Assembly (NCBI GenBank): GCA_038119905.1 | Contig: JAYOKQ010000007.1 | Location: 250 to 64,249, forward strand | DNA from: Gemmatimonadota bacterium | GTDB lineage: Bacteria > Latescibacterota > UBA2968 > UBA8231 | DNA: 64,000 nt | Direction of reading: 5' to 3' | Shown: positions 1 through 64,000 of the stretch, in pieces | Numbering within the stretch: the stretch's first letter is position 1 | Layout: each line of letters starts with the position of its first letter | Translations under genes and position numbers: made by a program | The notes under the pieces: model-generated | Database searches by the model: none | The model's input: the letters and a program-made list of their open reading frames with translations, nothing else | Told to the model about the DNA's origin: nothing

Positions 1-1187
1 TAAGTTTGACGGCGGGAAAAAGCTATTTGACGACAGAAGTGGGGGGGAATGTCTACGGGCCATTGTTACTCCACTACTCGCATCAGGTGATGTCTGAGGC
101 CCCCTTTCTCGCGGTGTCGATGGTTGCACTGTGGTTGCTGCAGCGCGGTGTAGGCAGGCAGGGCGTGCTGGATAATCGCCCGCTGTTAATAGGTTTTGCT
201 TGTGCTATGATAGCCTATTATATCCGCAGCATCGGTATCACACTGCTGGGAGCCACCATTGTATATCTACTTTTGCAGCGCGATGTTCGTCGTGGATTAA
301 TTTTTGCGGGTGCGTCGTTTGCTGCCTGGTTGCCTTGGACGCTGCGCAACAGTGCTGTTGGTGGTGGGGTCTACTTTAAAGTGTTGTTTCAGGTAAATCC
401 GTATTATCCAGATCAGGGTATGCTTGATCTGGATCGGGTAATAGATCGACTACTGAACAATGGCTCGGAGTATCTCAATACTGAACTTCCGCGTTTGCTA
501 TGGCCGTTTTTCTCTTCGGAGGGTGGGTTCGGTCCCGTATCGGTCTTTGTGGTTATGCTCGCTGCCTATACGCTGATGCAGGCGGTGCGTTTCCGCCGAG
601 ATCTACTGCTGGTCCTTTATACCGCCTTTACGCTCGGTGTAGCGCTGCTGTGGTTTTGGATTGACGTGCGCTTTCTCTTTGGTGTCGTACCGCTGTTGGT
701 CTACTTTGCCGTCCGAGCAGTCAATGATCTGGCCGCTGGGCTGTCTGCACATGGCGGACTTTGGACGGGGCGTGCCCTGCGCTGGGGTCTATTGGTGGTA
801 GTTACCTGGGGACAGGTCCCGGGTGTGGCGCGCTTGGCCGAGTATGCACGTTCTGATTATCCACCGGTATGGAGCCGCTATTATCAGGCCGGTCAGTGGA
901 TTAAACAAAACACTGATGCCGATGATATCGTTCTGTGCCGTAAGGGCTATTGGATGCATGTCGTTTCTGGTCGGCGAACGGTAGGGTTTCCTTTTGAAGA
1001 TCCAAAGACGATCATGGAACACATAAAACGAGAAAAAGTTAAATTCGTCGTACTGGAAAGTCTCGGTTATCCTCAGACAAAACGATATCTACTACCTGCG
1101 GTACAGATGCACGTGGACCAATTTGAAGTGATGTGGGGAGATCAACTCGTGCCAACTCACATACTAAAATTTACGGGTCTACCGTAA
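1..1187 (+). CDS. GT-C fold membrane glycosyltransferase (family 39 / ArnT-PMT-like), 5' end cut by the window edge
   Basis: ORF 6..1187 stays open to the window edge. It has many hydrophobic segments followed by a soluble C-terminal domain. The family call rests on topology and composition only. Confidence 0.45.
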   Translation, partial: SLTAGKSYLTTEVGGNVYGPLLLHYSHQVMSEAPFLAVSMVALWLLQRGVGRQGVLDNRPLLIGFACAMIAYYIRSIGITLLGATIVYLLLQRDVRRGLIFAGASFAAWLPWTLRNSAVGGGVYFKVLFQVNPYYPDQGMLDLDRVIDRLLNNGSEYLNTELPRLLWPFFSSEGGFGPVSVFVVMLAAYTLMQAVRFRRDLLLVLYTAFTLGVALLWFWIDVRFLFGVVPLLVYFAVRAVNDLAAGLSAHGGLWTGRALRWGLLVVVTWGQVPGVARLAEYARSDYPPVWSRYYQAGQWIKQNTDADDIVLCRKGYWMHVVSGRRTVGFPFEDPKTIMEHIKREKVKFVVLESLGYPQTKRYLLPAVQMHVDQFEVMWGDQLVPTHILKFTGLP

Positions 1188-1487
1188 GTGTGTTAGCAGG
1201 ACAGAAGATGGGTGTGGATTTTTCATATGAACACGCTGTTTACGGATCCCGTGTAATCGACCTCGCCCTTGATCCTTAGTAAACTATCTCGTTCTGGCTT
1301 TAAGGCTTGTCTTCTGGCCTAGTTGGTATCGTGTTTCTGCAACGGCACGCCCTCACCGATCGTGTATACTGCCTTATATTTCTCACGCGTCACCTGGTCA
1401 TTAGTGGCGCTTAGTAGAGGCATCTATCCGACAGGTGATTGATACGGTTGCCTATAAGTATGGATGCCACGTTCGTCGAGTTCGACG

Positions 1488-2486
1488 CTATGAAACAGCT
1501 CCGGGCAGGGGAGCCGCTTCGTGCACTAGAGACTCGCTGCGCAACTCTTCCCAGAAGGCGTGGGGGATCTCTTTCGTCAGAAGATTGTAATTCTCTTCGA
1601 CGCGTGTAGGTTGGCGCGTGCCGGGGATGATACAGGTTATAGCTGGGTGCGCAAACACAAACTGCGAGGCGGCCGCTTTCACATCGACACTATGGCGTGC
1701 GGCTACGGCCTCTATGGCCTGTGCCTTTTGCATGATGTCCTGCGGTGCTTCACCGTAGTTGTAGGTAGCGCCGGGTTTGGCGCCTTTAGCAAGAATTCCG
1801 CTATTGTACGTGCCGCCCGCCATGATGCCGATATTTTTCTCCAGGCAGAGCGGTAAGAGTTCGTCTAGGGCGCTCTGGTCTAGCAAACTGTAGCGACCCG
1901 CCAACAAAAAGCAGTCAAAGTCACCTTCGCGGGCAAAGCGCGCCAACATTTCCCATTGATTCATGCCGGCGCTGACGGCGCGTATCACCCCCTGTGAGCG
2001 CAGAGCGTCTAGTGCGGGGTAGGCACCGTCTATGGCCTCCTGCCAGTGCGCATCTGGATCGTGAATATGCAGGATATCGATGCGTTCTACTCCTAAGCGC
2101 TCCAGGCTCTCTTCTAGTGAGCGCATGACGCCGTCGTAGCTGAAGTCAAACACGGGTTTAAACGGCGGAGGATCGCCAAAAATAGACTGACCCCGATCGC
2201 TGTCGTCGCTGGGCACGAGTAGGCGACCCACTTTTGAAGCCAACACATAGGTATCGCGAGGAATGCCTTGGAGCGCCCGACCAAGGCGCTGTTCACTTTT
2301 TCCCGAGCCATATAGAGGCGCCGTATCGAAGAGGTTGAGGCCGAGGTCGAGGGCTTTGTGAACGACGTCAGTCGCCTGCTCTTCGGGAATATCGCCGTAG
2401 AGGCCGCCAATGGCGGCGCAGCCAAGGCCCAATCTAGTGACCTGCAGGCTGCTGCTGCCTAAGTCCGTTTTTTCTAAGGGGTGCAT
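1488..2486 (-). CDS. aldo/keto reductase
   Basis: The internal Met at 2486 gives MHPLEKTDLGSS..LGLGCAAIGGLYG, a typical AKR N-terminus. LFDTAPLYG and ILHIHDPD motifs are also present. The 32-codon upstream extension in the ORF track looks spurious. Confidence 0.8.
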   Translation of the reverse strand: MHPLEKTDLGSSSLQVTRLGLGCAAIGGLYGDIPEEQATDVVHKALDLGLNLFDTAPLYGSGKSEQRLGRALQGIPRDTYVLASKVGRLLVPSDDSDRGQSIFGDPPPFKPVFDFSYDGVMRSLEESLERLGVERIDILHIHDPDAHWQEAIDGAYPALDALRSQGVIRAVSAGMNQWEMLARFAREGDFDCFLLAGRYSLLDQSALDELLPLCLEKNIGIMAGGTYNSGILAKGAKPGATYNYGEAPQDIMQKAQAIEAVAARHSVDVKAAASQFVFAHPAITCIIPGTRQPTRVEENYNLLTKEIPHAFWEELRSESLVHEAAPLPGAVS

Positions 2487-2563
2487 GGACCATCTCCCAG
2501 TTGAGTGTGCGAAGAGGCTAATATAGGCGATCGAAGTGCGGGGAAAAGGCAAGGGGCATGTGC

Positions 2564-2592
2564 TTGACGCTAATAGACCCATGGCGTAGATT
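2564..2592 (+). promoter_or_regulatory. sigma70-like promoter TTGACG-17-TAGATT
   Basis: The hexamers were read directly. The 17-nt spacer places the transcription start about 35 nt upstream of the ATG at 2634. Confidence 0.4.
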
Positions 2593-2633
2593 ACCGAAAT
2601 ATCCTCTATTATGTCGGAAATAGTTGAATATAA

Positions 2634-4172
2634 ATGAGATGCGAGACCTTAAGGTGCTCGTTTTTTTGCGTATCTGTGCGCGCTTTCAATAATGTTAAGT
2701 GGTTGCTTGCACTGTTCGTCCTGTCGTCTTGCAGCCCGAGCGAAGAGACCCCGTCTATTTCGGATGAGGCGCCGGTTCAGGCGGCTTCTGCCGATTCGCA
2801 AGACGAGATACGATACGCTTGGCGCGATGGCCAGTTAGCATGGTACTCTTGGTCAGAGCACGCATCAAGAGAAACTCTTCCGGATCGCCCGCTGCTATTT
2901 TACGTGGCGGCTCCTGGCTGCGAAGGGCTGTTTCCCATGCCTTCTCCTCTATTGCGAGAAATTGTGGAACGGCGCTATGTTGGGGTGCGCGTCAATCCCT
3001 TCGTGTGGCCGGATGCGATGCGCTACCTGCGGCCGGGTGGGTGTCCGTCGCTTGTTATCGCGCACCCGGACGGTCGCGTCGTCGCGCGCGCCACAGATAT
3101 TCCGCCGCGCCACGTCGAGTCATATCTGCTGCGTTTGTTGGCAGCGTTTGAAAAAGGGCACGAAGCGCTCGATGCCGTAGAGCGGCCGGCCGGTGTATCT
3201 CATTCGGTCCGCGTGGCGCACGTCTACGAGACTCTACTGTCGGCAGTCGATCAACGACACGGAGGGTTGTTTGGTCCCCGCAAGTACTTACACGCGCGCG
3301 CGCTGCGCTTCCTATGGCTTCGTTCCGGCGTCGTCGGCGATACGACGACGCAGCGCGTTGTTGAAGATGCGCTAAGCGCATTTTTGCGTTCGCCGCTGAA
3401 CGACGATCAGAGTGGAGCGTTTGCGCTCTACTCCTATGCACCAGATTGGGGCCATCCGGCAGGCGAGAGAGATGTGCTCAATCAAGCCGAAGTCGTCCAG
3501 CTGCTGTCCGACGTGGGGCAGCAGGCTCCTGTCGATGCTTGGTTGTCCTATGTCGGCGACCAGCTGCGCGATGCGCGCACCGGTGCACTGCGCGGCCGTC
3601 AGGTTCAGCTTGCTGACGGAAGCTGGTGGACGGATCCTCAAATCTATGTGGATCGCTTGGCTAGTGTGCTGCTTGTATTGGCCCGCGTCGCCGAGGAACG
3701 CGAATCGCCGCTGGCCGTTAGTATAGCAGATGGAGCCCTGCGTTTTCTCGTGGAAAACTGCGTGGACGACCGGGGTATAGTTTCGCATATCTGTAGCGCC
3801 GAAGGTCCGCGGGGATTGTTGGTGGACCAAGCGCTCGTCGCGCTGGCGCTGCACGCATGGACGCCTCGGTCTGTATACGCCACTGCAGAGGTGGCACAGC
3901 GCACCGCGCGCTTTGCCGAGGAATTTCTCTACTCGGACCAACGTCAGCAGTTTGCTGCAGGTTGGCGCTGGCCGCTGTCGGAGGACTATGCCGTTGACGA
4001 CGATGGCTATCCCGTCGGCAACGCGCTGATGGCCGAGTGGTATCACGTACAGGGCTTCAGCGATCGTGCCGATAAGTTGGTAGATGCCGCCCGCTTCGTG
4101 GATGGAGAGCACAGCGTGGCATCGCATTGGGCTTGGATAGAGATGATGCGACAAAGAGATAAAAGCCAATGA
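2634..4172 (+). CDS. DUF255/YyaL-like protein: thioredoxin-fold N-domain plus (alpha/alpha)6-like C-domain, probable lipoprotein
   Basis: GGLFGPRKYLHARALRFLW matches the GGFGxAPKFP signature region of the family. A lipobox-like LFVLSSC lies near the N-terminus. An alternative GTG start at 2676 gives a cleaner signal peptide. Confidence 0.55.
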   Translation: MRCETLRCSFFCVSVRAFNNVKWLLALFVLSSCSPSEETPSISDEAPVQAASADSQDEIRYAWRDGQLAWYSWSEHASRETLPDRPLLFYVAAPGCEGLFPMPSPLLREIVERRYVGVRVNPFVWPDAMRYLRPGGCPSLVIAHPDGRVVARATDIPPRHVESYLLRLLAAFEKGHEALDAVERPAGVSHSVRVAHVYETLLSAVDQRHGGLFGPRKYLHARALRFLWLRSGVVGDTTTQRVVEDALSAFLRSPLNDDQSGAFALYSYAPDWGHPAGERDVLNQAEVVQLLSDVGQQAPVDAWLSYVGDQLRDARTGALRGRQVQLADGSWWTDPQIYVDRLASVLLVLARVAEERESPLAVSIADGALRFLVENCVDDRGIVSHICSAEGPRGLLVDQALVALALHAWTPRSVYATAEVAQRTARFAEEFLYSDQRQQFAAGWRWPLSEDYAVDDDGYPVGNALMAEWYHVQGFSDRADKLVDAARFVDGEHSVASHWAWIEMMRQRDKSQ

Positions 4173-5086
4173 AAATAGTTGTTACGGGAGCGCGTGGCTT
4201 TTTGGGTCGCTGTCTGCTCGGCATCGGGGGCGATCACGAATGGATAGGTTGGTCCCGTGTGGCTGGACAAGTCGAGGGTCGCCCGTGTTGTTGCGTCGAT
4301 TTAACCGATGGTGCAGCACTGCTCGAGGCGCTGCGCGTGCATCGCCCCGACTGGGTCATTCACGCCGCGGCCATGACCGATGTTGATGGATGTGAGCGCG
4401 ATCCGGCTGCTGGGCGTGCGATTAACGTAGATACTGTGGCCCATCTGGCCGCCGCCTGTCGCGCCACTGAGACGGGATTGGTCCATGTATCTACGGACTA
4501 CGTATTTGACGGGGCTAGTGGACCCTATCGCGAGGGCGATACGCCGCGTCCGCTCTCGACGTACGGCGCGCTCAAATTGGAGAGTGAAGGTCTTGTTCTG
4601 GGGCAGGTAGAACGCGGTATTGTAGTGCGGACGATGTGGCTCTACGGCTATGTTAAGGGCGCGCGTCCGAATATGATAACTTGGCCGTTGGAAACGCTGG
4701 GACGCGGTGCGTCATTGCGCATCGTCGCTGATCAATGGGGCAATCCAACCTATGGTCCGGATCTGGCGCGCGCGCTGCTGGGACTGTGCGAGACGCAAGG
4801 AACGGGCCTGTGGCATATGGGCGGGGGTAGTTTTATGACGCGCCGAGAACAGGTCGTTGAGTTGGCTACGTTTTTTGGTCTGGATGCCGAGTGCGTGCTA
4901 TCTACGACCACGGCTGAACTGGGACAGCCGGCCAAGCGGCCTCTGCGCTCAGGGCTGTGCACAGAGGCTGTAGAACAGCAGCTTGGCTGGGCCCCGATGT
5001 CGTTTATTCAGAGCCTAAATGATCTGCTGTCCAACGAGCATTTTTATCGAGACTACGGGCATCTCATTGAGTGCAAAAAGACATGA
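4169..5086 (+). CDS. rmlD: dTDP-4-dehydrorhamnose reductase-like (RmlD family) NAD(P)-dependent reductase
   Basis: MKIVVTGARGFLG Rossmann start. STDYVFDG...YGALKLESE matches the RmlD substrate and catalytic YxxxK region. ATGA overlap with the upstream gene. Confidence 0.65.
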   Translation: MKIVVTGARGFLGRCLLGIGGDHEWIGWSRVAGQVEGRPCCCVDLTDGAALLEALRVHRPDWVIHAAAMTDVDGCERDPAAGRAINVDTVAHLAAACRATETGLVHVSTDYVFDGASGPYREGDTPRPLSTYGALKLESEGLVLGQVERGIVVRTMWLYGYVKGARPNMITWPLETLGRGASLRIVADQWGNPTYGPDLARALLGLCETQGTGLWHMGGGSFMTRREQVVELATFFGLDAECVLSTTTAELGQPAKRPLRSGLCTEAVEQQLGWAPMSFIQSLNDLLSNEHFYRDYGHLIECKKT

Positions 5087-5790
5087 CAGAACAAAAGCTA
5101 AGCGTATCTCTGATAACACCGACCTATAACGAGAGCGAAAATATACCTATCCTGGCCGAGGAAATTTTCTCTGTTATAGGGGCCCATCCGGATATTGACT
5201 TGGAACTGATCGTCGTAGACGACAATTCTCCAGATGGGACGGGAGCTGTGGCCGAGGGTTTGACCGATGCATACCCTCTGCAGGTAATACATCGGGCGGG
5301 TAAACTCGGGTTGGGATCTGCTGTTATGGAGGGATTCGCTCGCTCCGAACGCGATTATATCGGGGTCATTGATGCCGACCTGAGCCACGATCCGGCGATT
5401 CTGCCCGAGTTGATCTATGGGTTGCGAGCATACGACGTCACGATAGGAAGTCGGTTTGGCGAGACGAGTAAGGTAGAAAAATGGGCGCTGCATCGCCGAC
5501 TTACCTCGCTGACCGGCGTTGGGCTCGCTCGCCTGATCACGGGTGTCGAGGATCCGTTGTCCGGTTATTTCTTTCTTCATCGCAGCGGATTGGGTGATTT
5601 GGAACTGACGTCTACAGGCTACAAGATTTTGCTGGAAATATTGGTTAAAGGGCGCGTGCAGACGCACTTGTCCGTGCCGTTTGTCTTTCGCAATCGACAG
5701 TTTAGCCAAAGCAAGCTCAACGCCAAAGAGTATGTGCTTTTTGCCAAACAGTTGCTCTACTTCGGTGCCTACAAACTATTTAAATCTTAG
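5083..5790 (+). CDS. polyprenol-phosphate sugar synthase (Dpm1-like GT2, dolichol-phosphate mannosyltransferase family)
   Basis: VSLITPTYNESENI...VVDDNSPDGT...DADLSHDP motifs. The ATG at 5083 overlaps the rmlD-like stop (ATGA). The ORF-track start at 5071 is a GTG. Confidence 0.8.
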   Translation: MTEQKLSVSLITPTYNESENIPILAEEIFSVIGAHPDIDLELIVVDDNSPDGTGAVAEGLTDAYPLQVIHRAGKLGLGSAVMEGFARSERDYIGVIDADLSHDPAILPELIYGLRAYDVTIGSRFGETSKVEKWALHRRLTSLTGVGLARLITGVEDPLSGYFFLHRSGLGDLELTSTGYKILLEILVKGRVQTHLSVPFVFRNRQFSQSKLNAKEYVLFAKQLLYFGAYKLFKS

Positions 5791-5808
5791 CCAAGGCTAT
5801 GATGCAGT

Positions 5809-7482
5809 ATGCGACTTAGCGTTGTCCTTCTCAGCTACAATACGCGCGACCTGACGGAGCAGGCGCTGCACTCCGTGCGCGCAGCGATTGGAGACCTAGA
5901 GGCGGAGATTTTCGTGGTTGACAACGCTTCACACGACGGCAGCGCCGATATGGTGGAGCGTCAATTTCCCGATGTGCACCTGCTGCGCAATGAATCCAAT
6001 ACGGGCTTTTCCGCAGGTAATAACGTCGCACTACGCCAGGTGAGCGGGCGCTATGTCTTGTTGCTCAATACCGATACGATCGTGCGCGGCGATACGTTTC
6101 GCCACTTGGTCGATTTTATGGAGGACCATCCACAGGCCGGTGCCGTTGGCTGTAAGATTCTCAACCCCGATGGTACGCTGCAGTTAGACAGCCGGCGCGG
6201 TTTTCCCACGCCGCTTGCCGCGTTCTGTAAGATGTCTGGACTCAGCCGGTTTTTTCCCGACCATCCGACTATTGCTCGATATAATATGACGTTTCTCGAT
6301 CCCGACGAGTGTGCCGAAGTCGACGTGCTATCGGGGTCGTGTATGCTCGTGCGCAAAGAGGCGATGGATCAGGTCGGACTCTTAGATGAAGACTACTTCA
6401 TGTATGGGGAAGACATCGACTGGTGCTATCGCATCCACCGAGCCGGTTGGAAAATTTTCTATACCCCCAATACAGAAATCGTGCATTTTCGCGGCGAGAG
6501 CGGTCGCGGTGTGCCGCTGCGCATACTCTATCGCAAGAGCAAAGCGATGTCGATTTTTGTCGGCAAGCACATGAAGGAGCGCTACCGCTTTTTCCCGCCT
6601 TGGATTCTTCACGTGGGCATTGCGCTCTATGGCGTGCTGCGCTTTGTCGCCAAGGGTGCTCAGGCACTGGCCCTGCCTCTGCTTGACGGCCTGTTGATCG
6701 CGTGCGGTTTACGCTTTGGTTTGGCCGTTCGCTATCATGAGCAACTCGCTCCGCTAATGCACCAAATAGAGGCGCTCAGTAACCAGATTGGGCTACGGGC
6801 AGAGCCCACGCGTTGGTTGACGTTACCGCCGTATTCCGATGAGCAGTGGCTAGCCGTTTACGTCGTCTCGACGTTGGTATGGCTTCTGTCCTTTACGGCA
6901 CTAGGACTCTACGGTCGTAGGCGCTATTCGCCGGCGTGGGCTATCGTCGGGGTGTCGTTGGGTTTCGCGCTGATTTTGACCTTTGTCTTCTTTTTTAAGG
7001 CCTATAACTTTTCGCGCTTGGCCGCCGGTGCGGCCTGGGCGTGCAACGTTGTTTTGCTGGCGGGCTGGCGCCTCGGTGTACGTTGGCTGGGACGAAAGCG
7101 GGGAACTCAGCGCGTGCGGGAACGCGTGCTATTGGTTGGAACGGATGAACAAGCGCGACATTTCATCGAACGGTGGAATGATATAGGCTATATGTCGAGC
7201 GATTTGGTTGGCGTTGTGCAAGTGGGTGCTGGCAACGCCTCTTCGTTCGCTGGCCGCCCCGTCGTCGGCGAATTTGACGAAATGGACGATTTGGTTGGAG
7301 ACCTGAATGTGGATGCGCTGGTCTTTGTGCCGGGCACGCTAGCGCTAGCGCTGGATCACATGCAGGATCGCTGGGGACGGGAAGATCTGCGCGTGTGCAT
7401 GGTTCCGGTGGGATTTGCCGACATGGAAGACGAGTCGAGCACTGCATCTGGGCAGATACCGCTGGTTGATATCGCCGGTTAG
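5809..7482 (+). CDS. GT2 glycosyltransferase fused to a polytopic membrane region and a WbaP-N-terminal-like (CoA-binding-like) module
   Basis: N-terminus LSVVLLSYNTRD..VVDNASHDGS..NTGFSAGNN..DEDYFMYGEDIDW is rhamnosyl-type GT2. Residues about 265-420 are hydrophobic. The C-terminus RVLLVGTDEQARHFIERW..VVGV..VVGEFDEMDDLV..VDALVF resembles the pre-catalytic part of polyprenyl glycosylphosphotransferases. Confidence 0.7.
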   Translation: MRLSVVLLSYNTRDLTEQALHSVRAAIGDLEAEIFVVDNASHDGSADMVERQFPDVHLLRNESNTGFSAGNNVALRQVSGRYVLLLNTDTIVRGDTFRHLVDFMEDHPQAGAVGCKILNPDGTLQLDSRRGFPTPLAAFCKMSGLSRFFPDHPTIARYNMTFLDPDECAEVDVLSGSCMLVRKEAMDQVGLLDEDYFMYGEDIDWCYRIHRAGWKIFYTPNTEIVHFRGESGRGVPLRILYRKSKAMSIFVGKHMKERYRFFPPWILHVGIALYGVLRFVAKGAQALALPLLDGLLIACGLRFGLAVRYHEQLAPLMHQIEALSNQIGLRAEPTRWLTLPPYSDEQWLAVYVVSTLVWLLSFTALGLYGRRRYSPAWAIVGVSLGFALILTFVFFFKAYNFSRLAAGAAWACNVVLLAGWRLGVRWLGRKRGTQRVRERVLLVGTDEQARHFIERWNDIGYMSSDLVGVVQVGAGNASSFAGRPVVGEFDEMDDLVGDLNVDALVFVPGTLALALDHMQDRWGREDLRVCMVPVGFADMEDESSTASGQIPLVDIAG

Positions 7483-7496
7483 AGAGGTGTAATCGC

Positions 7497-9254
7497 GTGG
7501 CTAAAGGGAGAGGGGCGCGTGCGCCGCGCTGGGCGCTGTTTGTGGTAGTGGTGGTGGCCGCTTATGTGTTTTCAGGTCTGCGCTATGGGGTTGCGCGCGA
7601 GGGCGACCAAAGTCTCGATTTAGTGTTTGAAGTGCGGGATCGCATTCACCGCGACTACGTCGATCCCGTAGACAGCGTCCGCGTTGTAGATGCTGGGATA
7701 GATGGAATGTTGGATCTCCTCCCAGAAGAGCGCCGCCAAACGGCCTTCGCCCAGCGCTGGACGGAAGACCATCCCGGCGATCGGGCTCAGCGGCAGCAGT
7801 TGGTCGAGACGTTTAACCTGCTCAGAGATATGCCATCAGAAGGTATTCCGGCCGATTCGCTCGTGCGTAGTTCGGTTTGGGGTATGCTGTCGGCGCTCGA
7901 TCCACATTCCAGCTATCTCGACGAGACCGACTACGCCGATATGGTAGAACGCTTTCGCGGCGATTTTGAGGGCATTGGTATTTACTTTGAAGTCCGCGAC
8001 GGAAAGCTGCTGGTAATCTCGCCGATTTTTGGTTCGCCGTCCTACGGAAAACTGCGCGCCGGCGACCATATTGCGGAAATAGAGGGCATTTCTACCGAAG
8101 GCATCAGCAACGAAGAGGTGATGGACAAACTGCGCGGTGCGCGCGGGTCGGTCGTGCATGTGAGCGTGCGTCGTCAGGGGAGAGCCGACCTTCAGCACTA
8201 TGCGATCCGCCGCGACCGGGTGACCATACGCAGCGTGCCCTACGCTTATATGATAGAGCCCGGTGTGGGCTATGTGCGCGCCGTGCGATTTGCCGAGACG
8301 ACGGCCGATGAACTGTCGCAGGCACTGAAGGATTTGCACGGTCAAGGCATGCAGTCACTGGTGCTTGATTTACGTGACAACGGCGGTGGGTTGTTGGATC
8401 AAGCCGTTGAAGTAGCCGACTTTTTCTTGGATCGGGGCCAACTCATCGTTTATACGGAGGGACGGGACGGTACGCGTCAGGAGTATCATGCGCGCGATCG
8501 TCTGGGGACACCGCTGCCCCTGGTGATATTAATTGATCACGGTAGTGCTAGTGCGTCGGAAATTGTGGCGGGTGCCGTACAGGATCTGGATCGGGGCATT
8601 GTGGTTGGACAGACCAGCTTTGGCAAGGGGCTTGTCCAAGGCCAGTTTCCTCTGCGTAGCAACGGCGGTCTGCTGCTGCTGACCGTTGCTCGTTACTACA
8701 CCCCGCTAGGGCGACTGATTCAGCGTCCCTATACCGAGGACGTGCACGCTTATTACGAGGAGGGGGTGGACGATATTGACCCCAATAACGTCGACAGTTT
8801 GCGCGTTGGGAAAACCGTGTTTCGCACGGCTGCTGGGCGGGCGGTTTACGGTGGTGGCGGTATCACTCCCGACGTATTGCTGCCCTCAGAAGCATACAGC
8901 GACTTCGCTATCGACCTTTTCTCGCAGGGGTATTTGGCCGACTTTTGTGGCTACTGGGTGGGTGTTCACCACGCGTGGCCGGCCGACTTTGCCGGCTATT
9001 TGAGCGGTTATCAAATAGACCGAGAGGTCATGGATGCATGGGAGACTTTTCTCGTCGACAGGATGCCCTCGGTGGCCGATTCGACCCTTGCATCGCACAG
9101 TCGCTTTGTGCGCGACGAACTCAAGGCGGGTTTTGCGCGCGTGCTGTGGGGAGAAGAGCAGTATTATCGGGTCCGTCTCCAAGCGGATGAGCAGCTGGAA
9201 GCAGCCCTTGAACAGATTCCCAATGCGGCTGAATTAGTCCGCCATCACTATTGA
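7497..9254 (+). CDS. ctp: carboxy-terminal processing protease (peptidase S41) with PDZ domain
   Basis: GIGIYFEVRDGKLLVISP..GSPSYGKLRAGDHIAEIEG (PDZ), LVLDLRDNGGGLL and SASASEI catalytic-region motifs. N-terminal membrane anchor. Confidence 0.85.
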   Translation: MAKGRGARAPRWALFVVVVVAAYVFSGLRYGVAREGDQSLDLVFEVRDRIHRDYVDPVDSVRVVDAGIDGMLDLLPEERRQTAFAQRWTEDHPGDRAQRQQLVETFNLLRDMPSEGIPADSLVRSSVWGMLSALDPHSSYLDETDYADMVERFRGDFEGIGIYFEVRDGKLLVISPIFGSPSYGKLRAGDHIAEIEGISTEGISNEEVMDKLRGARGSVVHVSVRRQGRADLQHYAIRRDRVTIRSVPYAYMIEPGVGYVRAVRFAETTADELSQALKDLHGQGMQSLVLDLRDNGGGLLDQAVEVADFFLDRGQLIVYTEGRDGTRQEYHARDRLGTPLPLVILIDHGSASASEIVAGAVQDLDRGIVVGQTSFGKGLVQGQFPLRSNGGLLLLTVARYYTPLGRLIQRPYTEDVHAYYEEGVDDIDPNNVDSLRVGKTVFRTAAGRAVYGGGGITPDVLLPSEAYSDFAIDLFSQGYLADFCGYWVGVHHAWPADFAGYLSGYQIDREVMDAWETFLVDRMPSVADSTLASHSRFVRDELKAGFARVLWGEEQYYRVRLQADEQLEAALEQIPNAAELVRHHY

Positions 9255-9311
9255 TTTTTACCCGACTTATGCGTATTGTGAACGCGGGTTTTTATTGGGA
9301 GATTACTACCT

Positions 9312-10013
9312 ATGTCAGGAATTGAAGTCGCGGGTGGCAAGAAGATTATTCTACCGATGAGTCGCGCGGTAGAAATTAGCTTGCGCAGCCTTAAAATTCG
9401 CTTTGGCCGGTCGCTCATTACGACGAGCGGCGTCGTGTTGGCCATCGCCTTTCTCATGTCCGTTTGGAGTAGCAATGAAATCGTCTCGAGCTTGCGCGAC
9501 GTCAACAAGAGCGAGATCAACTTGCTGCTGCAGAAAAAAGGCGTCGAAACGGGACTGACTGACGGCGGTGCCGAGTCGGAAGAGGCTCAAGCGCGCCTAC
9601 AGGAAGAGCAGTCCAAGCAGATGTGGCTGATCGGGTTATCGCTGCTGGTATGCGTGGTCGGTATTGCCAACGCCATGCTCATGTCGGTAACGGAGCGCTT
9701 CCGCGAAATAGGAACCATGAAGTGTCTGGGAGCGCTTGATTCGTTTATTGTAAAGCTGTTCCTGCTGGAATCTACGTTCCAGGGTGTGGCCGGCACTGCA
9801 GCGGGTATTGCGATTGGTTTTCTGCTCACGCTCGGTCTGGCCCTGCTCGATTATGGCGCGTTTGTAATTGACTACTTTCCCGTTTCTGGCATTGTTCAGT
9901 CGGCTTTATACGCGCTGATCGCCGGCACGGTGCTCTCGCTGATAGGCGCGATGCTACCGGCCTATCGCGCGGCGAAAATGGAGCCGGTCGAAGCCATGCG
10001 GTCCGATACTTAA
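9312..10013 (+). CDS. FtsX-family ABC transporter permease (short extracytoplasmic loop)
   Basis: The C-terminal FtsX-type 3-TM bundle ends in LPAYRAAKMEPVEAMR. An N-terminal TM helix follows SLRSLKIRFGRS. Confidence 0.75.
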   Translation: MSGIEVAGGKKIILPMSRAVEISLRSLKIRFGRSLITTSGVVLAIAFLMSVWSSNEIVSSLRDVNKSEINLLLQKKGVETGLTDGGAESEEAQARLQEEQSKQMWLIGLSLLVCVVGIANAMLMSVTERFREIGTMKCLGALDSFIVKLFLLESTFQGVAGTAAGIAIGFLLTLGLALLDYGAFVIDYFPVSGIVQSALYALIAGTVLSLIGAMLPAYRAAKMEPVEAMRSDT

Positions 10014-10031
10014 TCCACGAGGAATTTACTG

Positions 10032-10805
10032 ATGAGTCAGGCGCAAGAACAGGCGAGCACAACGGTGCAAACAGAAGAGCAGCGGACCGTTGTGCGCACG
10101 CAGCAGGTGAAGAAGCTCTACAAGATGGGCGAGATTGAGGTGCACGCTCTGCGCGGCGTGGATATGGAGATCTACACTGGTGAGTATTTGTCGATCATGG
10201 GGCCTTCGGGTTCGGGAAAGAGCACGTTTTTTAATATGGTGGGCGGTCTCGACAAGCCGTCTGAGGGCAAAGTCTATATAGATGAGGTCGACGTAGCACA
10301 GCTCGATGCCTATGAGCTAGCCTGGCTGCGCTGCCGCAAGATTGGCTACATCTTTCAGTCGTTTAATCTGATTCCCGTTATGACGGCGTTAGAAAACGTG
10401 ACGCTGCCGATGGTATTTGCCGGTCTGACCAGCGACGAGGCGCGCGATAAGGGGATGGATTTGCTTAAAAAAGTTGGCCTAGGTGAGCGCTACGCGCACA
10501 AGCCCTATGAGCTGTCTGGAGGGCAGCAGCAGCGCGTGGCTGTTGCACGCGCGCTGGCCAACGATCCTGCTGTGGTGTTGGCCGACGAGCCAACGGCCAA
10601 CCTCGACTTGCGCACGGGCACGGAAATTATTGAACTGCTGCGCGAGATGAACAAGGATTCGGGCGTGACGATTATCTCGGCCACACACGATCACAAAATG
10701 CTCAGCGTTTCCGACCGCGTAGTATGGGTTAAAGACGGTCAGGTAGATCGCGTGGTCAATCGCGAAGACCTTGATATTGAGGTGACGCACGTAGAAGGCG
10801 AGTAG
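10032..10805 (+). CDS. ABC transporter ATP-binding protein (MacB/LolD-like)
   Basis: Walker A GPSGSGKST, signature LSGGQQQRVAVARAL, Walker B VVLADEPT. Confidence 0.9.
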   Translation: MSQAQEQASTTVQTEEQRTVVRTQQVKKLYKMGEIEVHALRGVDMEIYTGEYLSIMGPSGSGKSTFFNMVGGLDKPSEGKVYIDEVDVAQLDAYELAWLRCRKIGYIFQSFNLIPVMTALENVTLPMVFAGLTSDEARDKGMDLLKKVGLGERYAHKPYELSGGQQQRVAVARALANDPAVVLADEPTANLDLRTGTEIIELLREMNKDSGVTIISATHDHKMLSVSDRVVWVKDGQVDRVVNREDLDIEVTHVEGE

Positions 10806-11587
10806 TGCTTCCAGCCTATTCGGCGGATGTATGGGTCTGCGCGGTATGTGCCGTGCTACTGATGGGCGTGGCCAAGGCTGGATTTGGAGGTGGTATCGGC
10901 ATCATTGCAACGCCTCTATTGGCCCTCTCGCTGCCGGTATCCGACGCGGCGGCGCTCATGTTGCCTCTGTTGATCGCCTGCGACGTATTTGCGATTCGAC
11001 ACTACCACGACAGCTTTGATGCAAAGAGTGTAAAAAGGCTTCTGCCGGGTGCCTGTTTGGGCATTGGGGCGGGAGCCTTCTTTTTTGGTTACTTCAGCCA
11101 GCACGAGCGTGTGTTGGAAGTGGGATTGGGAATCCTTGCGCTGCTCTTTGTTTGTTTCCAAATCGGCCGAGCTTTCGTATTGGGTGCCGTAGAAAAGCGT
11201 CATCCCGGGGCTGCAGAAGGCGTGCTCATGGGACTTTTTTCCGGGTTTACCTCGACGATTGCACATGCTGGTGCTCCACCTGTCGTCGTGTATTTGCTGC
11301 CGCAGCAGCTGCCGCGTCAGCGTTTTGTGGGGACTACGGTGGTGTTCTTTGCCGCTCTTAACCTGATTAAGGTGCCGCCCTACTGGGGGTTGGGCCTTTT
11401 TCACTACGACATATTTAAAATGACGCTGTTGCTCTCGCCGCTGGCTTATCTCGGCGTGAAGCTCGGCGTGTTTCTCAACGCACATTTTACCGATCTGTGG
11501 TTCAACCGAGTGGTGTACGGCGTGCTGGTGCTAACGGCCGTGCAGCTCATAACGGGTTCGAGCGTGCTCAGCTTCTTGGTTGGATAG
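10805..11587 (+). CDS. TauE/SafE family sulfite-exporter-like membrane protein
   Basis: About 8 TM helices with GFGGGIGIIATPLL and a repeated AHAGAPPVVVYLL-type motif. Confidence 0.7.
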   Translation: MLPAYSADVWVCAVCAVLLMGVAKAGFGGGIGIIATPLLALSLPVSDAAALMLPLLIACDVFAIRHYHDSFDAKSVKRLLPGACLGIGAGAFFFGYFSQHERVLEVGLGILALLFVCFQIGRAFVLGAVEKRHPGAAEGVLMGLFSGFTSTIAHAGAPPVVVYLLPQQLPRQRFVGTTVVFFAALNLIKVPPYWGLGLFHYDIFKMTLLLSPLAYLGVKLGVFLNAHFTDLWFNRVVYGVLVLTAVQLITGSSVLSFLVG

Positions 11588-11639
11588 AGGCGCGCCGTGT
11601 CTCGTCAACATATTGCAATGCGATGGTAGGGAGCGTGAT

Positions 11640-13094
11640 ATGCGAATTGCCGTAGCGGGCTTTGCCCACGAGTCAAATACATTCTATTCACAGCCGACAG
11701 ACTTGGAAGATTTTGGCGTATGTGAGGGGGCCGATATCGTCTCCCACTATGCCGATACATTTCATGAAATAGCCGGCTATATAGCGGGTGCTGAGCAGTT
11801 CGGTTACGAGCTATTTCCCATTGTTTCCGCAGGTGCCACGCCGGCAGCAGCCGTCACGGCCGAAGCGTATGAACACTTTGTCGGGCGCATTATCGATGGG
11901 TTGCAGCAAGGGCCACAGGTAGACGGCGTGCTCTTGGCGCTGCACGGGGCCATGGTGGCAGAAGGGTATCCACACGCCGATGCGGAAACGGTGCGCCGCG
12001 TGCGCGCGCTCGTCGGCGCCGATGTGCCGATTGCCGTTACTCACGACTATCACGCCAACGTGCCGCCCGAGCTAGTTGAAGCGGCCGATGCGTTGGTTAT
12101 TTATAAGACCAATCCCCACATAGACCAGCGCGAGCGCGGTTTGCAGGCTGCCTCTATTCTGGTGCAGACGATTCGCGGTCAAGTGCAGCCGGTTATGGCA
12201 CTAGCTAAGCCGCAGTTACTCTTTAACATATACCATCACAATACGAGTGTGGCGCCAATGCAGCCGCTGATGCAAGAAGCGATTGCATTGGAGGGGAGGG
12301 AGGGAATTCTAGCGTGCAGTATAGCCGCAGGATATCAGTATGCCGACGTCCCACACATGGGGCCCTCTATCGTAGTGATTGCCGACGGTGACGAGGAGCT
12401 TGCTCGACGCGAAGCACAGCGCATTGAGGAGGCTATGTGGGCCGTGCGCGAAGAGCTTAAGACGGAGGTCGCTGATCCGCAAAAGGCGGTCGAACAGGCG
12501 CGTACGAGCGATGTATTTCCCGTATGTCTGCTTGATTTCGGCGACAATATCGGCGGTGGTTCAGCGGGCGATTCGACCTTTGTACTTGAGGAACTCGTGC
12601 GCCAAGAGGCGGAAAAATGGGTGTGCACGCTGTGGGATCCAGAAAGCGTAGAGGTTTGCTTTGCCGCCGGCGTGGGGACAGACGTCGATCTACAGGTGGG
12701 GGGGAAAACGGACGACGAGCATGGACCTACGCTGTCGATTCGAGGGCGCGTGCGCACGCTGCACGACGGTTCATATGAGGAGACGGAACGCCGTCACGGC
12801 GGTGGACGCCTGTTTAATCAGGGTCTCACGGCCGTGGTCGATGTAAGCGGTCGGGGTTTGTTGGTGCTCAACAGCCGTCGTTCTTCGCCCAATAGCATTC
12901 ATCAGGTTACGTGTGTAGGGATTCAGCCCGCCCAGCAAAAAATCTTTGTAGCGAAAGGGGCCGTAGCGCCGCGCGCCGCATACGAGCCGGTGTGCGAGCG
13001 CTTGATAGAGGTGGCTTCGGGGGGAGCTACGGCTATTTTGCGCGGACCTGAAGAATACCAGCGCGCGCGCAAGACGCTGTATGAATGGCAGTAA
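11640..13094 (+). CDS. M81 family metallopeptidase (MlrC-like)
   Basis: Starting at the internal ATG 11640 gives MRIAVAGFAHESNTF, the hallmark MlrC/DUF1485 N-terminus. The length fits the family. Confidence 0.75.
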   Translation: MRIAVAGFAHESNTFYSQPTDLEDFGVCEGADIVSHYADTFHEIAGYIAGAEQFGYELFPIVSAGATPAAAVTAEAYEHFVGRIIDGLQQGPQVDGVLLALHGAMVAEGYPHADAETVRRVRALVGADVPIAVTHDYHANVPPELVEAADALVIYKTNPHIDQRERGLQAASILVQTIRGQVQPVMALAKPQLLFNIYHHNTSVAPMQPLMQEAIALEGREGILACSIAAGYQYADVPHMGPSIVVIADGDEELARREAQRIEEAMWAVREELKTEVADPQKAVEQARTSDVFPVCLLDFGDNIGGGSAGDSTFVLEELVRQEAEKWVCTLWDPESVEVCFAAGVGTDVDLQVGGKTDDEHGPTLSIRGRVRTLHDGSYEETERRHGGGRLFNQGLTAVVDVSGRGLLVLNSRRSSPNSIHQVTCVGIQPAQQKIFVAKGAVAPRAAYEPVCERLIEVASGGATAILRGPEEYQRARKTLYEWQ

Positions 13095-13121
13095 CCTCAC
13101 ATAGACAGAAGGATTGCTACT

Positions 13122-14165
13122 ATGACGCTTAGAGTGGGCATTGTCGGTGCGGGCGCCAATACGCGCTTGCAGCATATTCCGGGCTTTCGCGCCCTGCCCG
13201 ACGTTGAGATTTCAGCTGTCTGCAATCGCTCGTTGGCTTCGAGCGAACGCGCGGCGACCGAACTGGATATTCCACGTGCTTTTGCCGATTGGAAAGAGCT
13301 GGTGCACTGTGATGAAGTGGATGCGATTTGCATAGGGACGTGGCCTTATATGCACTGTCCGATTGTGCTCGAGGCCCTCGGCGCTGGCAAGCACGTGCTG
13401 ACCGAAGCACGCATGTGCATGAACTTAGCGGAAGCTCGGCAAATGCATGCAGCTGCACAGGCTAGTAATGGAGTGGCGATGATCGTGCCGGCACCGATGT
13501 ACTTGTCGGCTGAGCCGATACTACTCGACATGTTGGCGAACGGTTTTTTCGGTGATCTGTTGGCTATTGAAGTGCGCGGCCTAAACGGTGCGTACAACCC
13601 CGATGCTCCGCTGCACTGGCGTCAGCGCCGAGATTTGTCCGGCCAGAACATTATGTCGTTGGGTATTCTCAATGAAACGGTGCGCCGTTACGCGGGGCAC
13701 GAGCGGGCGGTGCTCGCTCAGAGTGCAACGTTTACGTCGGAGCGCAAAGATCCGGAGACGAATGCATTAGGTCCCGTGGGCGTGCCGGATAGCTTGGGCG
13801 TGCTGGCCGAACTGGAAAGCGGTGCCCAGGCCGTGTATCACCTGAGCAGCGTAACTCGCCTGGGCGATGGCTCCACATTTGAATTTTATGGCACCAAAGG
13901 CAGTGTCAAAATGGAGGGCGGATCTGCCGTAGCGCCAGGGCGTGTTTGGGTCGCCGGCGAAGGGGAGGATGCCTACCGACCATTGGAAGTACCCGGACAG
14001 CCGCGCAACGGCTGGAGCGTAGAGGAAGACTTCGTCGCGTCTATCCGTGAGGGACGGCCCGTGACGCACACGGACTTTGCGGCTGGCGTGCAGTATATGC
14101 AGTTTACCGAGGCGGTGCAGGTCAGCCTTGCAGAAGGGCGGAAGGTCGCACTCGACGAACTGTAA
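13122..14165 (+). CDS. Gfo/Idh/MocA family oxidoreductase
   Basis: MTLRVGIVGAGANTRLQHIPGF Rossmann N-terminus and an EARM-type (E-K-P-like) region. Confidence 0.8.
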   Translation: MTLRVGIVGAGANTRLQHIPGFRALPDVEISAVCNRSLASSERAATELDIPRAFADWKELVHCDEVDAICIGTWPYMHCPIVLEALGAGKHVLTEARMCMNLAEARQMHAAAQASNGVAMIVPAPMYLSAEPILLDMLANGFFGDLLAIEVRGLNGAYNPDAPLHWRQRRDLSGQNIMSLGILNETVRRYAGHERAVLAQSATFTSERKDPETNALGPVGVPDSLGVLAELESGAQAVYHLSSVTRLGDGSTFEFYGTKGSVKMEGGSAVAPGRVWVAGEGEDAYRPLEVPGQPRNGWSVEEDFVASIREGRPVTHTDFAAGVQYMQFTEAVQVSLAEGRKVALDEL

Positions 14166-14191
14166 CGGCTGGTTGTTTTCAGCAGGTACGT

Positions 14192-14231
14192 AGAGCGGTC
14201 GTTCTCATGGGAAACGGCCGCTCTTTTTTTG
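14192..14231 (+). terminator. rho-independent terminator
   Basis: AGAGCGGTCG / CGGCCGCTCT stem (one G-U pair), followed by a T run at 14225..14231. Confidence 0.7.
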
Positions 14232-14244
14232 CTAGAATACGGGA

Positions 14245-15039
14245 CTACAGGTCTTCTCCACAGTGAGGACAGCGCGCCGGTTCGTCGGAATTGTTCTGGC
14301 GCATCTTCTCTAATTCTTCGGTAAATCCGGCGCCCAAGATGCCCGCAGGTAGAGCGAACATACCAATGCCGAGGACGGCGATGATCGCCCCGATGGTCTG
14401 CCCAAGCGGCGTTATGGGAAACGCGTCGCCGTAGCCGACGGTTGTCAGTGTGACGATGCCCCACCACATGGTCGCAGGAATGCTGGAAAAAACGTCGGGC
14501 TGCACGCTGTGCTCGGCAAAGAACATCAGTGAAGATGCGATGACGAGCAGCGTCATCAGTACGAAGAAAATGCTCAGCAACTCTTCTTTTCTTTCGGAGA
14601 CGACGTGCCCGAGCAAGCGCAGCGCGCGCGAGTACCGGGCTAGCTTGACGATGCGAAAGATGCGCAGGAGGCGCACGGTGCGCACAAAGCGAAGATCGAC
14701 GCCAAAAAAGGGCAGGAAAAAGGGCAGTATGGCCAACAGGTCGATAATACCCAGCGGAGAGACGATAAAGCGGAGTCGGCCGGTTCCGGGAGCGGCGAAC
14801 CGAGGATTGGTCGTACAGGACCAGACTCTCAGCACATACTCGAGAGAAAAAACGGCGATGGAAAAGCGTTCGAAAAGGGCAAATGATGCGCTGTGGAGAC
14901 TGTACACAGATTCTACGGTTTCTAGTGTCAGCGCCACGATATTGAGGAATATCAGGACAATAATCGCGACGTCTACTGCGCGGCCGGTGTCGTCGCCAGG
15001 TTCGAGGGCGTAGTATACGTGGTCTCGGATGTGCAACAA
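14245..15039 (-). CDS. voltage-gated K+ channel (6-TM, KvAP-like)
   Basis: S4-like RFVRTVRLLRIFRIVKLARYSRALRLL and the selectivity filter TTVGYGD. Confidence 0.85.
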   Translation of the reverse strand: MLHIRDHVYYALEPGDDTGRAVDVAIIVLIFLNIVALTLETVESVYSLHSASFALFERFSIAVFSLEYVLRVWSCTTNPRFAAPGTGRLRFIVSPLGIIDLLAILPFFLPFFGVDLRFVRTVRLLRIFRIVKLARYSRALRLLGHVVSERKEELLSIFFVLMTLLVIASSLMFFAEHSVQPDVFSSIPATMWWGIVTLTTVGYGDAFPITPLGQTIGAIIAVLGIGMFALPAGILGAGFTEELEKMRQNNSDEPARCPHCGEDL

Positions 15040-15113
15040 CGCATCCCAAGCGCCGTGTGCTTTGTGTGGGTAACAGCGGTGCTATTGCTGCGCTTTTTTC
15101 GACTGCGCTGGAC

Positions 15114-16244
15114 TCAGGTCCAGTCGTCCAATACCTCTTCGGCTAGACCAAATGACGTGCTCATACCGGCGCCTCCTACGCCGTTGACAATGCGCACGTC
15201 GGGGGCTGGGCAGGCAACAAAGTCTGCGCGCGTCGGATGCTTTGCATACACGCCGCTCCAGCGCTGGGCGATGCGCAGCGACGGGGCGGCTAAAAAGCCC
15301 TGCAGATAGTCTAAGACCAGTTCGTCTATTTCCGGCTTGTCAAAGGGATCGGGCTGCCAGTCGTATTCGTGCGAATCGCCGATAGTAATCTCACCCAGTC
15401 CGTTTTGCGAAGCCATGACGTGAATGCCCCACTGATCGAACTCAGGTCTCTCGCGGCTGATGCGCGCAGCGTAGGGGGCTAGTGACGCGCACTGCTTAAA
15501 GGCCGCGTAGTGTCGAAGCGTAAGCCCGGCGGCTAACATCGGTCCCAGCTGCCAGCTGTTGGGCTGGGGAACGGTGCGCATCATCTGCAGCTTGCAGCGA
15601 GTCATCCCGCTTGAAGCATACAGATCCGGATAGAGATTTTCAAAGTCGACGCCGCTGCATACGACGGCTCGCTCCACGCGCCAGTTCGATTGGGGCGTGG
15701 AGATATGCGGCAGGTCGATGGCGGATACGGGCGTGGAAAAGCACAGTTGTACGCCGTATTCGCGTTCGAGAAAGAGGGGGAGCTGCGCCGTGGCCTGCCG
15801 CGGATCGACGCAGGCTTCGCTCGCGCTCCACAGGCCGCCTCTGAGCCCATCGGGGCGCACGGCAGTGCTACGCGCCAAGATGCCTTGGGCATCGAGTAAC
15901 TCCACGTCGTATCCAAGAGAGGGCGCCAGTTGAGCAAACTCCGCTAACACGTCCATTTCATCGGCGGCGTAGGCCAAATGAAGTGATCCGGTTGCCTGGT
16001 GCCATATCTGGGCTGATGGGGCGACTTCGCTCCAGACATCCCGCGTGCGCAGTGCACGCTGATGAATGGCGCCTGGCGCTTGGCCGATGGGCCAAATCAT
16101 GCCGAAGTTGCGAATGGAAGCACCAATGGCCTGCGGCGAACGCTCAAATAGCACGACGGACAGGCCGCGGCGTGCGGCCGCTAGTGCATGGGCAATACCT
16201 ACAATACCGGCGCCGACTACGGCTAGGTCTTTTACTCTTTCCAT
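15114..16244 (-). CDS. FAD-dependent oxidoreductase (DAO family; resembles the TIGR03364-type clade, from memory)
   Basis: DLAVVGAGIVGIAHALAAARRG dinucleotide fold, SIRNFGMIWP, C-terminal GVGGAGMSTSFG. Confidence 0.7.
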   Translation of the reverse strand: MERVKDLAVVGAGIVGIAHALAAARRGLSVVLFERSPQAIGASIRNFGMIWPIGQAPGAIHQRALRTRDVWSEVAPSAQIWHQATGSLHLAYAADEMDVLAEFAQLAPSLGYDVELLDAQGILARSTAVRPDGLRGGLWSASEACVDPRQATAQLPLFLEREYGVQLCFSTPVSAIDLPHISTPQSNWRVERAVVCSGVDFENLYPDLYASSGMTRCKLQMMRTVPQPNSWQLGPMLAAGLTLRHYAAFKQCASLAPYAARISRERPEFDQWGIHVMASQNGLGEITIGDSHEYDWQPDPFDKPEIDELVLDYLQGFLAAPSLRIAQRWSGVYAKHPTRADFVACPAPDVRIVNGVGGAGMSTSFGLAEEVLDDWT

Positions 16245-16255
16245 GATGTGCTTTT

Positions 16256-17296
16256 CTAGGTAGGCCGCACCGAAACGCGGGCGAAGCGCTGCGTGCGCGC
16301 CAGATCTACGGCATCCTGCAAATCGCTCAGTGAGAGAGGGGGGCTGACGAGTTCATCGTACGGGTGCTGTCCGGCGGTTTGTTGGAGAAAGGCAATGGCC
16401 TCATCCAAATGGCGCGGGCTGTAGTTATGCACGCCGCGGATGGTCAGACATTTGCGGATGATTTGTTCGCCGGTAACGCCGATGTGCGTGTCGGGATGGA
16501 CCATGCCGACAAAGGCGTAAAAGCCTCCGGGGCGCAAAGCGGCGATGCCATCGTCTACCAATGCGGATACACCCGCCAGCTCAAATACGGCATCCACGCC
16601 GGCCTTTTCGCGTGCGAGTAGTTCGTCTATTGCTGCGATGGGAATGGCTCCAAACGCCGCACTCAGCGCCCGACGCTCAGGGTTGATGTCTATGCAATAG
16701 ACGCGTTTAACGCCTCGCCGGGCCAGCAGTGCGCAGCTGTACAGTCCGAGGAGGCCGGCTCCCTGGATGAGCGCAGAGTGACAGGGAGAAGGCAGCGTCT
16801 GCGCGGCGTTGACGACGGTGGCCAGCGCACAGTTGGCGGGTGCGGCCGTTGCATCGCTCAGCGCATCGGGTAGTACTACAACGTGCGTGCCTCGGCGCAG
16901 GAGAATGTGGGAAGCGTAGCAGCCGTTGAGACCGCAGCCATCTTCCAATGGGGCGTGTCCGTACTTAAAGAGATGGTCACATTTTTCGGGTAGTTCGTAT
17001 TCGCCGCAGGCTGCGCAGGTGCCACAGCTGTCGGCGATGCTCCAGGTAACGCGGTCGCCCACGCGCAGGCCGGGGCGGCCGTCGCCCTTGGCCACGATGC
17101 GTCCCACGGCCTCGTGGCCTAAAATGCAGGGGGTTTTTTCGGGGCGATGGCCCGACAGCGTATGCAAGTCGGATCCGCAGATGGTCGCCAGAGCGATTTC
17201 GACTAGCACTTCGCCGGCTGCTAGCGAGGAGGGTAGAGCGATCGCGCGCTCGTCGAGCGGCTGGTTGGGCCCGTGGAAAACCTGGGCGTAGGCCAT
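16256..17296 (-). CDS. zinc-binding alcohol dehydrogenase (MDR family)
   Basis: CGSDLHTLSG..ILGHEAVG catalytic Zn motif, CGTCAACGEYELPEKC structural Zn motif, GAGLLGL NAD fold. Confidence 0.85.
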   Translation of the reverse strand: MAYAQVFHGPNQPLDERAIALPSSLAAGEVLVEIALATICGSDLHTLSGHRPEKTPCILGHEAVGRIVAKGDGRPGLRVGDRVTWSIADSCGTCAACGEYELPEKCDHLFKYGHAPLEDGCGLNGCYASHILLRRGTHVVVLPDALSDATAAPANCALATVVNAAQTLPSPCHSALIQGAGLLGLYSCALLARRGVKRVYCIDINPERRALSAAFGAIPIAAIDELLAREKAGVDAVFELAGVSALVDDGIAALRPGGFYAFVGMVHPDTHIGVTGEQIIRKCLTIRGVHNYSPRHLDEAIAFLQQTAGQHPYDELVSPPLSLSDLQDAVDLARTQRFARVSVRPT

Positions 17297-17300
17297 GGTC

Positions 17301-18035
17301 TTAGTCCGCTCTTTTACGCCAGTAGCCCTCGAGCGAGTCCTGCGGTGTCCAGCCGAGTAACTGCCGCGCCTTTTTGTTGTGATAGCGCCCGTGCGGCGTG
17401 TCGGTCGTGATGTGAAAGATCTCGCAGCGAGAGGGTAAGCTATCTAAGTCTATTTCCAAACAGGCACGCAGGGCGCGGGCTGCATCGGCAAACGTTACGG
17501 AAAAGGGGTTGGTGTCGCCGCCCTCCTGTCCGGGGGCAGGCTCGGCGTCGCGAAAGCTCAGAAAAAGCGTCGTCAAGACGTGTAGAGGGTAATTGGCGCT
17601 GAAGACTCGGCAGATTTCTTGACCGATGGATTTACTGTGCGCGTAGAGGTTGAGCCCCGAGTGCAGCGGCACGTCTTCGCTGATGTCAAAGTCGTAGTAT
17701 TCGTAGCTGGGCCCGACCTGGGTAAAATGAGGTCCCGTATTAATAAAGCGAGTATGGCCGAGTTCGGCGGCGACGCGCACGGCGTTATAGGTGCCGGCGG
17801 TATTGACGTCGAAGGCAACCTTGCGGTCGGGGCGCAGCACGGAACAGTTGATGATGACGTCGGTGCCCTGCGCTGCTGCGCGGACCTGATCCAAGTCACT
17901 GACGTCGACGCGCATGGTCTCGTGTGGGCTGTCGATGTCGACGATGTCGGTGATGCGCAGTTCGTAATCGCCCTCAAGTTCCTTGACTACGTGCGGACCG
18001 AGAAAGCCATTGCCACCTAAGAGAAGGACTTTCAT
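17301..18035 (-). CDS. NAD-dependent epimerase/dehydratase family SDR
   Basis: MKVLLLGGNGFLGPHV Rossmann start and a YAHSK (YxxxK) catalytic motif. Confidence 0.75.
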   Translation of the reverse strand: MKVLLLGGNGFLGPHVVKELEGDYELRITDIVDIDSPHETMRVDVSDLDQVRAAAQGTDVIINCSVLRPDRKVAFDVNTAGTYNAVRVAAELGHTRFINTGPHFTQVGPSYEYYDFDISEDVPLHSGLNLYAHSKSIGQEICRVFSANYPLHVLTTLFLSFRDAEPAPGQEGGDTNPFSVTFADAARALRACLEIDLDSLPSRCEIFHITTDTPHGRYHNKKARQLLGWTPQDSLEGYWRKRAD

Positions 18036-18745
18036 ATACCCTCCTCAAAAGAATGTCGAGGGGTGAAATCAAGCGATTTGCACAGGCGATCAGAAGAAAA
18101 TCGCGCGCGCTCGGATACGGACTGAAGGTGCAGCACGCGATAGGCGCGTTGGCGCCGCAGGGCAGGTGCATCTGCTAAGAGCCGACTGATGGCTTCGGCC
18201 GCATCGCGTTCGTCCAGCCACATCGGGTCATACGGCTGTCCAGCCACCTCTTCGGCTCGCACCACGTGTCCAAGACGCAGGACGATGACGTCGAGTGCGT
18301 TGCTGTGGGCAAACTCGCGTGCGGTGAATTCTGCAATATGCGGTCCCAGTTGAGCCGGTTCGGTGTTGGGCAGGGGCTGCCAGTTTTCCGAGACGGGCAT
18401 ATTGGCATCGTAGGACATAAACGGATCGAGCGTGCTGAGCACGAGCGCACGTGCGACCCCGGCTTCCGAAGCGGCCAACAGCAGGTTGTAATGTCGGCGA
18501 GAATTGACGTCGAGCCATTCGTTCTGTCCGTCGCCGGGGCGCGGCGTGTAGGGCAGGTGGACGAGCACATCGATGTCATGGACGAGTGCGTCGGTGCTTT
18601 CGTCGTGTCCTAGGTCACTCTGGACAAACTCCAACTCTGTATCAAAGGGATCTTTGTCGGTTAGACGCACGTGGTGTGATGCACTCAATTCGGTGGCGAT
18701 GGCTTTGCCTAAGGAACTCGCTGCACCGGTGACTAGTACTCTCAT
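18032..18745 (-). CDS. atypical SDR / NAD-dependent epimerase-like protein lacking an obvious YxxxK
   Basis: MRVLVTGAASSLGKAI Rossmann start. The expected YxxxK position reads LGPHIAEFTAREF. 4-nt overlap with the downstream SDR. Confidence 0.6.
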   Translation of the reverse strand: MRVLVTGAASSLGKAIATELSASHHVRLTDKDPFDTELEFVQSDLGHDESTDALVHDIDVLVHLPYTPRPGDGQNEWLDVNSRRHYNLLLAASEAGVARALVLSTLDPFMSYDANMPVSENWQPLPNTEPAQLGPHIAEFTAREFAHSNALDVIVLRLGHVVRAEEVAGQPYDPMWLDERDAAEAISRLLADAPALRRQRAYRVLHLQSVSERARFSSDRLCKSLDFTPRHSFEEGI

Positions 18746-18756
18746 GCCGCGACCTT

Positions 18757-20238
18757 TCAGAGAATTTGCTGGTCTACGTTCATTGGAACAATGTCGTGGA
18801 TCTTGCTGTCCATCAGCGCTGAAGGCGACTGCATCTCGAGCACGGCGTGTTCGTGCAGATGCTCGATCGTGCGGCAGCCGGCCGTAGCAAGCGTTGCGCG
18901 AATCATCTGCACAACGGTTGGGAGTTTATCAAAAATCGAGCCGACATGGGGCACGTAGCCGGAAATACCCTCTTCAAAGAAGTTTTCTTTGGTCTGCGCA
19001 TAACGGCGCATGTTATGAGCGCGCATACTGCCTTCCATCCAGTATTCCTTGACGATCTCGCCTGCGGCGTTGCGCATGAGGCTGCCCTGGCTCTCGGTGT
19101 AGCGTGCGAAGAAGTTACCCATCATAATCGCGTCGGCACCCAGCGCGAGTCCGATCGACATTTCAGCGGGGCCCGATATGCCGCCGTCGGCTACTAAAGG
19201 GATGTAGGCATCCGTGTCGCGATGCCACTGATCGCGCGTAGCGCCGACTTCCATCAGCGTAGTGCCCTGGCCGCGGCCGGTGGCTTTTACTTCCTGGGTC
19301 GTGCACCCCGATCCGATACCCATACCTACTTTTACCGCATCGGCACCGGCTTCGGCCAAAAAGCGAAATCCATCTGCGGTGACGATATTGCCCCCAATAA
19401 CCGGCGTTGCGCAGTGCTGTTTGACGTATTGAATCATTTCGCGCTGATATTCAGTGTGGCCGTCAGAGGCGTCAATTACGAGCACGTCCACGTCGTGTGC
19501 CACGAGTGCCTGCACGCGCTCGCGATCTTCTGGATGGGTCGATATGGCGGCGCCTACGAGTAGGCGCTTTTGGTCATCAATCGATTCGTTGGGATGGCGC
19601 AGATGCTTGTCCAGGTCTTTTTTGAAGACGACAGTCTGCAGTATGCCGTCCTTAGATAAGATGGGCAGAAAACCGCGGCCGTAGCGAATCATGAGTTCAT
19701 TAGCTGCGCGAAGCTCGGTCACTTCCGTGCCGGACTGTACGTCTGTTTTCATGCGTTCGTCGACGGTGCAGTTCAAATCACGACGCTCGTCGAAGTCCTT
19801 GTCGGTGAGAATACCGATTAGCTTGTCGTGAAATTCTCCGCTCTGCGTGACGGGGAATGTCGTATAGCCTGTTTCGCGAATGATCTGCGCAACGTCGGCA
19901 ATGGATTGCTTGGGCGCCAGCGTGACGATATTTGTCTGGAATCCAGCTTTGAATCGCTTCACCTGACTGACCTTGGCACACTGTTCGTCCACGGGTTGGC
20001 TCACCGGCAAAATGCCAATGCCGCCTAGCTGAGCCAGCGAAATCGCCATATCAACGCCGGTAACGGCTTGCATCGCAGCGCTGAGAAAGGGTGTGTTGAG
20101 ATGTATAAATCCGTCCCCCTTTCGACACAGGCGCGTCTTTAGCTCGACGTTAGGGGCATTGCCGTCGGAAGGCGTATAACCGGGCAGAATGCGGAATTCT
20201 TTCAAACTGTGCGAGGGATTCGGCAGAACCGTGGCCAT
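18757..20238 (-). CDS. guaB: IMP dehydrogenase family protein with CBS pair
   Basis: LKEFRILPGYT start, a CBS-pair insert, GMGIGSGCTTQEV catalytic Cys loop and ADGGISGPAEM. Belongs to the roughly 495-aa IMPDH subfamily. Confidence 0.75.
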   Translation of the reverse strand: MATVLPNPSHSLKEFRILPGYTPSDGNAPNVELKTRLCRKGDGFIHLNTPFLSAAMQAVTGVDMAISLAQLGGIGILPVSQPVDEQCAKVSQVKRFKAGFQTNIVTLAPKQSIADVAQIIRETGYTTFPVTQSGEFHDKLIGILTDKDFDERRDLNCTVDERMKTDVQSGTEVTELRAANELMIRYGRGFLPILSKDGILQTVVFKKDLDKHLRHPNESIDDQKRLLVGAAISTHPEDRERVQALVAHDVDVLVIDASDGHTEYQREMIQYVKQHCATPVIGGNIVTADGFRFLAEAGADAVKVGMGIGSGCTTQEVKATGRGQGTTLMEVGATRDQWHRDTDAYIPLVADGGISGPAEMSIGLALGADAIMMGNFFARYTESQGSLMRNAAGEIVKEYWMEGSMRAHNMRRYAQTKENFFEEGISGYVPHVGSIFDKLPTVVQMIRATLATAGCRTIEHLHEHAVLEMQSPSALMDSKIHDIVPMNVDQQIL

Positions 20239-20409
20239 GAGTATTTTCTCCGGGGCTTGGAGAGGTTGAGAAGGCAGGATAAAAGTATATTAAAGAGCAA
20301 AAAATAGGGTTTGACTTTGTTTTCTTCAATAGCGGCTTGGTGCACTTCTCGTGCGCGGCGCTTTATTTATATTCTGTAGAGTAGATCAACTTACGAGAAA
20401 GGAATAGAG

Positions 20410-20658
20410 ATGGGATATCAGAGATTTTATCCGCAGCCTAGAGAATCAAGTGGATTGGGCACTTTTTTGGCGGGCTTAGGTCTTGGCGTTCTCATTGGAA
20501 CGGCCATGGGCGTTCTCTCTGCACCGCATCGGGGCGATGTAACGCGTCGTAAGATTGTGCGCCAAGCGGGCGTTGCGCGCGACCAGGTTGTAGATGCGGT
20601 AGAAGATTTTGTCGAACGCCGCGCCGAAGGGGGCGAAGCGGACAACGGAGAAGTATAG
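20410..20658 (+). CDS. YtxH-like small membrane-associated protein
   Basis: Gly-rich helix GLGTFLAGLGLGVLIGTAMGVLSAP followed by a charged helical tail. Confidence 0.55.
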   Translation: MGYQRFYPQPRESSGLGTFLAGLGLGVLIGTAMGVLSAPHRGDVTRRKIVRQAGVARDQVVDAVEDFVERRAEGGEADNGEV

Positions 20659-20663
20659 GGACG

Positions 20664-22460
20664 TTATTCCGGCGTCGATGCGCCGCCGTAGTTGAGCTGG
20701 TGCAGTCGGGCGTAAATCCCTCCCTGTCGTATGAGCTCTTCGTGTTTGCCGCGCTCGCGCACCTGGCCATGGTGCAGCACAAGGATCTGGTCGGCGCTGC
20801 GAATGGTCGATAGGCGATGAGCTATGACGATTGACGTGCGATCGTGCATGAGCTTAGAAATTGCGTCCTGGATGAGCTGTTCGGTCTCGGTGTCGATCGA
20901 CGAGGTGGCCTCGTCGAGAATGAGCACCTCGGGATCAAAGGCCAGGGCGCGCGCAAACGAGAGAAGCTGTCGCTGTCCCGAAGAGAGCGTCGAGCCGCCT
21001 TCGGCTACGACCTGCTCGTAGCGGTTGGGCAGCTTCTCGATAAAGTGGTTGGCGTTGACAAAGCGCGCTGCTTCTTCGACGCGAGCCTGGTCGATCTGTT
21101 CGTTGCCAAGGCGAATATTGTCGCGCACGCTCCCTGAAAACAGAAAGACATCCTGCTGGACGATGCTGATGCGCTCGCGCAGCTGTTCGGCATTCCACTG
21201 GCTGATTTCCATCCCGTCGACGAGGATTTCGCCGCGCTGGATGGGATAGAAACGGCACAGCAGATTGACGATGGTCGTTTTGCCCGACCCAGTCGCGCCA
21301 ACTAAGGCCAAGCTTTGGCCGGCGCCAATGGAAAACGACACGTCTTTCAAGATCCAATCTTCTGCCTGATCATCGTATTTAAAGTAGACGTTTTTGAACT
21401 CAATGGTGCCGCTGCGCTGCGCGCTGGCCTGCTCTTTGCGCGGTCCGCCTTCGTCCTCTGTAGGCGTGCCTAGCAGTTCGAAAATGCGCTCTGAAGAGGC
21501 CATGGCGCTCTGCAGCAGCGCATAGCGGTCGCTTATGTCCATAATGGGGCGGAAAAAACGCCGGATATACTGGAGAAAAGCGACCAGCACGCCGAACGCT
21601 ACGCGCTCAGACAAGACCGCCGAAGAGCCGAACCAAATGACGGCAGCCATCCCGAGCGTGCCGACTAATTCGGTGAACGGGAAGAAGATGGCGTAATAAA
21701 AAATTTCGCGCTCTTCGGCGCGGCGATAGGGCAGGTGCTCGCGGTCAAAGTCGCGCAGATTGCGCTCCTCGCGGCTGAACAACTGCACGACCTCCATGCC
21801 GGTGATGTTTTCTTGCAAGTAGGCGTTGAGACGAGCTAGGCGCGTGCGCAACTCGCGGTAGGCGACCATCGCTTGGTTCTGCAGATAGAACGTCGAAACG
21901 GCTAGCACGGGAACGACAAGACAGCAGACCAGCGTCAGCTTGGCGTCGATGTAGATCATAAAGGTCAGTATGGCGACCAGCGTAAACAGATCCATAAAGA
22001 CCGAGACGATTCCCTCGCTAAAAAATTCGTTTAGCGCCTCCACGTCATTGGTAGTCCGCGTCATGATACGGCCCAGCGGCGTGCGGTCAAAATAGCGCAG
22101 GGGCAGCTTCTGCAGGTGGGCAAAGATATCGCGGCGCATGTCGAGCATTACGTGCTGCCCCATAATCTCGGTCACCAGTGTCTGTGCATACTGCGATACA
22201 TACTGCACGGCGATGCTGGCAAAAAAGGCGGCGATAACCCACTTGAGGCCGGCGTAGTCTCCCTCGGCGATATAATCGTCGACGGCGATTTGCGTTAGCC
22301 AGGGGCCAACTTGACTAGAAAAAGCGGAGAAGGCGATGGTCAGAAAGGCCAGCGCTACGCGGCGCTTATGAGGACGCAGATAGGTGAGCAGCTTACCCAG
22401 CAAGCGCGGGTTAAAGGGACGGTGTTGAATTTCCTCTTCTTTGTTGAGCAATTCGCTCAC
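20664..22460 (-). CDS. ABC exporter, fused permease/ATPase (type I exporter, heterodimer half)
   Basis: 6-TM N-domain, GATGSGKTT, LSSGQRQLLSFARAL, LILDEATS. 4-nt overlap with the upstream partner. Confidence 0.9.
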   Translation of the reverse strand: MSELLNKEEEIQHRPFNPRLLGKLLTYLRPHKRRVALAFLTIAFSAFSSQVGPWLTQIAVDDYIAEGDYAGLKWVIAAFFASIAVQYVSQYAQTLVTEIMGQHVMLDMRRDIFAHLQKLPLRYFDRTPLGRIMTRTTNDVEALNEFFSEGIVSVFMDLFTLVAILTFMIYIDAKLTLVCCLVVPVLAVSTFYLQNQAMVAYRELRTRLARLNAYLQENITGMEVVQLFSREERNLRDFDREHLPYRRAEEREIFYYAIFFPFTELVGTLGMAAVIWFGSSAVLSERVAFGVLVAFLQYIRRFFRPIMDISDRYALLQSAMASSERIFELLGTPTEDEGGPRKEQASAQRSGTIEFKNVYFKYDDQAEDWILKDVSFSIGAGQSLALVGATGSGKTTIVNLLCRFYPIQRGEILVDGMEISQWNAEQLRERISIVQQDVFLFSGSVRDNIRLGNEQIDQARVEEAARFVNANHFIEKLPNRYEQVVAEGGSTLSSGQRQLLSFARALAFDPEVLILDEATSSIDTETEQLIQDAISKLMHDRTSIVIAHRLSTIRSADQILVLHHGQVRERGKHEELIRQGGIYARLHQLNYGGASTPE

Positions 22461-24205
22461 AGCGTCTCCAATTCGGCGGCTAGCTGCTGGCGCGCGTGTA
22501 AGTCGGCGTAAAAACCACCGTGCTGCAGAAGCTGTTTGTGCGTGCCTTGTTCGGCGATGCGCCCTTCGTCGAGCACGATGATGTGATCGCAGTCGCGCAG
22601 CGTGGATATGCGATGAGCGATGATGAGCGTTGTCCGCCCCTGCATCAGCGTGCGCAGGTGGCCCAAGACCGCCTCTTCCGTATGGGTGTCGACGGCGGAA
22701 AGCGAGTCATCTAAGATCAGTATTTGTGGCTGCCGCAGCAGCGCGCGGGCCAGCGTAGATCGCTGTTTTTGCCCGCCCGATAGCGTTACGCCTCGCTCGC
22801 CAATCAGCGTCTGGAAGCCGTTGTCGAATTCTACGACATCCTTGCGCAACTGCGCCCATTCGGCGGCCTCGTTGACTTGCTCATCGGAGGCTGAGTGCAC
22901 GCCGTAGGCAATGTTGGCGGCAATGGTGTTGGAAAATAGAAACGGATTTTGCGAGACGTAGCCAATGGCGTTGCGCAGCTGGGATAGCGGCCATTTCTCT
23001 GCTGGTATGCCGTCGATAAATAGTTGGTTGGGCGCTGATTGCACTAAGCGCGGTATCAGGCGCGCCATGGTCGTCTTGCCGGCCCCCACGCGGCCCATGA
23101 TGCCGACGGTCGCGCCGGCGGGAATCTTGAGGTTGATGTCCCGCAGCACGGGTTCGTTGTCACCGTAGGCGAAGGTCAGCGAGCGGAACTCAATTTCGCC
23201 GCGCACCGGCTGAGCGATGGGCCGAACGTCGCGGTCGCGGATCTCCGGTTCCACTTCCATGACTTCGTTGATGCGTCGCATGGCCACGAGCGCGCGCTGA
23301 AAGCGGTCGATCACCCAGGCTGAATACATGATGGGACGAATAAGCTGTGTCAGATAGGCGTTGAATGCGACAAAAGCACCGAGCGTAAAGTCTCCGTCGA
23401 TAACGGCTTTGCCTCCGAGCCACAGATTAATCCCTAGGCAGACGGATGCGACTAGGTGCGTCAGGGGACGATACGATGCACGCGTTAAAATCAGCTGGCG
23501 GTTTTTTTCGAGGTATTCGTCGTTGAGCTGGCCAAAGGCGCCGTTCTGTGCGGGGCCCTGGACATAGGCTTTGATGACGCGCGAGCCGGCTAGGTTTTCT
23601 TGGATGTAATTGCTCATCTCGCCGAAGAAGTCTTGTATAGCGCGAAAGCGATTGTGCACTAAGGTGGCCATGCGCGTCAGCAGCAGCACGAAGATGGGTA
23701 CTGGCGCGAGGATAATAAAGGCCAACTTCCAGTCGATAACGCACATCCAGCCAATGCTAAAGAGGAAGATGAGGCCGGATTCCACGATGCCGCGCACGCC
23801 GTAGGTAAAAAAGATGCGCACGGAGTTTAGGTCGTTGGTGGCGCGGGACATCAGGTCGCCGGTGTGCTGCGTCTGGTAGTAGGAGAGCGGCTGTTTGAGC
23901 AGATGGGCAAAGTAGGCGGTGCGAATGTCATATTCTATGCGCGCTGAAGCGCGTCCGAGCAGGATGCGCATAGCGTAGCTGCACAGCGCGACAGATAGGG
24001 CCAGTGCAACGACGATGGCAACGTCCATTTGTATGGACTCAAAGCGCAGTTCGCCGACTATATGCTCAGCCTGAAGCGTATCGATGGCATCCTTGACGAG
24101 CATGGGAATGTAATTGCTCGCAGCCTGGGCGATGCCGATAGCCAGCACGCCGATGAGCAGGCGCACCCTATAGGGACGGACGTATGGCGAGTAGGGCCCG
24201 AACAT
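22457..24205 (-). CDS. ABC exporter, fused permease/ATPase (heterodimer half)
   Basis: 6-TM N-domain, GRVGAGKTT, LSGGQKQRSTLARAL, LILDDSLS. Confidence 0.9.
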   Translation of the reverse strand: MFGPYSPYVRPYRVRLLIGVLAIGIAQAASNYIPMLVKDAIDTLQAEHIVGELRFESIQMDVAIVVALALSVALCSYAMRILLGRASARIEYDIRTAYFAHLLKQPLSYYQTQHTGDLMSRATNDLNSVRIFFTYGVRGIVESGLIFLFSIGWMCVIDWKLAFIILAPVPIFVLLLTRMATLVHNRFRAIQDFFGEMSNYIQENLAGSRVIKAYVQGPAQNGAFGQLNDEYLEKNRQLILTRASYRPLTHLVASVCLGINLWLGGKAVIDGDFTLGAFVAFNAYLTQLIRPIMYSAWVIDRFQRALVAMRRINEVMEVEPEIRDRDVRPIAQPVRGEIEFRSLTFAYGDNEPVLRDINLKIPAGATVGIMGRVGAGKTTMARLIPRLVQSAPNQLFIDGIPAEKWPLSQLRNAIGYVSQNPFLFSNTIAANIAYGVHSASDEQVNEAAEWAQLRKDVVEFDNGFQTLIGERGVTLSGGQKQRSTLARALLRQPQILILDDSLSAVDTHTEEAVLGHLRTLMQGRTTLIIAHRISTLRDCDHIIVLDEGRIAEQGTHKQLLQHGGFYADLHARQQLAAELETL

Positions 24206-24261
24206 GAAACGCGTTGTCTACCTCACCCGTGTATAGTGCTCATATGGCAGGACATACACGG

Positions 24262-25092
24262 TCAGAACTGGCCCATATCTTTGTCGGAGCGGTGTTCGCG
24301 CCAGCCCTTGAAGTCGCCAAAGAACTTCAACAGGTCGCCGCGAATGCCCTCAAAGAGTGCGGCGCCCTTTTCGGCACTAGCTTTTTCCGGGTGGTTTGCC
24401 GCACCGGTAGGAATAAACGCGGTAAAGGGAGTCGAGAGTCCGATGACGTGTTTGGACAGGTCGACGTCGTAGTAGTCGGTCTTAAAGTCGGTGGGAATGG
24501 CCTTGGCTTTTTCCGGCTGGCACAGCTGTGGAAAGACGTGTAGGCCAAGTGAGTATTCCCACTCGTCGGCGTGGGTGAGCATGGGGCTTTCAAAGCGCAC
24601 GCCGCCGATGCCTTCTTTGTGCCCCTTTTCGATGCTCGGTGCACCCAGATGCCAGTAACTGGCAAAGCCGATCCACGTATCGGGGCGCTCATAGCCCCTG
24701 CTATAGAGCTCGACGAGTGCTTGGTTGGCAGGCACCTGGTTTCCGCCGTGTCCGTTTAGCATAAAGATCTTGCGAAACCCGTGCTTGAGTAGCGTTTCCA
24801 AGGTGCGGATTAGCCACCGGGTGTATAGCTCCGGGTTGGCCGTGACGGTGCCGGCAAAATTGAGGTGGTGATCCGACATGCCCATCCACTGAGTGGGCAG
24901 CAGCAGCACGTCGTCGCCCATGGCTTCCTCTACGGATTCTGCAAAAGCAGTGACCAAGAGCGTATCGGTGAGCAGGGGCATGTGTGGGCCGTGCTGTTCA
25001 CAGGAGCCCAGCGGCAGCAGAATGATTTTGTCTTTGTCGATATCCCTGACGTCAGGCCAGGCTAGATGTCCATAGCGCATTGAAGTATCCAA
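24262..25092 (-). CDS. creatininase (creatinine amidohydrolase) family protein
   Basis: ILLPLGSCEQHGPHMPLLTD and NGHGGN motifs. Confidence 0.8.
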   Translation of the reverse strand: MDTSMRYGHLAWPDVRDIDKDKIILLPLGSCEQHGPHMPLLTDTLLVTAFAESVEEAMGDDVLLLPTQWMGMSDHHLNFAGTVTANPELYTRWLIRTLETLLKHGFRKIFMLNGHGGNQVPANQALVELYSRGYERPDTWIGFASYWHLGAPSIEKGHKEGIGGVRFESPMLTHADEWEYSLGLHVFPQLCQPEKAKAIPTDFKTDYYDVDLSKHVIGLSTPFTAFIPTGAANHPEKASAEKGAALFEGIRGDLLKFFGDFKGWREHRSDKDMGQF

Positions 25093-25131
25093 GTAGGTTG
25101 GTGGAGGAAAATGCGCTGAAAAATATAGGGG

Positions 25132-25162
25132 CGGATCTCCGGCACAACAAGGCAGAGATCCG
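25132..25162 (-). terminator. hairpin downstream of rdgB, possible terminator
   Basis: 8-bp stem CGGATCTC/GAGATCCG with a 15-nt loop. On the minus strand a TATATTTTT stretch follows it. Confidence 0.4.
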
Positions 25163-25164
25163 AT

Positions 25165-25767
25165 TCAAGACATCAGCTCGGGAAAGGTTTGCCGCAAGAG
25201 GGGATAGATGGCTTTGAGTGCCTGGGCTCGATGGCTGATGGCATTCTTGGTAGCGGCATCCAACTGGGCCATTGTGCAGTTGCGCTCGGCGACAACGAAG
25301 ATTGGATCGTAGCCGAATCCGTTGTCGCCGCTAGGAGCCAATGCAATAGATCCCTCGCACGTGCCGGCTGATTGACAGGTGCGTCCGTCCGGAGCCGCGG
25401 CGACCATGGTGCAGCAAAAGCGCGCTGTGCGCTGTGCGCTGTCTGGAAAGGTTTCCATCTGTTGTAGAAGAAAGCGATACCGACCCACGTCATCTAGGCT
25501 TGAATCTCCGTAGCGCGCGGAGAATACGCCGGGTGCGCCACCGAGCGCATCGACCTCTAATCCGCTGTCATCGGCTAGGGCAACGAGCCCTGTTTCTTGG
25601 GCAAAGGCATGTGCCTTAAGCGCGGCGTTGGCGGCAAACGTAGTGCCGGTTTCCTCGACGTCTAAGTGCAGGTCGAGGTCGGCCGGAGACACGACCTCGG
25701 TGTCTGCCAATAGCGCGCGAATTTCGCGTATCTTGCCGGCGTTATTGCTGGCGACTAAGAGGCGCAT
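25165..25767 (-). CDS. rdgB: dITP/XTP pyrophosphatase (Ham1/RdgB)
   Basis: MRLLVASNNAGKIREI..., GFGYDPIF and SHRAQAL motifs. Confidence 0.9.
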   Translation of the reverse strand: MRLLVASNNAGKIREIRALLADTEVVSPADLDLHLDVEETGTTFAANAALKAHAFAQETGLVALADDSGLEVDALGGAPGVFSARYGDSSLDDVGRYRFLLQQMETFPDSAQRTARFCCTMVAAAPDGRTCQSAGTCEGSIALAPSGDNGFGYDPIFVVAERNCTMAQLDAATKNAISHRAQALKAIYPLLRQTFPELMS

Positions 25768-25770
25768 GGG

Positions 25771-26838
25771 CTATTTCTGCTGGCCTGCGCGGTCGATTTC
25801 TTCAATCTGGTGCGTGGCGTAATCCTTAAAGCGGCTATCCTGCTGTGCACGGGCGTAGTAGGTGCGTGCTTCGCGCATCTCGCCCAGTTTGAAATGCGCG
25901 TCGCCCAAGAGGTTCTGTGCTGCCGCCAAATTCTTGTCGTAGCGGACGGCCGACTGTCCGGCCTCGACGGCTTTGCGATAGCTGCCCATGCCGTAGTGGG
26001 CTTCCCCAAGGCGGAAGTGTACTTCGGCGTTTTTCTTGTCCAATTCGGCCGCGCGCTGAAGTGGTTCAATGGCCTCGTGCTGACGGCCGAGTTGGTTGAG
26101 TGCCGTCCCTAAAAAGAGATGACCTTCGGCATACTTGGAATCTGCTTTTAACGCCGTCTGCATGAGGCCGACGATGCCCTCGACATCCTGCGTGGCAAAC
26201 TTAACGCGCGCTAGCCCACCGTAGGCGGCCATGTACGAAGCATCGGCCTCGATGGCTTTTTGGTAGGTGGCCGATGCCGGGCCATAGTCGCGTCGTCGCC
26301 GCTGTATATCGGCTAGCTGATAGTAGGCCTTGGCATAGCTGGGGTCGGCGCCAACGGCTTTTGCAAAGGCTTCTTGTGCCTTTTCCTCGTTGCGGTTGCC
26401 GTTGTAGGACAGGCCCAGTGCATAGAGCATCTGCGCGTTGTTGGGTGCGAGTTCCAATGCCTGTTCAAAGCGCACAATCGCTTCGCTGTATTTGCGCTGT
26501 TGCAGGCTAGTTACAGCAGACTTGTTATACAGCTTGCCGAGGGCAGCTACACATTTCTCCGGGCGGACGCCCAACTCGCGTGCTCTCTCGTAAGAGCTGA
26601 TAGCCTGCTCATACTCGTTGAGGACGCCGTAGGCCTGGGCAAGTAGGTAGTGTGCTTCGCCATAGTTGGGATCTACAGCGGTAGCCTTCTCGAATTCTAT
26701 CGCGGCGTTGCGGTAGTTGCGTTTCGTTATTAAGTCGTAGCCGGTTCGGTAGTGGTTTTCGGCTTCTTCGTTGACCTGGGCTTGAGCCTGTGGGGCCAAG
26801 AGAAGCATAAGACACAGAGGGAGGAAGAAGCGTAGCAT
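25771..26838 (-). CDS. secreted TPR-repeat protein
   Basis: Signal peptide MLRFFLPLCLMLLLAPQAQA, then about eight repeats with an A..Y..A......Y..A pattern. Confidence 0.8.
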   Translation of the reverse strand: MLRFFLPLCLMLLLAPQAQAQVNEEAENHYRTGYDLITKRNYRNAAIEFEKATAVDPNYGEAHYLLAQAYGVLNEYEQAISSYERARELGVRPEKCVAALGKLYNKSAVTSLQQRKYSEAIVRFEQALELAPNNAQMLYALGLSYNGNRNEEKAQEAFAKAVGADPSYAKAYYQLADIQRRRRDYGPASATYQKAIEADASYMAAYGGLARVKFATQDVEGIVGLMQTALKADSKYAEGHLFLGTALNQLGRQHEAIEPLQRAAELDKKNAEVHFRLGEAHYGMGSYRKAVEAGQSAVRYDKNLAAAQNLLGDAHFKLGEMREARTYYARAQQDSRFKDYATHQIEEIDRAGQQK

Positions 26839-26946
26839 GCGATTGTTCTCCGAATGGGCAAGCGGGTAGAAAATGGATGTGTCTGCGACTAGTTAAACCT
26901 GCAATCGACGGAAATGCACAAGCCCCGTCCTGAGGATAGTATGGGC

Positions 26947-27177
26947 CTAACGATTGTCAATCGCGGACTTGATTTCCGCGAAGTCGGGATAGCGTTTTTC
27001 GGCGAGCTTAGAGAAGATGAGCACGCCGTCGACCGCAACCTCAAAACGTCCTCCGTCTGAAGGGACGAGCGTGAACTCAGCTACTTCCTTTTTGTACTCT
27101 TTTAGAATTAGTTCCGCCAAACTGACGGCCTTTGATTCGTAGCCTCAAGCAGAGCAGTAGGTCAGATGCAGTTTCAT
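26947..27177 (-). CDS. SelW/SelT/SelH (Rdx) family selenoprotein; in-frame TGA at 27145..27147 read as selenocysteine
   Basis: Manual translation gives MKLHLTYCSA-U-GYESKAVSLAELILKEYKKEVAEFTLVPSDGGRFEVAVDGVLIFSKLAEKRYPDFAEIKSAIDNR. The CxxU sits where the Rdx CxxC/CxxU redox motif sits. GGxFEV..DG.LI.SK matches the family core. AGGAG lies 9 nt upstream of the ATG. Confidence 0.8.
27105..27138 (-). promoter_or_regulatory. putative bacterial SECIS hairpin
   Basis: On the mRNA, +7..+40 after the UGA. Lower stem GAAU/AUUC, upper stem CCGUC/GGCGG (one G-U pair), apical loop AGUUU containing GU, about 21 nt from the UGA. Confidence 0.45.
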
Positions 27178-27216
27178 ACGATGTTCTCCTGTACTCATCA
27201 TGATCGAGAAAGAAGT

Positions 27217-27245
27217 ATAATAAAAGGGGCTCGGACTATTGTCAA
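27217..27245 (-). promoter_or_regulatory. sigma70-like promoter TTGACA-17-TATTAT for the selenoprotein gene
   Basis: Read on the minus strand: TTGACA (27245..27240), 17-nt spacer, TATTAT (27222..27217). The leader is about 33 nt. Confidence 0.6.
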
Positions 27246-27262
27246 AGCATTAAGCGATAGGT

Positions 27263-30217
27263 ATGTACGCGATGTATTTTTCCTTAAAACACGCTCCTAA
27301 AATTGGATCGGTCGTATTGGTCGCACTCTTTGCGGCGCTGCTGTCCCTGTGTGCATCTTCTACAGTCGTTGCACAAGGAGAGGGCGCTATGCCCTACAAA
27401 CTCCAGTGGAAGTATTTGGTTCCTGACGCGCTGCAGGCCACGGTGGCAGAAAGCGACTCTCTCGTCTTTATAGCCAATCGCTCAGGACGTCTGGTTGCAC
27501 TGCGTCGCACAGACGGTGTGCAGGTTTGGACGCGCCGGGATCTCGGCCCGATATACCGTGCTCCGATAGTGTGGCAAGGTCGAGTGTTGGTGGCCGATGC
27601 GTGGGGTATGGTGCGTTCGCTGTACGCCGATACGGGGGGCGAAGAATGGGTTTTCCATCATCTTGGCAGAGGCGATTGTGCTCTCACACAATTCGACAGC
27701 ACGCTATATGTGTCGGCTGCTAACGGTTGGCTCTATGCGCTGAGCACGCGCGGACAGGAGCGTTGGCGTGCGCGTTTGGGTGCGGGGGGAGCGCTTGGCA
27801 TTGATGTGTCTGATGGGGTTGTGTACACAGGGACCGGCCGCGGTTTTGTCGGATTTCGTTCGGATGATGGGCAGCGGGTCATAGAGCGGGATATCGGTGC
27901 GGTGGCCACGGCACAACCTAGGGTCGTGGGTGAAGATGTCGTCGTGGCGAGCGGTGATGGCTATGTTCGACTATACGACTCGCGTAGTGGTCAACGGCGT
28001 TGGGAGCAGTGGCTGGGAGCCAAAGTGCATGAACCGATCATTTTATCGGGAAAGCATGTCGTCTGCGTTGCGGACAACGGCTATGTCTACGCGCTCGGTC
28101 TCCAAGACGGACAGACTGTGTGGCGCCGTCGTTTAGAGGGCGGTGCAGCGGGCGGTGCCGTCAAGGGATTGCAGGGCGAACTGGTTGTGGGCTCTGGCAC
28201 GGATGCGTTGGCCGGTATCGATCCGCGCACGGGCGATTTGATTTGGTCTACGGTGATGGGGCGCGGAGGAGGCGTGCGCGTGGGCGGATTGCGCGCAGGG
28301 CTATGGGCTGTTGCCGATGATCAGTATGCCTATGTCTTGGGCCCGCTAATGCGGGGGGCAAGGGAGGTGGGCGACCAGACGTGGTGGGAACTATGGGCAC
28401 GCGACAAAAAGATGGGATATCGCTACGAAAAGGTAGTGTCCCATTCGGGAGGCGGTTGGCGCGTGGAAGAGGGCGATGTCGATTGGCGCGGTGGATTCCG
28501 GCGGGGTGCGCGCACACTGGAAGTAGACGAGGACTTCTACCCGATTTGGATGCGGGAAAGCACGGTGGATGGCAACCAAGCGATTGAAGAGGCCGCGCGC
28601 TGGGACGGGGGTATTGTTGCCATAGAGCAGCGGTTGGCCGGACACGTTCAGAGGGATAGCGCGGTCTTTGCTGACGATGTTGTCGACCGGAGCGTTATGT
28701 GGCGCAAGCTGGTGGCCGAAGGTCGTTTGTTACCCGATAGAATCGATTCGCTGCTCGTTTTTGACTGGGGCACACGGCAGAGCTACTGGATCCATTTAGA
28801 CATGGGGCCTGAACAAACAGTAGAGGGCGAACGGTTGGTTGAAGTTGTCGTTGGACAGAGGAACGGTGCGGGCCAGGAGACGAGGTATTGGGTTGATCGC
28901 CAAGGTCGGGTCGCGCGTGCCTGGCAGCCGTCGCGCGGAGTGGAACAGCGGCGCGTAGAACGGCGGCGCGCAGAGCGCTGGTCGCGTCCGGCAGCCGATC
29001 GGCACATCGCATTGGATCGGGCTATCGACTTTCCGGCCGAATTAGAACAGCTGGTGGTTGAATTGCCCGACGTCGTAGCTAACGTGGACGAGTGGTTGGT
29101 GGAAGATGCCTGGCAGCGCGTCGAAATAGACACGATGGGCCGCCGTCTCTTGCGCCTGGAAAAGCGCAGACCGCCGCAGATTGAATCGACCTTACCCTTC
29201 AATGATGCCTCCCTTAAGCCGTATCTGTTGCCGTCCCTATATGTGCAGTCGGACGATGTGCGCATGCGCGCATTGGCCGATTCGCTGCGCGGTGATGCGC
29301 GCGATGTGTGGACTGTAGCTATGCGGCTGCGGCGCTGGGTCTACGATCATATGGATCCTCGCGACACCAACGTGCGCTTTAAGTCGGCGGTCGAGGTGTT
29401 GGAGGATATGGAGGGAACGTGCAGCGAATATGCAGCGCTCTATATGGCGCTCTGCCGTGCGGCCGATATTCCCGTTCGCGCCAGCGTGGGGTGGGTCATC
29501 GGACCTCAGGGTAATCTTATTTTGCACATATGGTGTCAAATCTATGCGGGTGAATGGGTCGATGTAGATCCCTCTCAGTCGGGCGAAGTCGTGGGGGCTG
29601 GCTACATAAAGACGGGGAATGGCCTGCTGACGATGCAGGGACTGCGCCAGCTGAGCGCTCCGCTGAGTCGCTGGATAGACGCCGTCGATACGCTGCAGGT
29701 GACAGCATACAGCAAGGGAAAGCGTCGCTACTTGCGTTCGGCGGCCGAGTTATTTGCTGCTGCGGAATTAGCCGAGCGAAACTTTGAGGAAGAGCGGGCA
29801 ATTGAACTGTATCATCAGGTCGATATGCTGCCGTGGAGCGACCGCAGCGCGCCGGCGCTAGTGCAGATAGGTCGCTACCGTTTGCGTCGGGGTGAATGGG
29901 CCGATGCGGGTTGGGCGCTGGAGCGATTGATGCGTCGCGAACCGCACGGAGATTATGCGGATGATGCTCTGTTTCACATGGCCAAACTCGCCGAGGCCCG
30001 GGGGGATAGCGCCGAGGCACTGTTGCGTTGGCATGCGATCGTAAGCGACTTTGCCGACTCCGACTTGGCCGACGATGCGCTCGGACAGCTCGCCGCGCGG
30101 ATAGAGCGTCGCGATGGTTGTATGGCGGCCCTGCCGTATTACGCACAGCTGCGCGAACGGTATAGCCGATCGGGGTGGGCAGCCGTTGCTGCTTCGGCGA
30201 TCGAGCGCTGCCGGTGA
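27263..30217 (+). CDS. large secreted multidomain protein: PQQ-like beta-propeller repeats, transglutaminase-like cysteine protease core, C-terminal TPR
   Basis: Signal peptide. Repeated G.LvAl....G...W blades. MEGTCSEYAALYMALCRAADIPVRASVGW...H..W..V.......DPS matches the transglutaminase C/H/D core. TPR-like C-terminus. Confidence 0.7.
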   Translation: MYAMYFSLKHAPKIGSVVLVALFAALLSLCASSTVVAQGEGAMPYKLQWKYLVPDALQATVAESDSLVFIANRSGRLVALRRTDGVQVWTRRDLGPIYRAPIVWQGRVLVADAWGMVRSLYADTGGEEWVFHHLGRGDCALTQFDSTLYVSAANGWLYALSTRGQERWRARLGAGGALGIDVSDGVVYTGTGRGFVGFRSDDGQRVIERDIGAVATAQPRVVGEDVVVASGDGYVRLYDSRSGQRRWEQWLGAKVHEPIILSGKHVVCVADNGYVYALGLQDGQTVWRRRLEGGAAGGAVKGLQGELVVGSGTDALAGIDPRTGDLIWSTVMGRGGGVRVGGLRAGLWAVADDQYAYVLGPLMRGAREVGDQTWWELWARDKKMGYRYEKVVSHSGGGWRVEEGDVDWRGGFRRGARTLEVDEDFYPIWMRESTVDGNQAIEEAARWDGGIVAIEQRLAGHVQRDSAVFADDVVDRSVMWRKLVAEGRLLPDRIDSLLVFDWGTRQSYWIHLDMGPEQTVEGERLVEVVVGQRNGAGQETRYWVDRQGRVARAWQPSRGVEQRRVERRRAERWSRPAADRHIALDRAIDFPAELEQLVVELPDVVANVDEWLVEDAWQRVEIDTMGRRLLRLEKRRPPQIESTLPFNDASLKPYLLPSLYVQSDDVRMRALADSLRGDARDVWTVAMRLRRWVYDHMDPRDTNVRFKSAVEVLEDMEGTCSEYAALYMALCRAADIPVRASVGWVIGPQGNLILHIWCQIYAGEWVDVDPSQSGEVVGAGYIKTGNGLLTMQGLRQLSAPLSRWIDAVDTLQVTAYSKGKRRYLRSAAELFAAAELAERNFEEERAIELYHQVDMLPWSDRSAPALVQIGRYRLRRGEWADAGWALERLMRREPHGDYADDALFHMAKLAEARGDSAEALLRWHAIVSDFADSDLADDALGQLAARIERRDGCMAALPYYAQLRERYSRSGWAAVAASAIERCR

Positions 30218-30308
30218 TCAGCTACTCTTGCAGTTCTGCACTAAACGTGGACTATCGGCTTGGCAATGCTTAGTTTTTGATTTTTATCTAGTGAATGAGG
30301 TCCCTATT

Positions 30309-31226
30309 TTGCGCCAGCGCACTTGGTATGGTACGGAGGTTCGTTCCGCCGGTAGAAGCCTGTTCCTATTGGGCTTACTGTCGCTATTAGCCTGCGGCGA
30401 GCCACCTGAGAAGCATATCAATGGGCTAAAAAGCTTGCGCGAGAGTGAGCGCGTTAAAGCCGCCAACGAGCTCATTCGCTTGGACGCAGACGAAGTGGTC
30501 CCACTGCTTATAAAAGAGGCCGATTCGGGCTATATTCGCGTTCGCTTTGAGGTGATTGGCCTGCTGGGTCGTTTTGGTGATCCGCGCGGCATTCCAACGC
30601 TGATTAAGGCGTTGGACGACAAATCGCCCAACGTCGCCGCACGGGCGGCTCTGGGGTTGTCTCAGCTGCGCGCTGTAGAGGCCCTGCCGCGGCTGTTGCA
30701 CTATGCACGAGACCCTTCTGAGGTTACGCGGCAGTATGTGCTCGGCGCACTGGGGCCCTGTCACTCGTACGATACGGAACCTACGTTGAGTGATTCGGCG
30801 CTGGGCGTGGTCCTGAGGGCGCTGCGTTCACCCAAGGTTAAATGGCGCATTGCTGCGCTGCAGAGCCTGCGCGAGTTTGGCTATAAAGATGGAGTCGATG
30901 AGGTCATCCGCATGACCCGAGATCCATCGCCTGAAGTGCGGCACGTAGCAGTACAGGCCCTCGGACAGATCGGTTCCCAGCAGCACGTTGGCAACGAGGG
31001 GCCCGATCCGATGGCGCCGATAAGTGCGCGTGAACGCGCCAATGTCGTCCAAGCGTTACTGGCCTCGGTTGACGCGAGCGAGCTACAGAGTATTCGGACG
31101 AAAGCGGTGCGCGCGCTCGGCGATATTGGTGGCGCGTCAGCTATAGAAGCCCTAGGACGATTGGAGCGCGTCGGTGGTGACGAGGACCAAGTTGAAGCGA
31201 GACGCGCGCTGGACAAACTGCGCTGA
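30309..31226 (+). CDS. HEAT-repeat (PBS-lyase-like) lipoprotein
   Basis: Lipobox LLSLLACG. Repeated ..VR..A..ALG.. HEAT units. The start is uncertain: TTG 30309 lies behind GAGG, GTG 30291 is also possible, and the ORF-track start 30114 overlaps the upstream gene. Confidence 0.6.
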
Positions 31227-31255
31227 GTAGCGCAATTGCAAGATTGGAAAGACGG

Positions 31256-32134
31256 ATGAACATACTGAAGTTGGGACTGCCTTCGGGCAGTTTGAAAGAT
31301 TCTACCTTTGATCTGTTCGAGCGGGCGGGCTATAAGATCAGGCTCTCGTCGCGCTCGTATACGCCCGAAATCAACGATCCCGAATTGGATGGTCTGATGT
31401 TTCGCGCTCAGGAAATTGCGCAATACGTGGCGCGTGGTGTCGTTGATGTTGGAATGACCGGCAAGGATTGGATCGTAGAAAACGACGCCGATGTAGTCGA
31501 GGTGGATGAACTCGTTTACAGTAAAGCGACATCGCGCCCCGTTCGCTGGGTAGTAGCGGTGCCTGAAGAGTCGCCTATTCAGACGATTCAAGACCTGCAG
31601 GGCAAGCGTATTGCGACGGAGTTGGTGGGGGGCACGCGTCGCTATTTGGCCGAACGTGGCGTTGAGGCAGAAGTCGAGTTTTCCTGGGGCACGACGGAAG
31701 TCAAAGCGCGGATTCCCGGGTTGGTCGATGCCATCGTTGAACTGACGGAAACGGGCTCTTCTCTGCGCGCCAATCGGCTGCGCATTGTCGATACGATCTG
31801 CGAGTCGACGACTCGCTTTATTGTCAACCGAGCGGCTTGGGAAGATCCATGGAAGAGAGAAAAGGCCGAAAATCTTTTGATCCTGCTTAAAGGCGCGCTC
31901 GAGGCGGAAGCAAAAGTTGGATTGAAAATGAACGTTCCACGCGCGCGGCTCGACGAGGTTATGGCAACGTTGCCCGCGTTACACACTCCGACCATTTCCA
32001 ATCAGAAAGACGAGGCCTGGGTCGCGTTGGAAGTGATCGCTGATGAGCAGGAGGTGCGCGATATGATCCCCCAGCTAAAGCGAGTAGGGGCGGAAGGTAT
32101 CATTGAGTATCCGCTTAACAAGGTCATTTATTGA
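31256..32134 (+). CDS. hisG: ATP phosphoribosyltransferase, long form
   Basis: [26 protein letters not shown]. The length, with a C-terminal regulatory domain, fits the long form. The ORF-track start 31244 is an upstream TTG. Confidence 0.9.
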
Positions 32135-33435
32135 TGGACATTGTAGTCTATCCGAGCGAACCGCTTGCCGATAAGATTCAAGCGATTCTGCAGCGGCGCA
32201 TCGGAATCTCGGACGATGTAGATGAAGCCGTTCGCCAGATTGTGCGCCAGGTGCGGGATCGCGGCGATGTAGCCGTAGCTGAATACACGGAGCGCTTTGA
32301 CGGCGTCAGCGTGGGCGGCGCCGGCAGTCGGATGACGCCCGAGGCGCTGCAGGCAGCTCTTGAAGCGTTAGACGGGTCACTGCGCGGCGCAATAGAAGCG
32401 GCCGCCGCTAATATCCGCTCCTTTCACGAGAACCAGCGCGAGAAGTCGTGGTTTGTCGAAGACGGTGAGGGGGTGTTGCTCGGCAAGAAAGTGACGGCTA
32501 TCGATCGTCTGGGCATTTGCGTGCCGGCGGGCGAGGTGCCGCTGTTTTCGAGCCTTCTGATGTGTGCCATACCCGCGCAAATTGCCGGCGTCAAAGAGAT
32601 CTGCGTGGTTTCGCCGCCGCAGCAAAACGGGCAAGTACATCCCGTTATTGCAGCTGCGGCACAGCTACTTGATATTGCAGAAGTCCACGCTATCGGTGGC
32701 GCGCAGGCCGTCGCGGCGATGGCCTATGGAACGGAGACGGTGGCTCCGGTAGACAAGATCGTCGGCCCGGGTAGCCCCTATACGGTTGCGGCGCAAAAGC
32801 AGGTGTTTGGGCTAGTTGGGATTCCCATGTTGCCCGGCCCATCCGAGATCGCCGTCGTCGCCGACGCCGATGCCGATCCCTCTTACATTGCGGCCGATCT
32901 GCTCTCGCAGGCCGAGCACGGTTGGGGTGTGGCATCTGTTTGCATTACGGATTCGCCCCAGTTAGCCGATGCGGTGAACGCAGAAGTCGACCGCCAATTA
33001 GACAGTCTTCCGCGTGCAGAAGCCGTGCGGGCCGCGCTAGAAGAATACGGTGCAATCGTCGTCGTAGATGCGCTGGAGACAGGGCTCGAACTGCTCAATC
33101 GCATGGCTCCAGAACACGCTGAACTGCTCGTGGCCGATCCCTGGCGGTGGCTCGATGGGGTGCGCCACTGCGGAGCCGTTTTTCTCGGAGCAGCTTCTAG
33201 TGAGCCCGTGGGAGATTATTTTGCTGGGACGAATCACGTCCTGCCGACCAATGGGGCTGCGCGTTATGCCTCTTCGCTAGGCGTGGGTGATTTCGTCAAG
33301 ACGACGAGCGTGATCGCTTATACGCAGACGCGCTTGCGTGAGACTCATGCAACGATAGCGCAGCTAGCTCGGGCTGAGAGCCTAGAAGCACACGCACGCG
33401 CGGTCGAAATCCGCTGCAAGGAGATGGAATCTTGA
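32131..33435 (+). CDS. hisD: histidinol dehydrogenase
   Basis: [25 protein letters not shown] and [14 protein letters not shown] motifs. Confidence 0.95.
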
Positions 33436-34028
33436 ATCAGGAGCGGCGAGTGGCGCGCATTGAGCGCCAGACCTCAGAGACGGATATCCAGTTAGAGCTG
33501 TGCCTAGACGGTCAGGGCACCTGTCGCATTGAGACCGGTATAGGTTTCTTCGATCATATGCTCAACGCGTTTGCTCGTCACGGTCTATTTGATCTGCAGG
33601 TTCACTGTGCCGGCGATCTCCACGTCGACCAGCACCACTCCGTCGAGGATGTGGGCATCTGTCTTGGAATGGCTATCGACAAAGCGCTTGCGGGTAAAGA
33701 GGGCATTCAGCGCTACGGCCACAGCTACGTTCCGATGGACGAAGCGCTGGCGCGGAGCGTGATTGATCTGTCGGGCAGAGCTTATTTGGTGCTGTCTGGC
33801 CAGTTTTGCGATGAGCGCATCGGCGATTTCCCCACGGCGCTCGTGCGCGAATTCTTTCAGGCGGTCGCCGGCCAGGCGCGTATGAATTTGCATATTGATT
33901 TGCTGCGCTGCGCCAACGATCACCACGGAGTGGAAGCGATCTTCAAAGCCTTTGGCCGGGCACTTGATGCGGCTAGCCTGCGCAGTGACCGCGTCCACGG
34001 CGTGCCTTCGACTAAAGGTGCCCTGTAG
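33432..34028 (+). CDS. hisB: imidazoleglycerol-phosphate dehydratase
   Basis: RQTSETDIQLEL..., GIGFFDHML, DQHHSVEDVGI and HHGVEAIFKAFGRAL. Confidence 0.92.
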   Translation: MNQERRVARIERQTSETDIQLELCLDGQGTCRIETGIGFFDHMLNAFARHGLFDLQVHCAGDLHVDQHHSVEDVGICLGMAIDKALAGKEGIQRYGHSYVPMDEALARSVIDLSGRAYLVLSGQFCDERIGDFPTALVREFFQAVAGQARMNLHIDLLRCANDHHGVEAIFKAFGRALDAASLRSDRVHGVPSTKGAL

Positions 34029-34159
34029 TCATAAAGAGTGTGCTGAGGGAATATGCGAGTGCCGGCATGAAGCGGCGTAACTCGCATCAACTGGCGCCTG
34101 ATAGGCGAGGAGTCTACCTTAGAGCGATGGACGTATATCGCAATTGAACGGGGACTCCT

Positions 34160-36685
34160 ATGTCAAAGAAGAAGAAGGCCGGAAAAGTAGATATTCAAGA
34201 TGTGGAACCGGTCGCCGAAAGTGCTGTGCCATCTGTTCGTGTCTGGGATCGCCGCTGGTTTCCCGCCGCACTATTTCTCTGTCTGAGTGCGCTCTATTTC
34301 CACCAGTTTGTTGTATCCGATAATGTCATATACGGCTATGATGCCGGTCTCGATTTTCGCCTAGGAGAAGACATGACCTTCTTGGAGAAGGTCGAGACTG
34401 TCGCCCAGCCGATGTGGCATATGCAAATGGGCGGTCTGCCCCAGTCTGAAGAAATACGTCCGCAGTACTTTCCCACCTATCCGATCTACTTTTTCACCTC
34501 GTTCCACCGCTACTTAGGTTGGCGCTATATACTCACCATGTTCTGCGCTGGCTTGGGTATGTACGTCTTTCTGAGACAAATCGAAATTACGCGCTGGGCT
34601 GCACTATGGGGTGGAATTGCCTATATGTCGGCTCCGACCCTAATGGCTTTCACGTTTGCCGGTCAGTATGCCAAAATGGGCGTGATCGCGCTGTATCCGT
34701 GGATGTGGTATTTCCTCGATCGCGGGCTTGCCGAACGGCGCATTATCCACTTTGTCGGTTTGGGAGTCGTTATTGCTTGTGGTATTTATTCACCTCATCC
34801 CAAAATGCTCTACTACGCACTGTGCGGCACGGGCTTGTTTTTCATTTTTCGCACATATCAATGGTACTTGAAAGAGCGCGACAAAGGTTGGTGTGTCCGC
34901 CGAATTGGTTTTTTTGTCACTGCTATTGTGCTCGGATTAGGGTTGGGTGCGGAAGGGACTTACCCGCTCTATTCGTACACCGGTTCGGAATCAAAGCGTG
35001 CGGCGGGAAAAGACGGCAGTGGCCGCACGGATGAAGAGCAGTTGGCCTATGCGCAAACCTGGTCATTACATCCCGAAGAAGTTGCTTCGTTGGTCATTCC
35101 CGAATTTGGTGGTTTCAATCTGCCCAAAGAGGGGCGTAGCACGTATTGGGGCCGCAACCCGCGGAAAGACAATTCGGAGTATTTCGGTGTCCTCGTAGTT
35201 GTTTTGGCACTTTTAGCTGTTATTCAACGTAGGCGCGATCCTCTGGTGATCTTCCTGTGTGCGGGGTTTGTCCTATCCCTTGCTTATACATTGGGAGGGC
35301 ACACGCCGGTCCACTGGCTCGCCTACCATCTTCTGCCGGCGATCAAACTTTTTCGCGCCGTAGGTATGGCTGCTTACCTGTTTGCATTTCCCGCCTGTGT
35401 GTTAGCGGCTATGGGGTTACAGCGCCTGTTGGAAGTCGATGCGGAAGAAGAGCCCACACAACAAAAGCGACTGATCCTTGTCGCGGGGGCGATCGCCGGT
35501 ATTGCGCTGCTAGTCGCAATGGCGCCGGGTGCGATGACTTCATTGTGGAATGGGCTGTTTTACAGCGATATCACCGCACAGAAGGCGCGTATATTACAGG
35601 TCAATCTGGATTGGCTGTCGCGCGGTAGTACCTATGTCGTGCTCGTTGTGCTGGGTGGACTTACCGCGCTTCTGCTGCGCATAAAGGGCGTCATCGGCAC
35701 CGGAACGGCCATCGTAGCGTTGAGTATTCTCTCGCTATGCGATACTTGGCGCATCAACCAAGTTTTTCTCAAATACGAAAATCCAAGTGCCTACGCCGAC
35801 TTGCGCCAAGCGAATGTGCAGGCAAAGCGCCTGATGCGCGCAGACGGCGAACTCTTCCGCGTGTTGCCCCTGCCGGAATATCACATACTCAAGCAAGATG
35901 GCTTGCAGTTGGATGGTATTGCTTCCATAACGGGATTTCACGATTTGACGGTCGGGCGCTACGATCGCCTGCTGCGCGATATTGAACCTGTGACGAACTT
36001 GTTTTGGTCGAAATATGCGATGGGACGGGAGATACCTTATACCGACGCAGATCTTTTGGGTGCCATTCATCCGCTCATCAATTTACTCAACGGTAAATAC
36101 CTAGTTGTGCCGCGCGGTATTACCATGGCCCTACCTGCCGATCGGTTCCCACTGCTCGGCGAGGCCGATAACTATCGCATATATGAAAATCTACAGGCGT
36201 TGCCTTGGTGTTACTTGGCCCCAAGTGCACAGGTCATAACGGACGAAGACCAAGCGATAGAAATGCTGCGCAGCGGTCAGATCGATCCAGCTTCAGTCGC
36301 CCTTATCGAAGCGCCCTTGCCTTTTGAATTGTCCCAAAGCGGCGATACGTCCAATGATCGAGTTGAAGTCATAGAGCACAGCCCCGGTGAAGGTATCGTT
36401 CGCCTACAGACGCACAGTCCGGAAGCGCGTCTATTGGTGCTATCTGAAAACTATCAGTCGAACTGGTCTGTGTGGGTAGACGGACAAGAGGCCGATATCC
36501 GTCGCGCAAATTACGTCTGGAAAGGAGTCGCCCTGCCGGCCGGAGACCATCAGGTTGAGTTTCGCTACTACTCGCCGGCGCTCTTTTGGTCGCGTTTGGC
36601 AATCACACTATGCTTGATCGTAGCCGTCGGTTTGTTATTGAGGGAGTTTGTGAGCCGACGAAAAGCGAGTCCAGCCATTTCCTGA
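34160..36685 (+). CDS. YfhO-like polytopic membrane protein (GT-C-type glycosyltransferase family)
   Basis: 841 aa with more than 10 TM segments in the first 500 aa, a large extracytoplasmic C-domain and a terminal TM helix. This is YfhO-type architecture. Confidence 0.6.
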   Translation: MSKKKKAGKVDIQDVEPVAESAVPSVRVWDRRWFPAALFLCLSALYFHQFVVSDNVIYGYDAGLDFRLGEDMTFLEKVETVAQPMWHMQMGGLPQSEEIRPQYFPTYPIYFFTSFHRYLGWRYILTMFCAGLGMYVFLRQIEITRWAALWGGIAYMSAPTLMAFTFAGQYAKMGVIALYPWMWYFLDRGLAERRIIHFVGLGVVIACGIYSPHPKMLYYALCGTGLFFIFRTYQWYLKERDKGWCVRRIGFFVTAIVLGLGLGAEGTYPLYSYTGSESKRAAGKDGSGRTDEEQLAYAQTWSLHPEEVASLVIPEFGGFNLPKEGRSTYWGRNPRKDNSEYFGVLVVVLALLAVIQRRRDPLVIFLCAGFVLSLAYTLGGHTPVHWLAYHLLPAIKLFRAVGMAAYLFAFPACVLAAMGLQRLLEVDAEEEPTQQKRLILVAGAIAGIALLVAMAPGAMTSLWNGLFYSDITAQKARILQVNLDWLSRGSTYVVLVVLGGLTALLLRIKGVIGTGTAIVALSILSLCDTWRINQVFLKYENPSAYADLRQANVQAKRLMRADGELFRVLPLPEYHILKQDGLQLDGIASITGFHDLTVGRYDRLLRDIEPVTNLFWSKYAMGREIPYTDADLLGAIHPLINLLNGKYLVVPRGITMALPADRFPLLGEADNYRIYENLQALPWCYLAPSAQVITDEDQAIEMLRSGQIDPASVALIEAPLPFELSQSGDTSNDRVEVIEHSPGEGIVRLQTHSPEARLLVLSENYQSNWSVWVDGQEADIRRANYVWKGVALPAGDHQVEFRYYSPALFWSRLAITLCLIVAVGLLLREFVSRRKASPAIS

Positions 36686-37029
36686 CGGGTATGCCTCTTG
36701 TTAAAAATGAGTGCATTATATCAGTTCCTGACTTTCTTAAGAGTTCGGTTGGTTCATATCCCCATTCTTCTCGTCGTAGTCACCGTTTTTGCTCACCTCG
36801 TGAGCTTGGCACAATTTATGGGGAACTCGATAGATTAAGGTGTAGTTCAATAGGCTGTATTGCTTGGACCATGGGGGATGGTCGGTGCGTTGTGTTAAGC
36901 ATGCAATAGGTCGTGTTGGGGTTCGTTTTGAAAGTCGTTTCCCAAACAAAAGGAAGTGCTTCGCTCTTTATATGGGTGATCGTCCCACTTATTGGGCAAA
37001 TAATCCATTTTTGTATAGGGAAAAAATAC

Positions 37030-37058
37030 TTGACACTACCTACCTTTGTCTCTATTAT
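37030..37058 (+). promoter_or_regulatory. consensus sigma70-like promoter TTGACA-17-TATTAT with an upstream A-tract
   Basis: The hexamers and the exact 17-nt spacer were read directly. GGGAAAAAATAC lies immediately 5' and looks like an UP element. The site is about 250 nt upstream of the ATG at 37309. Confidence 0.6.
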
Positions 37059-37308
37059 TACACTCCGCCTAAATATAGGTGTGGTATGTCTATACCTGTA
37101 CTTGTCTATTAGTGCAATTTAAAAAGTATTGTGGCTGGATTATTTTTTGAAGAGAGAGAAAGGAGGGCGGCGGCGCAAAGAAGTTGCTTTACTATTTGAT
37201 TTAACTTGATTTAGGATATGATGAAGAGCTTAGCTTGAGTCCTTGCTAAGCGCAAATTTTTTCATCGTTTTGTCATTCTTAATACAGGGTAACTTCCCTG
37301 AGGAGGAA

Positions 37309-40300
37309 ATGATGAAGGGTAGCAAATGCTTACTACTTCTCGCTGCATTTTTGGTGGGATTTGGCCTGACGAAGACGGCAGACGCACAGTCTGCCCTCAT
37401 TGAGTCGGTCACAATCGTCTCCCCAGATAGCGGCACGGTTCGAGGAATCGACTCCACTTTTGTGGTGACTGCTACGGTCCTCGACTACACGGCTTCGGAC
37501 AGTCTCGAAGTTGTCATGTATCTGATCGCAGGTGGCGTCGATACGGCGGGTGTCGCTGACAATACTGGAACAGATCTTAGCACGCGTTTCACTGCCATCT
37601 CTGGTAAGACGATGGCGCCTGCCAGCAATGTTTCGGTGAACGCGAAAAGGCGTGGCACCGCGACTGGTCGCGACACGCTGGCATCTGGTAACGCTGATTC
37701 TGTCGTTGTCAGCACGGGAACCGACCGGGTCACGTTCACTTGGTATGGTAGGATCGACAGCACCTCTGGTACCGTGAATAACATCAGGGCGGCCGCTGTC
37801 GCGTTGGATTATAACACGAGCGCAGCGAACTCGTCTACCGCGGTAAAGGTTTCTGCTGCCACAAAGAGCTTCGATATTGATGCTGACCGTCCAGCCAATC
37901 CGGCGGGTCTCGTTTCTATAAATGCCGGCGCATTGCAGACCGCCACGATCGGTGGTGTTTCCAAGAGCATCGCCGGTATTGGTGACACGATTAACGTTCG
38001 GACCAAGCTGGGAGAAACCACTGTTGGTGTCCTTCAGGGTGATTCGCTCTCCGTCAGGTTGAACATCTTCGGCAAGAATTTTGCCGTGGATAAGACTTCT
38101 CGTTCTTCCGATACGCTGAAGACGCTGATCACCCTCGCTGAAGGCACGTTTGGCGAATTAGATGGTAGCGCCAATACGACGGCTGCGGTGTACTTGGTCG
38201 ACAAGGCCGGTAACCTGTCGGGTGGATTGGATACGGCCCCCCAGGGTGCCACGAAGGCTACGACCTTCATATTCGACACCAAGGCTCCTGACCTAACTGA
38301 GGCTACGGGTGACACCATTCTACCGGTTTCGAATGATACCATCACTGACGGCACGATTAACGGTGATGGTGTAGCTAAAGACTTAAATCCCATCACCTAT
38401 GGTCTGGGTGAAGCGTTGGATTCACTGTTCATCGCCTTCACAGGTCCGAGCACGTTGAATGTCAAGATTGGTAGTGGCGCAACGAAAAATGACGGTGCTA
38501 GCTCGCCTCTTGCCAAAACGACTAAAAGAGTGCTTGACTTGAGCTCCAAGGCCAATGGTGCTAAGGATTCGACGGCTACCGTCAGAGGCACTGATGGCTC
38601 TTCGGTTGCTACCGTCCAGGGTGCTTTGGCAGATTCTGTGCTAGCAACGGGCGTTTACTCCATCACTTTCAAGGGCAAGGACTTGGCCGGCAACGTCGGT
38701 CCCGTTTTGACCCGTGCAAACGTCTACGTTGATGTGGATGACGTCAAGTTTGACCGTCTGTTCCCGACGAAAGCTTCTTTCGGCGCAGTGGGCGCTTCTC
38801 GTGTTGACACGCTAGACGAGGAAACGGCTAAGTTGGTTTTCAAACTTTCTGAGCCCGCCGATAGTGTGCTGATCACTTACAGAGGAATCGCTGGTCCGGA
38901 TGAGAACAAGTCGCGCACGCGTCGTCTGTCGGGTTCGCAGTTGACGAATACGGCTAGCGAACAGATCGTAGCGATTGATTCGTTGGTACATGCATCCAAG
39001 TACGAACTGACGGTGTTGGCTCGTGACTTGGCCGGCAACTTCTCTCGCACGAGAAAAGACACGTTCTTCTACGACACCTCGTTTGTCGTTCCCGTGCTGA
39101 AGCGCTTTGTCGTCACTGCAAGCCAGCGCGGTCCGGGTAGCCCGGTTAATGCTGGTGCTAGTGTTACGGTCACGCTCAAGGCTGATGCCACCACGGACGG
39201 CACGCGTGATGCTGTGACGTACAAGCGTCCGGCGATCTTGAAGGTTGCCAACAAGAACGGCGGTGTTAAGGTCGAAGGTAACGGTGTAACGAAGCTCGAT
39301 GATTCCCGCTGGCAGTTGAACGACCTTGACTGGGTGACTGGTGTTCGCACGGTAACCGTCACGGACACCACTTCCGTGGACGAGTTGACGATTTCGATCG
39401 TTGATTCGACTTCTGGTGGTGGTCCCTACACGGGTGCATTGGACTCCGTGATTGTGATCCAGCCTGATGTCTATAGCAAGCTTGTTGCTACGGCTCCGGC
39501 GGTGGTTGGTGTTGGTCAGGACTTCAATATCTCTGTGTCCAAGCAGGATAAATTCGGCAACGTTCGCGTCGCTGATAGTGGTGATGCCATTTCTTCTGAT
39601 CATGACGGTCTGGATGTCGCCATTGGCGGCGACGCCATCATTCAGAAGGGTCTTGACACGGTTGTCGCGAGAATCAGCCGTGCTCGCGATGCTTGGATCT
39701 CTCTGACGGTCGCTGGTCTTTCTGACACCGTGATGGTTACGGCGGCTCCTGGTGGAGCTCCGTTGGATGGTCCTGATCAGTTGGTCGGCGAAGACTACAT
39801 GGGCGCTGATGGTATGGGCGACCAGGGTGGCTTCGTCATGATGACGTGGGATCTGTCCGACGATCATGGCTCGGTTGATGCTTATCGCATCTACCGTCAG
39901 ATTCAGGTGACGGCCGACCTCGATTCGACCGGTGCTGTCGTCATGTTGGCCGAGCCCCAAGCTGCTTGGGTGCCGTGGGCCAAGGTGGACGCTGTTCCGG
40001 GTGAAGGTGTTGGTCGTGCGATCGTAGCGACCCTCGACAATGTGGCCACGTATTGGGCTATCGCAGCCGAGCGTGGAAACCAGTCGACGGACGCCGTGAT
40101 CAACAGCAAGGCCGTTAGCACCGAAGCGATGGACGCCTACGCCGCTATGGCGCAGACGATCCAGCAGAGCCAGCAGGTTGCCGCTATGGGCGATCAGCCG
40201 GTTTTTGCCTCGCTGCTGCCGGAAGCTCTTTCGTTCGCCCAGCAGGGTGTTGCTCCTCGTCTGAAGAGTGTGGACGAAGGCGTAATGCGTTCGGCTATGG

Positions 40301-41643
40301 CTGAGACGAAGGTTGCTGTTCGTGCTGTAGACAACATTGCTCCGCTGGCCGTGCCTTACCTGCGTGTCCTTGATACGCCGGGAGATGCGGGTAGCAGCAT
40401 CACGCTGACCTGGACCAAGTCCGAAGATGATCGCATGCTGGCGCGTAGCGCTTCGAATGCGACCTCGCTCGGTTCGGTCTCTGATTTGGTCGCTGGTGTT
40501 AAGGGCTACAACATTTACCGTAAAGTAGGCGCCACGGGTGAATACGCTCTGGTCGGTAAAGCTTCGTCCGGTTCGACCTCGTTTGTCGATCAGACGGCGC
40601 TGAACGGCGTTCGTTACACCTACTCGGTGGCTCCGTATGACGAAGACAACGTGACGAAGTCTGATGTGGAGCGGACGGCTATGGCCATCCGTAACACGGT
40701 TGTCGACAAAAACGGCAAGGCGGTCTACGGCCTCTTCGGCGCAGACAACCAGGTCGGTTTTGACGACTTCTTCATCTTCGCTGACAACTTCGGTTTGACG
40801 GCGGCTGATGAGGCTTTCGAGCCGGCTTTCGATCTGGCGTCCAGCGCTGGTCTGCCGAGAGTCGATTTCGATGACTTCTTCGTCTTCGCTGACAACTTTG
40901 GCCGTGGTATCGAAGCCGCCGGTAAGGTGGTTCCGATGCAGGCTGGTCTCAACGCCGATGCGCGCCTCTATCTTGAGGCTTCCGCTGAACTGCCCCGCGT
41001 GGGTGAGGAAGTGGCCATTGACGTCGACTTGGCCGACTACGTGCAGTTGAAGGGTTACGGTCTGTCGGTTGTTTACGATGCCGACAAACTGGAGTATGTC
41101 CGCACGGTAACGACGAACTCGCTGCTGGGTGAGGGTGAGTTGGCCACGCCGCGCGCCATTACGCAGACGGAAGGTCAAGTTGACATCGCCGCCTATGGTG
41201 AGACCGTTTCGGAAGGCGCTCTTGGTATGAGCGTTATCTTCCGCACCAAGTCGGAGATCGAAAACACCTACGTCGAGGTGACGGACAGCCAGGTGCGTGA
41301 CGGTGATTTCGCTGTCAACACCGTGGCCTTGCCGGCGCCTGTGCAGATCCAGACGCGTCCGGAAGCGTTCGCCTTGGCGAACAACTATCCGAACCCGTTC
41401 AACCCTGCCACGACCATCAAGTATGCCTTGCCGGAAGCTTCTCAGGTGCGTCTGGAGGTCTTCAACGTAGTGGGTCAGGTTGTTAGCACCCTCGTTGATA
41501 ACCACCAGAATGCGGGCCGCTATGTGGTCCAGTGGGATGCGACCAACGATCAGGGACACAGCTTGTCTTCGGGTATTTACTTCTACCGCCTACAGGCCGG
41601 TGGTGAGTTCCTCGAAGTCAAGAAGATGTTGCTGCTCAAGTAA
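37309..41643 (+). CDS. giant secreted surface protein: Ig/FN3-like repeats, degenerate dockerin-like duplicate, cohesin-like module, T9SS-type C-terminal sorting domain
   Basis: GAGGAGG RBS, then MMKGSKCLLLLAAFLVGFGLTKTADAQ signal peptide. FN3 ITLTWTKSEDD..YNIYRK..YTYSVAPYD. Duplicate FDDFFxFADNFG. Cohesin-like GEEVAIDVDLADYVQLKGYGLSVVYDADKLEYV. C-terminus NYPNPFNPATTIKYALP...SGIYFYRLQAG..KKMLLLK. Confidence 0.85.
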   Translation: MMKGSKCLLLLAAFLVGFGLTKTADAQSALIESVTIVSPDSGTVRGIDSTFVVTATVLDYTASDSLEVVMYLIAGGVDTAGVADNTGTDLSTRFTAISGKTMAPASNVSVNAKRRGTATGRDTLASGNADSVVVSTGTDRVTFTWYGRIDSTSGTVNNIRAAAVALDYNTSAANSSTAVKVSAATKSFDIDADRPANPAGLVSINAGALQTATIGGVSKSIAGIGDTINVRTKLGETTVGVLQGDSLSVRLNIFGKNFAVDKTSRSSDTLKTLITLAEGTFGELDGSANTTAAVYLVDKAGNLSGGLDTAPQGATKATTFIFDTKAPDLTEATGDTILPVSNDTITDGTINGDGVAKDLNPITYGLGEALDSLFIAFTGPSTLNVKIGSGATKNDGASSPLAKTTKRVLDLSSKANGAKDSTATVRGTDGSSVATVQGALADSVLATGVYSITFKGKDLAGNVGPVLTRANVYVDVDDVKFDRLFPTKASFGAVGASRVDTLDEETAKLVFKLSEPADSVLITYRGIAGPDENKSRTRRLSGSQLTNTASEQIVAIDSLVHASKYELTVLARDLAGNFSRTRKDTFFYDTSFVVPVLKRFVVTASQRGPGSPVNAGASVTVTLKADATTDGTRDAVTYKRPAILKVANKNGGVKVEGNGVTKLDDSRWQLNDLDWVTGVRTVTVTDTTSVDELTISIVDSTSGGGPYTGALDSVIVIQPDVYSKLVATAPAVVGVGQDFNISVSKQDKFGNVRVADSGDAISSDHDGLDVAIGGDAIIQKGLDTVVARISRARDAWISLTVAGLSDTVMVTAAPGGAPLDGPDQLVGEDYMGADGMGDQGGFVMMTWDLSDDHGSVDAYRIYRQIQVTADLDSTGAVVMLAEPQAAWVPWAKVDAVPGEGVGRAIVATLDNVATYWAIAAERGNQSTDAVINSKAVSTEAMDAYAAMAQTIQQSQQVAAMGDQPVFASLLPEALSFAQQGVAPRLKSVDEGVMRSAMAETKVAVRAVDNIAPLAVPYLRVLDTPGDAGSSITLTWTKSEDDRMLARSASNATSLGSVSDLVAGVKGYNIYRKVGATGEYALVGKASSGSTSFVDQTALNGVRYTYSVAPYDEDNVTKSDVERTAMAIRNTVVDKNGKAVYGLFGADNQVGFDDFFIFADNFGLTAADEAFEPAFDLASSAGLPRVDFDDFFVFADNFGRGIEAAGKVVPMQAGLNADARLYLEASAELPRVGEEVAIDVDLADYVQLKGYGLSVVYDADKLEYVRTVTTNSLLGEGELATPRAITQTEGQVDIAAYGETVSEGALGMSVIFRTKSEIENTYVEVTDSQVRDGDFAVNTVALPAPVQIQTRPEAFALANNYPNPFNPATTIKYALPEASQVRLEVFNVVGQVVSTLVDNHQNAGRYVVQWDATNDQGHSLSSGIYFYRLQAGGEFLEVKKMLLLK

Positions 41644-41659
41644 GCAAGTGTAATGGGTA

Positions 41660-41689
41660 GTGGGATGGTGCCTTTTGGCACCATCCCAC
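41660..41689 (+). other. perfect 13-bp intercistronic hairpin (no U-tract)
   Basis: GTGGGATGGTGCC-TTTT-GGCACCATCCCAC, 17 nt after the stop of the giant gene. Confidence 0.6.
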
Positions 41690-41747
41690 AATGGCTTAAT
41701 GGTTAACCGTTAGTTTTGTTGACAATAAAGAAAAAGGTGAACCAACA

Positions 41748-43304
41748 ATGCAGAAAAGCGTGCGCAAGATTTTTACTCTTGCCATCGCCTCCCTGCTCGC
41801 GCTCAGTGGCGCTGCCTTCGCCGGTGATAATGCAGGCGTCGTTGTCTCTTTGGATAGCGACGCTGAAGTATCTGGAGTCGGCGCCGGTGCCACAATCGAT
41901 GTGGCTCTTTCGGCTTCGGGAATGGTTGGGGTTAAGCAGTTCGACGTTACCATAACTGTCTCGCCTGCAGATGCTTTCGATTTGTCTGCAACGACATTTG
42001 CTCAGAATGCGGCGGCTTTTACAATTTCGCCGGGTGTTGAGTTTCCCGCTGACGGAGAAGTTAAGAGTGGAGCGGCGAGCTTTGGCGCTGCTGTGGAAGG
42101 CGATGCGAGTTTAGGTGCGTTTACCTTAACTACGTCGGCTAGTTTTACCGAGGATACGGAAGCTACGATCACGGTGACACGCGTCTCCATCGGTCCTACT
42201 TCGACCGATCGCGACGTGTTTGACGCTGATGCGTTGGGTTTGAGTGTTACGGTGAATCCGCCGGCTCCTCCCGTCATCGAGCCTATGCTCGAGGCGCTCA
42301 CTGTGACCGATGCGAGTTTAGATTACTCGGCTGTCGGTGAAGGTGATGTTCTAGACGGCAGCGATGGCGAGTTACTGATTGCCGCTGAATTTAGCGATGA
42401 GACGGGTAGCTTGGGTGCCGGACAGGCCGTGCAGTGGACCATTATGAACAACGGTTCAGAGTCGGTCTACTTGGTAGCCGAGGATGGAAGCATTGAGATT
42501 GAAGCCGGTTCTGAACTGGTCCTCTCATCTGAGACGGACGAGGACGGTGTTGCCGGCGCGGTTTTCGATGCTGAAGGCGATCGCACTGCAGGGACGACCA
42601 GCTTGAGTGTCTCTGTGAGCACTACGGCTGACAATTCCGATGGTGTTGAGCGTGAGCTGTCCGTTGATTTCAGCGCTACGTGGGATGTCCCCGTCGCAGC
42701 TGAATTGGCGAGTTTGACGTCGCAGGTGACCGTTGACGAAAATGTCCTGCTCCAGTGGGGTGTTGCTTCGCAGTCCAACAACCTGGGGTGGGAGGTTTTT
42801 CGCAGCACGGATAACCGCGTCTTCACCAAGGTTAGCGAATTGGTGTTGGGCGATGGTAACAGCGATGAGTTCAAGTCATACAGTTTTGTAGACTCGAACT
42901 TGCCGCAGGTTGACGTGCTGTATTACTACCTAAATCAGATTGATTTGGATGGAACGACGACTCGTTCGCAGGTTATCGAAGTACTGCTTTCGCCCACGGC
43001 GGTTGCCGATTTGGCCCTGCCTACGGTGAACGCTTTGAGACAGAATTTCCCCAATCCGTTCAACCCTGAGACTATGATCAGCTTCGATTTGAGTGGCGAT
43101 CAGGTTGTTAGCTTGACCATTTATGACATGGCCGGTCAGGCCATTCGCACGTTGGTCGATGCGCAGCCGATGACTGCTGGCAATTATAAGCAGTTGTGGG
43201 ATGGCCGGAATGATAGCGGAGCCAAAGTTGGTAGCGGTATTTACTTTTACCAGCTTCGCGCGGGTGATTTCGTTGCTAAGAAGAAAATGACCCTGCTCCA
43301 ATAA
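41748..43304 (+). CDS. secreted cohesin-like protein with T9SS-type C-terminal sorting domain
   Basis: Signal peptide ...ALSGAAFA. N-terminal GATIDVALSASGMVGVKQFDVTITVSP is cohesin-like. C-terminus NFPNPFNPETMISFDL...SGIYFYQLRAGDFVAKKKMTLLQ. Confidence 0.8.
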   Translation: MQKSVRKIFTLAIASLLALSGAAFAGDNAGVVVSLDSDAEVSGVGAGATIDVALSASGMVGVKQFDVTITVSPADAFDLSATTFAQNAAAFTISPGVEFPADGEVKSGAASFGAAVEGDASLGAFTLTTSASFTEDTEATITVTRVSIGPTSTDRDVFDADALGLSVTVNPPAPPVIEPMLEALTVTDASLDYSAVGEGDVLDGSDGELLIAAEFSDETGSLGAGQAVQWTIMNNGSESVYLVAEDGSIEIEAGSELVLSSETDEDGVAGAVFDAEGDRTAGTTSLSVSVSTTADNSDGVERELSVDFSATWDVPVAAELASLTSQVTVDENVLLQWGVASQSNNLGWEVFRSTDNRVFTKVSELVLGDGNSDEFKSYSFVDSNLPQVDVLYYYLNQIDLDGTTTRSQVIEVLLSPTAVADLALPTVNALRQNFPNPFNPETMISFDLSGDQVVSLTIYDMAGQAIRTLVDAQPMTAGNYKQLWDGRNDSGAKVGSGIYFYQLRAGDFVAKKKMTLLQ

Positions 43305-43330
43305 CATCGGGTAAAGCTGTTGTTTTAAAA

Positions 43331-43363
43331 CCGCTGGATTCTTTGGAATCCAGCGGTTTTTTT
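43331..43363 (+). terminator. rho-independent terminator
   Basis: 11-bp stem CCGCTGGATTC/GAATCCAGCGG, loop TTTG, then T7. Confidence 0.9.
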
Positions 43364-43393
43364 GTTTTTAAAAAGAATAAGGTGTTGCCTATC

Positions 43394-43422
43394 TTGTTTC
43401 TGAATTTCCCGTCAATTATATT
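43394..43422 (+). promoter_or_regulatory. possible promoter TTGTTT-17-TATATT for moaD
   Basis: The hexamers and 17-nt spacer were read directly, about 27 nt upstream of the TTG start. Confidence 0.35.
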
Positions 43423-43448
43423 CCTCCTCAACTGAGGAGAAAGAAGTT

Positions 43449-43694
43449 TTGAAAGTAAAACTGTTGTTTTTTGCTTCATGTAGAGACATAGTCGGAGTCA
43501 AAGAGACGGATTTCGAGTTAGAAGCTAGCGCGACGCTTGGTGATTTAAAGTATTCACTACGTTCGACGTATCCCCAATTAGCAACGCGCGAGAAGACGCT
43601 CTCGTTTGCGGTTAATGCAGAATATGCTGATGACTCAGTGAAACTCTCTGAGGGCGATGAGATTGCCCTCATTCCTCCGGTAAGTGGGGGGTAA
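43449..43694 (+). CDS. moaD: molybdopterin synthase sulfur-carrier subunit (MoaD/ThiS fold)
   Basis: 81 aa ending in DEIALIPPVSGG (C-terminal Gly-Gly). TTG start behind AGGAGAAAG. Confidence 0.75.
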   Translation: MKVKLLFFASCRDIVGVKETDFELEASATLGDLKYSLRSTYPQLATREKTLSFAVNAEYADDSVKLSEGDEIALIPPVSGG

Positions 43695-43696
43695 GA

Positions 43697-44137
43697 TTGT
43701 TTAAAATTACAGAAAATGCGATTCGCGTCGATGCACTACACGAACAGGTCCTGAGAGATTGTCATGGGGCCGTTGTTACCTTTGCCGGTGTTGTGCGTGA
43801 CCACTCTGGAGAAACTAAGACTCAGTTTTTGGAGTATGAGGCATATGCCGATATGGCAGAAAAAAAGATGGCCGAAATCGGTGCTGAGGTAAACGAAAAG
43901 TGGGGCATTGAGCAGATCGCCATTTTACATCGAATAGGGCGCCTGGAAATAGGCGAAATTAGCGTTCTAATCGCTGTGGCAAGTCCGCATCGTGCTGAAG
44001 CCATACATGCCTGCCATTATGCAATTGATAGGTTGAAAGAAATTGTGCCCATCTGGAAAAAGGAAGTCGGAGAAGACGGAGCTTTCTGGGTGGAGGGGCC
44101 GTCGAAAGCTGCCGAAAAAAACCGAGATGATTCCTAA
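43697..44137 (+). CDS. moaE: molybdopterin synthase catalytic subunit
   Basis: GAVVTFAGVVRD, LEYEAY, ILHRIGRLEIGE, SPHRAEA and PIWKKE motifs. Confidence 0.85.
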   Translation: MFKITENAIRVDALHEQVLRDCHGAVVTFAGVVRDHSGETKTQFLEYEAYADMAEKKMAEIGAEVNEKWGIEQIAILHRIGRLEIGEISVLIAVASPHRAEAIHACHYAIDRLKEIVPIWKKEVGEDGAFWVEGPSKAAEKNRDDS

Positions 44138-44612
44138 CTTTAGCTGGGTCGTACCTGATGAGATAGCTGGATCTGGCCAAATCGGCGCTTGGGGTGCCTA
44201 TGCCGACGAAGCGTTAGCTAACGACTTGTGGGATTTAAAAGAATGCGGTGTTGGTGCGATCGTTTCTTTGACGGAAAAGCCGTTGGATTCTGGCCCGATT
44301 ACCAGTTTAAACATGGATTATCTGCATCTTCCCATTCCAGATATGTCGGCCCCATCGCTTGGAGAAATCGAACGATTTTTGTCGTTTGCCGTTGATATGA
44401 TTGATCGAGGTCGTTCGGTCTTGGTTCACTGCGGAGCGGGTTTGGGACGCACCGGCACTATGTTGGCCTGTTATTTGGTGCTTAAGGGGCACGAGCCTTT
44501 GGCTGCAATACAGAGGGTGCGAATCGACCGGCCGGGTTCCATTGAGACGGAGGCTCAAGAGATCGCGATCTTTGAATATGCTGCGTCTTTAACCGGTAAA
44601 GAGGCTGGTTGA
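44127..44612 (+). CDS. dual-specificity / tyrosine protein phosphatase (CX5R)
   Basis: The internal ATG 44127 gives MIPNFSWVVPDEIAGS. Active site VHCGAGLGRTG. 11-nt overlap with moaE. Confidence 0.75.
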   Translation: MIPNFSWVVPDEIAGSGQIGAWGAYADEALANDLWDLKECGVGAIVSLTEKPLDSGPITSLNMDYLHLPIPDMSAPSLGEIERFLSFAVDMIDRGRSVLVHCGAGLGRTGTMLACYLVLKGHEPLAAIQRVRIDRPGSIETEAQEIAIFEYAASLTGKEAG

Positions 44613-44637
44613 CATGTCCCCAGTCGATTTCTACATT
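44609..44637 (+). promoter_or_regulatory. sigma70-like promoter TTGACA-17-TACATT
   Basis: Read directly. It overlaps the phosphatase stop codon and lies about 85 nt upstream of the zinc-ribbon gene. Confidence 0.5.
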
Positions 44638-44729
44638 CTCACCATGTACATCTCAATTGTAAGTGTCACTGATACTTGCGTGGATCCATCCACATTGCCT
44701 GAACCATTTTAAAGGGAGGGGAGGAACGG

Positions 44730-44924
44730 ATGGAAATTAGCAATTTTCCGTCGTGCTTGAAGTGTTCTGAAGGGGTGTTGGTGCCGCTTTCAGATTACGG
44801 TAGAGATGGTGCGGCCATTCACTACAAGGCATGGGCGTGCACCAATCCGGAGTGTGGTTATCATCTGAGGATTGATAACGGGGAATTAAGTATCGGTAAA
44901 GAACTCAAGGAGTCTTATAAATAG
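44730..44924 (+). CDS. small zinc-ribbon protein (YgiT-like CxxC...CxxxxC)
   Basis: Strong RBS GGGAGGGGAGG. CLKCSEG...CTNPECG cysteine pairs. It has its own promoter and terminator. Confidence 0.6.
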   Translation: MEISNFPSCLKCSEGVLVPLSDYGRDGAAIHYKAWACTNPECGYHLRIDNGELSIGKELKESYK

Positions 44925-44981
44925 CGCGTGCTAGTAAGGTGCTATTGGTAGGATTACGGCTCAAACATACTGCAGTTTGGT

Positions 44982-45008
44982 AAAGGCTCCCTTGGGAGCC
45001 TTTTCTTC
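44982..45008 (+). terminator. rho-independent terminator
   Basis: AAAGGCTCC-CTTG-GGAGCCTTT stem-loop followed by a TCTTCT tail. Confidence 0.7.
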
Positions 45009-45029
45009 TCTAAGAGGTTCGTTCCAGGG

Positions 45030-45962
45030 ATGAAGATCGGTGATTGGGGCATAAAAATAGGTGCTATTTTACTGGCATGCTTTTTATGGTTCCACGCCGT
45101 AACCGAGCACTCTTATACCCGCGAAATTTCTGTTCGTCTCATCGTTGAAGATCCGCCGTTTGATGCAGCTGCAGCAAATCAACCTGTTATTGTGGCGAAC
45201 CGAGTGCCCGAAGATGTGAACGTACTCGTTACGGGTAGAGGCAAAGATTTGCTGCAGTTAGAGAAAGATGATTTTGTTCTGCGGTTGCAGACCGAGGGCA
45301 AAATCGCTTCTCGGCGCACGTATCGCCTTCAGTTGAATCAGATTGAGCAGCGGAACGCCGAACTAAATGTTCAGCTTGAAGAAATCATAGCGCCAACCGA
45401 TGTTGAAATCCAATTTGATCGTAGGGTAGAGAAAGACTTGCTGGTAGTGCCTAATATCGATTTACAGATAGCACCAGCTCATGTGCAGGTAGGCTCGCTG
45501 CTTGCGGAACCGAGCTTTATTAGGATAGTTGGGCCTGAGTCTATTGTGAAAACGATGACGACTATCGCGACCGATTCGCTCGTTTTGGTGGACGTGCGCG
45601 AAGATGTGGATCGGGTCGTTACTTTACGACAGCCAGCCGAAAAACTGTGGACGTTGGAGCCGTCTACTGTGCGAGTACGGGCTGATGTGCAAATCTTGGC
45701 AGACAACGATATTGCCAACGTCCCTGTCAAAATCTACAATGCGGGCGAGCGCTCTTTGCGGGCTGATCCAGAATATGTAACGGTTAAGGTGCGAGGGGGC
45801 GTTGATGTGGTTTCTTCTCTCGACCCACAGACAGATTTGCGTTTATATGTAGATTTTTTGGCGTTTCAAAGCGGTGAACGCGGAGTGCAAAAAGCTGATC
45901 ACGGCACCGATTTTGAGATTTTAGAAATTAATCCGGCTCAGGTGAACGTAGTTTCCAGATAG
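45030..45962 (+). CDS. YbbR-like domain protein (membrane anchored)
   Basis: N-terminal anchor KIGAILLACFLWFHAV, followed by repeated beta-rich segments of about 85 aa. Confidence 0.5.
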   Translation: MKIGDWGIKIGAILLACFLWFHAVTEHSYTREISVRLIVEDPPFDAAAANQPVIVANRVPEDVNVLVTGRGKDLLQLEKDDFVLRLQTEGKIASRRTYRLQLNQIEQRNAELNVQLEEIIAPTDVEIQFDRRVEKDLLVVPNIDLQIAPAHVQVGSLLAEPSFIRIVGPESIVKTMTTIATDSLVLVDVREDVDRVVTLRQPAEKLWTLEPSTVRVRADVQILADNDIANVPVKIYNAGERSLRADPEYVTVKVRGGVDVVSSLDPQTDLRLYVDFLAFQSGERGVQKADHGTDFEILEINPAQVNVVSR

Positions 45963-45968
45963 GTGTTT

Positions 45969-46982
45969 ATGTTAGTTCTTAGTATCGAATCTTCGTGTGA
46001 TGAAACCTCTGCTGCAGTGGTAGACGAGGGGTTTGCCGTTCGTTCAAATATCGTTTATTCCCAGCAAGATCATGCACCTTACGGTGGGGTGGTGCCGGAA
46101 TTGGCTTCTCGTGCTCATATGCGAACGATGGTAGCTACCGTTCGTCAGGCCATGACCCAAGCAAATGTTGGTTGGGCGGATATCGACGGCATTGCCGTTA
46201 CGCGTGGACCGGGCTTAGTGGGCTCTCTTTTAGTCGGTGTATCTGTAGCCAAGGGTATGGCTATGGCAGCCAATAAACCGCTTATCGGAGTACAACATTT
46301 AGAGGGGCATATATTTTCCAACTTAATCGAGCACGAGATCGCGTCTCCCTTTTTGACGCTTTTAGTTTCTGGGGGACATACCGAACTCATTCTCGTTAAA
46401 GAGCTGGGTGTATACGAGTTAGTTGGTCGGACGCGCGATGATGCAGCCGGCGAAGCATTTGACAAAGTAGCCAAATTACTGGGATTACTGCCCAAAGAAG
46501 GTTCCATTGCGGGCGGGCGAATCGTATCTGACTTGGCAAAAAAGGGCGATCCGCAGGCGATCCCTTTTCCGCGCGCACTAGAAGGGGAAGCAGATTTTAG
46601 CTTTAGCGGCCTGAAGACCGCGGTGCTCAACTACGTTCGCAAGCTAGATCCCGATGAACGGAATGATCAACTGGCCGATATCGCCGCTAGTTTTCAGTCG
46701 GCTGTTGTCGATTCGCTTATAAGTAAAACGATCGGTGTTATAGAGCGCGGAGACATCGATATGCAGGCTGTTTGCTTAGCTGGCGGCGTGGCGGCCAACC
46801 AGTCCCTGCGCGAAGGGCTGCGCCTAGAGGTAGAAAAGCGCGGACTTCCTTTTCACTGTCCGTCCATCGCCTATTGCACGGACAATGCGGCGATGATTGG
46901 TGCCGTTGGTGTGCATCGATTGAGCTGTGGCATGATAGATGATTTCAGCTTGGATGCTGTTCCGAGAATGAGTTTGTGTTGA
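45969..46982 (+). CDS. tsaD: tRNA N6-adenosine threonylcarbamoyltransferase
   Basis: MLVLSIESSCDETSAAVV, GVQHLEGH and SGGHTELI motifs. The ORF-track start 45963 is a GTG two codons upstream. Confidence 0.92.
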   Translation: MLVLSIESSCDETSAAVVDEGFAVRSNIVYSQQDHAPYGGVVPELASRAHMRTMVATVRQAMTQANVGWADIDGIAVTRGPGLVGSLLVGVSVAKGMAMAANKPLIGVQHLEGHIFSNLIEHEIASPFLTLLVSGGHTELILVKELGVYELVGRTRDDAAGEAFDKVAKLLGLLPKEGSIAGGRIVSDLAKKGDPQAIPFPRALEGEADFSFSGLKTAVLNYVRKLDPDERNDQLADIAASFQSAVVDSLISKTIGVIERGDIDMQAVCLAGGVAANQSLREGLRLEVEKRGLPFHCPSIAYCTDNAAMIGAVGVHRLSCGMIDDFSLDAVPRMSLC

Positions 46983-49123
46983 CGGAAACTGCTTCGGTGC
47001 CCGGTTCCGCGCTGTACTTTGCCGGAAGCGGTCTGTTGCTCGTATTAATCCCCCTACTCGTTGCGCTGGTCTTTGGTATCTATAGACGCACCTATCCTAC
47101 GGTGCGTGGTGGCTGGTTTTGGACACTAGTCATCCTACGCAGTGGTGTTTTCTTCTTGCTAATTGCTCTATTGGCAGAACCCATTCTTGAATTTTGGAAC
47201 AAACGCGTTAGAAATCCACATCTGCTCGTTCTTATAGACACTAGTCCTAGTATGAGCGTAGCGGCTGGAGATAGCACGCGGCTCCAGCAGGTTCAAGCAT
47301 ATCTTTTAGGTGAGGCATGGCGTTCACACGCAGACAAATTGGACGTGGAAGCGTGGGCTTTTTCACATGAGGCCTATCAAGTAGATATAGATACCGTCTA
47401 TGCGCTGCAGACGGGCGGCCTTGCAACGGATATCGGTGGAACGATAGAGCAAATCGCTCGGGAAACCGGTGGATTAGCTGGTTTTCAAGGTGTTTTGCTA
47501 CTTACCGATGGCGCGCATAATCTAGGGCGAGATCCAGTGAAGGCGCTCGCAAATAGTAAGGTGCCGATTTACGCTCTAAACGTTGGTAGCCGCGATCTTC
47601 CCGTCGACATTCAGTTTGTAGATGCGCAAGTGGTCAGCGAGGGGTACGTAGGCAAGGAGCTCGTCATCAGAGCAACCGTGCGCAATCAGGGTTATAGCGG
47701 TGAGCGCGTGGTCGTTCACTTGTATGATGGCCAGCGCGAACTCGATCAGCAGCAGCTTGATTTACAGCTCGGCGATCAGCAGGTCCAATTTACGACCCTC
47801 CCGAGCGTGCCCGGTCCCCATCGCTATCGTCTGCGCATCGACCCGCTTCCGGGCGAATTGACGCGCGATAACAATGAAACGCTAGTTTTTGCGCGCGTAT
47901 TGGAAGAGCGCATTCGCGTGTTAATCGTCGCCAGTAGGCCGAGCAGTGATCTCAGCTTTTTGCAACGCGGGTTGGCTGCTGACTCTACCCTAAACGTTGA
48001 GGCGGTGGTTAAAAAGGATGCGCAGGTTGCGTATTCCGGTGTGTGGGACTACACGGCACTGCGCGATAGCGATGTTTTAGTACTATTGGGATACGATGAA
48101 GCAATGTGGCGCGGGAAAGCTATTGAGCGCGTGCGTGCACAGGTGCGCGGTGGTATGGGGCTTCTTTTTATCGCCGATTCGGATGAGCAGGCCGGCTGGC
48201 AAAGTGCGCTAAGTATAGACGAGCTATTGCCATTGGTGCGTAAAGCGGCACCGTTTATCGAGCAGAAAACGCTGTTGCGCGTTGGTTCACAGGGAACTAA
48301 TCACCCGATCATCCGCTCGCATAGCGATAAAGAGGGAGATTCCTGGGCCGCATTACCGCCGCTGATGGGATATTTCCCCTCGGCGCAGCTCCGCCCCGGT
48401 GCGCTGGCTCTTGTCGAGAGCAGTGAAGGCATTCCAATTGTCGTATCGGGTCTGTATGGTATGGGTAAAACGGTTGCTGCTCTATCTCATTCGTTCTGGC
48501 GTCTCGATTTGCTCAGCAGCGGTATAGCGGGCAGTCCGCAGACTGTTCGTCAGCTGTGGCGCAACGCCATTCGCTGGCTGGCTACGCGAACTCCTGTGGG
48601 GCGCGTTCGCGTATCGACCGAGCGCGCCGTATATCGCGCAGGTGCGACGGTGCAGTTTACTGCGCAAGTTTTTGACGAACTGCTGCAGCCCCAGGAGGGA
48701 TGTGCCGTAACGGTAATGCTTAATGCTGGTGAGAAGATTTCGCTGCGGGATACGGGAGACGGTTTCTATAGAGGAGAATATCGAGGTGCTCCCGCGGGTG
48801 AATACAGCTATGAAGTTGCGGCTGAGTCAGACGGAGTGCCAATCGGTCGCGAAGGAGGCGACTTCGTCGTAGAGCAACACAGCGTGGAGTGGACTGATGT
48901 GCGCGCCGATGGCGTGCTGTTAGGGCAACTTGCGCGCGATAGTGGGGGACTCGCACGCGATATATCAGAAGGGAACCAGCTTCTGCGCGATTGGAAGCTA
49001 AAACAGACACTCGTTGAAGAGCGCTGGGACCTTCGGCTCTGGGGCAGCTGGGAACCACTTATGTTCATCGCTGTGCTGCTGGCAATCGAATGGATGGTGC
49101 GCAAGCGCTTGGGCATGATATAG
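46976..49123 (+). CDS. membrane protein with BatA-like N-terminal TM pair and vWA domain
   Basis: Two N-terminal TM helices, a MIDAS-like LVLIDTSPSMS motif and a C-terminal TM helix. Confidence 0.55.
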   Translation: MLTETASVPGSALYFAGSGLLLVLIPLLVALVFGIYRRTYPTVRGGWFWTLVILRSGVFFLLIALLAEPILEFWNKRVRNPHLLVLIDTSPSMSVAAGDSTRLQQVQAYLLGEAWRSHADKLDVEAWAFSHEAYQVDIDTVYALQTGGLATDIGGTIEQIARETGGLAGFQGVLLLTDGAHNLGRDPVKALANSKVPIYALNVGSRDLPVDIQFVDAQVVSEGYVGKELVIRATVRNQGYSGERVVVHLYDGQRELDQQQLDLQLGDQQVQFTTLPSVPGPHRYRLRIDPLPGELTRDNNETLVFARVLEERIRVLIVASRPSSDLSFLQRGLAADSTLNVEAVVKKDAQVAYSGVWDYTALRDSDVLVLLGYDEAMWRGKAIERVRAQVRGGMGLLFIADSDEQAGWQSALSIDELLPLVRKAAPFIEQKTLLRVGSQGTNHPIIRSHSDKEGDSWAALPPLMGYFPSAQLRPGALALVESSEGIPIVVSGLYGMGKTVAALSHSFWRLDLLSSGIAGSPQTVRQLWRNAIRWLATRTPVGRVRVSTERAVYRAGATVQFTAQVFDELLQPQEGCAVTVMLNAGEKISLRDTGDGFYRGEYRGAPAGEYSYEVAAESDGVPIGREGGDFVVEQHSVEWTDVRADGVLLGQLARDSGGLARDISEGNQLLRDWKLKQTLVEERWDLRLWGSWEPLMFIAVLLAIEWMVRKRLGMI

Positions 49124-49269
49124 GCCTCTGTAGACGCGACTATATGCGTGCAAAAAGCGCTGATATTGCTTAATATATATAGACTCCTCTCTTAGTGTAT
49201 TTCAGATAGTGTCCCCCGCATTTTTTTCTATGTCTCCCCTCCCTTAGGCTAGCGTGGAGCATTCGCTAC

Positions 49270-51651
49270 ATGTCCGAACTTATCGGTCGTTATTTCAATG
49301 GACAGAAAAGTGTACAGGCTTTTGGCATTGTGCTGATAGGCGTGGGACTGTTTCTAATTATCAGCTTCGTCTCCCATTCGACGTTGGATTATCCCAACTC
49401 GAGCCGATTAGCCGAGAGTAATTTTAATTGGGGCGGTCGCATCGGTGCCTATGCGTCGTACGGAGCACTGCTGGCCATGGGCGTTGCAGCCTACGTATGG
49501 CCCGTTTTACTGCTGTTTTGGGGTGTTAATGCGCTGCGCAACGAATCGCTGCATCGAGTGGCTGCGCGCAGCGTGGGTATCTTGGGGATGGCATTGCTGT
49601 TTAGCATCGGTGCGGGGCTTCCCGCCTATTCGCCCTACTTAGCTTTTAAACTGGGCGGTGAGTTGGGAACCCAGTTGAGCAACTTGCTGTTAATACCCTA
49701 TATGGGTCGCGTGGGCGCCGGCGTGTTGCTGTGCGCTCTTTTTTTAGCCGCGCTCGTGTTGACGACGGACTTAAATCTGCGTCCTGCACTGCATCTGCTG
49801 TCAGCGGCTGGAAATTCCAGTCTTCGCTTGGGCACTGCGCTTGGTGCGTTGCCCGGTCAGGGCGTGCAACGTTGGCGTCGCTGGCGTTTGGTCCGAGCCG
49901 AAGAAAAGGCGCAGCGGCGGAAAGAAGACCGCGACGAAGAGATTGAAGAAGATGAATTCGTCGACGATGTGGAACCGTCTATCGACGAGCCGAGTCGGAT
50001 AGCAGGGGTCGACGACCAGCCAGCCGTTGATGAGGAGCCAGCGGCAGAGGTCGTTATTAAAGAAAAGCCGGCAGAGATAGAGCGGCCCGCGGAGTTGCCT
50101 AGTGAGTCTGTTGCGAAAGAAGAGCCGCGTCGGCCGGCCGAAAATGCCGTAGCCACTAGCAAGCCTGTAGCTACGAGCGCGCCGCCTACTAAAAAAGCGA
50201 AGGGGCGCTACAAGTCTCCCAAGGTTTCTCTGCTAGATGAAGTACCATCGAGCAGCGGCGGTATTGATCGCGATGCCCTCTTGGAGAAGGCGCGAAAACT
50301 AGAAGAAGCACTTGATAACTTTGATGTGGCGGGAAAGGTAGTAGAAGTGAGCCCTGGCCCGGTTGTCACGCGCTATGAAGTCGAGCCAGCTGCAGGCGTA
50401 AAGGTCAACCGAATCGTCACGCTGTCGGATGATCTGGCGCGCATTATGAGCGCGAAGGGGATTCGCATTCAGGCTCCAGTACCCGGCAAATCCGTGGTCG
50501 GCGTAGAAATAGCCAACCAGGATCGCGAAACGGTGTATCTGCGCGAAATATTGGAGGCTAAAGAATTTCGCCGCGCCGAATCTACGCTGACGATGGCGCT
50601 GGGCAAAACCATTGATGGCGAACCCTATGCGGCCGATTTGGCGAAGATGCCGCACCTTCTGGTTGCAGGGGCTACGGGCGCTGGTAAGAGCGTATGTATC
50701 AACTGCCTCATATGCAGCATCCTCTTTAAAGCGACTCCTGAAGAGGTGCGTTTTCTCATGGTCGACCCCAAGGTTGTGGAACTGACCATGTATAATGACA
50801 TACCCCATTTATTGGTGCCGGTTATTACGGAGCCCAAAAAAGCTTCAGAGGCGCTCAAATGGGCCGTTGCCGAAATGGAAGTGCGCTACCAGAAGCTGGC
50901 CAAGCTCGGCGTGCGTAACTTAGCCGATTACAACCGCAAGTTGGAACGCGTTAACGAGGAAGCACAGGCAGATGGCGTAGAGCCGGAAAAGTCGATGCCC
51001 TATATCGTGATTGTCATAGACGAGTTTGCCGACTTGATGCTGACGGCTCCCGCTGATGTTGAGACTTCGCTTATGAGCCTTGCGCAAAAATCGCGTGCTG
51101 TAGGCATCCATATCATATTGGCGACGCAGCGCCCGTCGGTCAACGTCATTACGGGTGTTATAAAAGCGAATTTCCCTTCGCGCATTGCGTTTCAGGTTGC
51201 GTCGAAGACCGACTCGCGCACGATCTTGGATCTCAACGGAGCCGAAGCGTTGCTAGGACGCGGCGACATGCTCTTTCTGCCTGGCGGTCAGGGAGAACCT
51301 ATCCGAGTGCACGGCGCATTTCTGTCGGGTGAAGAGACCGAGCGCATGGTCGAGGCGATTAAAGGGACCGACTACCAGTCAGAGGAAGTCGCCGTATTTT
51401 CCGAACAAGCGGATATCAACGCCGGTTCCAGCGATCGCGACGAGCTGTTCGACGAAGCAGTCCAACTTGTTCTCGATGCGCAGCAGGCATCTACTTCCTT
51501 TTTGCAGCGTCGTATGAAAGTGGGCTATTCACGCGCAGCAAGGCTAATGGACGAGTTGGAAAATGCGGGTGTGGTTGGCCCCGCAGAAGGGGCCAAGCCG
51601 CGGCAAATCCTGTGGGAGCAGGCTGAAGAAATGACCGGAGAAGGGGTTTAG
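49270..51651 (+). CDS. ftsK: DNA translocase FtsK
   Basis: 4-TM N-domain, acidic/Pro linker, motor GATGAGKSV..VIVIDEFADLM and a gamma winged-helix domain ending the protein. Confidence 0.95.
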   Translation: MSELIGRYFNGQKSVQAFGIVLIGVGLFLIISFVSHSTLDYPNSSRLAESNFNWGGRIGAYASYGALLAMGVAAYVWPVLLLFWGVNALRNESLHRVAARSVGILGMALLFSIGAGLPAYSPYLAFKLGGELGTQLSNLLLIPYMGRVGAGVLLCALFLAALVLTTDLNLRPALHLLSAAGNSSLRLGTALGALPGQGVQRWRRWRLVRAEEKAQRRKEDRDEEIEEDEFVDDVEPSIDEPSRIAGVDDQPAVDEEPAAEVVIKEKPAEIERPAELPSESVAKEEPRRPAENAVATSKPVATSAPPTKKAKGRYKSPKVSLLDEVPSSSGGIDRDALLEKARKLEEALDNFDVAGKVVEVSPGPVVTRYEVEPAAGVKVNRIVTLSDDLARIMSAKGIRIQAPVPGKSVVGVEIANQDRETVYLREILEAKEFRRAESTLTMALGKTIDGEPYAADLAKMPHLLVAGATGAGKSVCINCLICSILFKATPEEVRFLMVDPKVVELTMYNDIPHLLVPVITEPKKASEALKWAVAEMEVRYQKLAKLGVRNLADYNRKLERVNEEAQADGVEPEKSMPYIVIVIDEFADLMLTAPADVETSLMSLAQKSRAVGIHIILATQRPSVNVITGVIKANFPSRIAFQVASKTDSRTILDLNGAEALLGRGDMLFLPGGQGEPIRVHGAFLSGEETERMVEAIKGTDYQSEEVAVFSEQADINAGSSDRDELFDEAVQLVLDAQQASTSFLQRRMKVGYSRAARLMDELENAGVVGPAEGAKPRQILWEQAEEMTGEGV

Positions 51652-51657
51652 TCTAAT

Positions 51658-52320
51658 ATGAGACGACCGTACGCGATCGCTACATGGCTTTTCATCGCCT
51701 GTTTTGCCCAAGTGGCCAATGCTATTACCGGCGGAGAGATCGTGGAGAAAGTCCAGGAAAAGCTAGATGCGTATAAGTCCTTTTCCGCCGAGTTTGAAAA
51801 GCAGTTTTACTGGGCGGCGCTGGGCAAGAGTCGGAGCCGAGAGGGCAAACTGTATATGCGCCGTCCAGATCACTTTCGCGTGGAGTTAGATAACGGCGAT
51901 GCCGTCGTAGCAGACGGTCAGACAATGTGGTCATATGTCGCGCGCAACAAACAGGTTGTCGTCAGCACGTATGAAGGCGAACTGCGCACCCCGTGGCAGG
52001 TTTTTGTTGATTACTCTGACCAGTACGTTCCCTTAGCAGTCGAAGAAACGGAGCTCAACGGGCGCTCTTGTTACATGTTAGTGCTTAGGCCGATGGGACA
52101 GGCGGACACCAGTTCCAAAAAGCAGATGAAGATTTGGGTCGACAAGAAGAAATGGTGGTTGATGCAGGTCGAAACGGTAGAAGACAACCAAGACATAACG
52201 ACTTATACGCTTAAGGGGCATAGAGAAAATAAAAAAATAGAGGACGATGTGTTCGCTTTTGATATGCCCAAAGATATCGACGTGGTTGATCGCCGCAGGC
52301 CGGTGCTTGGTGATGAGTAG
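51658..52320 (+). CDS. lolA: LolA-like outer-membrane lipoprotein carrier
   Basis: Signal peptide. F.Q......REGKLYMRRPDHFRVE..DGQTMWSY pattern. ftsK-lolA adjacency as in E. coli. Confidence 0.65.
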   Translation: MRRPYAIATWLFIACFAQVANAITGGEIVEKVQEKLDAYKSFSAEFEKQFYWAALGKSRSREGKLYMRRPDHFRVELDNGDAVVADGQTMWSYVARNKQVVVSTYEGELRTPWQVFVDYSDQYVPLAVEETELNGRSCYMLVLRPMGQADTSSKKQMKIWVDKKKWWLMQVETVEDNQDITTYTLKGHRENKKIEDDVFAFDMPKDIDVVDRRRPVLGDE

Positions 52321-54018
52321 ATGAAGTCGCGTATGGCGTTGTGGAATATGTGGGCGTGGGTCTTGCTGTGTGCGGCCCACGCCCATTCTGCAACGGTTGC
52401 TGATGGTAACAATATATGGGTTTTTTTGCGTGACAAACTAGATGCGCAGGGACAGACTGTTCGTTGGCGTGCAATGGGCATTGGGCATGAGGCTGTCGAG
52501 TGGGACTTGCCGCTGCGTGAGGAATACATAGATCGAGTGCGCGCTACGGGCGTGGATGTACGCGCCCATTCACGTTGGTTTAATGCGCTGAGCGTGCGGG
52601 CCACGCCCGACCAAGAGCAGGCGCTGGGTAGCTTGGACTGCGTGCAGTCGATCCGTCCTGTGCGCAGGCTGCATCGTCCACCGCCGGATAGAGTTGCTGC
52701 CTCCCTGCCGGCCGGTCGATTGGCTCAGCAAGAGGGCTATGGTATTGCTTTTGAGCAGCTTGCTCAGTCCGAAGTAATTCCCCTGCACCAGTTGGGCTAT
52801 ACCGGTGCGGGGGTGCGTGTTGCCGTTATAGACAATGGCTTCCACTATATAGGTCACCGCGCGTTTACGCAGCGACTCAACGTGATTGCCCAACGCGATT
52901 TCGTTAACGGTGACGACGTCGTCAGCGACGAAGTCGACCAACCGCGCACGGGAGATGAAACGCGCTCTTCACAGAATCTGCACGGGGCTCAGGTGTTGTC
53001 CGTGCTGGCTGCGTACGATCCGGATCGCTTTATCGGCGTTGCGCCCGATGCAGAATACATTCTGGCTAAGACGGAAGAAAATGCGACGGAGCTGCCGATC
53101 GAAGAGGATCGGTGGGTCGCAGGTTTGGAATGGGCCGTCAGTCAAGGAGCCGATGTCGTCAACAGTTCGTTGGGCTACAATATCTGGGATGTTGGTGAGA
53201 GCTATGAATACGCCGATTTAGACGGCCAAACTGCATTGACTTCTATCGCGGCGACGATTGCGGTAGAACGCGGCGTGGTGGTTGTGGTGGCTGCCGGTAA
53301 CGAGGCCGATGCCCCCTGGCACTACATAACGGCTCCAGCAGATGCCGATGGAGTGATTTCCGTCGGCTCGGTTGACGTTGTAGTTGACGATAAACGCAGC
53401 CCCACAATTGCCAGCAGTAGTTCGCGCGGTCCGACGGCGGATGGCCGCATCAAGCCCGACGTAGTTGCTCCTGGACAGGGCGTTGTGGTAGCCGACGTGC
53501 GCGGCGGAGATTACAAGCGCTCGAGTGGCACCTCATTTGCCGCGCCGTTGGTTAGCGGCGTGTGCGCGCTCTTGTTACAGGCTAACCCTGACTGGTCGCC
53601 GAGCGACGTCCTGTCTGCTCTGCGTGCAACGGCGATCGACCTAGGGGCAGCTGGGCCGGATACGGTGTATGGCTGGGGGCACGTGCAAGCGCTGGCGGCT
53701 AGCGGCCTACGCGTCGTCGCTCCTGATAAATCGGTTGCCCTTACACCATTTCCCAATCCTGCGCGCGACCAGCATATTTACTTTCCCGTGCTGGTAGATC
53801 AGCGCGATGAAGTCGAGTTGAGCATTTTTGATGTAGCGGGCAATGTGGTATTTGCGCAGCGTTGGGCCATGTTGTCGGGCAGTTATACGCAAACTGACAA
53901 CGCGCCGCGTTGGTCTATTGGACCAGAAGTGGCCAACGGTCTGTATTTCTATCGTCTGCAATCGAGTAGCGTAAACACGTCGGGCACGCTTGCCGTAGTT
54001 CGTTCTAACCGACCCTAA
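52321..54018 (+). CDS. S8 subtilisin-like serine protease with T9SS-type C-terminal sorting domain
   Basis: Triad contexts VAVIDNGF, HGAQVLS and SGTSFAAPLVSG. C-terminus FPNPARDQHIYF...NGLYFYRLQS. Confidence 0.9.
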   Translation: MKSRMALWNMWAWVLLCAAHAHSATVADGNNIWVFLRDKLDAQGQTVRWRAMGIGHEAVEWDLPLREEYIDRVRATGVDVRAHSRWFNALSVRATPDQEQALGSLDCVQSIRPVRRLHRPPPDRVAASLPAGRLAQQEGYGIAFEQLAQSEVIPLHQLGYTGAGVRVAVIDNGFHYIGHRAFTQRLNVIAQRDFVNGDDVVSDEVDQPRTGDETRSSQNLHGAQVLSVLAAYDPDRFIGVAPDAEYILAKTEENATELPIEEDRWVAGLEWAVSQGADVVNSSLGYNIWDVGESYEYADLDGQTALTSIAATIAVERGVVVVVAAGNEADAPWHYITAPADADGVISVGSVDVVVDDKRSPTIASSSSRGPTADGRIKPDVVAPGQGVVVADVRGGDYKRSSGTSFAAPLVSGVCALLLQANPDWSPSDVLSALRATAIDLGAAGPDTVYGWGHVQALAASGLRVVAPDKSVALTPFPNPARDQHIYFPVLVDQRDEVELSIFDVAGNVVFAQRWAMLSGSYTQTDNAPRWSIGPEVANGLYFYRLQSSSVNTSGTLAVVRSNRP

Positions 54019-54026
54019 TTAGAGTT

Positions 54027-54527
54027 ATGAAAACGCGTCGACGAAGTCCTCAAAGCCGTCTCGATGCCAATATGCGGTTGCTCAATCGCCTGGTGTTGGG
54101 CGGCGTGGCCGTTTTCATACCGCTGTATTTTATTATCCGTTTTACCGGGGGTGAAGCAAAGAAAATAGAGAATATCGGCGCCGTATTTAGCCGTATTAAA
54201 AATCCGATCGTGTGGAGCGTGCCTGCCAACGGCGTGCGGTACCTAACATATTTTCAGGGGGTGCCAGACGAAGGCAATAAATTTGTCTTGGTCGATGTCG
54301 AAATGCAGGCGCGTATGCGCATAGGCTTTCCCGTTGTGCCGCGCTGTTTCAGACTCGTTGACGATATGAATATTCGCCATTACCCGCGGTCTCATTCGCC
54401 ATTTTTTATAGCCTACGGCGATTCGTTTTACATGGATCAGGACGGGAAGTTCTCGGGTAAATTGCTCTTTGAAATTCCCGCGGATAGAAAAGCAGAAAAC
54501 TTGTTATTTGATCGATACAAAGAATAG
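54027..54527 (+). CDS. hypothetical membrane-anchored protein (DUF4352-like beta-sandwich?)
   Basis: One N-terminal TM helix. GNKFVLVDVEM...GKLLFEIPAD pattern. Confidence 0.35.
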   Translation: MKTRRRSPQSRLDANMRLLNRLVLGGVAVFIPLYFIIRFTGGEAKKIENIGAVFSRIKNPIVWSVPANGVRYLTYFQGVPDEGNKFVLVDVEMQARMRIGFPVVPRCFRLVDDMNIRHYPRSHSPFFIAYGDSFYMDQDGKFSGKLLFEIPADRKAENLLFDRYKE

Positions 54528-54539
54528 GAGAATTTCGCT

Positions 54540-55629
54540 ATGCCTACGATAGAAGAAACACTGCGCGAATGCACGCAACGCTTGGATCGGTTGGGAGGCT
54601 ATCTTTGACATAGATAGCAAAAAGTCACAGCTAGCCGCGCTAGAAGAAGAGATGGCCGGTGCGGATTTCTGGAACGACCGCAAAAAAGCCGAACAGACCT
54701 CGCGGCAGGCACGCGTGTTAAAAGACGGCATCGCTTCTTGGGAGGGATTGCAGAAGCAACTGCAGGATCTATCTGAGCTGCAGGAGATGGCCAGCGAAGA
54801 GGGGGATACAGATACTCTCAGCGAGATTGAGAGCGACTCTGAGCGGCTAGTAGAAGCCGTGGAGGACCTTGAGTTTCGCACCATGTTAGACGGTGACGAC
54901 GATTCTAAGAACGCCATTTTGGTTATTCACTCGGGAGCGGGTGGCACGGAAGCAGCCGATTGGGCTGAGATGCTGATGCGCATGTATACGCGTTGGACAG
55001 AACGCAATGACATGGAGAGCAGCATCATGGATATGCAGCCGGGAGAAGAGGCCGGTGTCAAAGGCGTGACGATTGAAGTAAAAGGCGATTTTGCCTACGG
55101 CTATTTGAAAGCCGAAGCCGGCGTGCATCGTCTGGTGCGCATCTCTCCGTTTGATTCGAGCAGTCGCCGACACACGTCGTTTGCTTCTGTTTTTGTCTAT
55201 CCGGAAGTAGACGATGATATAGAAGTCGATCTCAGGGACGAAGACCTAAAAATAGAGGTCTATCGAGCGGGTGGCGCGGGCGGTCAGCACGTTAACAAAA
55301 CGTCTTCGGCTGTGCGCATCACGCACTTGCCGACCAATATTGTCGTGCAGTGTCAAAACGAGCGCTCGCAGCTAAAAAACAAGGCGACGGCGCTCAAGGT
55401 GTTGGCCGCACGCGTCTACCAGCATTTCAAAGACGAAGAGGACAAAAAACTGCAGGAAGTTGAGAGCTCAAAAAAGAGCATCGACTTCGGCAGCCAAATT
55501 CGCTCGTACGTGTTTCATCCCTACAACCTAGTCAAAGACCATCGCACTAATCACGAGACGGGCAACGTGCAGGCCGTGATGGACGGCGATATTGATGCCT
55601 TTATAAAATCGTTTCTGACGCAGGAATAG
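54540..55629 (+). CDS. prfB: peptide chain release factor 2, requires programmed +1 frameshift at CTT TGA C (54603..54609)
   Basis: Frame 0: MPTIEETLRECTQRLDRLGGYL then TGA. The +1 frame continues DIDSKKSQLAALEEEMAGADFWND. Internal SD GGGAGG lies 4 nt before CTT. SPF and GGQ motifs are present. Confidence 0.95.
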
Positions 55630-55633
55630 ACGG

Positions 55634-56896
55634 TTGAATATTTCCCTTTATGTTGCACGCCGCTACCTGCGTTCCAAGCAGACGAGCGGATTTGTCTCTG
55701 TGATCGCCTATATGGCCGTCGGCGGCGTTGTGCTAGGCGTCGCTGCCTTGGTGATCATCCTATCCGTTACCAACGGCTTTTCCGGGGAAATAAAAAATCG
55801 CCTCGTCGGTATGAATGCGCATATCAATATTCGTCGCTTTGATGGAGGAGCGATCGAATCCTACCGCGAGTTGGTTAACAAAGTGCAGGAATGGCCCGAA
55901 GTCACGGGGGCTGCTCCGGTTGTCGATAGCAAAGTCATCATCGTCTCTAAGCGAGATTTTAGTCGAATCGACGGTATTCCAATATGGGGCATTGATCCGG
56001 CTACATTTCCCGCGGTATCTGACCTGCCGAAGCATCTGCAGTATGACGAACGAAACGAGATTGTGCTGGGCGATGTGCCGGACATGCAAAAGAAAGGCAT
56101 TATTCTCGGCGAGCACCTAGCGCGGCGTTTGCAGGTCGGACCTGGATTTGATGTCCTGCTGTTTACCATTCGCAATTTAGACGTAGAAGAGGCGGTCATG
56201 GACGGGCTCACGCCCAAGACGTGGCCCTTTTTGGTGACGGATCACTTTGAGAGCGGCATGTATCAGTACGACGATAATTATGCCTTTATCCATATTGAAG
56301 ACGCCCAGCGCATTCTGGGGCTGGGCGACGCGGTCACCGACATCCACCTACACGTAAGCGATATATACAGAGCACCCGCAATACGCGCAGCGCTAGCCGA
56401 AGAGTTTGACTATCCGTACACCGTCAGCGATTGGACGCAGCTATTTCCCGAGTTCTTCCGTTGGATAGAGCTCGAAAAGTGGGCCATCTTTATTGCGCTG
56501 AGCCTAATCGTTTTAGTTGCTGCGTTTAATATCATGTCGATCCTCGTTATGTCCGTGCTGATCAAGACGCCGGAAATTGGCATTTTGCGCGCTATGGGCT
56601 GCAGCGTCGGAGAGATCTATCGCACCTTTGTTTATCAGGGGCTTATTATCGGTGGAGCGGGTACGACGTTGGGCTGTCTGATTGGGTTTGCCGTGTGCTA
56701 TGCTCAGCAGCGCTTTCAACTCATATCCATTCCCGGTGACGTATATCTGATTAACTCGCTGCCTGTCGATATGAACGCGATTGATTTTGTTCTTGTCGTC
56801 ATCGTTAGCATGACGATTTGTCTGCTGACTTCTGTTTACCCGGCGCGCAAAGCGGCATCGCTCATGCCGGTGCAGGCCATTCGATACATAATGTGA
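55634..56896 (+). CDS. lolC: lipoprotein-releasing system permease (LolC/LolE family)
   Basis: MNISLYVARRYLRSK start, a periplasmic MacB-like domain, and a C-terminal FtsX bundle ending in YPARKAASLMPVQAIR. Confidence 0.75.
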   Translation: MNISLYVARRYLRSKQTSGFVSVIAYMAVGGVVLGVAALVIILSVTNGFSGEIKNRLVGMNAHINIRRFDGGAIESYRELVNKVQEWPEVTGAAPVVDSKVIIVSKRDFSRIDGIPIWGIDPATFPAVSDLPKHLQYDERNEIVLGDVPDMQKKGIILGEHLARRLQVGPGFDVLLFTIRNLDVEEAVMDGLTPKTWPFLVTDHFESGMYQYDDNYAFIHIEDAQRILGLGDAVTDIHLHVSDIYRAPAIRAALAEEFDYPYTVSDWTQLFPEFFRWIELEKWAIFIALSLIVLVAAFNIMSILVMSVLIKTPEIGILRAMGCSVGEIYRTFVYQGLIIGGAGTTLGCLIGFAVCYAQQRFQLISIPGDVYLINSLPVDMNAIDFVLVVIVSMTICLLTSVYPARKAASLMPVQAIRYIM

Positions 56897-57591
56897 TGAC
56901 CATGGAATCGAGCGGAGATGTCATCTTACACGCGCGTGATATACGCAAGGATTACCCTTCCGGGCGGGGACGGTTGGACGTTCTCAACGGCGTAAACCTG
57001 CGCGTACGTCGCGGTGAACTGGTGGCGGTCATGGGGGCTTCGGGAGCGGGCAAAAGCACGCTGTTGCACATACTGGGCATGTTGGAAGTGCCTACCTCTG
57101 GCCAACTGGTAATTGCTGATACCGATACTGCGAATCTCGATGAGGCGGCGCTGGCGCGTTTTCGTAATCGCCATATAGGCTTTGTATTTCAGCACCATCA
57201 TCTGCTCCCCGAGTTCACCGCTTTGGAAAATGCGCTCATGCCGGCGCGTATCGCGCGCGAGCAGGACGAGCGGCATGAGGTGGCGGTCGAATTGCTTACG
57301 GCTGTTGGATTGGGAGAGCGCATGGATCATCGCCCCGGAGAACTGTCGGGAGGAGAGTGCCAGCGCGTGGCCATGGTGCGCGCGCTGATTATGCAGCCAA
57401 AGATTGTGCTGGCTGACGAGCCGTCGGGGAATCTGGACGAAGCGGCTAGCGCTCGACTGCACGCGCTGTTGCGCGATCTCGCTCAGCGCAATCAGCAGGC
57501 TTTCCTCGTTATGACGCACGACGAGCGCTTGGCTGCGAGTATGGACCGCAGAGGCTATTTGGAATCGGGCGTCTTGCAGCTGGAGAATTGA
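56896..57591 (+). CDS. lolD: lipoprotein-releasing system ATP-binding protein
   Basis: The ATG 56896 overlaps the permease stop. GASGAGKST, LSGGECQRVAMVRAL and VLADEPSGNLD motifs. Confidence 0.75.
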   Translation: MTMESSGDVILHARDIRKDYPSGRGRLDVLNGVNLRVRRGELVAVMGASGAGKSTLLHILGMLEVPTSGQLVIADTDTANLDEAALARFRNRHIGFVFQHHHLLPEFTALENALMPARIAREQDERHEVAVELLTAVGLGERMDHRPGELSGGECQRVAMVRALIMQPKIVLADEPSGNLDEAASARLHALLRDLAQRNQQAFLVMTHDERLAASMDRRGYLESGVLQLEN

Positions 57592-57594
57592 ATT

Positions 57595-58140
57595 ATGAAG
57601 TGCGAGATCTGCCATAAAAACGACGCGACAACGGCCTATACGCACATTGTCGACGATGCTAAAAAGACGCTGCTGCTGTGCGCGAGCTGTATCCCCAAGG
57701 GCGAGCAGGACTCTGCGCCGACTGTGGCCTCTCAAAACGAGGTTGTCCAGGGTGTTCCAGAGCTAAAAAAGAAGGTGAAAGTCGAATTCAGTGCGGCGGC
57801 AACCGCCGATCCTGCTGGAAGTGTCACCTGCGATGGATGCGGTATGACCTATGAGCAGTTTAAGAAAGCGGGTCGTTTGGGGTGTCATCGTTGCTATGGC
57901 GTATTCTCTCAGCAACTGGAGCGCTTGTTAAAGCGCATTCACGGAGCCGATGCTCACTGTGGAAAGGGACCGGTTGAGGTCGGCGTCGTCCCGTCTCCTG
58001 ACCGGGCGTTGGACCAACTGCGCGATAAGCTCAAGGAAGCCGTCTCTTGCGAAGACTTTGAAAGGGCGGCGCAGATCCGCGATCAAATCCGCAGTATTGA
58101 GTCGGGTGAAGAGCGCGAAACCGGGAGCACTTTGAGTTGA
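57595..58140 (+). CDS. mcsA: protein arginine kinase activator McsA (zinc fingers plus UVR motif)
   Basis: CEIC...CASC, then CDGCGMTYEQFKKAGRLGCHRCY (compare B. subtilis CPKCGMTFQQFRKIGRFGCSECY). UVR-like EDFERAAQIRDQIRSIE. Confidence 0.85.
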   Translation: MKCEICHKNDATTAYTHIVDDAKKTLLLCASCIPKGEQDSAPTVASQNEVVQGVPELKKKVKVEFSAAATADPAGSVTCDGCGMTYEQFKKAGRLGCHRCYGVFSQQLERLLKRIHGADAHCGKGPVEVGVVPSPDRALDQLRDKLKEAVSCEDFERAAQIRDQIRSIESGEERETGSTLS

Positions 58141-59213
58141 ATATCAGCGAATTAGTGGCCAATGGCGCGCAGTGGCTTAGTGGAACAGAGGATAGCGATG
58201 GCATTGTCGTGAGCTGCCGCGCGCGCTTGGCGCGCAATATTGCAGCGGTTCCTTTCGCTCCGAAGGCGACAATCGACGATCAAGAACTGGTTATAGAGCG
58301 CGTTTTAGGCGCAGCTCAGCATAGTCGCCTCATGCGTAGCGCTACGTTCTTCAAGATGAATGTCCTACAGGAAAACGAACGCCGATTGCTGGTAGAACGC
58401 CACTTGGTCAGCCCGGCGTTGGCCGAGAGCAAGGGGCAGCGCGGTTTGCTCTTTGACCGGGACGAAGCGCTCAGCATAATGATCAACGAAGAAGACCACC
58501 TCCGTCTGCAGGCGATCCTACCCGGTTTGCAGGCCGAAGGAGCTTGGACGGCGGTAAACGCGCTCGATGACGAACTGGGGGCATCCGTTGAATATGCTCA
58601 TTCGGAGCGATGGGGGTTTCTAACGGCGTGTCCAACCAACGTCGGCACTGGATTGCGCGTCTCTGTTTTGATTCACCTGCCCGCTTTGGTCTTGACCGAA
58701 GATATGGAGCGGGTGACGCGCGGTCTGACGCAGATGGCCTTTACCGTACGAGGTTTTTACGGCGAGGGGACCAATCCAGTCGGCAACCTATTTCAGATAT
58801 CAAACCAGTCTACGCTTGGCGTTGAGGAGGGGAAGATTGTCGAGAAATTGACGGCGATTACCAGGCAGATAATTACCTGTGAAAGAGATGCGCAAGAAGC
58901 TTTGTTGAAAGAAGCGCGAGCCCAGGTCGAGGACAAGATATGGCGCGCATACGGCTTGCTCTCCCACGCGCGCGTGCTGAGCAGTCAAGAGTTCATGAAT
59001 CTGCTGTCTGCGGTGCGTCTGGGCGTTAGTTTGGGATTGCTGCGTCAGGTTAATTCCGCGTTTATGAACCGCCTCATGATTGTTACTCAGCCCTCTCACT
59101 TACAAATGGAAAATGGGGGAGAACTCGCCCCAGAAAAACGCGATATCTATCGCGCTGAGCGGGTCCGTTCGCACTTTTCTGACTTGGCTTCTGAGGGGGC
59201 TGGGCTATCTTGA
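58137..59213 (+). CDS. mcsB: protein arginine kinase McsB (ATP:guanido phosphotransferase)
   Basis: VSCRARLARNIAAVPF, EEDHLRLQ and TACPTNVGTGLRVSV motifs. TTG start overlaps the mcsA stop. Confidence 0.9.
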   Translation: MNISELVANGAQWLSGTEDSDGIVVSCRARLARNIAAVPFAPKATIDDQELVIERVLGAAQHSRLMRSATFFKMNVLQENERRLLVERHLVSPALAESKGQRGLLFDRDEALSIMINEEDHLRLQAILPGLQAEGAWTAVNALDDELGASVEYAHSERWGFLTACPTNVGTGLRVSVLIHLPALVLTEDMERVTRGLTQMAFTVRGFYGEGTNPVGNLFQISNQSTLGVEEGKIVEKLTAITRQIITCERDAQEALLKEARAQVEDKIWRAYGLLSHARVLSSQEFMNLLSAVRLGVSLGLLRQVNSAFMNRLMIVTQPSHLQMENGGELAPEKRDIYRAERVRSHFSDLASEGAGLS

Positions 59214-59243
59214 CAACGATACGCCCTTTTGGTAGTTTCAGAA

Positions 59244-59268
59244 AAAGCCCAACGGGGCTTTATTTTTT
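59244..59268 (+). terminator. rho-independent terminator after mcsB
   Basis: AAAGCCC-AACG-GGGCTTT followed by ATTTTTT. Confidence 0.75.
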
Positions 59269-59343
59269 CTAACCCATTGTTAATTATTGCTCATAAAGGC
59301 ATGCGCACCTGCCCATTCGGGCTGAGATGCGGAGGTTTACGCT

Positions 59344-61809
59344 ATGAATAATATGTTTACCGATGGCGTCAAGCGAGTAATGCAGTTAGCTCGGGAAGAA
59401 TCCGCGCGCTTGGGGCATAATTATATCGGCACCGAACACCTGTTATTGGGCATTATAAAAGACGGTAAGGGCAAGGCCGTTACGGTTTTGACGAACCTTG
59501 GGCTCAGCTTGGAGACCGTGAAGCAATCCGTAGAGGATTACGTCGCTACCTCCGGCGGTACGATGACGATCGGCGAGGTCCCTTTTACGCCGCGCGCCAA
59601 GCAGATCCTGGAAGTGGCTGCCAACGAAGCCAAAGAGATGAAGACGCAGTTTGTCGACGTTGAGCATTTGCTACTGGCCCTTCTTAAGGACAAAGAGGGT
59701 GTTGCCGCGCAGATTCTTGCAGCGTTTGGCGTCGACTATAAGACGGCCATGGAAGAGACGCTGGCTGTCTTGGAGGGGAAAACGACCGGTCGCAAGGAGA
59801 AGGGCAAAAAGAGCAAAACGCCCTTTCTCGATCACTTTGGTCGCGATTTGACTCAGTTGGCGCGTGAAGGTAAGCTTGATCCGGTGATTGGCCGACAAAA
59901 GGAAATCGAGCGCGTAACCCAGATTCTCAGCCGTCGCAAAAAGAACAACCCGATTCTCATCGGCGATCCCGGCGTCGGTAAGACGGCGATCGTGGAAGGT
60001 CTTGCCCAGTGTATAATCGAGAAACGCGTCCCACAAATCCTACTAGACAAGCGCTTGGTGACCCTCGACATGGGCGGTGTGGTCGCCGGCACTCAGTATC
60101 GCGGTCAGTTCGAAGAGCGCATCAAGGCCGTGATGAACGAGCTCCAGCAAAATACGGAAGTGATCATCTTCATCGACGAGCTGCACACGATCGTCGGTGC
60201 CGGTAGCGCCGAGGGAACGCTTGACGCGTCGAATATGTTCAAGCCGGCTCTGGCGCGCGGCGAACTGCAGTGCATTGGTGCAACTACGTTGGATGAGTAC
60301 CGTAAGCATATCGAAAAGGATGGAGCGCTGGAGCGTCGATTCCAGAATATCATGGTGGATCCGCCGTCTGTAGAAGATGCCATCGAAATTCTCAAGGGCC
60401 TTCGCTCGAGCTACGAGTCGCACCATCACGTGGAATTTTCCGACGACGTAATTTCGTACGTCGTGCGCCAGTCCGATCGCTATATCAGCGATCGCTACCT
60501 GCCGGATAAGGCCATTGATGTCCTCGACGAAACCGGCTCGCGCGTTCATTTAGCGCGGCTTAGTCCCCCTGAGCAGATCAGCAAGCTCGAGGGCGAAATA
60601 CAGGATATAAATCGGGAGAAAAACGAAGCGGCCGAGCGACAGGATTTTGAAGAGGCCGTCATATTGCGCGACAAAGCGCTGCAGCTAGGCGAGGATCTAC
60701 AGAAAAGCCGGCAGGAGTGGGAAGAAAAGGTGCGCGATGAGGTCGTCCAGGTCACCGAGGACGATATTGCCGAAGTTATTGCGAGTATGACCGGTATTCC
60801 CATAACGCGTCTGGCCAAGAGCGAAAGCGATCGCCTGCTGGCCATGGAGAGCGAGCTGAAAAAGAAAATCGTCGGTCAGGAGCTTGCGATTACGGCTATT
60901 TCGCGCGCTATTCGTCGCAGCCGCGCCGGATTACAGGATCCGCGCCGTCCCATCGGTTCGTTCATTTTCTTGGGGCCAACGGGCGTCGGCAAAACAGAGC
61001 TGGCCAAGCGCTTGGCAGAATTTCTCTTTGACGACGAAGAGGCGCTCATCTCGGTCGATATGTCGGAATATATGGAGAAATTCGCCGTATCGCGTTTGAT
61101 CGGGGCGCCTCCCGGATACGTTGGTTTTGACGAGGGTGGACAGCTAACGGAGAAAGTGCGCCGCCGGCCCTATTCGGTTATTCTATTGGATGAGATTGAA
61201 AAAGCGCACCCCGATGTGTTCAATATCCTGCTGCAGATCCTCGACGAGGGCCGACTGACTGACAGCACCGGTCGCAAGGTCGATTTCAGCAACACCGTCC
61301 TGATTATGACGTCGAATATAGGTAGCCGCGATGTAGGCACAGGCGGCGTGCTCGGCTTCCAGAAGTCAGATGCGGACACGCTGCACGAGTTGATGGAAGG
61401 CAAGATCAACGACGCGTTGAAAAAGACGTTTAATCCGGAGTTCATCAACCGCGTTGACGACGCCATTATTTTCCATGCTCTCACCAGAGAGCATATCAAC
61501 GAAATAATTGACATCACCTTAGGTCAGTTTAAAAAGCGTCTCGAGGGACAAGATATAGGCCTGCGTATAACGCCAGGAGCCAAAAACCTCATGGCCGAAA
61601 AAGGCTTTGATATGGCGTTTGGTGCGCGCTATCTCAAGCGCACGGTGCAGAAAATGCTAGAAGATCCGCTGGCCGAAGAAATTCTCAACGGGCACTTCGG
61701 CGCGGGTAGTCGAATCCGCGTTACGAAAAAAGGCGAAGAGCTCATCTTTGACGAAGAGCGCGGTGATTCAGAGGAAAAGCTCGAAGAGAAAAAGGAAACT
61801 GCCAACTAG
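59344..61809 (+). CDS. clpC: ATP-dependent Clp protease ATP-binding subunit ClpC
   Basis: Clp_N repeats ([11 protein letters not shown] / [11 protein letters not shown]), two AAA+ modules ([16 protein letters not shown]) and a middle UVR-like [12 protein letters not shown]. Confidence 0.92.
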
Positions 61810-61841
61810 GTTGGATCGTTTAACAGATGGATTGTTTTGGG

Positions 61842-61873
61842 GAGCCGCTCTATCAACGTCGATAGAGCGGCTC
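61842..61873 (+). terminator. 13-bp hairpin downstream of clpC (no clear U-tract)
   Basis: GAGCCGCTCTATC-AACGTC-GATAGAGCGGCTC. Confidence 0.4.
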
Positions 61874-61886
61874 TATACTTGTAAAA

Positions 61887-64000
61887 ATGAGGGTTGAGAT
61901 GGCGTGTATATGGCGTGCACTCGGTGCGCTGTGCTGTGTCCTGTTCCTGTCTACACCTAGCGAAGCGCAGAAAGTCGTCGATATAGAGGTGCGCGGCGAG
62001 TTGCGCAAAGTAGCTGAATCGCTGATCCTGGCGGCTGTTGGCCTCGAGCCAGGCATTGAGCTATCCCAAGAGAATGTGCAGCAGGCTGTGCGCGACTTGC
62101 AGGGACTCAACGTATTCGAAGATATCCAGATTTGGGGCGACCCCGTGCCAGACGGCATGAAGCTCATTATCGTGGTTTCGGAGTATCCATCTTTGGAGGG
62201 CGTGCGGTATAAAGGGCACGACAATGTGAAAGAAAAGGATATGCAGGAAGCCCTCGGGTTGGTGGTCGGTCAGGTCGTTGCACCTAAAGATCTCGTGCGC
62301 GGCGAGCAAAAAATTCTCGATCTATACAGAGAGAAGGGCTATCTGCGAGCCGAGGTAAAGGGGCAGATGTTCGATGCTGAAGAGGAAGGTGAGGTTTACA
62401 TCCAGTACGATATCAGCGAAGGAGAAAAAGTTCAAATTCGCGGTATTCGCCTGGTGCAGCATCACGTGGATGGAACGACTGTTGACAGCGAGGCGCTGCC
62501 GCCGCGCAACCCACGCCGACCTCAGAAATGGGATGCCCAAGGTCCCATGCCACAGCAGCTGCGTGCCCTCATGGAGACTAAGACCAAGCACTGGTGGCGC
62601 AAGGGCGAATTTAACGGTGACACGTATGCAGAAGATAAAGAGAAGATACTAGCCTATTACCGCAGTCTGGGTTTTCAGCAGGTCGGCATTCTGCGCGATA
62701 GCGTCTACTACGATTCGACGCGCAAGGATCTCTTTGTGGACCTAGAAATAGACGAGGGATTGCAGTACAAGCTGGGCGAGATGTCCTTTGCCGGCAACGA
62801 CATTATCGACGCCGAGAAGCTGTCCGAAAAGCTGCGCATCGGCACGGGAGACATATACGGTCTTTCGGGGCCCGAACTCGCAGAGATGGCTCGATTTGCC
62901 TATTACGAAGAGGGATATTTAGACACGCGCGTGGTGCCATCGGAGGTTGTGCGCGGCGATACCGTCGACGTCGCTCTACAAATTTTTGAGGGGCAGCCGT
63001 GGACTATTCGCAGGGTCGATATCGCCGGCAACACTAAGACGCGAGAAAAGGTTATCCGACGCGAAATCGAGCTGCGCCCCGGCGACATATATCAGCAGGA
63101 TATGGTGCAGGAAAGCCAGCGCCGGATTTACATGCTGAACTACTTTAAAGATGTGCAGATCCAGCCTGAATACAGCCCGGTTGAAGGCGAGCGTCTGGTC
63201 GATCTTACGTTTAACGTAGAAGAGCAGCCGACCGGGCAGGCCTCTATGGGCGCGGGCTACAGCGACCGAGACAAATTGGTCGGGCAGATCGGTCTGCGGA
63301 TTCCCAACTTTCGCGGCAAGGGCCAAAACGTCGATTTCAGCTGGGAATTTGGCACGCGGCGCGAGCAGTTTCTCGTGGGGTTTACCGAGCCTTGGTTGCT
63401 CGATACACCGACGAGCCTATCGCTGCGCGTTTATACGCTCAACAACCAATACTACGATCTGTACGATTTTCGCCGCAATTCCGTCAGTCTGCGCGTTGGT
63501 CGGCGCCTAAAGAAGCCGGCCTATTCCAGCGTGTCGATCGGATACCGTCTGGAGAGCGAGCGCTATACGGATTTTGGCGAGGATTTCGATCTATCGCTGT
63601 TGGATAATAGCGTATATGGAAACCGCTACGAACCTATAACGACGAGCAGCTTTGAACTGGTATTTTCGCGCGATACGCGCGACCAGGCTCAGTTTCCGAC
63701 CAAGGGTTCGCAGATTTCGTATCGCCCCGAACTGGCCTCGTCTTTGGTCGCCGGCGACGTAGACTTTCACAAGCATGAAGTCACCGTTAACTACTACCAG
63801 CCTAGCTGGTGGAAATTCGTCTTTAGCCTCGAATCGAAGGTCGCCGTCGTCGACGGCTTTTCCGACTGGGACGATAATAACCTGTCCGTTTGGGAGCGTT
63901 TTTCGCCGGGCGGTGTCGATATGTGGGACGGTCAAGTGCGCGGGTATCCCGACCGTTCGCTAGGCCCGCGGATCTCGGGTGTGCCGCTGGGGGGACGTTC
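61887..64000 (+). CDS. bamA: outer membrane protein assembly factor BamA, 3' end beyond the window
   Basis: Not in the ORF track because no stop falls in the window. Manual translation gives signal peptide MRVEMACIWRALGALCCVLFLSTPSEAQ, five POTRA units (last one IAGNTKTREKVIRREIELRPGDIY), and the start of the barrel EEQPTGQASMGAGYS. The ATG at 61899 is an alternative start. Confidence 0.9.
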   Translation, partial: MRVEMACIWRALGALCCVLFLSTPSEAQKVVDIEVRGELRKVAESLILAAVGLEPGIELSQENVQQAVRDLQGLNVFEDIQIWGDPVPDGMKLIIVVSEYPSLEGVRYKGHDNVKEKDMQEALGLVVGQVVAPKDLVRGEQKILDLYREKGYLRAEVKGQMFDAEEEGEVYIQYDISEGEKVQIRGIRLVQHHVDGTTVDSEALPPRNPRRPQKWDAQGPMPQQLRALMETKTKHWWRKGEFNGDTYAEDKEKILAYYRSLGFQQVGILRDSVYYDSTRKDLFVDLEIDEGLQYKLGEMSFAGNDIIDAEKLSEKLRIGTGDIYGLSGPELAEMARFAYYEEGYLDTRVVPSEVVRGDTVDVALQIFEGQPWTIRRVDIAGNTKTREKVIRREIELRPGDIYQQDMVQESQRRIYMLNYFKDVQIQPEYSPVEGERLVDLTFNVEEQPTGQASMGAGYSDRDKLVGQIGLRIPNFRGKGQNVDFSWEFGTRREQFLVGFTEPWLLDTPTSLSLRVYTLNNQYYDLYDFRRNSVSLRVGRRLKKPAYSSVSIGYRLESERYTDFGEDFDLSLLDNSVYGNRYEPITTSSFELVFSRDTRDQAQFPTKGSQISYRPELASSLVAGDVDFHKHEVTVNYYQPSWWKFVFSLESKVAVVDGFSDWDDNNLSVWERFSPGGVDMWDGQVRGYPDRSLGPRISGVPLGGR

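Follow-up and report, generated by a model that had tools for sequence, protein, structure and literature searches.

A mis-annotated SelW-like gene in a Gemmatimonadota-labelled genome, with an in-frame UGA that almost certainly codes for selenocysteine

SelW-like proteins with a CxxU motif are the most abundant family of prokaryotic selenoproteins in the Sargasso Sea, where 48 genes were found (PMC1088965), and they again form the most abundant family in the GOS data, where 427 members are Sec forms and 56 are Cys forms (PMC2398784). In organisms that use Sec, few or no Cys homologs of these proteins were noted (PMC1794560). Other relatives are known as solved structures. The bacterial Cys-type Rdx proteins Atu0228 (2FA8), SAV_2001 (3DEX), 2P0G and 2OBK have chains of 103-108 aa with a CxxC motif (…YCTQCNW…) and involve no recoding, while mammalian SelW (2NPB) and the eukaryotic proteins SelT, SelH, SelV and MIEN1 (2LJK) belong to the same Rdx fold family. 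The eukaryotic genes have a SECIS element in the 3'-UTR that works with SBP2 and eEFSec. In the Escherichia coli genes fdhF and fdnG, the SECIS hairpin lies immediately 3' of the UGA and offers SelB a G-containing apical loop, in competition with RF2. The published model of the bacterial SECIS (PMC13188914, Fig. 2) has an apical loop of 3-9 nt with a G at one of its first two positions, an upper stem of 4-16 bp, a distance of 16-37 nt from the UGA to the apical loop, and a minimum free energy (MFE) of -7.5 kcal/mol or lower.

The locus described here lies in a 64-kb stretch of DNA, all of which we analysed and which we call the window. It resembles the Sargasso and GOS SelW-like genes in its family profile, its N-terminal CxxU, its small size, its SECIS hairpin within the coding sequence with a G in a small apical loop, and the excess of Sec over Cys forms. 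Nothing fundamental sets it apart from them; what is seen here is a conserved position, hisD-hisG...Rdx-TPR-RdgB, in MAGs labelled Gemmatimonadota or Latescibacterota. Metagenome runs supplied the closest contigs, one of them with the label marine metagenome. With the Cys-type Rdx proteins the gene shares homology over residues 2-74 and a redox motif in the same column, but those proteins have CxxC, are about 25-30 residues longer and are made without recoding. Like SelW, the product has its CxxU motif after strand beta-1, although its sequence similarity to the eukaryotic members is distant, and the element that SelB would read is located within the coding sequence, directly past the UGA, rather than in a 3'-UTR. 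As in fdhF and fdnG, the hairpin stands immediately 3' of the UGA with a G in the apical loop; in contrast to those elements, to which it has no sequence similarity, its stem of just 6 bp bears a 3-nt loop (in the alternative form, 5 bp and 5 nt), and it has no conserved lower helix and no match in Rfam.

The locus (26947..27177, minus strand) is almost certainly a real gene for a small SelW-like redox protein in which an in-frame UGA codes for selenocysteine. Direct translation of the minus strand from the ATG at 27177..27175 to the stop codon TAG at 26949..26947 gives 76 codons and a single in-frame TGA, at codon 11 (27145..27147); the product reads MKLHLTYCSA, then the UGA-encoded residue, then GYESKAVSLAELILKEYKKEVAEFTLVPSDGGRFEVAVDGVLIFSKLAEKRYPDFAEIKSAIDNR. 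Sequence and translation match exactly the reading frame that an earlier note on this DNA had proposed, and those of its suggested checks that were run all favoured its reading. The UGA is predicted to specify U11 of the redox motif C8-S-A-U11, with Cys8 (TGC, 27154..27156, minus strand) as the putative resolving partner of Sec11. A mechanical list of open reading frames gives only a 57-aa ORF from a TTG codon (26947..27120) at this place, which is why no full gene is listed there. Very probably the locus is a genuine gene that is expressed and yields a SelW-like selenoprotein of 76 residues with the Rdx fold; what we infer is the insertion of Sec in this organism itself, together with the redox chemistry.

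An independent check on the reading frame is membership in a protein family. With U written as C, the translation matches Pfam PF10262 (Rdx) at E=1.5e-20, scoring 73.6 bits against a cutoff of 22.6 and aligning residues 3-75 with positions 2-74 of the 74-position profile. It also matches the NCBIfam model TIGR02174 (CXXU_selWTH) over its full length, at 64.5 bits against a cutoff of 34.2. The protein is thus a full-length member of the Rdx/SelW-T-H family, as the profile check suggested in the earlier note was meant to establish. It scores 77.1 bits with NF041051 (SelTWH_Campy), under the 88-bit cutoff of that equivalog model; that is, it is related to the Campylobacter-type SelT/W/H (seleno)protein equivalog but is not a member.

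For comparison with solved proteins, we built a profile from the clade to which the gene belongs and matched it to Rdx structures in the PDB. The profile aligns over residues 2-74 with the bacterial Cys-type proteins 2FA8, 3DEX, 2P0G and 2OBK at E-values from 2.6e-16 (2FA8, the best match) to 3e-12, and with mammalian SelW (2NPB) at E=6e-6. The CxxC of 2FA8 and 3DEX falls exactly on C8-x-x-U11, so that the UGA aligns with the second Cys of the solved Cys-type homologs, in accord with the claim that it occupies the second redox position of a CxxU motif. C8-S-A-U11 stands directly after the first beta-strand, where the redox motif CxxC/CxxU of this family is placed. From homology to the solved Rdx structures, the protein would be expected to adopt a thioredoxin-like beta-alpha-beta-beta-beta-alpha fold.

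We then consider how the UGA is conserved. A genome scan that used one genome per GTDB species returned 341 relatives, and the best 80 of these 341, at 44-80% identity, were examined. The depositors label them Gemmatimonadota, Latescibacterota, Acidobacteriota/Terriglobia, Planctomycetota, Chloroflexota, Eisenbacteria and Sumerlaeota; these phylum labels are the depositors' own and are inconsistent among near-identical loci. TGA occupies the Sec column in 80/80 of these best genome loci and in all 22 of the metagenome loci whose DNA we inspected. A relative with a Cys codon was sought in order to contrast the hairpins of Sec and Cys forms, but none occurs among the best 80 of the 341 genome loci, and the sole Cys forms that we met are the distant PDB homologs. 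The presence of TGA in 80/80 of the best 80 of 341 loci agrees with the published scarcity of Cys homologs (PMC1794560). Alignment of homologs, which had been proposed as a way to see whether Cys or Sec occupies this column, therefore gives Cys in the solved Cys-type homologs and TGA in all 102 related loci.

The codons ahead of the TGA are conserved as protein, and they bear a coding signature. Among 89 distinct homolog sequences, Cys8 is invariant (89/89) while its wobble base varies between C and T, and the Tyr is kept in 87 of the 89. The hydrophobic codons upstream of the TGA have T at codon position 2 in 99-100% of these homologs, with variable wobble bases. In the 22 metagenome loci, the same segment, hydrophobic-x-hydrophobic-x-Y-C-x-x, precedes the TGA. 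The earlier note had asked whether the 10 codons before the TGA are conserved, and they are.

The second line of evidence is an RNA hairpin of the bacterial SECIS type at 27114..27128 (minus strand), with a 6-bp stem, CCGUCA/UGGCGG, and the apical loop GUU at 27122..27120. It starts 16 nt past the UGA and covers nt 20-34 counted from the U of the UGA; 22 nt (27144..27123) separate the UGA from the loop, and this spacing is free of gaps in all 80 aligned sequences. We used that gap-free alignment of 80 distinct sequences for a covariation test. Standard pairs are found in 94.8% of cells; shifting the 3' partner by 1-3 columns lowers this to 20-45%. Cells in which both partners have changed number 21, compared with 3.9 in shuffled alignments, and the covariation score is 0.317 versus 0.186; 0/500 shuffles reach the observed value on either measure. 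The pair 21-33, which joins two wobble positions, occurs as C-G in 57 sequences, G-C in 12 and U-A in 3, and the pair 23-31 is formed in 100% of sequences, as U-G, U-A or C-G. The five codons that make up the hairpin have wobble conservation of 0.71-1.0, against 0.36-0.69 at the other sense codons, and RNAalifold recovers the three core pairs unaided. The first base of the loop (G26) is G in 89/89 sequences, although the loops themselves vary (GUU, GUC, GCC, GUG, GGC and others). Chance is far from accounting for the feature, since the TGA column and the hairpin are both found again in every relative that we examined.

Set against the published model, the hairpin has a loop of 3 nt (GUU) on a 6-bp stem, or of 5 nt (AGUUU) on 5 bp if the A-U pair is opened, a G at the first loop position, and a spacing of 22 nt, all within the model's ranges. 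The MFE of the UGA plus 45 nt is -9.0 kcal/mol, below the limit of -7.5, and that of 61 nt is -9.8; the isolated 19-nt core, at -7.2 kcal/mol (z=-2.58), is a borderline case just short of the limit. Folding energy is subject to another reservation: the minimum-free-energy structure is indeed the hairpin at 27105..27138, but shuffled sequences fold as well as the 48- and 61-nt regions do (z of -0.04 and -0.49), so that the folding energy of the 48-61 nt region alone is no evidence for a SECIS. We therefore relied on covariation instead of energy. In Rfam, the whole window has no match at the gathering score, and 27040..27200 has none even with E relaxed to 10.

These results retain one part of the structure first proposed and discard another. 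The earlier note had described a two-tier hairpin at 27105..27138 with the apical loop AGUUU, whose GU is typical of bacterial SECIS loops. The upper tier (27128..27114) is conserved, covaries and fits the bacterial SECIS model, with the GU in its loop; the bases given for the loop are right, but a better description is a GUU loop that an A-U pair closes. No conservation in register is seen for the lower tier, which we rejected as a conserved element: its outer helix is paired in 45% of cells, its inner two pairs form in only 6 and 13 of 80 sequences, and individual homologs form lower stems in differing registers. In the folding check suggested for this region, the hairpin is indeed the MFE fold, but the whole is no more stable than shuffles.

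A codon that is read through need not be read as selenocysteine. The UGA might be decoded as Trp, Gly or Cys, through a reassigned code or through near-cognate read-through that does not depend on a SECIS, and two database entries (P0002, P0004) do show W at this position, while the window shows no Sec machinery. However, TGA ends 18/51 long ORFs in the window, and the window encodes RF2, with its SPF motif and a CTT-TGA-C frameshift site that itself depends on UGA. The code is therefore standard, and we reject a reassigned code. Because UGA is used as a stop and RF2 is present with its frameshift site, UGA is a real, RF2-read stop here, and the UGA of the Rdx gene is a case of site-specific recoding. 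The entries with W come from contigs of 575-2156 nt in which the codon is TGA, and since TGA stands in that column in the DNA of all 22 metagenome loci, we regard them as artefacts of gene calling. Plain read-through would also leave unexplained a covarying hairpin at the SECIS distance, as well as the tRNA-Sec, selB and selA genes that adjoin the gene in relatives. Taken together, this makes insertion of a standard amino acid highly improbable.

The window itself contains no tRNA genes by a tRNA scan, and hence no tRNA-Sec; nor did its 64 kb yield selA, selB or selD when 48 of its ORFs were scanned with Pfam and NCBIfam and when the SelA and SelB of one relative (L067) served as tblastn queries. 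Among the single-TGA read-through frames of the gaps between ORFs, there was no credible second selenoprotein gene in the window. A sel cluster normally occurs once per genome. In 7 of the best 80 loci, tRNA-Sec, selB and selA adjoin the ortholog, in two differing arrangements. In L048, L054, L067, L068 and L069, the ortholog is followed after 70-400 bp by a tRNA-Sec (anticodon TCA) and then by selB and selA. The L067 proteins were identified by Pfam (SelB by its SelB-wing and beta-barrel domains, SelA at E=7e-144), and the selB and selA of the other four by tblastn, at 89-94% identity. The two Planctomycetota MAGs, L092 and L095, have all four genes on one strand, in the order Rdx-selB-selA-tRNA-Sec. 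The arrangement is thus convergent in the clade labelled Gemmatimonadaceae or Latescibacterota and co-directional in the Planctomycetota MAGs. The cluster with the ortholog lies at about 10.0-14.1 kb in L048, L054, L067 and L069, at 5.0-8.6 kb in L068, and at 9.4-15.2 kb in L092 and L095. It is from these relatives, in which the ortholog stands beside the Sec machinery, that we infer Sec decoding by the genome studied here.

That two independent sel arrangements occur beside the gene hints at a functional tie between the SelW-like selenoprotein and the Sec machinery. One could go further and suppose that the protein is part of the selenium-utilisation system, for example a factor for selenium handling or Sec recycling or a sensor of Sec-insertion capacity, rather than a generic redox protein. 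The sel adjacency in two arrangements, the perfect promoter described below and the lack of Cys forms among the best 80 loci point that way, and we offer the idea as a long shot. The near-invariance of the SECIS in at least six phyla could also conceivably mean that a Sec cassette containing the SelW-like gene has spread horizontally.

As a separate observation, the phylum labels given by depositors are inconsistent. Near-identical Rdx, SelA and SelB proteins (89-94% identity) are labelled Gemmatimonadaceae in some loci and Latescibacterota in others (L048, L054, L067-L069), and one MAG labelled Planctomycetota (L027) shows synteny of the Gemmatimonadota type with 68-80% protein identity.

Signals for expression are found ahead of the ATG. 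The Shine-Dalgarno sequence AGGAG lies at 27186..27190 (minus strand), 8 nt upstream of the start codon; the earlier note had named it. A sigma-70-type promoter, TTGACA-17-TATTAT, spans 27217..27245 (minus strand), with the -35 element at 27245..27240 and the -10 element at 27222..27217. The promoter, which the earlier note had also named, matches 11/12 positions. The region has 2 promoter-like sites where 0.5 would be expected. All eight syntenic relatives (L013, L017, L023-L028) have a perfect 12/12 promoter, TTGACA-17-TATAAT, upstream of the same ATG within diverged flanks, and an SD-like motif at the corresponding place. The conservation of a perfect promoter in relatives suggests that transcription of the small Rdx gene may be strong and constitutive.

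These signals bear on a further alternative, in which the locus holds two units: a 10-codon leader peptide that ends at the UGA, and an independent 57-residue protein that starts at TTG 27120. A 57-aa product is what the mechanical ORF list contains and what public gene calls report (P0001, P0003, P0005-P0008). That TTG, however, lies within the hairpin and lacks a Shine-Dalgarno sequence, and an in-frame start with an SD-like motif no more than 20 codons after the UGA exists in only 4/89 homologs. The earlier note had named an independent start of the downstream part as a point against its own reading; the part does not start independently, as the equivalent 'start' codon is CTG or GCG, neither of them a start, in 31/89 homologs. 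The Rdx profile and the PDB homologs require residues 2-11, which supply strand beta-1 and the CxxC/U motif, and in all syntenic relatives the promoter and Shine-Dalgarno sequence serve the counterpart of ATG 27177. We consider two separate units extremely improbable. The weakest explanation, that a Cys-type Rdx gene has become a pseudogene by a nonsense mutation or appears broken through a sequencing error, needs just one base change from TGC or TGT to TGA, but the conservation of the UGA and of the codons upstream rules it out for all practical purposes: TGA is kept in 102/102 related loci (the best 80 of 341 genome loci and 22 metagenome loci) from independent assemblies and several phyla, purifying selection is seen on the codons on both sides of it, and no relative with a Cys codon occurs among the best 80 of 341.

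If the gene encodes a selenoprotein, as we believe, its expression would proceed as follows. Transcription would begin from the strong sigma-70 promoter at 27245..27217, and translation would initiate at ATG 27177 behind AGGAG, bringing the ribosome to the UGA at codon 11. There SelB, with GTP and Sec-tRNA(Sec), would bind the hairpin at 27128..27114, outcompete RF2 and insert selenocysteine, after which translation would run on to the TAG at 26947. In the loop after strand beta-1, Cys8 and Sec11 would be predicted to cycle between the selenolate/thiol and selenenylsulfide forms, and the product would probably act as a small cytoplasmic thiol/selenol oxidoreductase.

We examined how the ortholog group is represented in public protein collections, and found it in wrong forms only (P0001-P0011; L013-L018). 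A protein search returns mostly 57-aa calls, together with two 'full-length' entries in which W stands in place of Sec. The wrong forms are of several types: 57-aa truncations whose first codon is the Leu codon within the SECIS hairpin, calls of 76-80 aa with W, and a 67-aa NCBI entry, 'Rdx family protein', devoid of the CxxU segment.

The genes around the locus are conserved. The order hisD-hisG-HEAT-BamB-like, divergent from Rdx-TPR-RdgB-creatininase-ABC, is shared with the Gemmatimonadota-labelled MAGs JAYPJE01 and JAYOYH01 at 77-97% protein identity (55% for the BamB-like protein) and is recognisable out to genomes labelled Latescibacterota; an identical RdgB protein is present in GCA_038128425.1. 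From this conserved synteny it follows that the Rdx gene is a vertically inherited ortholog.

Downstream of the gene, we noticed a second promoter-like site, TTGACA-16-TATCCT (10/12), at 26933..26960 on the minus strand. The site extends over the 3' end of the Rdx gene, stop codon included, and lies upstream of the TPR gene, which starts at 26838. The TPR gene may thus have a promoter of its own and need not be co-transcribed with Rdx.

The gene is, then, a mis-annotated new member of a well-known and abundant bacterial selenoprotein family, and it would not surprise a specialist. Our understanding of selenoproteins is unchanged by it, CxxU SelW-like proteins having been known since 2005 as the top marine prokaryotic family. 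Its value lies in annotation: standard gene callers miss the gene, shorten it to 57 residues or put W in place of Sec, and these errors stand in the public databases for the whole ortholog group. Recognition of the gene also marks this lineage of Gemmatimonadota-labelled MAGs as a probable user of selenocysteine, and other genes split at TGA are therefore to be expected elsewhere in the genome. The bacterial neighbourhoods, that is, the sel operon and the conserved neighbours TPR and RdgB, are weak hints toward the function of SelW-type proteins.

Several other features of the window deserve mention. The RF2 gene, prfB (54540..55629, plus strand), has a programmed +1 frameshift of the classic kind; it is the window's second case of recoding, split wrongly by a plain ORF track. 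Its ORF0 starts at ATG 54540, the frameshift site CTT-TGA-C is at 54603..54609 behind the SD-like GGGAGG at 54593..54598, and the main frame runs to 55629; the gene is represented in the ORF list by its 325-aa downstream part alone. A 1466-aa ORF at 37243..41643 (plus strand) has a single Pfam match, the C-terminal FlgD Ig-like domain at residues 1391-1452. The right end of the window is poor in ORFs and proves to be a long gene that runs off the window. Finally, an unlisted small ORF at about 43446..43694 (plus strand), in a 739-nt gap between larger ORFs, ends in ...IALIPPVSGG followed by a stop codon; it looks like a sulfur-carrier protein of the MoaD/ThiS type with a C-terminal Gly-Gly.

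Follow-up and report, generated by a model that had tools for sequence, protein, structure and literature searches.

A conserved gene pair for T9SS cargo proteins with cohesin- and dockerin-like modules, possible components of an S-layer-like coat in Latescibacterota

Why do two adjacent bacterial genes encode cohesin- and dockerin-like modules on proteins that also carry sorting domains for type IX secretion (by the T9SS)? The question is raised by P1 and P2, both of which are present as open reading frames at the positions first proposed for them in the window (the whole 64-kb stretch of DNA that was analysed; Table 1). The modules probably join surface proteins to one another instead of holding enzymes. 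The reading that we tentatively prefer is that P1 and P2 constitute an S-layer-like surface coat, cross-linked in trans by binding between dockerin (Doc) and cohesin (Coh) modules.

Table 1. Positions of P1, P2, and their associated elements in the window.
Feature	Position	Strand	Remarks
Sigma-70-type promoter	37030..37058	+	TTGACA-17-TATTAT; 11/12 consensus positions matched
5' leader, ~244 nt (predicted start)	37065..37308	+	stem-loops near 5' end; Shine-Dalgarno GAGGAGG at 37300-37306
P1 gene	37309..41643	+	1444 aa, acidic, pI 4.6
P1 Sec signal peptide	37309..37386	+	MMKGSKCLLLLAAFLVGFGLTKTADA/Q; read from sequence; kept in orthologues
P1 distal region, aa 27-829	37387..39795	+	chain of divergent Ig/FN3-like beta domains, DxAGN motifs
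FN3-A (aa ~830-935) and conserved linker (aa ~936-1021)	39796..40371	+	cassette start; kept in all three paralogue classes
FN3-B, aa ~1022-1128	40372..40692	+	AF2 beta-sandwich; weak PDB FN3 matches
Dockerin-like module, aa ~1140-1200	40726..40908	+	two GFDDFFxFADNFG segments
P1 cohesin, aa ~1214-1350	40948..41358	+	family profile and predicted fold
P1 T9SS type-A C-terminal sorting domain (CTD)	41380..41640	+	TIGR04183 37.0 bits
Intercistronic stem-loop	41660..41689	+	13 bp, loop UUUU, no U tract
P2 gene	41748..43304	+	518 aa, pI 4.05, no Cys
P2 signal peptide	41748..41822	+	..LSGAAFA/GDNAG; read from sequence
P2 D1, aa 26-175	41823..42272	+	divergent cohesin-like beta-sandwich, mature N-terminus
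P2 D2 (aa 176-315) and D3 (aa 316-425)	42273..43022	+	AF2 model; beta-sandwich (D2), FN3-like (D3)
P2 T9SS type-A CTD	43047..43301	+	TIGR04183 34.4 bits
Intrinsic terminator	43327..43370	+	15-bp stem plus T run

The pair had been taken for a lone two-gene curiosity, which it is not: the FN3-Doc-Coh-CTD cassette is a C-terminal module used family-wide, common to three paralogue classes and present in up to at least nine copies per genome. P1 orthologues of 1450-1720 aa occur in at least 20 genomes, and a search for P2 homologues retrieved 244 proteins, mostly of about 515 aa. P2 follows every full-length P1 orthologue, and the two genes stay together at all class-1 orthologous loci that were examined. 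Synteny of the pair extends across Latescibacterota genomes, with the order hisB, GT4, YfhO-like, P1, P2, moaD, moaE kept even where P2 identity is only 53-59%, which speaks for a functional link. A P2-like protein with duplicated D1-D2 comes after most class-2 paralogues; class-3 proteins have the cassette and no P2-like partner. The Doc-Coh tandem is retained in all three classes, and Doc followed directly by Coh recurs in other T9SS cargo. Moreover, the arrangement 'signal peptide, dockerin, P/G linker, D1-type cohesin' is also seen N-terminally in other large CTD proteins, and at least 16 of the 148 D1-family representatives have a dockerin on the same chain. As the C-terminal part common to three paralogue classes, the cassette may serve as a generic integration module by which different distal payloads enter one and the same coat.

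P1 and P2 are one transcription unit, as is evident from a conserved promoter and leader, a covarying intercistronic hairpin, and a terminator after P2. The description of the promoter as consensus holds: one of the same type is kept in 14 of 16 orthologous loci, and its -35 core, CTTGACACT, is unchanged in seven aligned relatives. A transcription start placed from the -10 box would yield the long leader that had been noted; leaders of relatives measure 212-302 nt, align with that of P1 in conserved blocks, and mostly carry a 5'-proximal hairpin of differing sequence, while no Rfam family matches the P1 leader. The stretch comprising the P1 start codon (ATG at 37309) and the Shine-Dalgarno element ahead of it is invariant in seven relatives. 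The intercistronic hairpin was found in 18 loci, with compensatory changes in 11 of 14 predicted pairs, and may act as an mRNA 3' stabiliser or as a partial terminator. A strong terminator comes only 3' of P2.

Abundance of both proteins is suggested by codon usage, as compared with that of 40 neighbouring ORFs, and by promoter quality. In particular, the codons GGT (.62 vs.27 in the neighbours), GCT (.40 vs.18), CGT (.47 vs.17), and TTC (.76 vs.29) are favoured, and GGG stands at 0. The reported shift towards T-ending codons is thus borne out for GGT, GCT, and CGT but not for ACT in P1. Such a bias is of the highly expressed type and fits an abundant coat; along with the conserved promoter and leader, it provides the indirect signs of a very abundant protein that the original prediction had described. 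The mature proteins are acidic, lack Cys (the sole Cys of P1 falls within its signal peptide), and are rich in Ala, Val, Thr, Ser, and Asp. Directly upstream of P1 lie glycosyltransferase and YfhO-like genes. Codon bias, composition, and these adjoining glycosylation genes are consistent with an abundant coat like that formed by TfsA and TfsB of Tannerella.

As proposed, both proteins end in a T9SS sorting domain, each scoring above the curated TIGR04183 cut-off of 23. The P1 CTD additionally matches Por_Secre_tail (30.8 bits) and FlgD_ig (37.6 bits), and that of P2 matches FlgD_ig (35.2 bits). In the AF2 model of P2, aa 2-23 form a helix at the N-terminus. From what is established for T9SS type-A CTDs, P1 and P2 would be secreted and anchored; no T9SS machinery genes occur within the window.

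The distal region of P1 had been described as about 1000 aa of beta-type repeats. A string of Ig/FN3-like domains is indeed present; recognisable sequence repeats are absent, and both the FN3 and Big_3 matches and the internal similarity are weak. Domain searches found no catalytic domain in this region, which is the fastest-evolving part of P1 (38-47% identity vs 60-74% at the C-terminus), as would suit a surface coat. It also contains all but the last (aa 872) of the 24 D[ST][AILVMT] sequons that P1 carries between aa 48 and 872. The FN3 unit recognised at the outset corresponds to FN3-B, which is similar to FN3-A (hhalign P=2.5e-4).

The dockerin-like module contains FDDFF twice, at aa 1151 and at aa 1187, and AF2 predicts helices at 1151-1158 and 1187-1195. 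Pfam Dockerin_1 does not match the window's P1 sequence; resemblance to dockerins emerges at the level of the family profile, for which dockerin chains account for seven of eight matches among solved structures (best, 2y3n_B, E=1.2e-4). The segment also resembles that of relative P0315, whose dockerin passes PF00404 (27.6 bits vs a cut-off of 22.9). The best matches are the Cel48 dockerin of Pseudobacteroides cellulosolvens (2y3n_B) and the ScaA XDoc of Acetivibrio cellulolyticus (4wi0_B/4u3s_B), with which P1 shares the helix-end motif ..FGK/FGR. The Ca2+ loops are degenerate: loop 1 lacks the ligands at positions 1 and 3 (GLFGxD.., invariant across the family), and loop 2 of the window protein contains a 3-residue insertion, DLASSAGLPRVDFDD. 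Canonical Ca2+-dependent folding is therefore doubtful.

The cohesin-like module of P1 is likewise recovered by profile and fold. The window sequence alone reaches 19.8 bits against PF00963, under the GA of 24.1; the family is matched by 17 of 50 relatives, and the family profile of the module matches the NagJ cohesin (E=1e-5). Foldseek aligns its AF2 model with cohesin 2jh2_A (TM 0.81, rmsd 2.6 A) and with other cohesins at TM 0.5-0.8. By both measures, the closest solved cohesins are those on glycoside hydrolases from Clostridium perfringens (NagJ cohesin; PDB 2jh2, 2o4e, 2ozn, 2w1n); there, as in P1, the cohesin adjoins FN3 and is used outside cellulose degradation. However, the clostridial modules reside on secreted Gram-positive enzymes, whereas P1 and P2 are non-enzymatic T9SS cargo of a diderm, and a single chain of P1 carries the Doc-Coh tandem. 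The N-terminal cohesin claimed for P2 stands by way of intermediate sequences, although direct searches with D1 give no cohesin match: the profile of D1 has a full-length match in a module of the Latescibacterota protein P0244 (PF00963 32.2 bits vs a cut-off of 24.1). D1 also aligns collinearly with the P1 cohesin over 110 columns (hhalign P=0.012). It is modelled with roughly nine strands (pLDDT ~95; mean for P2, 85). Family searches with D2 and D3 gave no match.

In the coat model, P1 and P2 would be produced from one strongly expressed bicistronic operon and exported by Sec and then by T9SS, whereupon their CTDs would be removed and the proteins tethered to an outer-membrane glycolipid. Jointly, they would build the major S-layer-like coat of an uncultured marine Latescibacterota-type bacterium. 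P1 would form a long Ig/FN3-like stalk, possibly glycosylated, with the conserved cassette (FN3, linker, FN3, dockerin, cohesin) as its membrane-proximal end, and P2 would be a short three-domain protein whose mature N-terminus displays an orphan cohesin-like module. We hypothesise that the dockerin of one cassette plugs in trans into a neighbour's cassette cohesin or into P2 D1, which would cross-link T9SS cargo non-covalently into a lattice-like network. Against this model stand the degenerate Ca2+ loops of the dockerin, its failure to match Dockerin_1, and the low AF2 confidence in this segment; cross-linking is also not needed for retention, because P1 and P2 each carry a covalent anchor signal. 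MI/APC covariation between Doc and Coh does not exceed that of other domain pairs in a low-power alignment (Neff 45).

TfsA and TfsB resemble P1 and P2 by architecture: both pairs are large non-enzymatic surface proteins that each bear a T9SS CTD. The tfsA and tfsB genes adjoin, and we know of no cohesin or dockerin modules described in their products. They belong to Bacteroidota, whereas the present pair is from Latescibacterota. TfsA and TfsB, both of them CTD proteins, require T9SS, and T9SS mutants of Tannerella have lost the S-layer (PMC4175972); moreover, T9SS cargo in Tannerella is tethered to a glycolipid after CTD removal (PMC7468200). The Tannerella O-glycosylation sequon, D(S/T)(A/I/L/V/M/T) (PMC8550257), is enriched in P1 but missing from P2, which is far smaller than P1.

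It is unlikely, in our judgement, that the dockerin instead folds back on, or packs against, the cohesin of its own chain. In that case, the cassette would link nothing and would stand before the CTD as a stalk or spacer, rigid and self-contained; P2 would be independent, with D1 binding another ligand. Such a clasp would explain why Doc invariably adjoins Coh in cis, with a short conserved linker (..FGRxxxxAGKxVPxxAGLN..) in all three paralogue classes, and why class-3 proteins have the cassette but lack a P2-like partner; a permanently docked module would also tolerate degenerate Ca2+ loops. However, the two dockerin halves are nearly identical (FDDFFIFADNFG and FDDFFVFADNFG) and keep a two-fold symmetry, which in classical dockerins serves dual-mode binding. 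Furthermore, the Doc-D1 linker of related proteins is Pro/Gly-rich (VIPDPPGPGPGPY), and since such linkers are usually extended, this argues against fold-back. AF2 over the dockerin and linker gives no confident inter-domain packing (pLDDT 41-78, pTM 0.40), so the model gives no reliable relative placement of the domains in P1. Intramolecular stabilising clasps formed by dockerins are known (PMC3821032).

We regard as improbable a minimal cellulosome-like scaffold, in which the cohesins of P1 and P2 would receive hydrolases that bear dockerins and are encoded at other places in the genome, and the coat would serve to degrade polymers. PMC7081726, citing Farag et al. 2017, credits Latescibacteria with 'extracellular, cellulosome-affiliated enzymes', and the Cloacimonadota, also an FCB phylum, are inferred to have a CTD-bearing scaffoldin-like protein together with dockerin-bearing enzymes (PMC8542988). 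In addition, D1-type cohesins occur in the CBM9 protein P0248 and in BACON/PKD-array proteins, and Latescibacterota possess dockerins of canonical type whose helices likewise read FFxFADxFG (P0244). Nevertheless, P1 and P2 carry a single cohesin each, unlike a multi-cohesin scaffoldin; domain searches revealed no GH, PL, peptidase, or CBM in P1, P2, or their orthologues, and no dockerin motif outside the cassette was found in the window and ~1.1 Mb of flanks (84 related loci). The original view that this is not a cellulosome is thereby upheld. The system predicted from MAGs for 'Ca. Stygibacter' of Cloacimonadota (PMC8542988) is comparable in combining cohesin with a T9SS-type CTD for attachment to the surface, but its 3755-aa protein has tandem cohesins and CBMs and is accompanied by dockerin-bearing GH18, GH57, and peptidases, in contrast to the single cohesins, self-carried dockerins, and lack of enzymes here. 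Adaptor scaffoldins also combine cohesin and dockerin on one polypeptide (PMC4959524); in P1, the dockerin directly precedes a single cohesin. Unlike adaptor and anchoring scaffoldins, P1 and P2 have no multiple cohesins, enzymes, CBM, or SLH anchor, and the Ca2+ loops are degenerate.

Equally doubtful is a role of P1 as a fibrillar adhesin whose variable distal chain would bind particles, algal surfaces, or host (sponge) matrix, with P2 as an accessory surface protein and the cohesin and dockerin folds merely stalk domains: a long Ig/FN3-like chain with a fastest-evolving distal part is typical of such adhesins, and Foldseek on the models finds large adhesins, pilins, and the fibrillar-adhesin domain 9ifr, but domain searches found no recognisable ligand-binding head, and core-genome position, strict synteny, codon bias, and the pair's own promoter and terminator point to a main structural component that is made constitutively. 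Adhesion is compatible with the coat model, as coats can also adhere; some relatives come from MAGs with isolate names such as SB0661_bin_36, which we take to be sponge-associated.

P1 (the product of 37309..41643) and P2 (the product of 41748..43304) form a conserved bicistronic unit in which a protein with a dockerin-cohesin cassette is strictly paired with a protein that has a probable orphan cohesin, and the analysis supports the identities of the modules and shows the lack of enzymes in this pair. Cellulosomes are the best-known setting of cohesin-dockerin pairs, which act there as glue; both kinds of module also occur widely outside cellulosomes, in roles that are largely obscure. Both reading frames of the original prediction are present, and the cassette, the conserved C-terminal part of P1, consists of an FN3-like unit (FN3-A), a linker, a second unit (FN3-B), the dockerin-like module (Doc), the cohesin (Coh) and a T9SS type-A C-terminal sorting domain (CTD). 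The ATG is taken as the real start of P1 because a conserved Shine-Dalgarno sequence precedes it and the signal peptide begins there, and an upstream TTG at 37243 was rejected on the same grounds. In particular, the block CCCTGAGGAGGAAATGATGAAG at this start is essentially invariant in an alignment of seven relatives, and P1 orthologues have the same signal peptide at their N-termini. The signal peptides of P1 and P2, read directly from the sequence, each have a basic segment followed by a hydrophobic one and end in an AxA-type site, and they are kept in orthologues; cleavage is predicted after ..TADA and before Q in P1, and after ..AFA and before G in P2. The sorting domains anticipated for both proteins were recovered with TIGR04183 (37.0 bits in P1 and 34.4 bits in P2, against a curated cut-off of 23) and with FlgD_ig of Pfam, which exceeded its gathering threshold (GA) in both; Por_Secre_tail scored 30.8 bits in P1, above its GA of 27, and 22.4 bits in P2, below it. 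Whole-protein Pfam and NCBIfam scans of P1 and P2 matched the CTD alone, and public annotations name these proteins 'T9SS type A sorting domain-containing', 'FlgD Ig-like domain containing' or simply hypothetical. A scan of 10 large ORFs in the window found no T9SS component. Both proteins are acidic (pI 4.6 for P1 and 4.05 for P2), with no Cys in the mature chain and a high content of Ala, Val, Thr, Gly, Asp and Ser.

Features of the P1-P2 unit and its surroundings, in window coordinates and residues of the named product
Feature	Window	Residues	Remark
YfhO-like gene	34160-36685; and upstream, 5809-7482	841 aa	GT-C-type polytopic membrane protein
Promoter	37030-37058		TTGACA-17-TATTAT
Shine-Dalgarno	37300-37306		GAGGAGG
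P1	37309..41643 (+)	1444 aa	from ATG
Glycosylation sequons, putative	37450-39925	P1 aa 48-872	
Part common to three paralogue classes		P1 aa ~818-1444	
FN3-A		P1 aa ~830-935	FN3-like
FN3-B		P1 aa ~1022-1128	
Dockerin homologue		P1 aa 1140-1200	calcium dependence doubtful
Dockerin helices		P1 aa 1151-1158, 1187-1195	AF2 model
Loop-2 insertion	40830-40880	P1 aa ~1175-1190	AGLPR
Cohesin, by profile and predicted fold		P1 aa 1214-1350	
Intercistronic stem-loop	41660-41689		13 bp
P2	41748..43304 (+)	518 aa	
D1		P2 aa 26-175	AF2 model; probable divergent cohesin
D2		P2 aa 176-315	AF2 model
D3		P2 aa 316-425	AF2 model; FN3-like
CTD of P2		C-terminal, after D3	AF2 model
Terminator	43327-43370		15-bp stem and T run
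Membrane-anchored protein	46976-49123	715 aa	

The cohesin-like module proposed for P1 was upheld by its family profile and its predicted fold. It appeared solely in segment-level and family-level scans and not in whole-protein scans: the segment at aa ~1208-1357 scored 19.8 bits on PF00963, below the GA of 24.1 (E=1e-3), and 17 of 50 family members matched this model, with a best E of 2.1e-6. In a phmmer search, the segment weakly matched (E=2e-3) a non-cellulosomal cohesin, that of NagJ from Clostridium perfringens, which a profile with 49 homologues (alignment A1) also matched, with E=1e-5. An AlphaFold2 (AF2) model of P1 aa 1020-1444, with pLDDT 75-90 over the cohesin region, shows the nine-stranded beta-sandwich (jelly-roll) of the cohesin fold; Foldseek superposed it on 2jh2_A (TM 0.81, rmsd 2.6 A), on 2vo8 (TM 0.78) and on many type I and II cohesins (TM 0.5-0.8). 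Because the profile matches, the 17 relatives and the superposition on solved cohesins agree, this module is, by homology and modelled structure, a cohesin with putative dockerin binding.

The dockerin-like claim for the duplicated FDDFFxFADNFG element, whose copies begin at P1 aa 1151 and 1187, held for homology and for the predicted helix pair but not for the calcium-binding loops. The two copies, ..VGFDDFFIFADNFG.. and ..VDFDDFFVFADNFG.., are offset by 36 residues and provide the tandem duplication of a loop plus helix of ~22 residues that characterizes dockerins; a short helix between the two modelled ones gives the expected pattern of long, short, long. PF00404 (Dockerin_1) had no match at E<=10 in the window segment or in any of 29 relatives, and the identification rests instead on profile matches to the PDB and on an intermediate sequence. 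An 80-position profile of the segment matched solved dockerins with alignments across both repeats (2y3n_B, 1.2e-4; 4wi0_B, 6.4e-4; 4u3s_B, 1.8e-3), dockerin chains making up 7 of 8 matches. It also matched the homologous protein P0315 (i-E 1.9e-11), whose dockerin scores 27.6 bits on PF00404, over a GA of 22.9. When loops were read from the alignments A1 and A3 against 2y3n_B, requiring D/N/S at positions 1, 3 and 5 and D/E at 12, the EF-hand-like pattern was not found in the P1 dockerin: loop 1, GLFGADNQVGFDD (GLFGxDNxVGFDD), has Leu at position 1 and Gly at position 3, without exception in the family. In the family consensus, loop 2 looks competent (DLSPNNxIDxDD), and the window protein shares with its closest relatives a 3-residue insertion there (DLASSAGLPRVDFDD). 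Canonical loops, DFDGSGQVDFGD, are kept together with the same FFxFADxFG helices in more distant Latescibacterota relatives (e.g., P0244, P0256, P0315 and P0248). Since profile support is combined with degenerate loops, we call this segment a dockerin homologue whose dependence on calcium is doubtful. The insertion also occurs in the closest marine relatives (P0001, P0006 and P0008) and is absent elsewhere in the family.

P2 was modelled confidently as four domains (mean pLDDT 85); in the N-terminal one, D1, about nine strands form a beta-sandwich (pLDDT ~95). The suggestion that D1 is cohesin-like failed in the direct PDB, Pfam and Foldseek tests but gained support from indirect ones. The D1 profile found no cohesin in the PDB, the sole match being CsgH (E=0.01), and no meaning is attached to the CsgH matches, which were weak and partial (E 0.002-0.01); PF00963 matched 1 of 24 members of the D1 family, and Foldseek with the whole four-domain model returned generic Ig/FN3 tandems alone. 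By hhalign, however, D1 and the P1 cohesin are collinear across 110 columns (P=0.012). Moreover, a search of 1.84 billion representatives with the D1 profile gave 200 clusters, and profile positions 1-141 align end to end with aa 23-167 of the Latescibacterota protein P0244 (i-E 7.9e-6), a segment that by itself scores 32.2 bits on PF00963 (GA 24.1) and weakly matches the CipA cohesin 1aoh as its top PDB entry. D1-type modules are often preceded by a signal peptide, a canonical dockerin, a VIPDPPGPGPGP linker and ..NA.., the equivalent of which in the P1 cassette is ..FGRxxxAGKVVPxxAGLNA.. before the cohesin. Because of this collinearity, the P0244 intermediate and the dockerin-linker context, D1 is probably a divergent cohesin, again with putative dockerin binding. 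In P2, D1 stands at the mature N-terminus without a dockerin; at least 16 of 148 D1-family representatives carry a dockerin in the same chain, and 13 of the 148 are proteins of ~200 aa with a lipoprotein box. Such small proteins may be membrane-anchored sockets for dockerin-bearing proteins. The D1-type module occurs alone in small proteins of ~200 aa in P0249, P0271 and about 60 other representatives, and P0271 exemplifies the lipoprotein box (..LLAALVLSGC..).

The FN3 unit expected ahead of the dockerin was located as FN3-B by the AF2 model and weak PDB matches, and a second FN3-like unit, FN3-A, lies upstream of it. Divergent Ig/FN3-like domains that contain DxAGN motifs are strung together in the first ~830 residues, where profile scans found no catalytic or carbohydrate-binding module. 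The description of this region as beta-type sequence repeats was not supported: hhalign of P1 windows against each other gave motif-level similarity alone (aa 359-381 with 506-528, aa 442-466 with 557-581, and FN3-A with FN3-B). Neither the cassette nor P2 evolves as fast as this distal part. The distal part is also where the Bacteroidota O-glycosylation sequon D(S/T)(A/I/L/V/M/T) is concentrated: P1 has 24, against 9.6 +/- 3.0 in shuffled sequences, none of 2000 of which reached 24. All the sequons precede FN3-B, the dockerin, the cohesin and the CTD, and all except the last (aa 872) lie upstream of the whole cassette; many are conserved in orthologues, e.g., DSV518 in 19 of 19. No such sequon occurs in P2, for which 3.7 would be expected.

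The foreseen consensus promoter and long leader were both confirmed. The near-consensus promoter is kept in 14 of 16 orthologous loci, and the leader measures 212-302 nt in such loci; it usually contains a 5'-proximal hairpin whose sequence varies between lineages, and an Rfam scan of the leader matched no family. Among relatives, the core of the promoter, CTTGACACT..TATWAT, varies little or not at all (window 37030-37308; loci L001-L078), and the leader has the conserved blocks GAGAAAGGAGGG and TTCATCGTTTTGTCATTCTT. Between the P1 stop (41643) and the P2 start (41748), ~17 nt past the former, lies a perfect stem-loop without a U tract, GTGGGATGGTGCC-TTTT-GGCACCATCCCAC. It is kept in 18 related loci, including pairs of class-2 paralogues (see below), with compensatory (two-sided) changes in 11 of 14 pairs, and is likely an mRNA stabiliser or a partial terminator that sets the P1:P2 ratio. 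A terminator follows P2; weak Rfam matches to SurA and AaHKsRNA41 at 43325-43405 were far below gathering scores and overlap it, and they were taken as the terminator hairpin. In four-fold codon families, codons that end in T make up a fraction of 0.37 in P1 and 0.35 in P2, against 0.195 +/- 0.064 in the reference set of 40 neighbouring ORFs. The predicted shift towards T-ending codons stands for GGT (.62 in P1,.27 in the neighbours), GCT (.40 and.18) and CGT (.47 and.17) but not for ACT, which is unshifted in P1; GGG is absent (0 against.16), and TTC (.76 against.29) and AAG (.77 against.49) are raised. Codon usage thus departs strongly from that of the neighbours, in a direction typical of highly expressed genes.

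In a scan with one genome per species, 168 relatives of the cassette were found, nearly all in MAGs labelled Latescibacterota, with some of the closest ones labelled Gemmatimonadota. Three paralogue classes that share the cassette were distinguished in 84 loci by tblastn and ORF calling. Class 1, the P1 orthologues (1450-1720 aa, with ..SPDSGxxRGID.. in the N-terminal part), is always followed by P2; class 2 (1750-2420 aa, with a repeated 'VREDAG' motif in that part) is mostly followed by a P2-like protein of ~681 aa in which D1-D2 is duplicated; and class 3 consists of He_PIG proteins (805-935 aa) with no such gene downstream. The order hisD, hisB, GT4, YfhO-like, P1, P2, moaD, moaE, phosphatase .. 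TsaD .. FtsK, LolA, S8 peptidase persists in long contigs in which P2 identity is just 53-59%, and the window has the same neighbours. Thus, the gene pair is conserved in relatives, with its synteny, as the original prediction proposed to check. At least nine class-2 copies of ~1900 aa are present on the OZ241889.1 chromosome (L063-L066, L070 and L072-L075). OZ220478.1 has at least five cassette copies, four of class 2 with ~1900 aa and one of 722 aa (L045, L060, L076, L077 and L083), and on these Latescibacterota chromosomes the copies are scattered round the genome. Their dockerin helices are identical within a genome and different between genomes, a pattern that suggests recent expansion or concerted evolution.

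T9SS cargo loses its CTD and is then tethered to a glycolipid of the cell surface (PMC7468200, PMC10202324). P1 and P2 would be processed likewise; anchored in this way, P1 would have its cohesin and dockerin near the outer membrane, and D1 of P2 would stand off from the membrane by about three domains. Their codon bias and composition, the promoter, the core-genome position and the glycosylation genes next to them lead us to infer that both proteins are major components of a surface coat. A precedent for such a two-protein coat is the S-layer of Tannerella, which consists of TfsA and TfsB and depends on the T9SS (PMC4175972). We hypothesize that the P1 dockerin binds in trans to a cohesin, either that of a neighbour's cassette or D1 of P2, and so would cross-link the coat; the complete chain, from T9SS tethering of a major coat to cross-linking in trans, is put forward tentatively, with somewhat less than even confidence. 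A stronger version, in which the self-complementary tandem forms a daisy chain, each dockerin entering the cohesin of the next molecule while dockerin-less P2 caps or nucleates it, seems rather unlikely; it would give a diderm phylum a surface layer with interchangeable payloads (the three classes), cellulosome-type modules replacing S-layer crystallisation domains.

An intramolecular clasp between the two modules, or a mere stalk, is likewise rather unlikely. MI/APC covariation between Doc and Coh columns did not exceed that of control domain pairs, in a set (155 sequences, Neff 45) that is powerless either way. A scaffold for docking enzymes was considered because 'cellulosome-affiliated' enzymes are reported from Latescibacteria (PMC7081726) and a CTD-scaffoldin is predicted in Cloacimonadota (PMC8542988). 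The pair is, as the original prediction held, not a cellulosome: each protein has one cohesin, scans of P1, P2 and 20 orthologues turned up neither a GH nor a CBM, and no other dockerin gene or dockerin motif outside the cassette was found in the window or in ~1.1 Mb flanks of the 84 related loci. A homologue search with a 63-aa canonical dockerin gave two candidates and is uninformative on dockerin-bearing enzymes. Enzyme docking is judged improbable. Equally improbable is a fibrillar adhesin, which is compatible with a coat and hence no exclusive alternative.

Each ingredient of the proposed cross-linked coat is already known: cohesins and dockerins outside cellulosomes, surface proteins anchored through the T9SS, and T9SS-dependent S-layers made of two proteins. 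What is new is the fixed Doc-Coh tandem as a membrane-proximal cassette of a whole family of T9SS cargo, adjoined by a conserved partner gene with an orphan cohesin. No searchable literature linking Latescibacter* to cohesin/dockerin or to T9SS was found, and the text of Youssef et al. 2015 contains zero occurrences of dockerins. If the modules bind each other, they would represent a natural surface coat assembled from plug-and-socket modules, a simple rule for recruiting different surface proteins into one layer, and a ready-made orthogonal cohesin-dockerin pair for protein engineering. We know of no cultured member of the Latescibacterota, and P1 and P2 are concrete, highly conserved markers for metaproteomic detection of its marine lineages.

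Several further features of the locus were observed. The position of the YfhO-like gene directly upstream of the P1-P2 operon is conserved, and in other genomes GT4, GT2 or rhamnose-synthesis genes adjoin it. The 715-aa membrane-anchored protein, with a weak MG2 match and no confident family, keeps its place between the tsaD and ftsK genes in every syntenic locus. The closest MAGs bear conflicting phylum labels (L005, L007-L009 and L011 versus L010 and L012) despite their shared syntenic locus: Gemmatimonadota/Gemmatimonadetes, Latescibacterota, 'Handelsmanbacteria' and one 'Actinomycetota' were seen, and several submissions probably give this lineage a wrong label.
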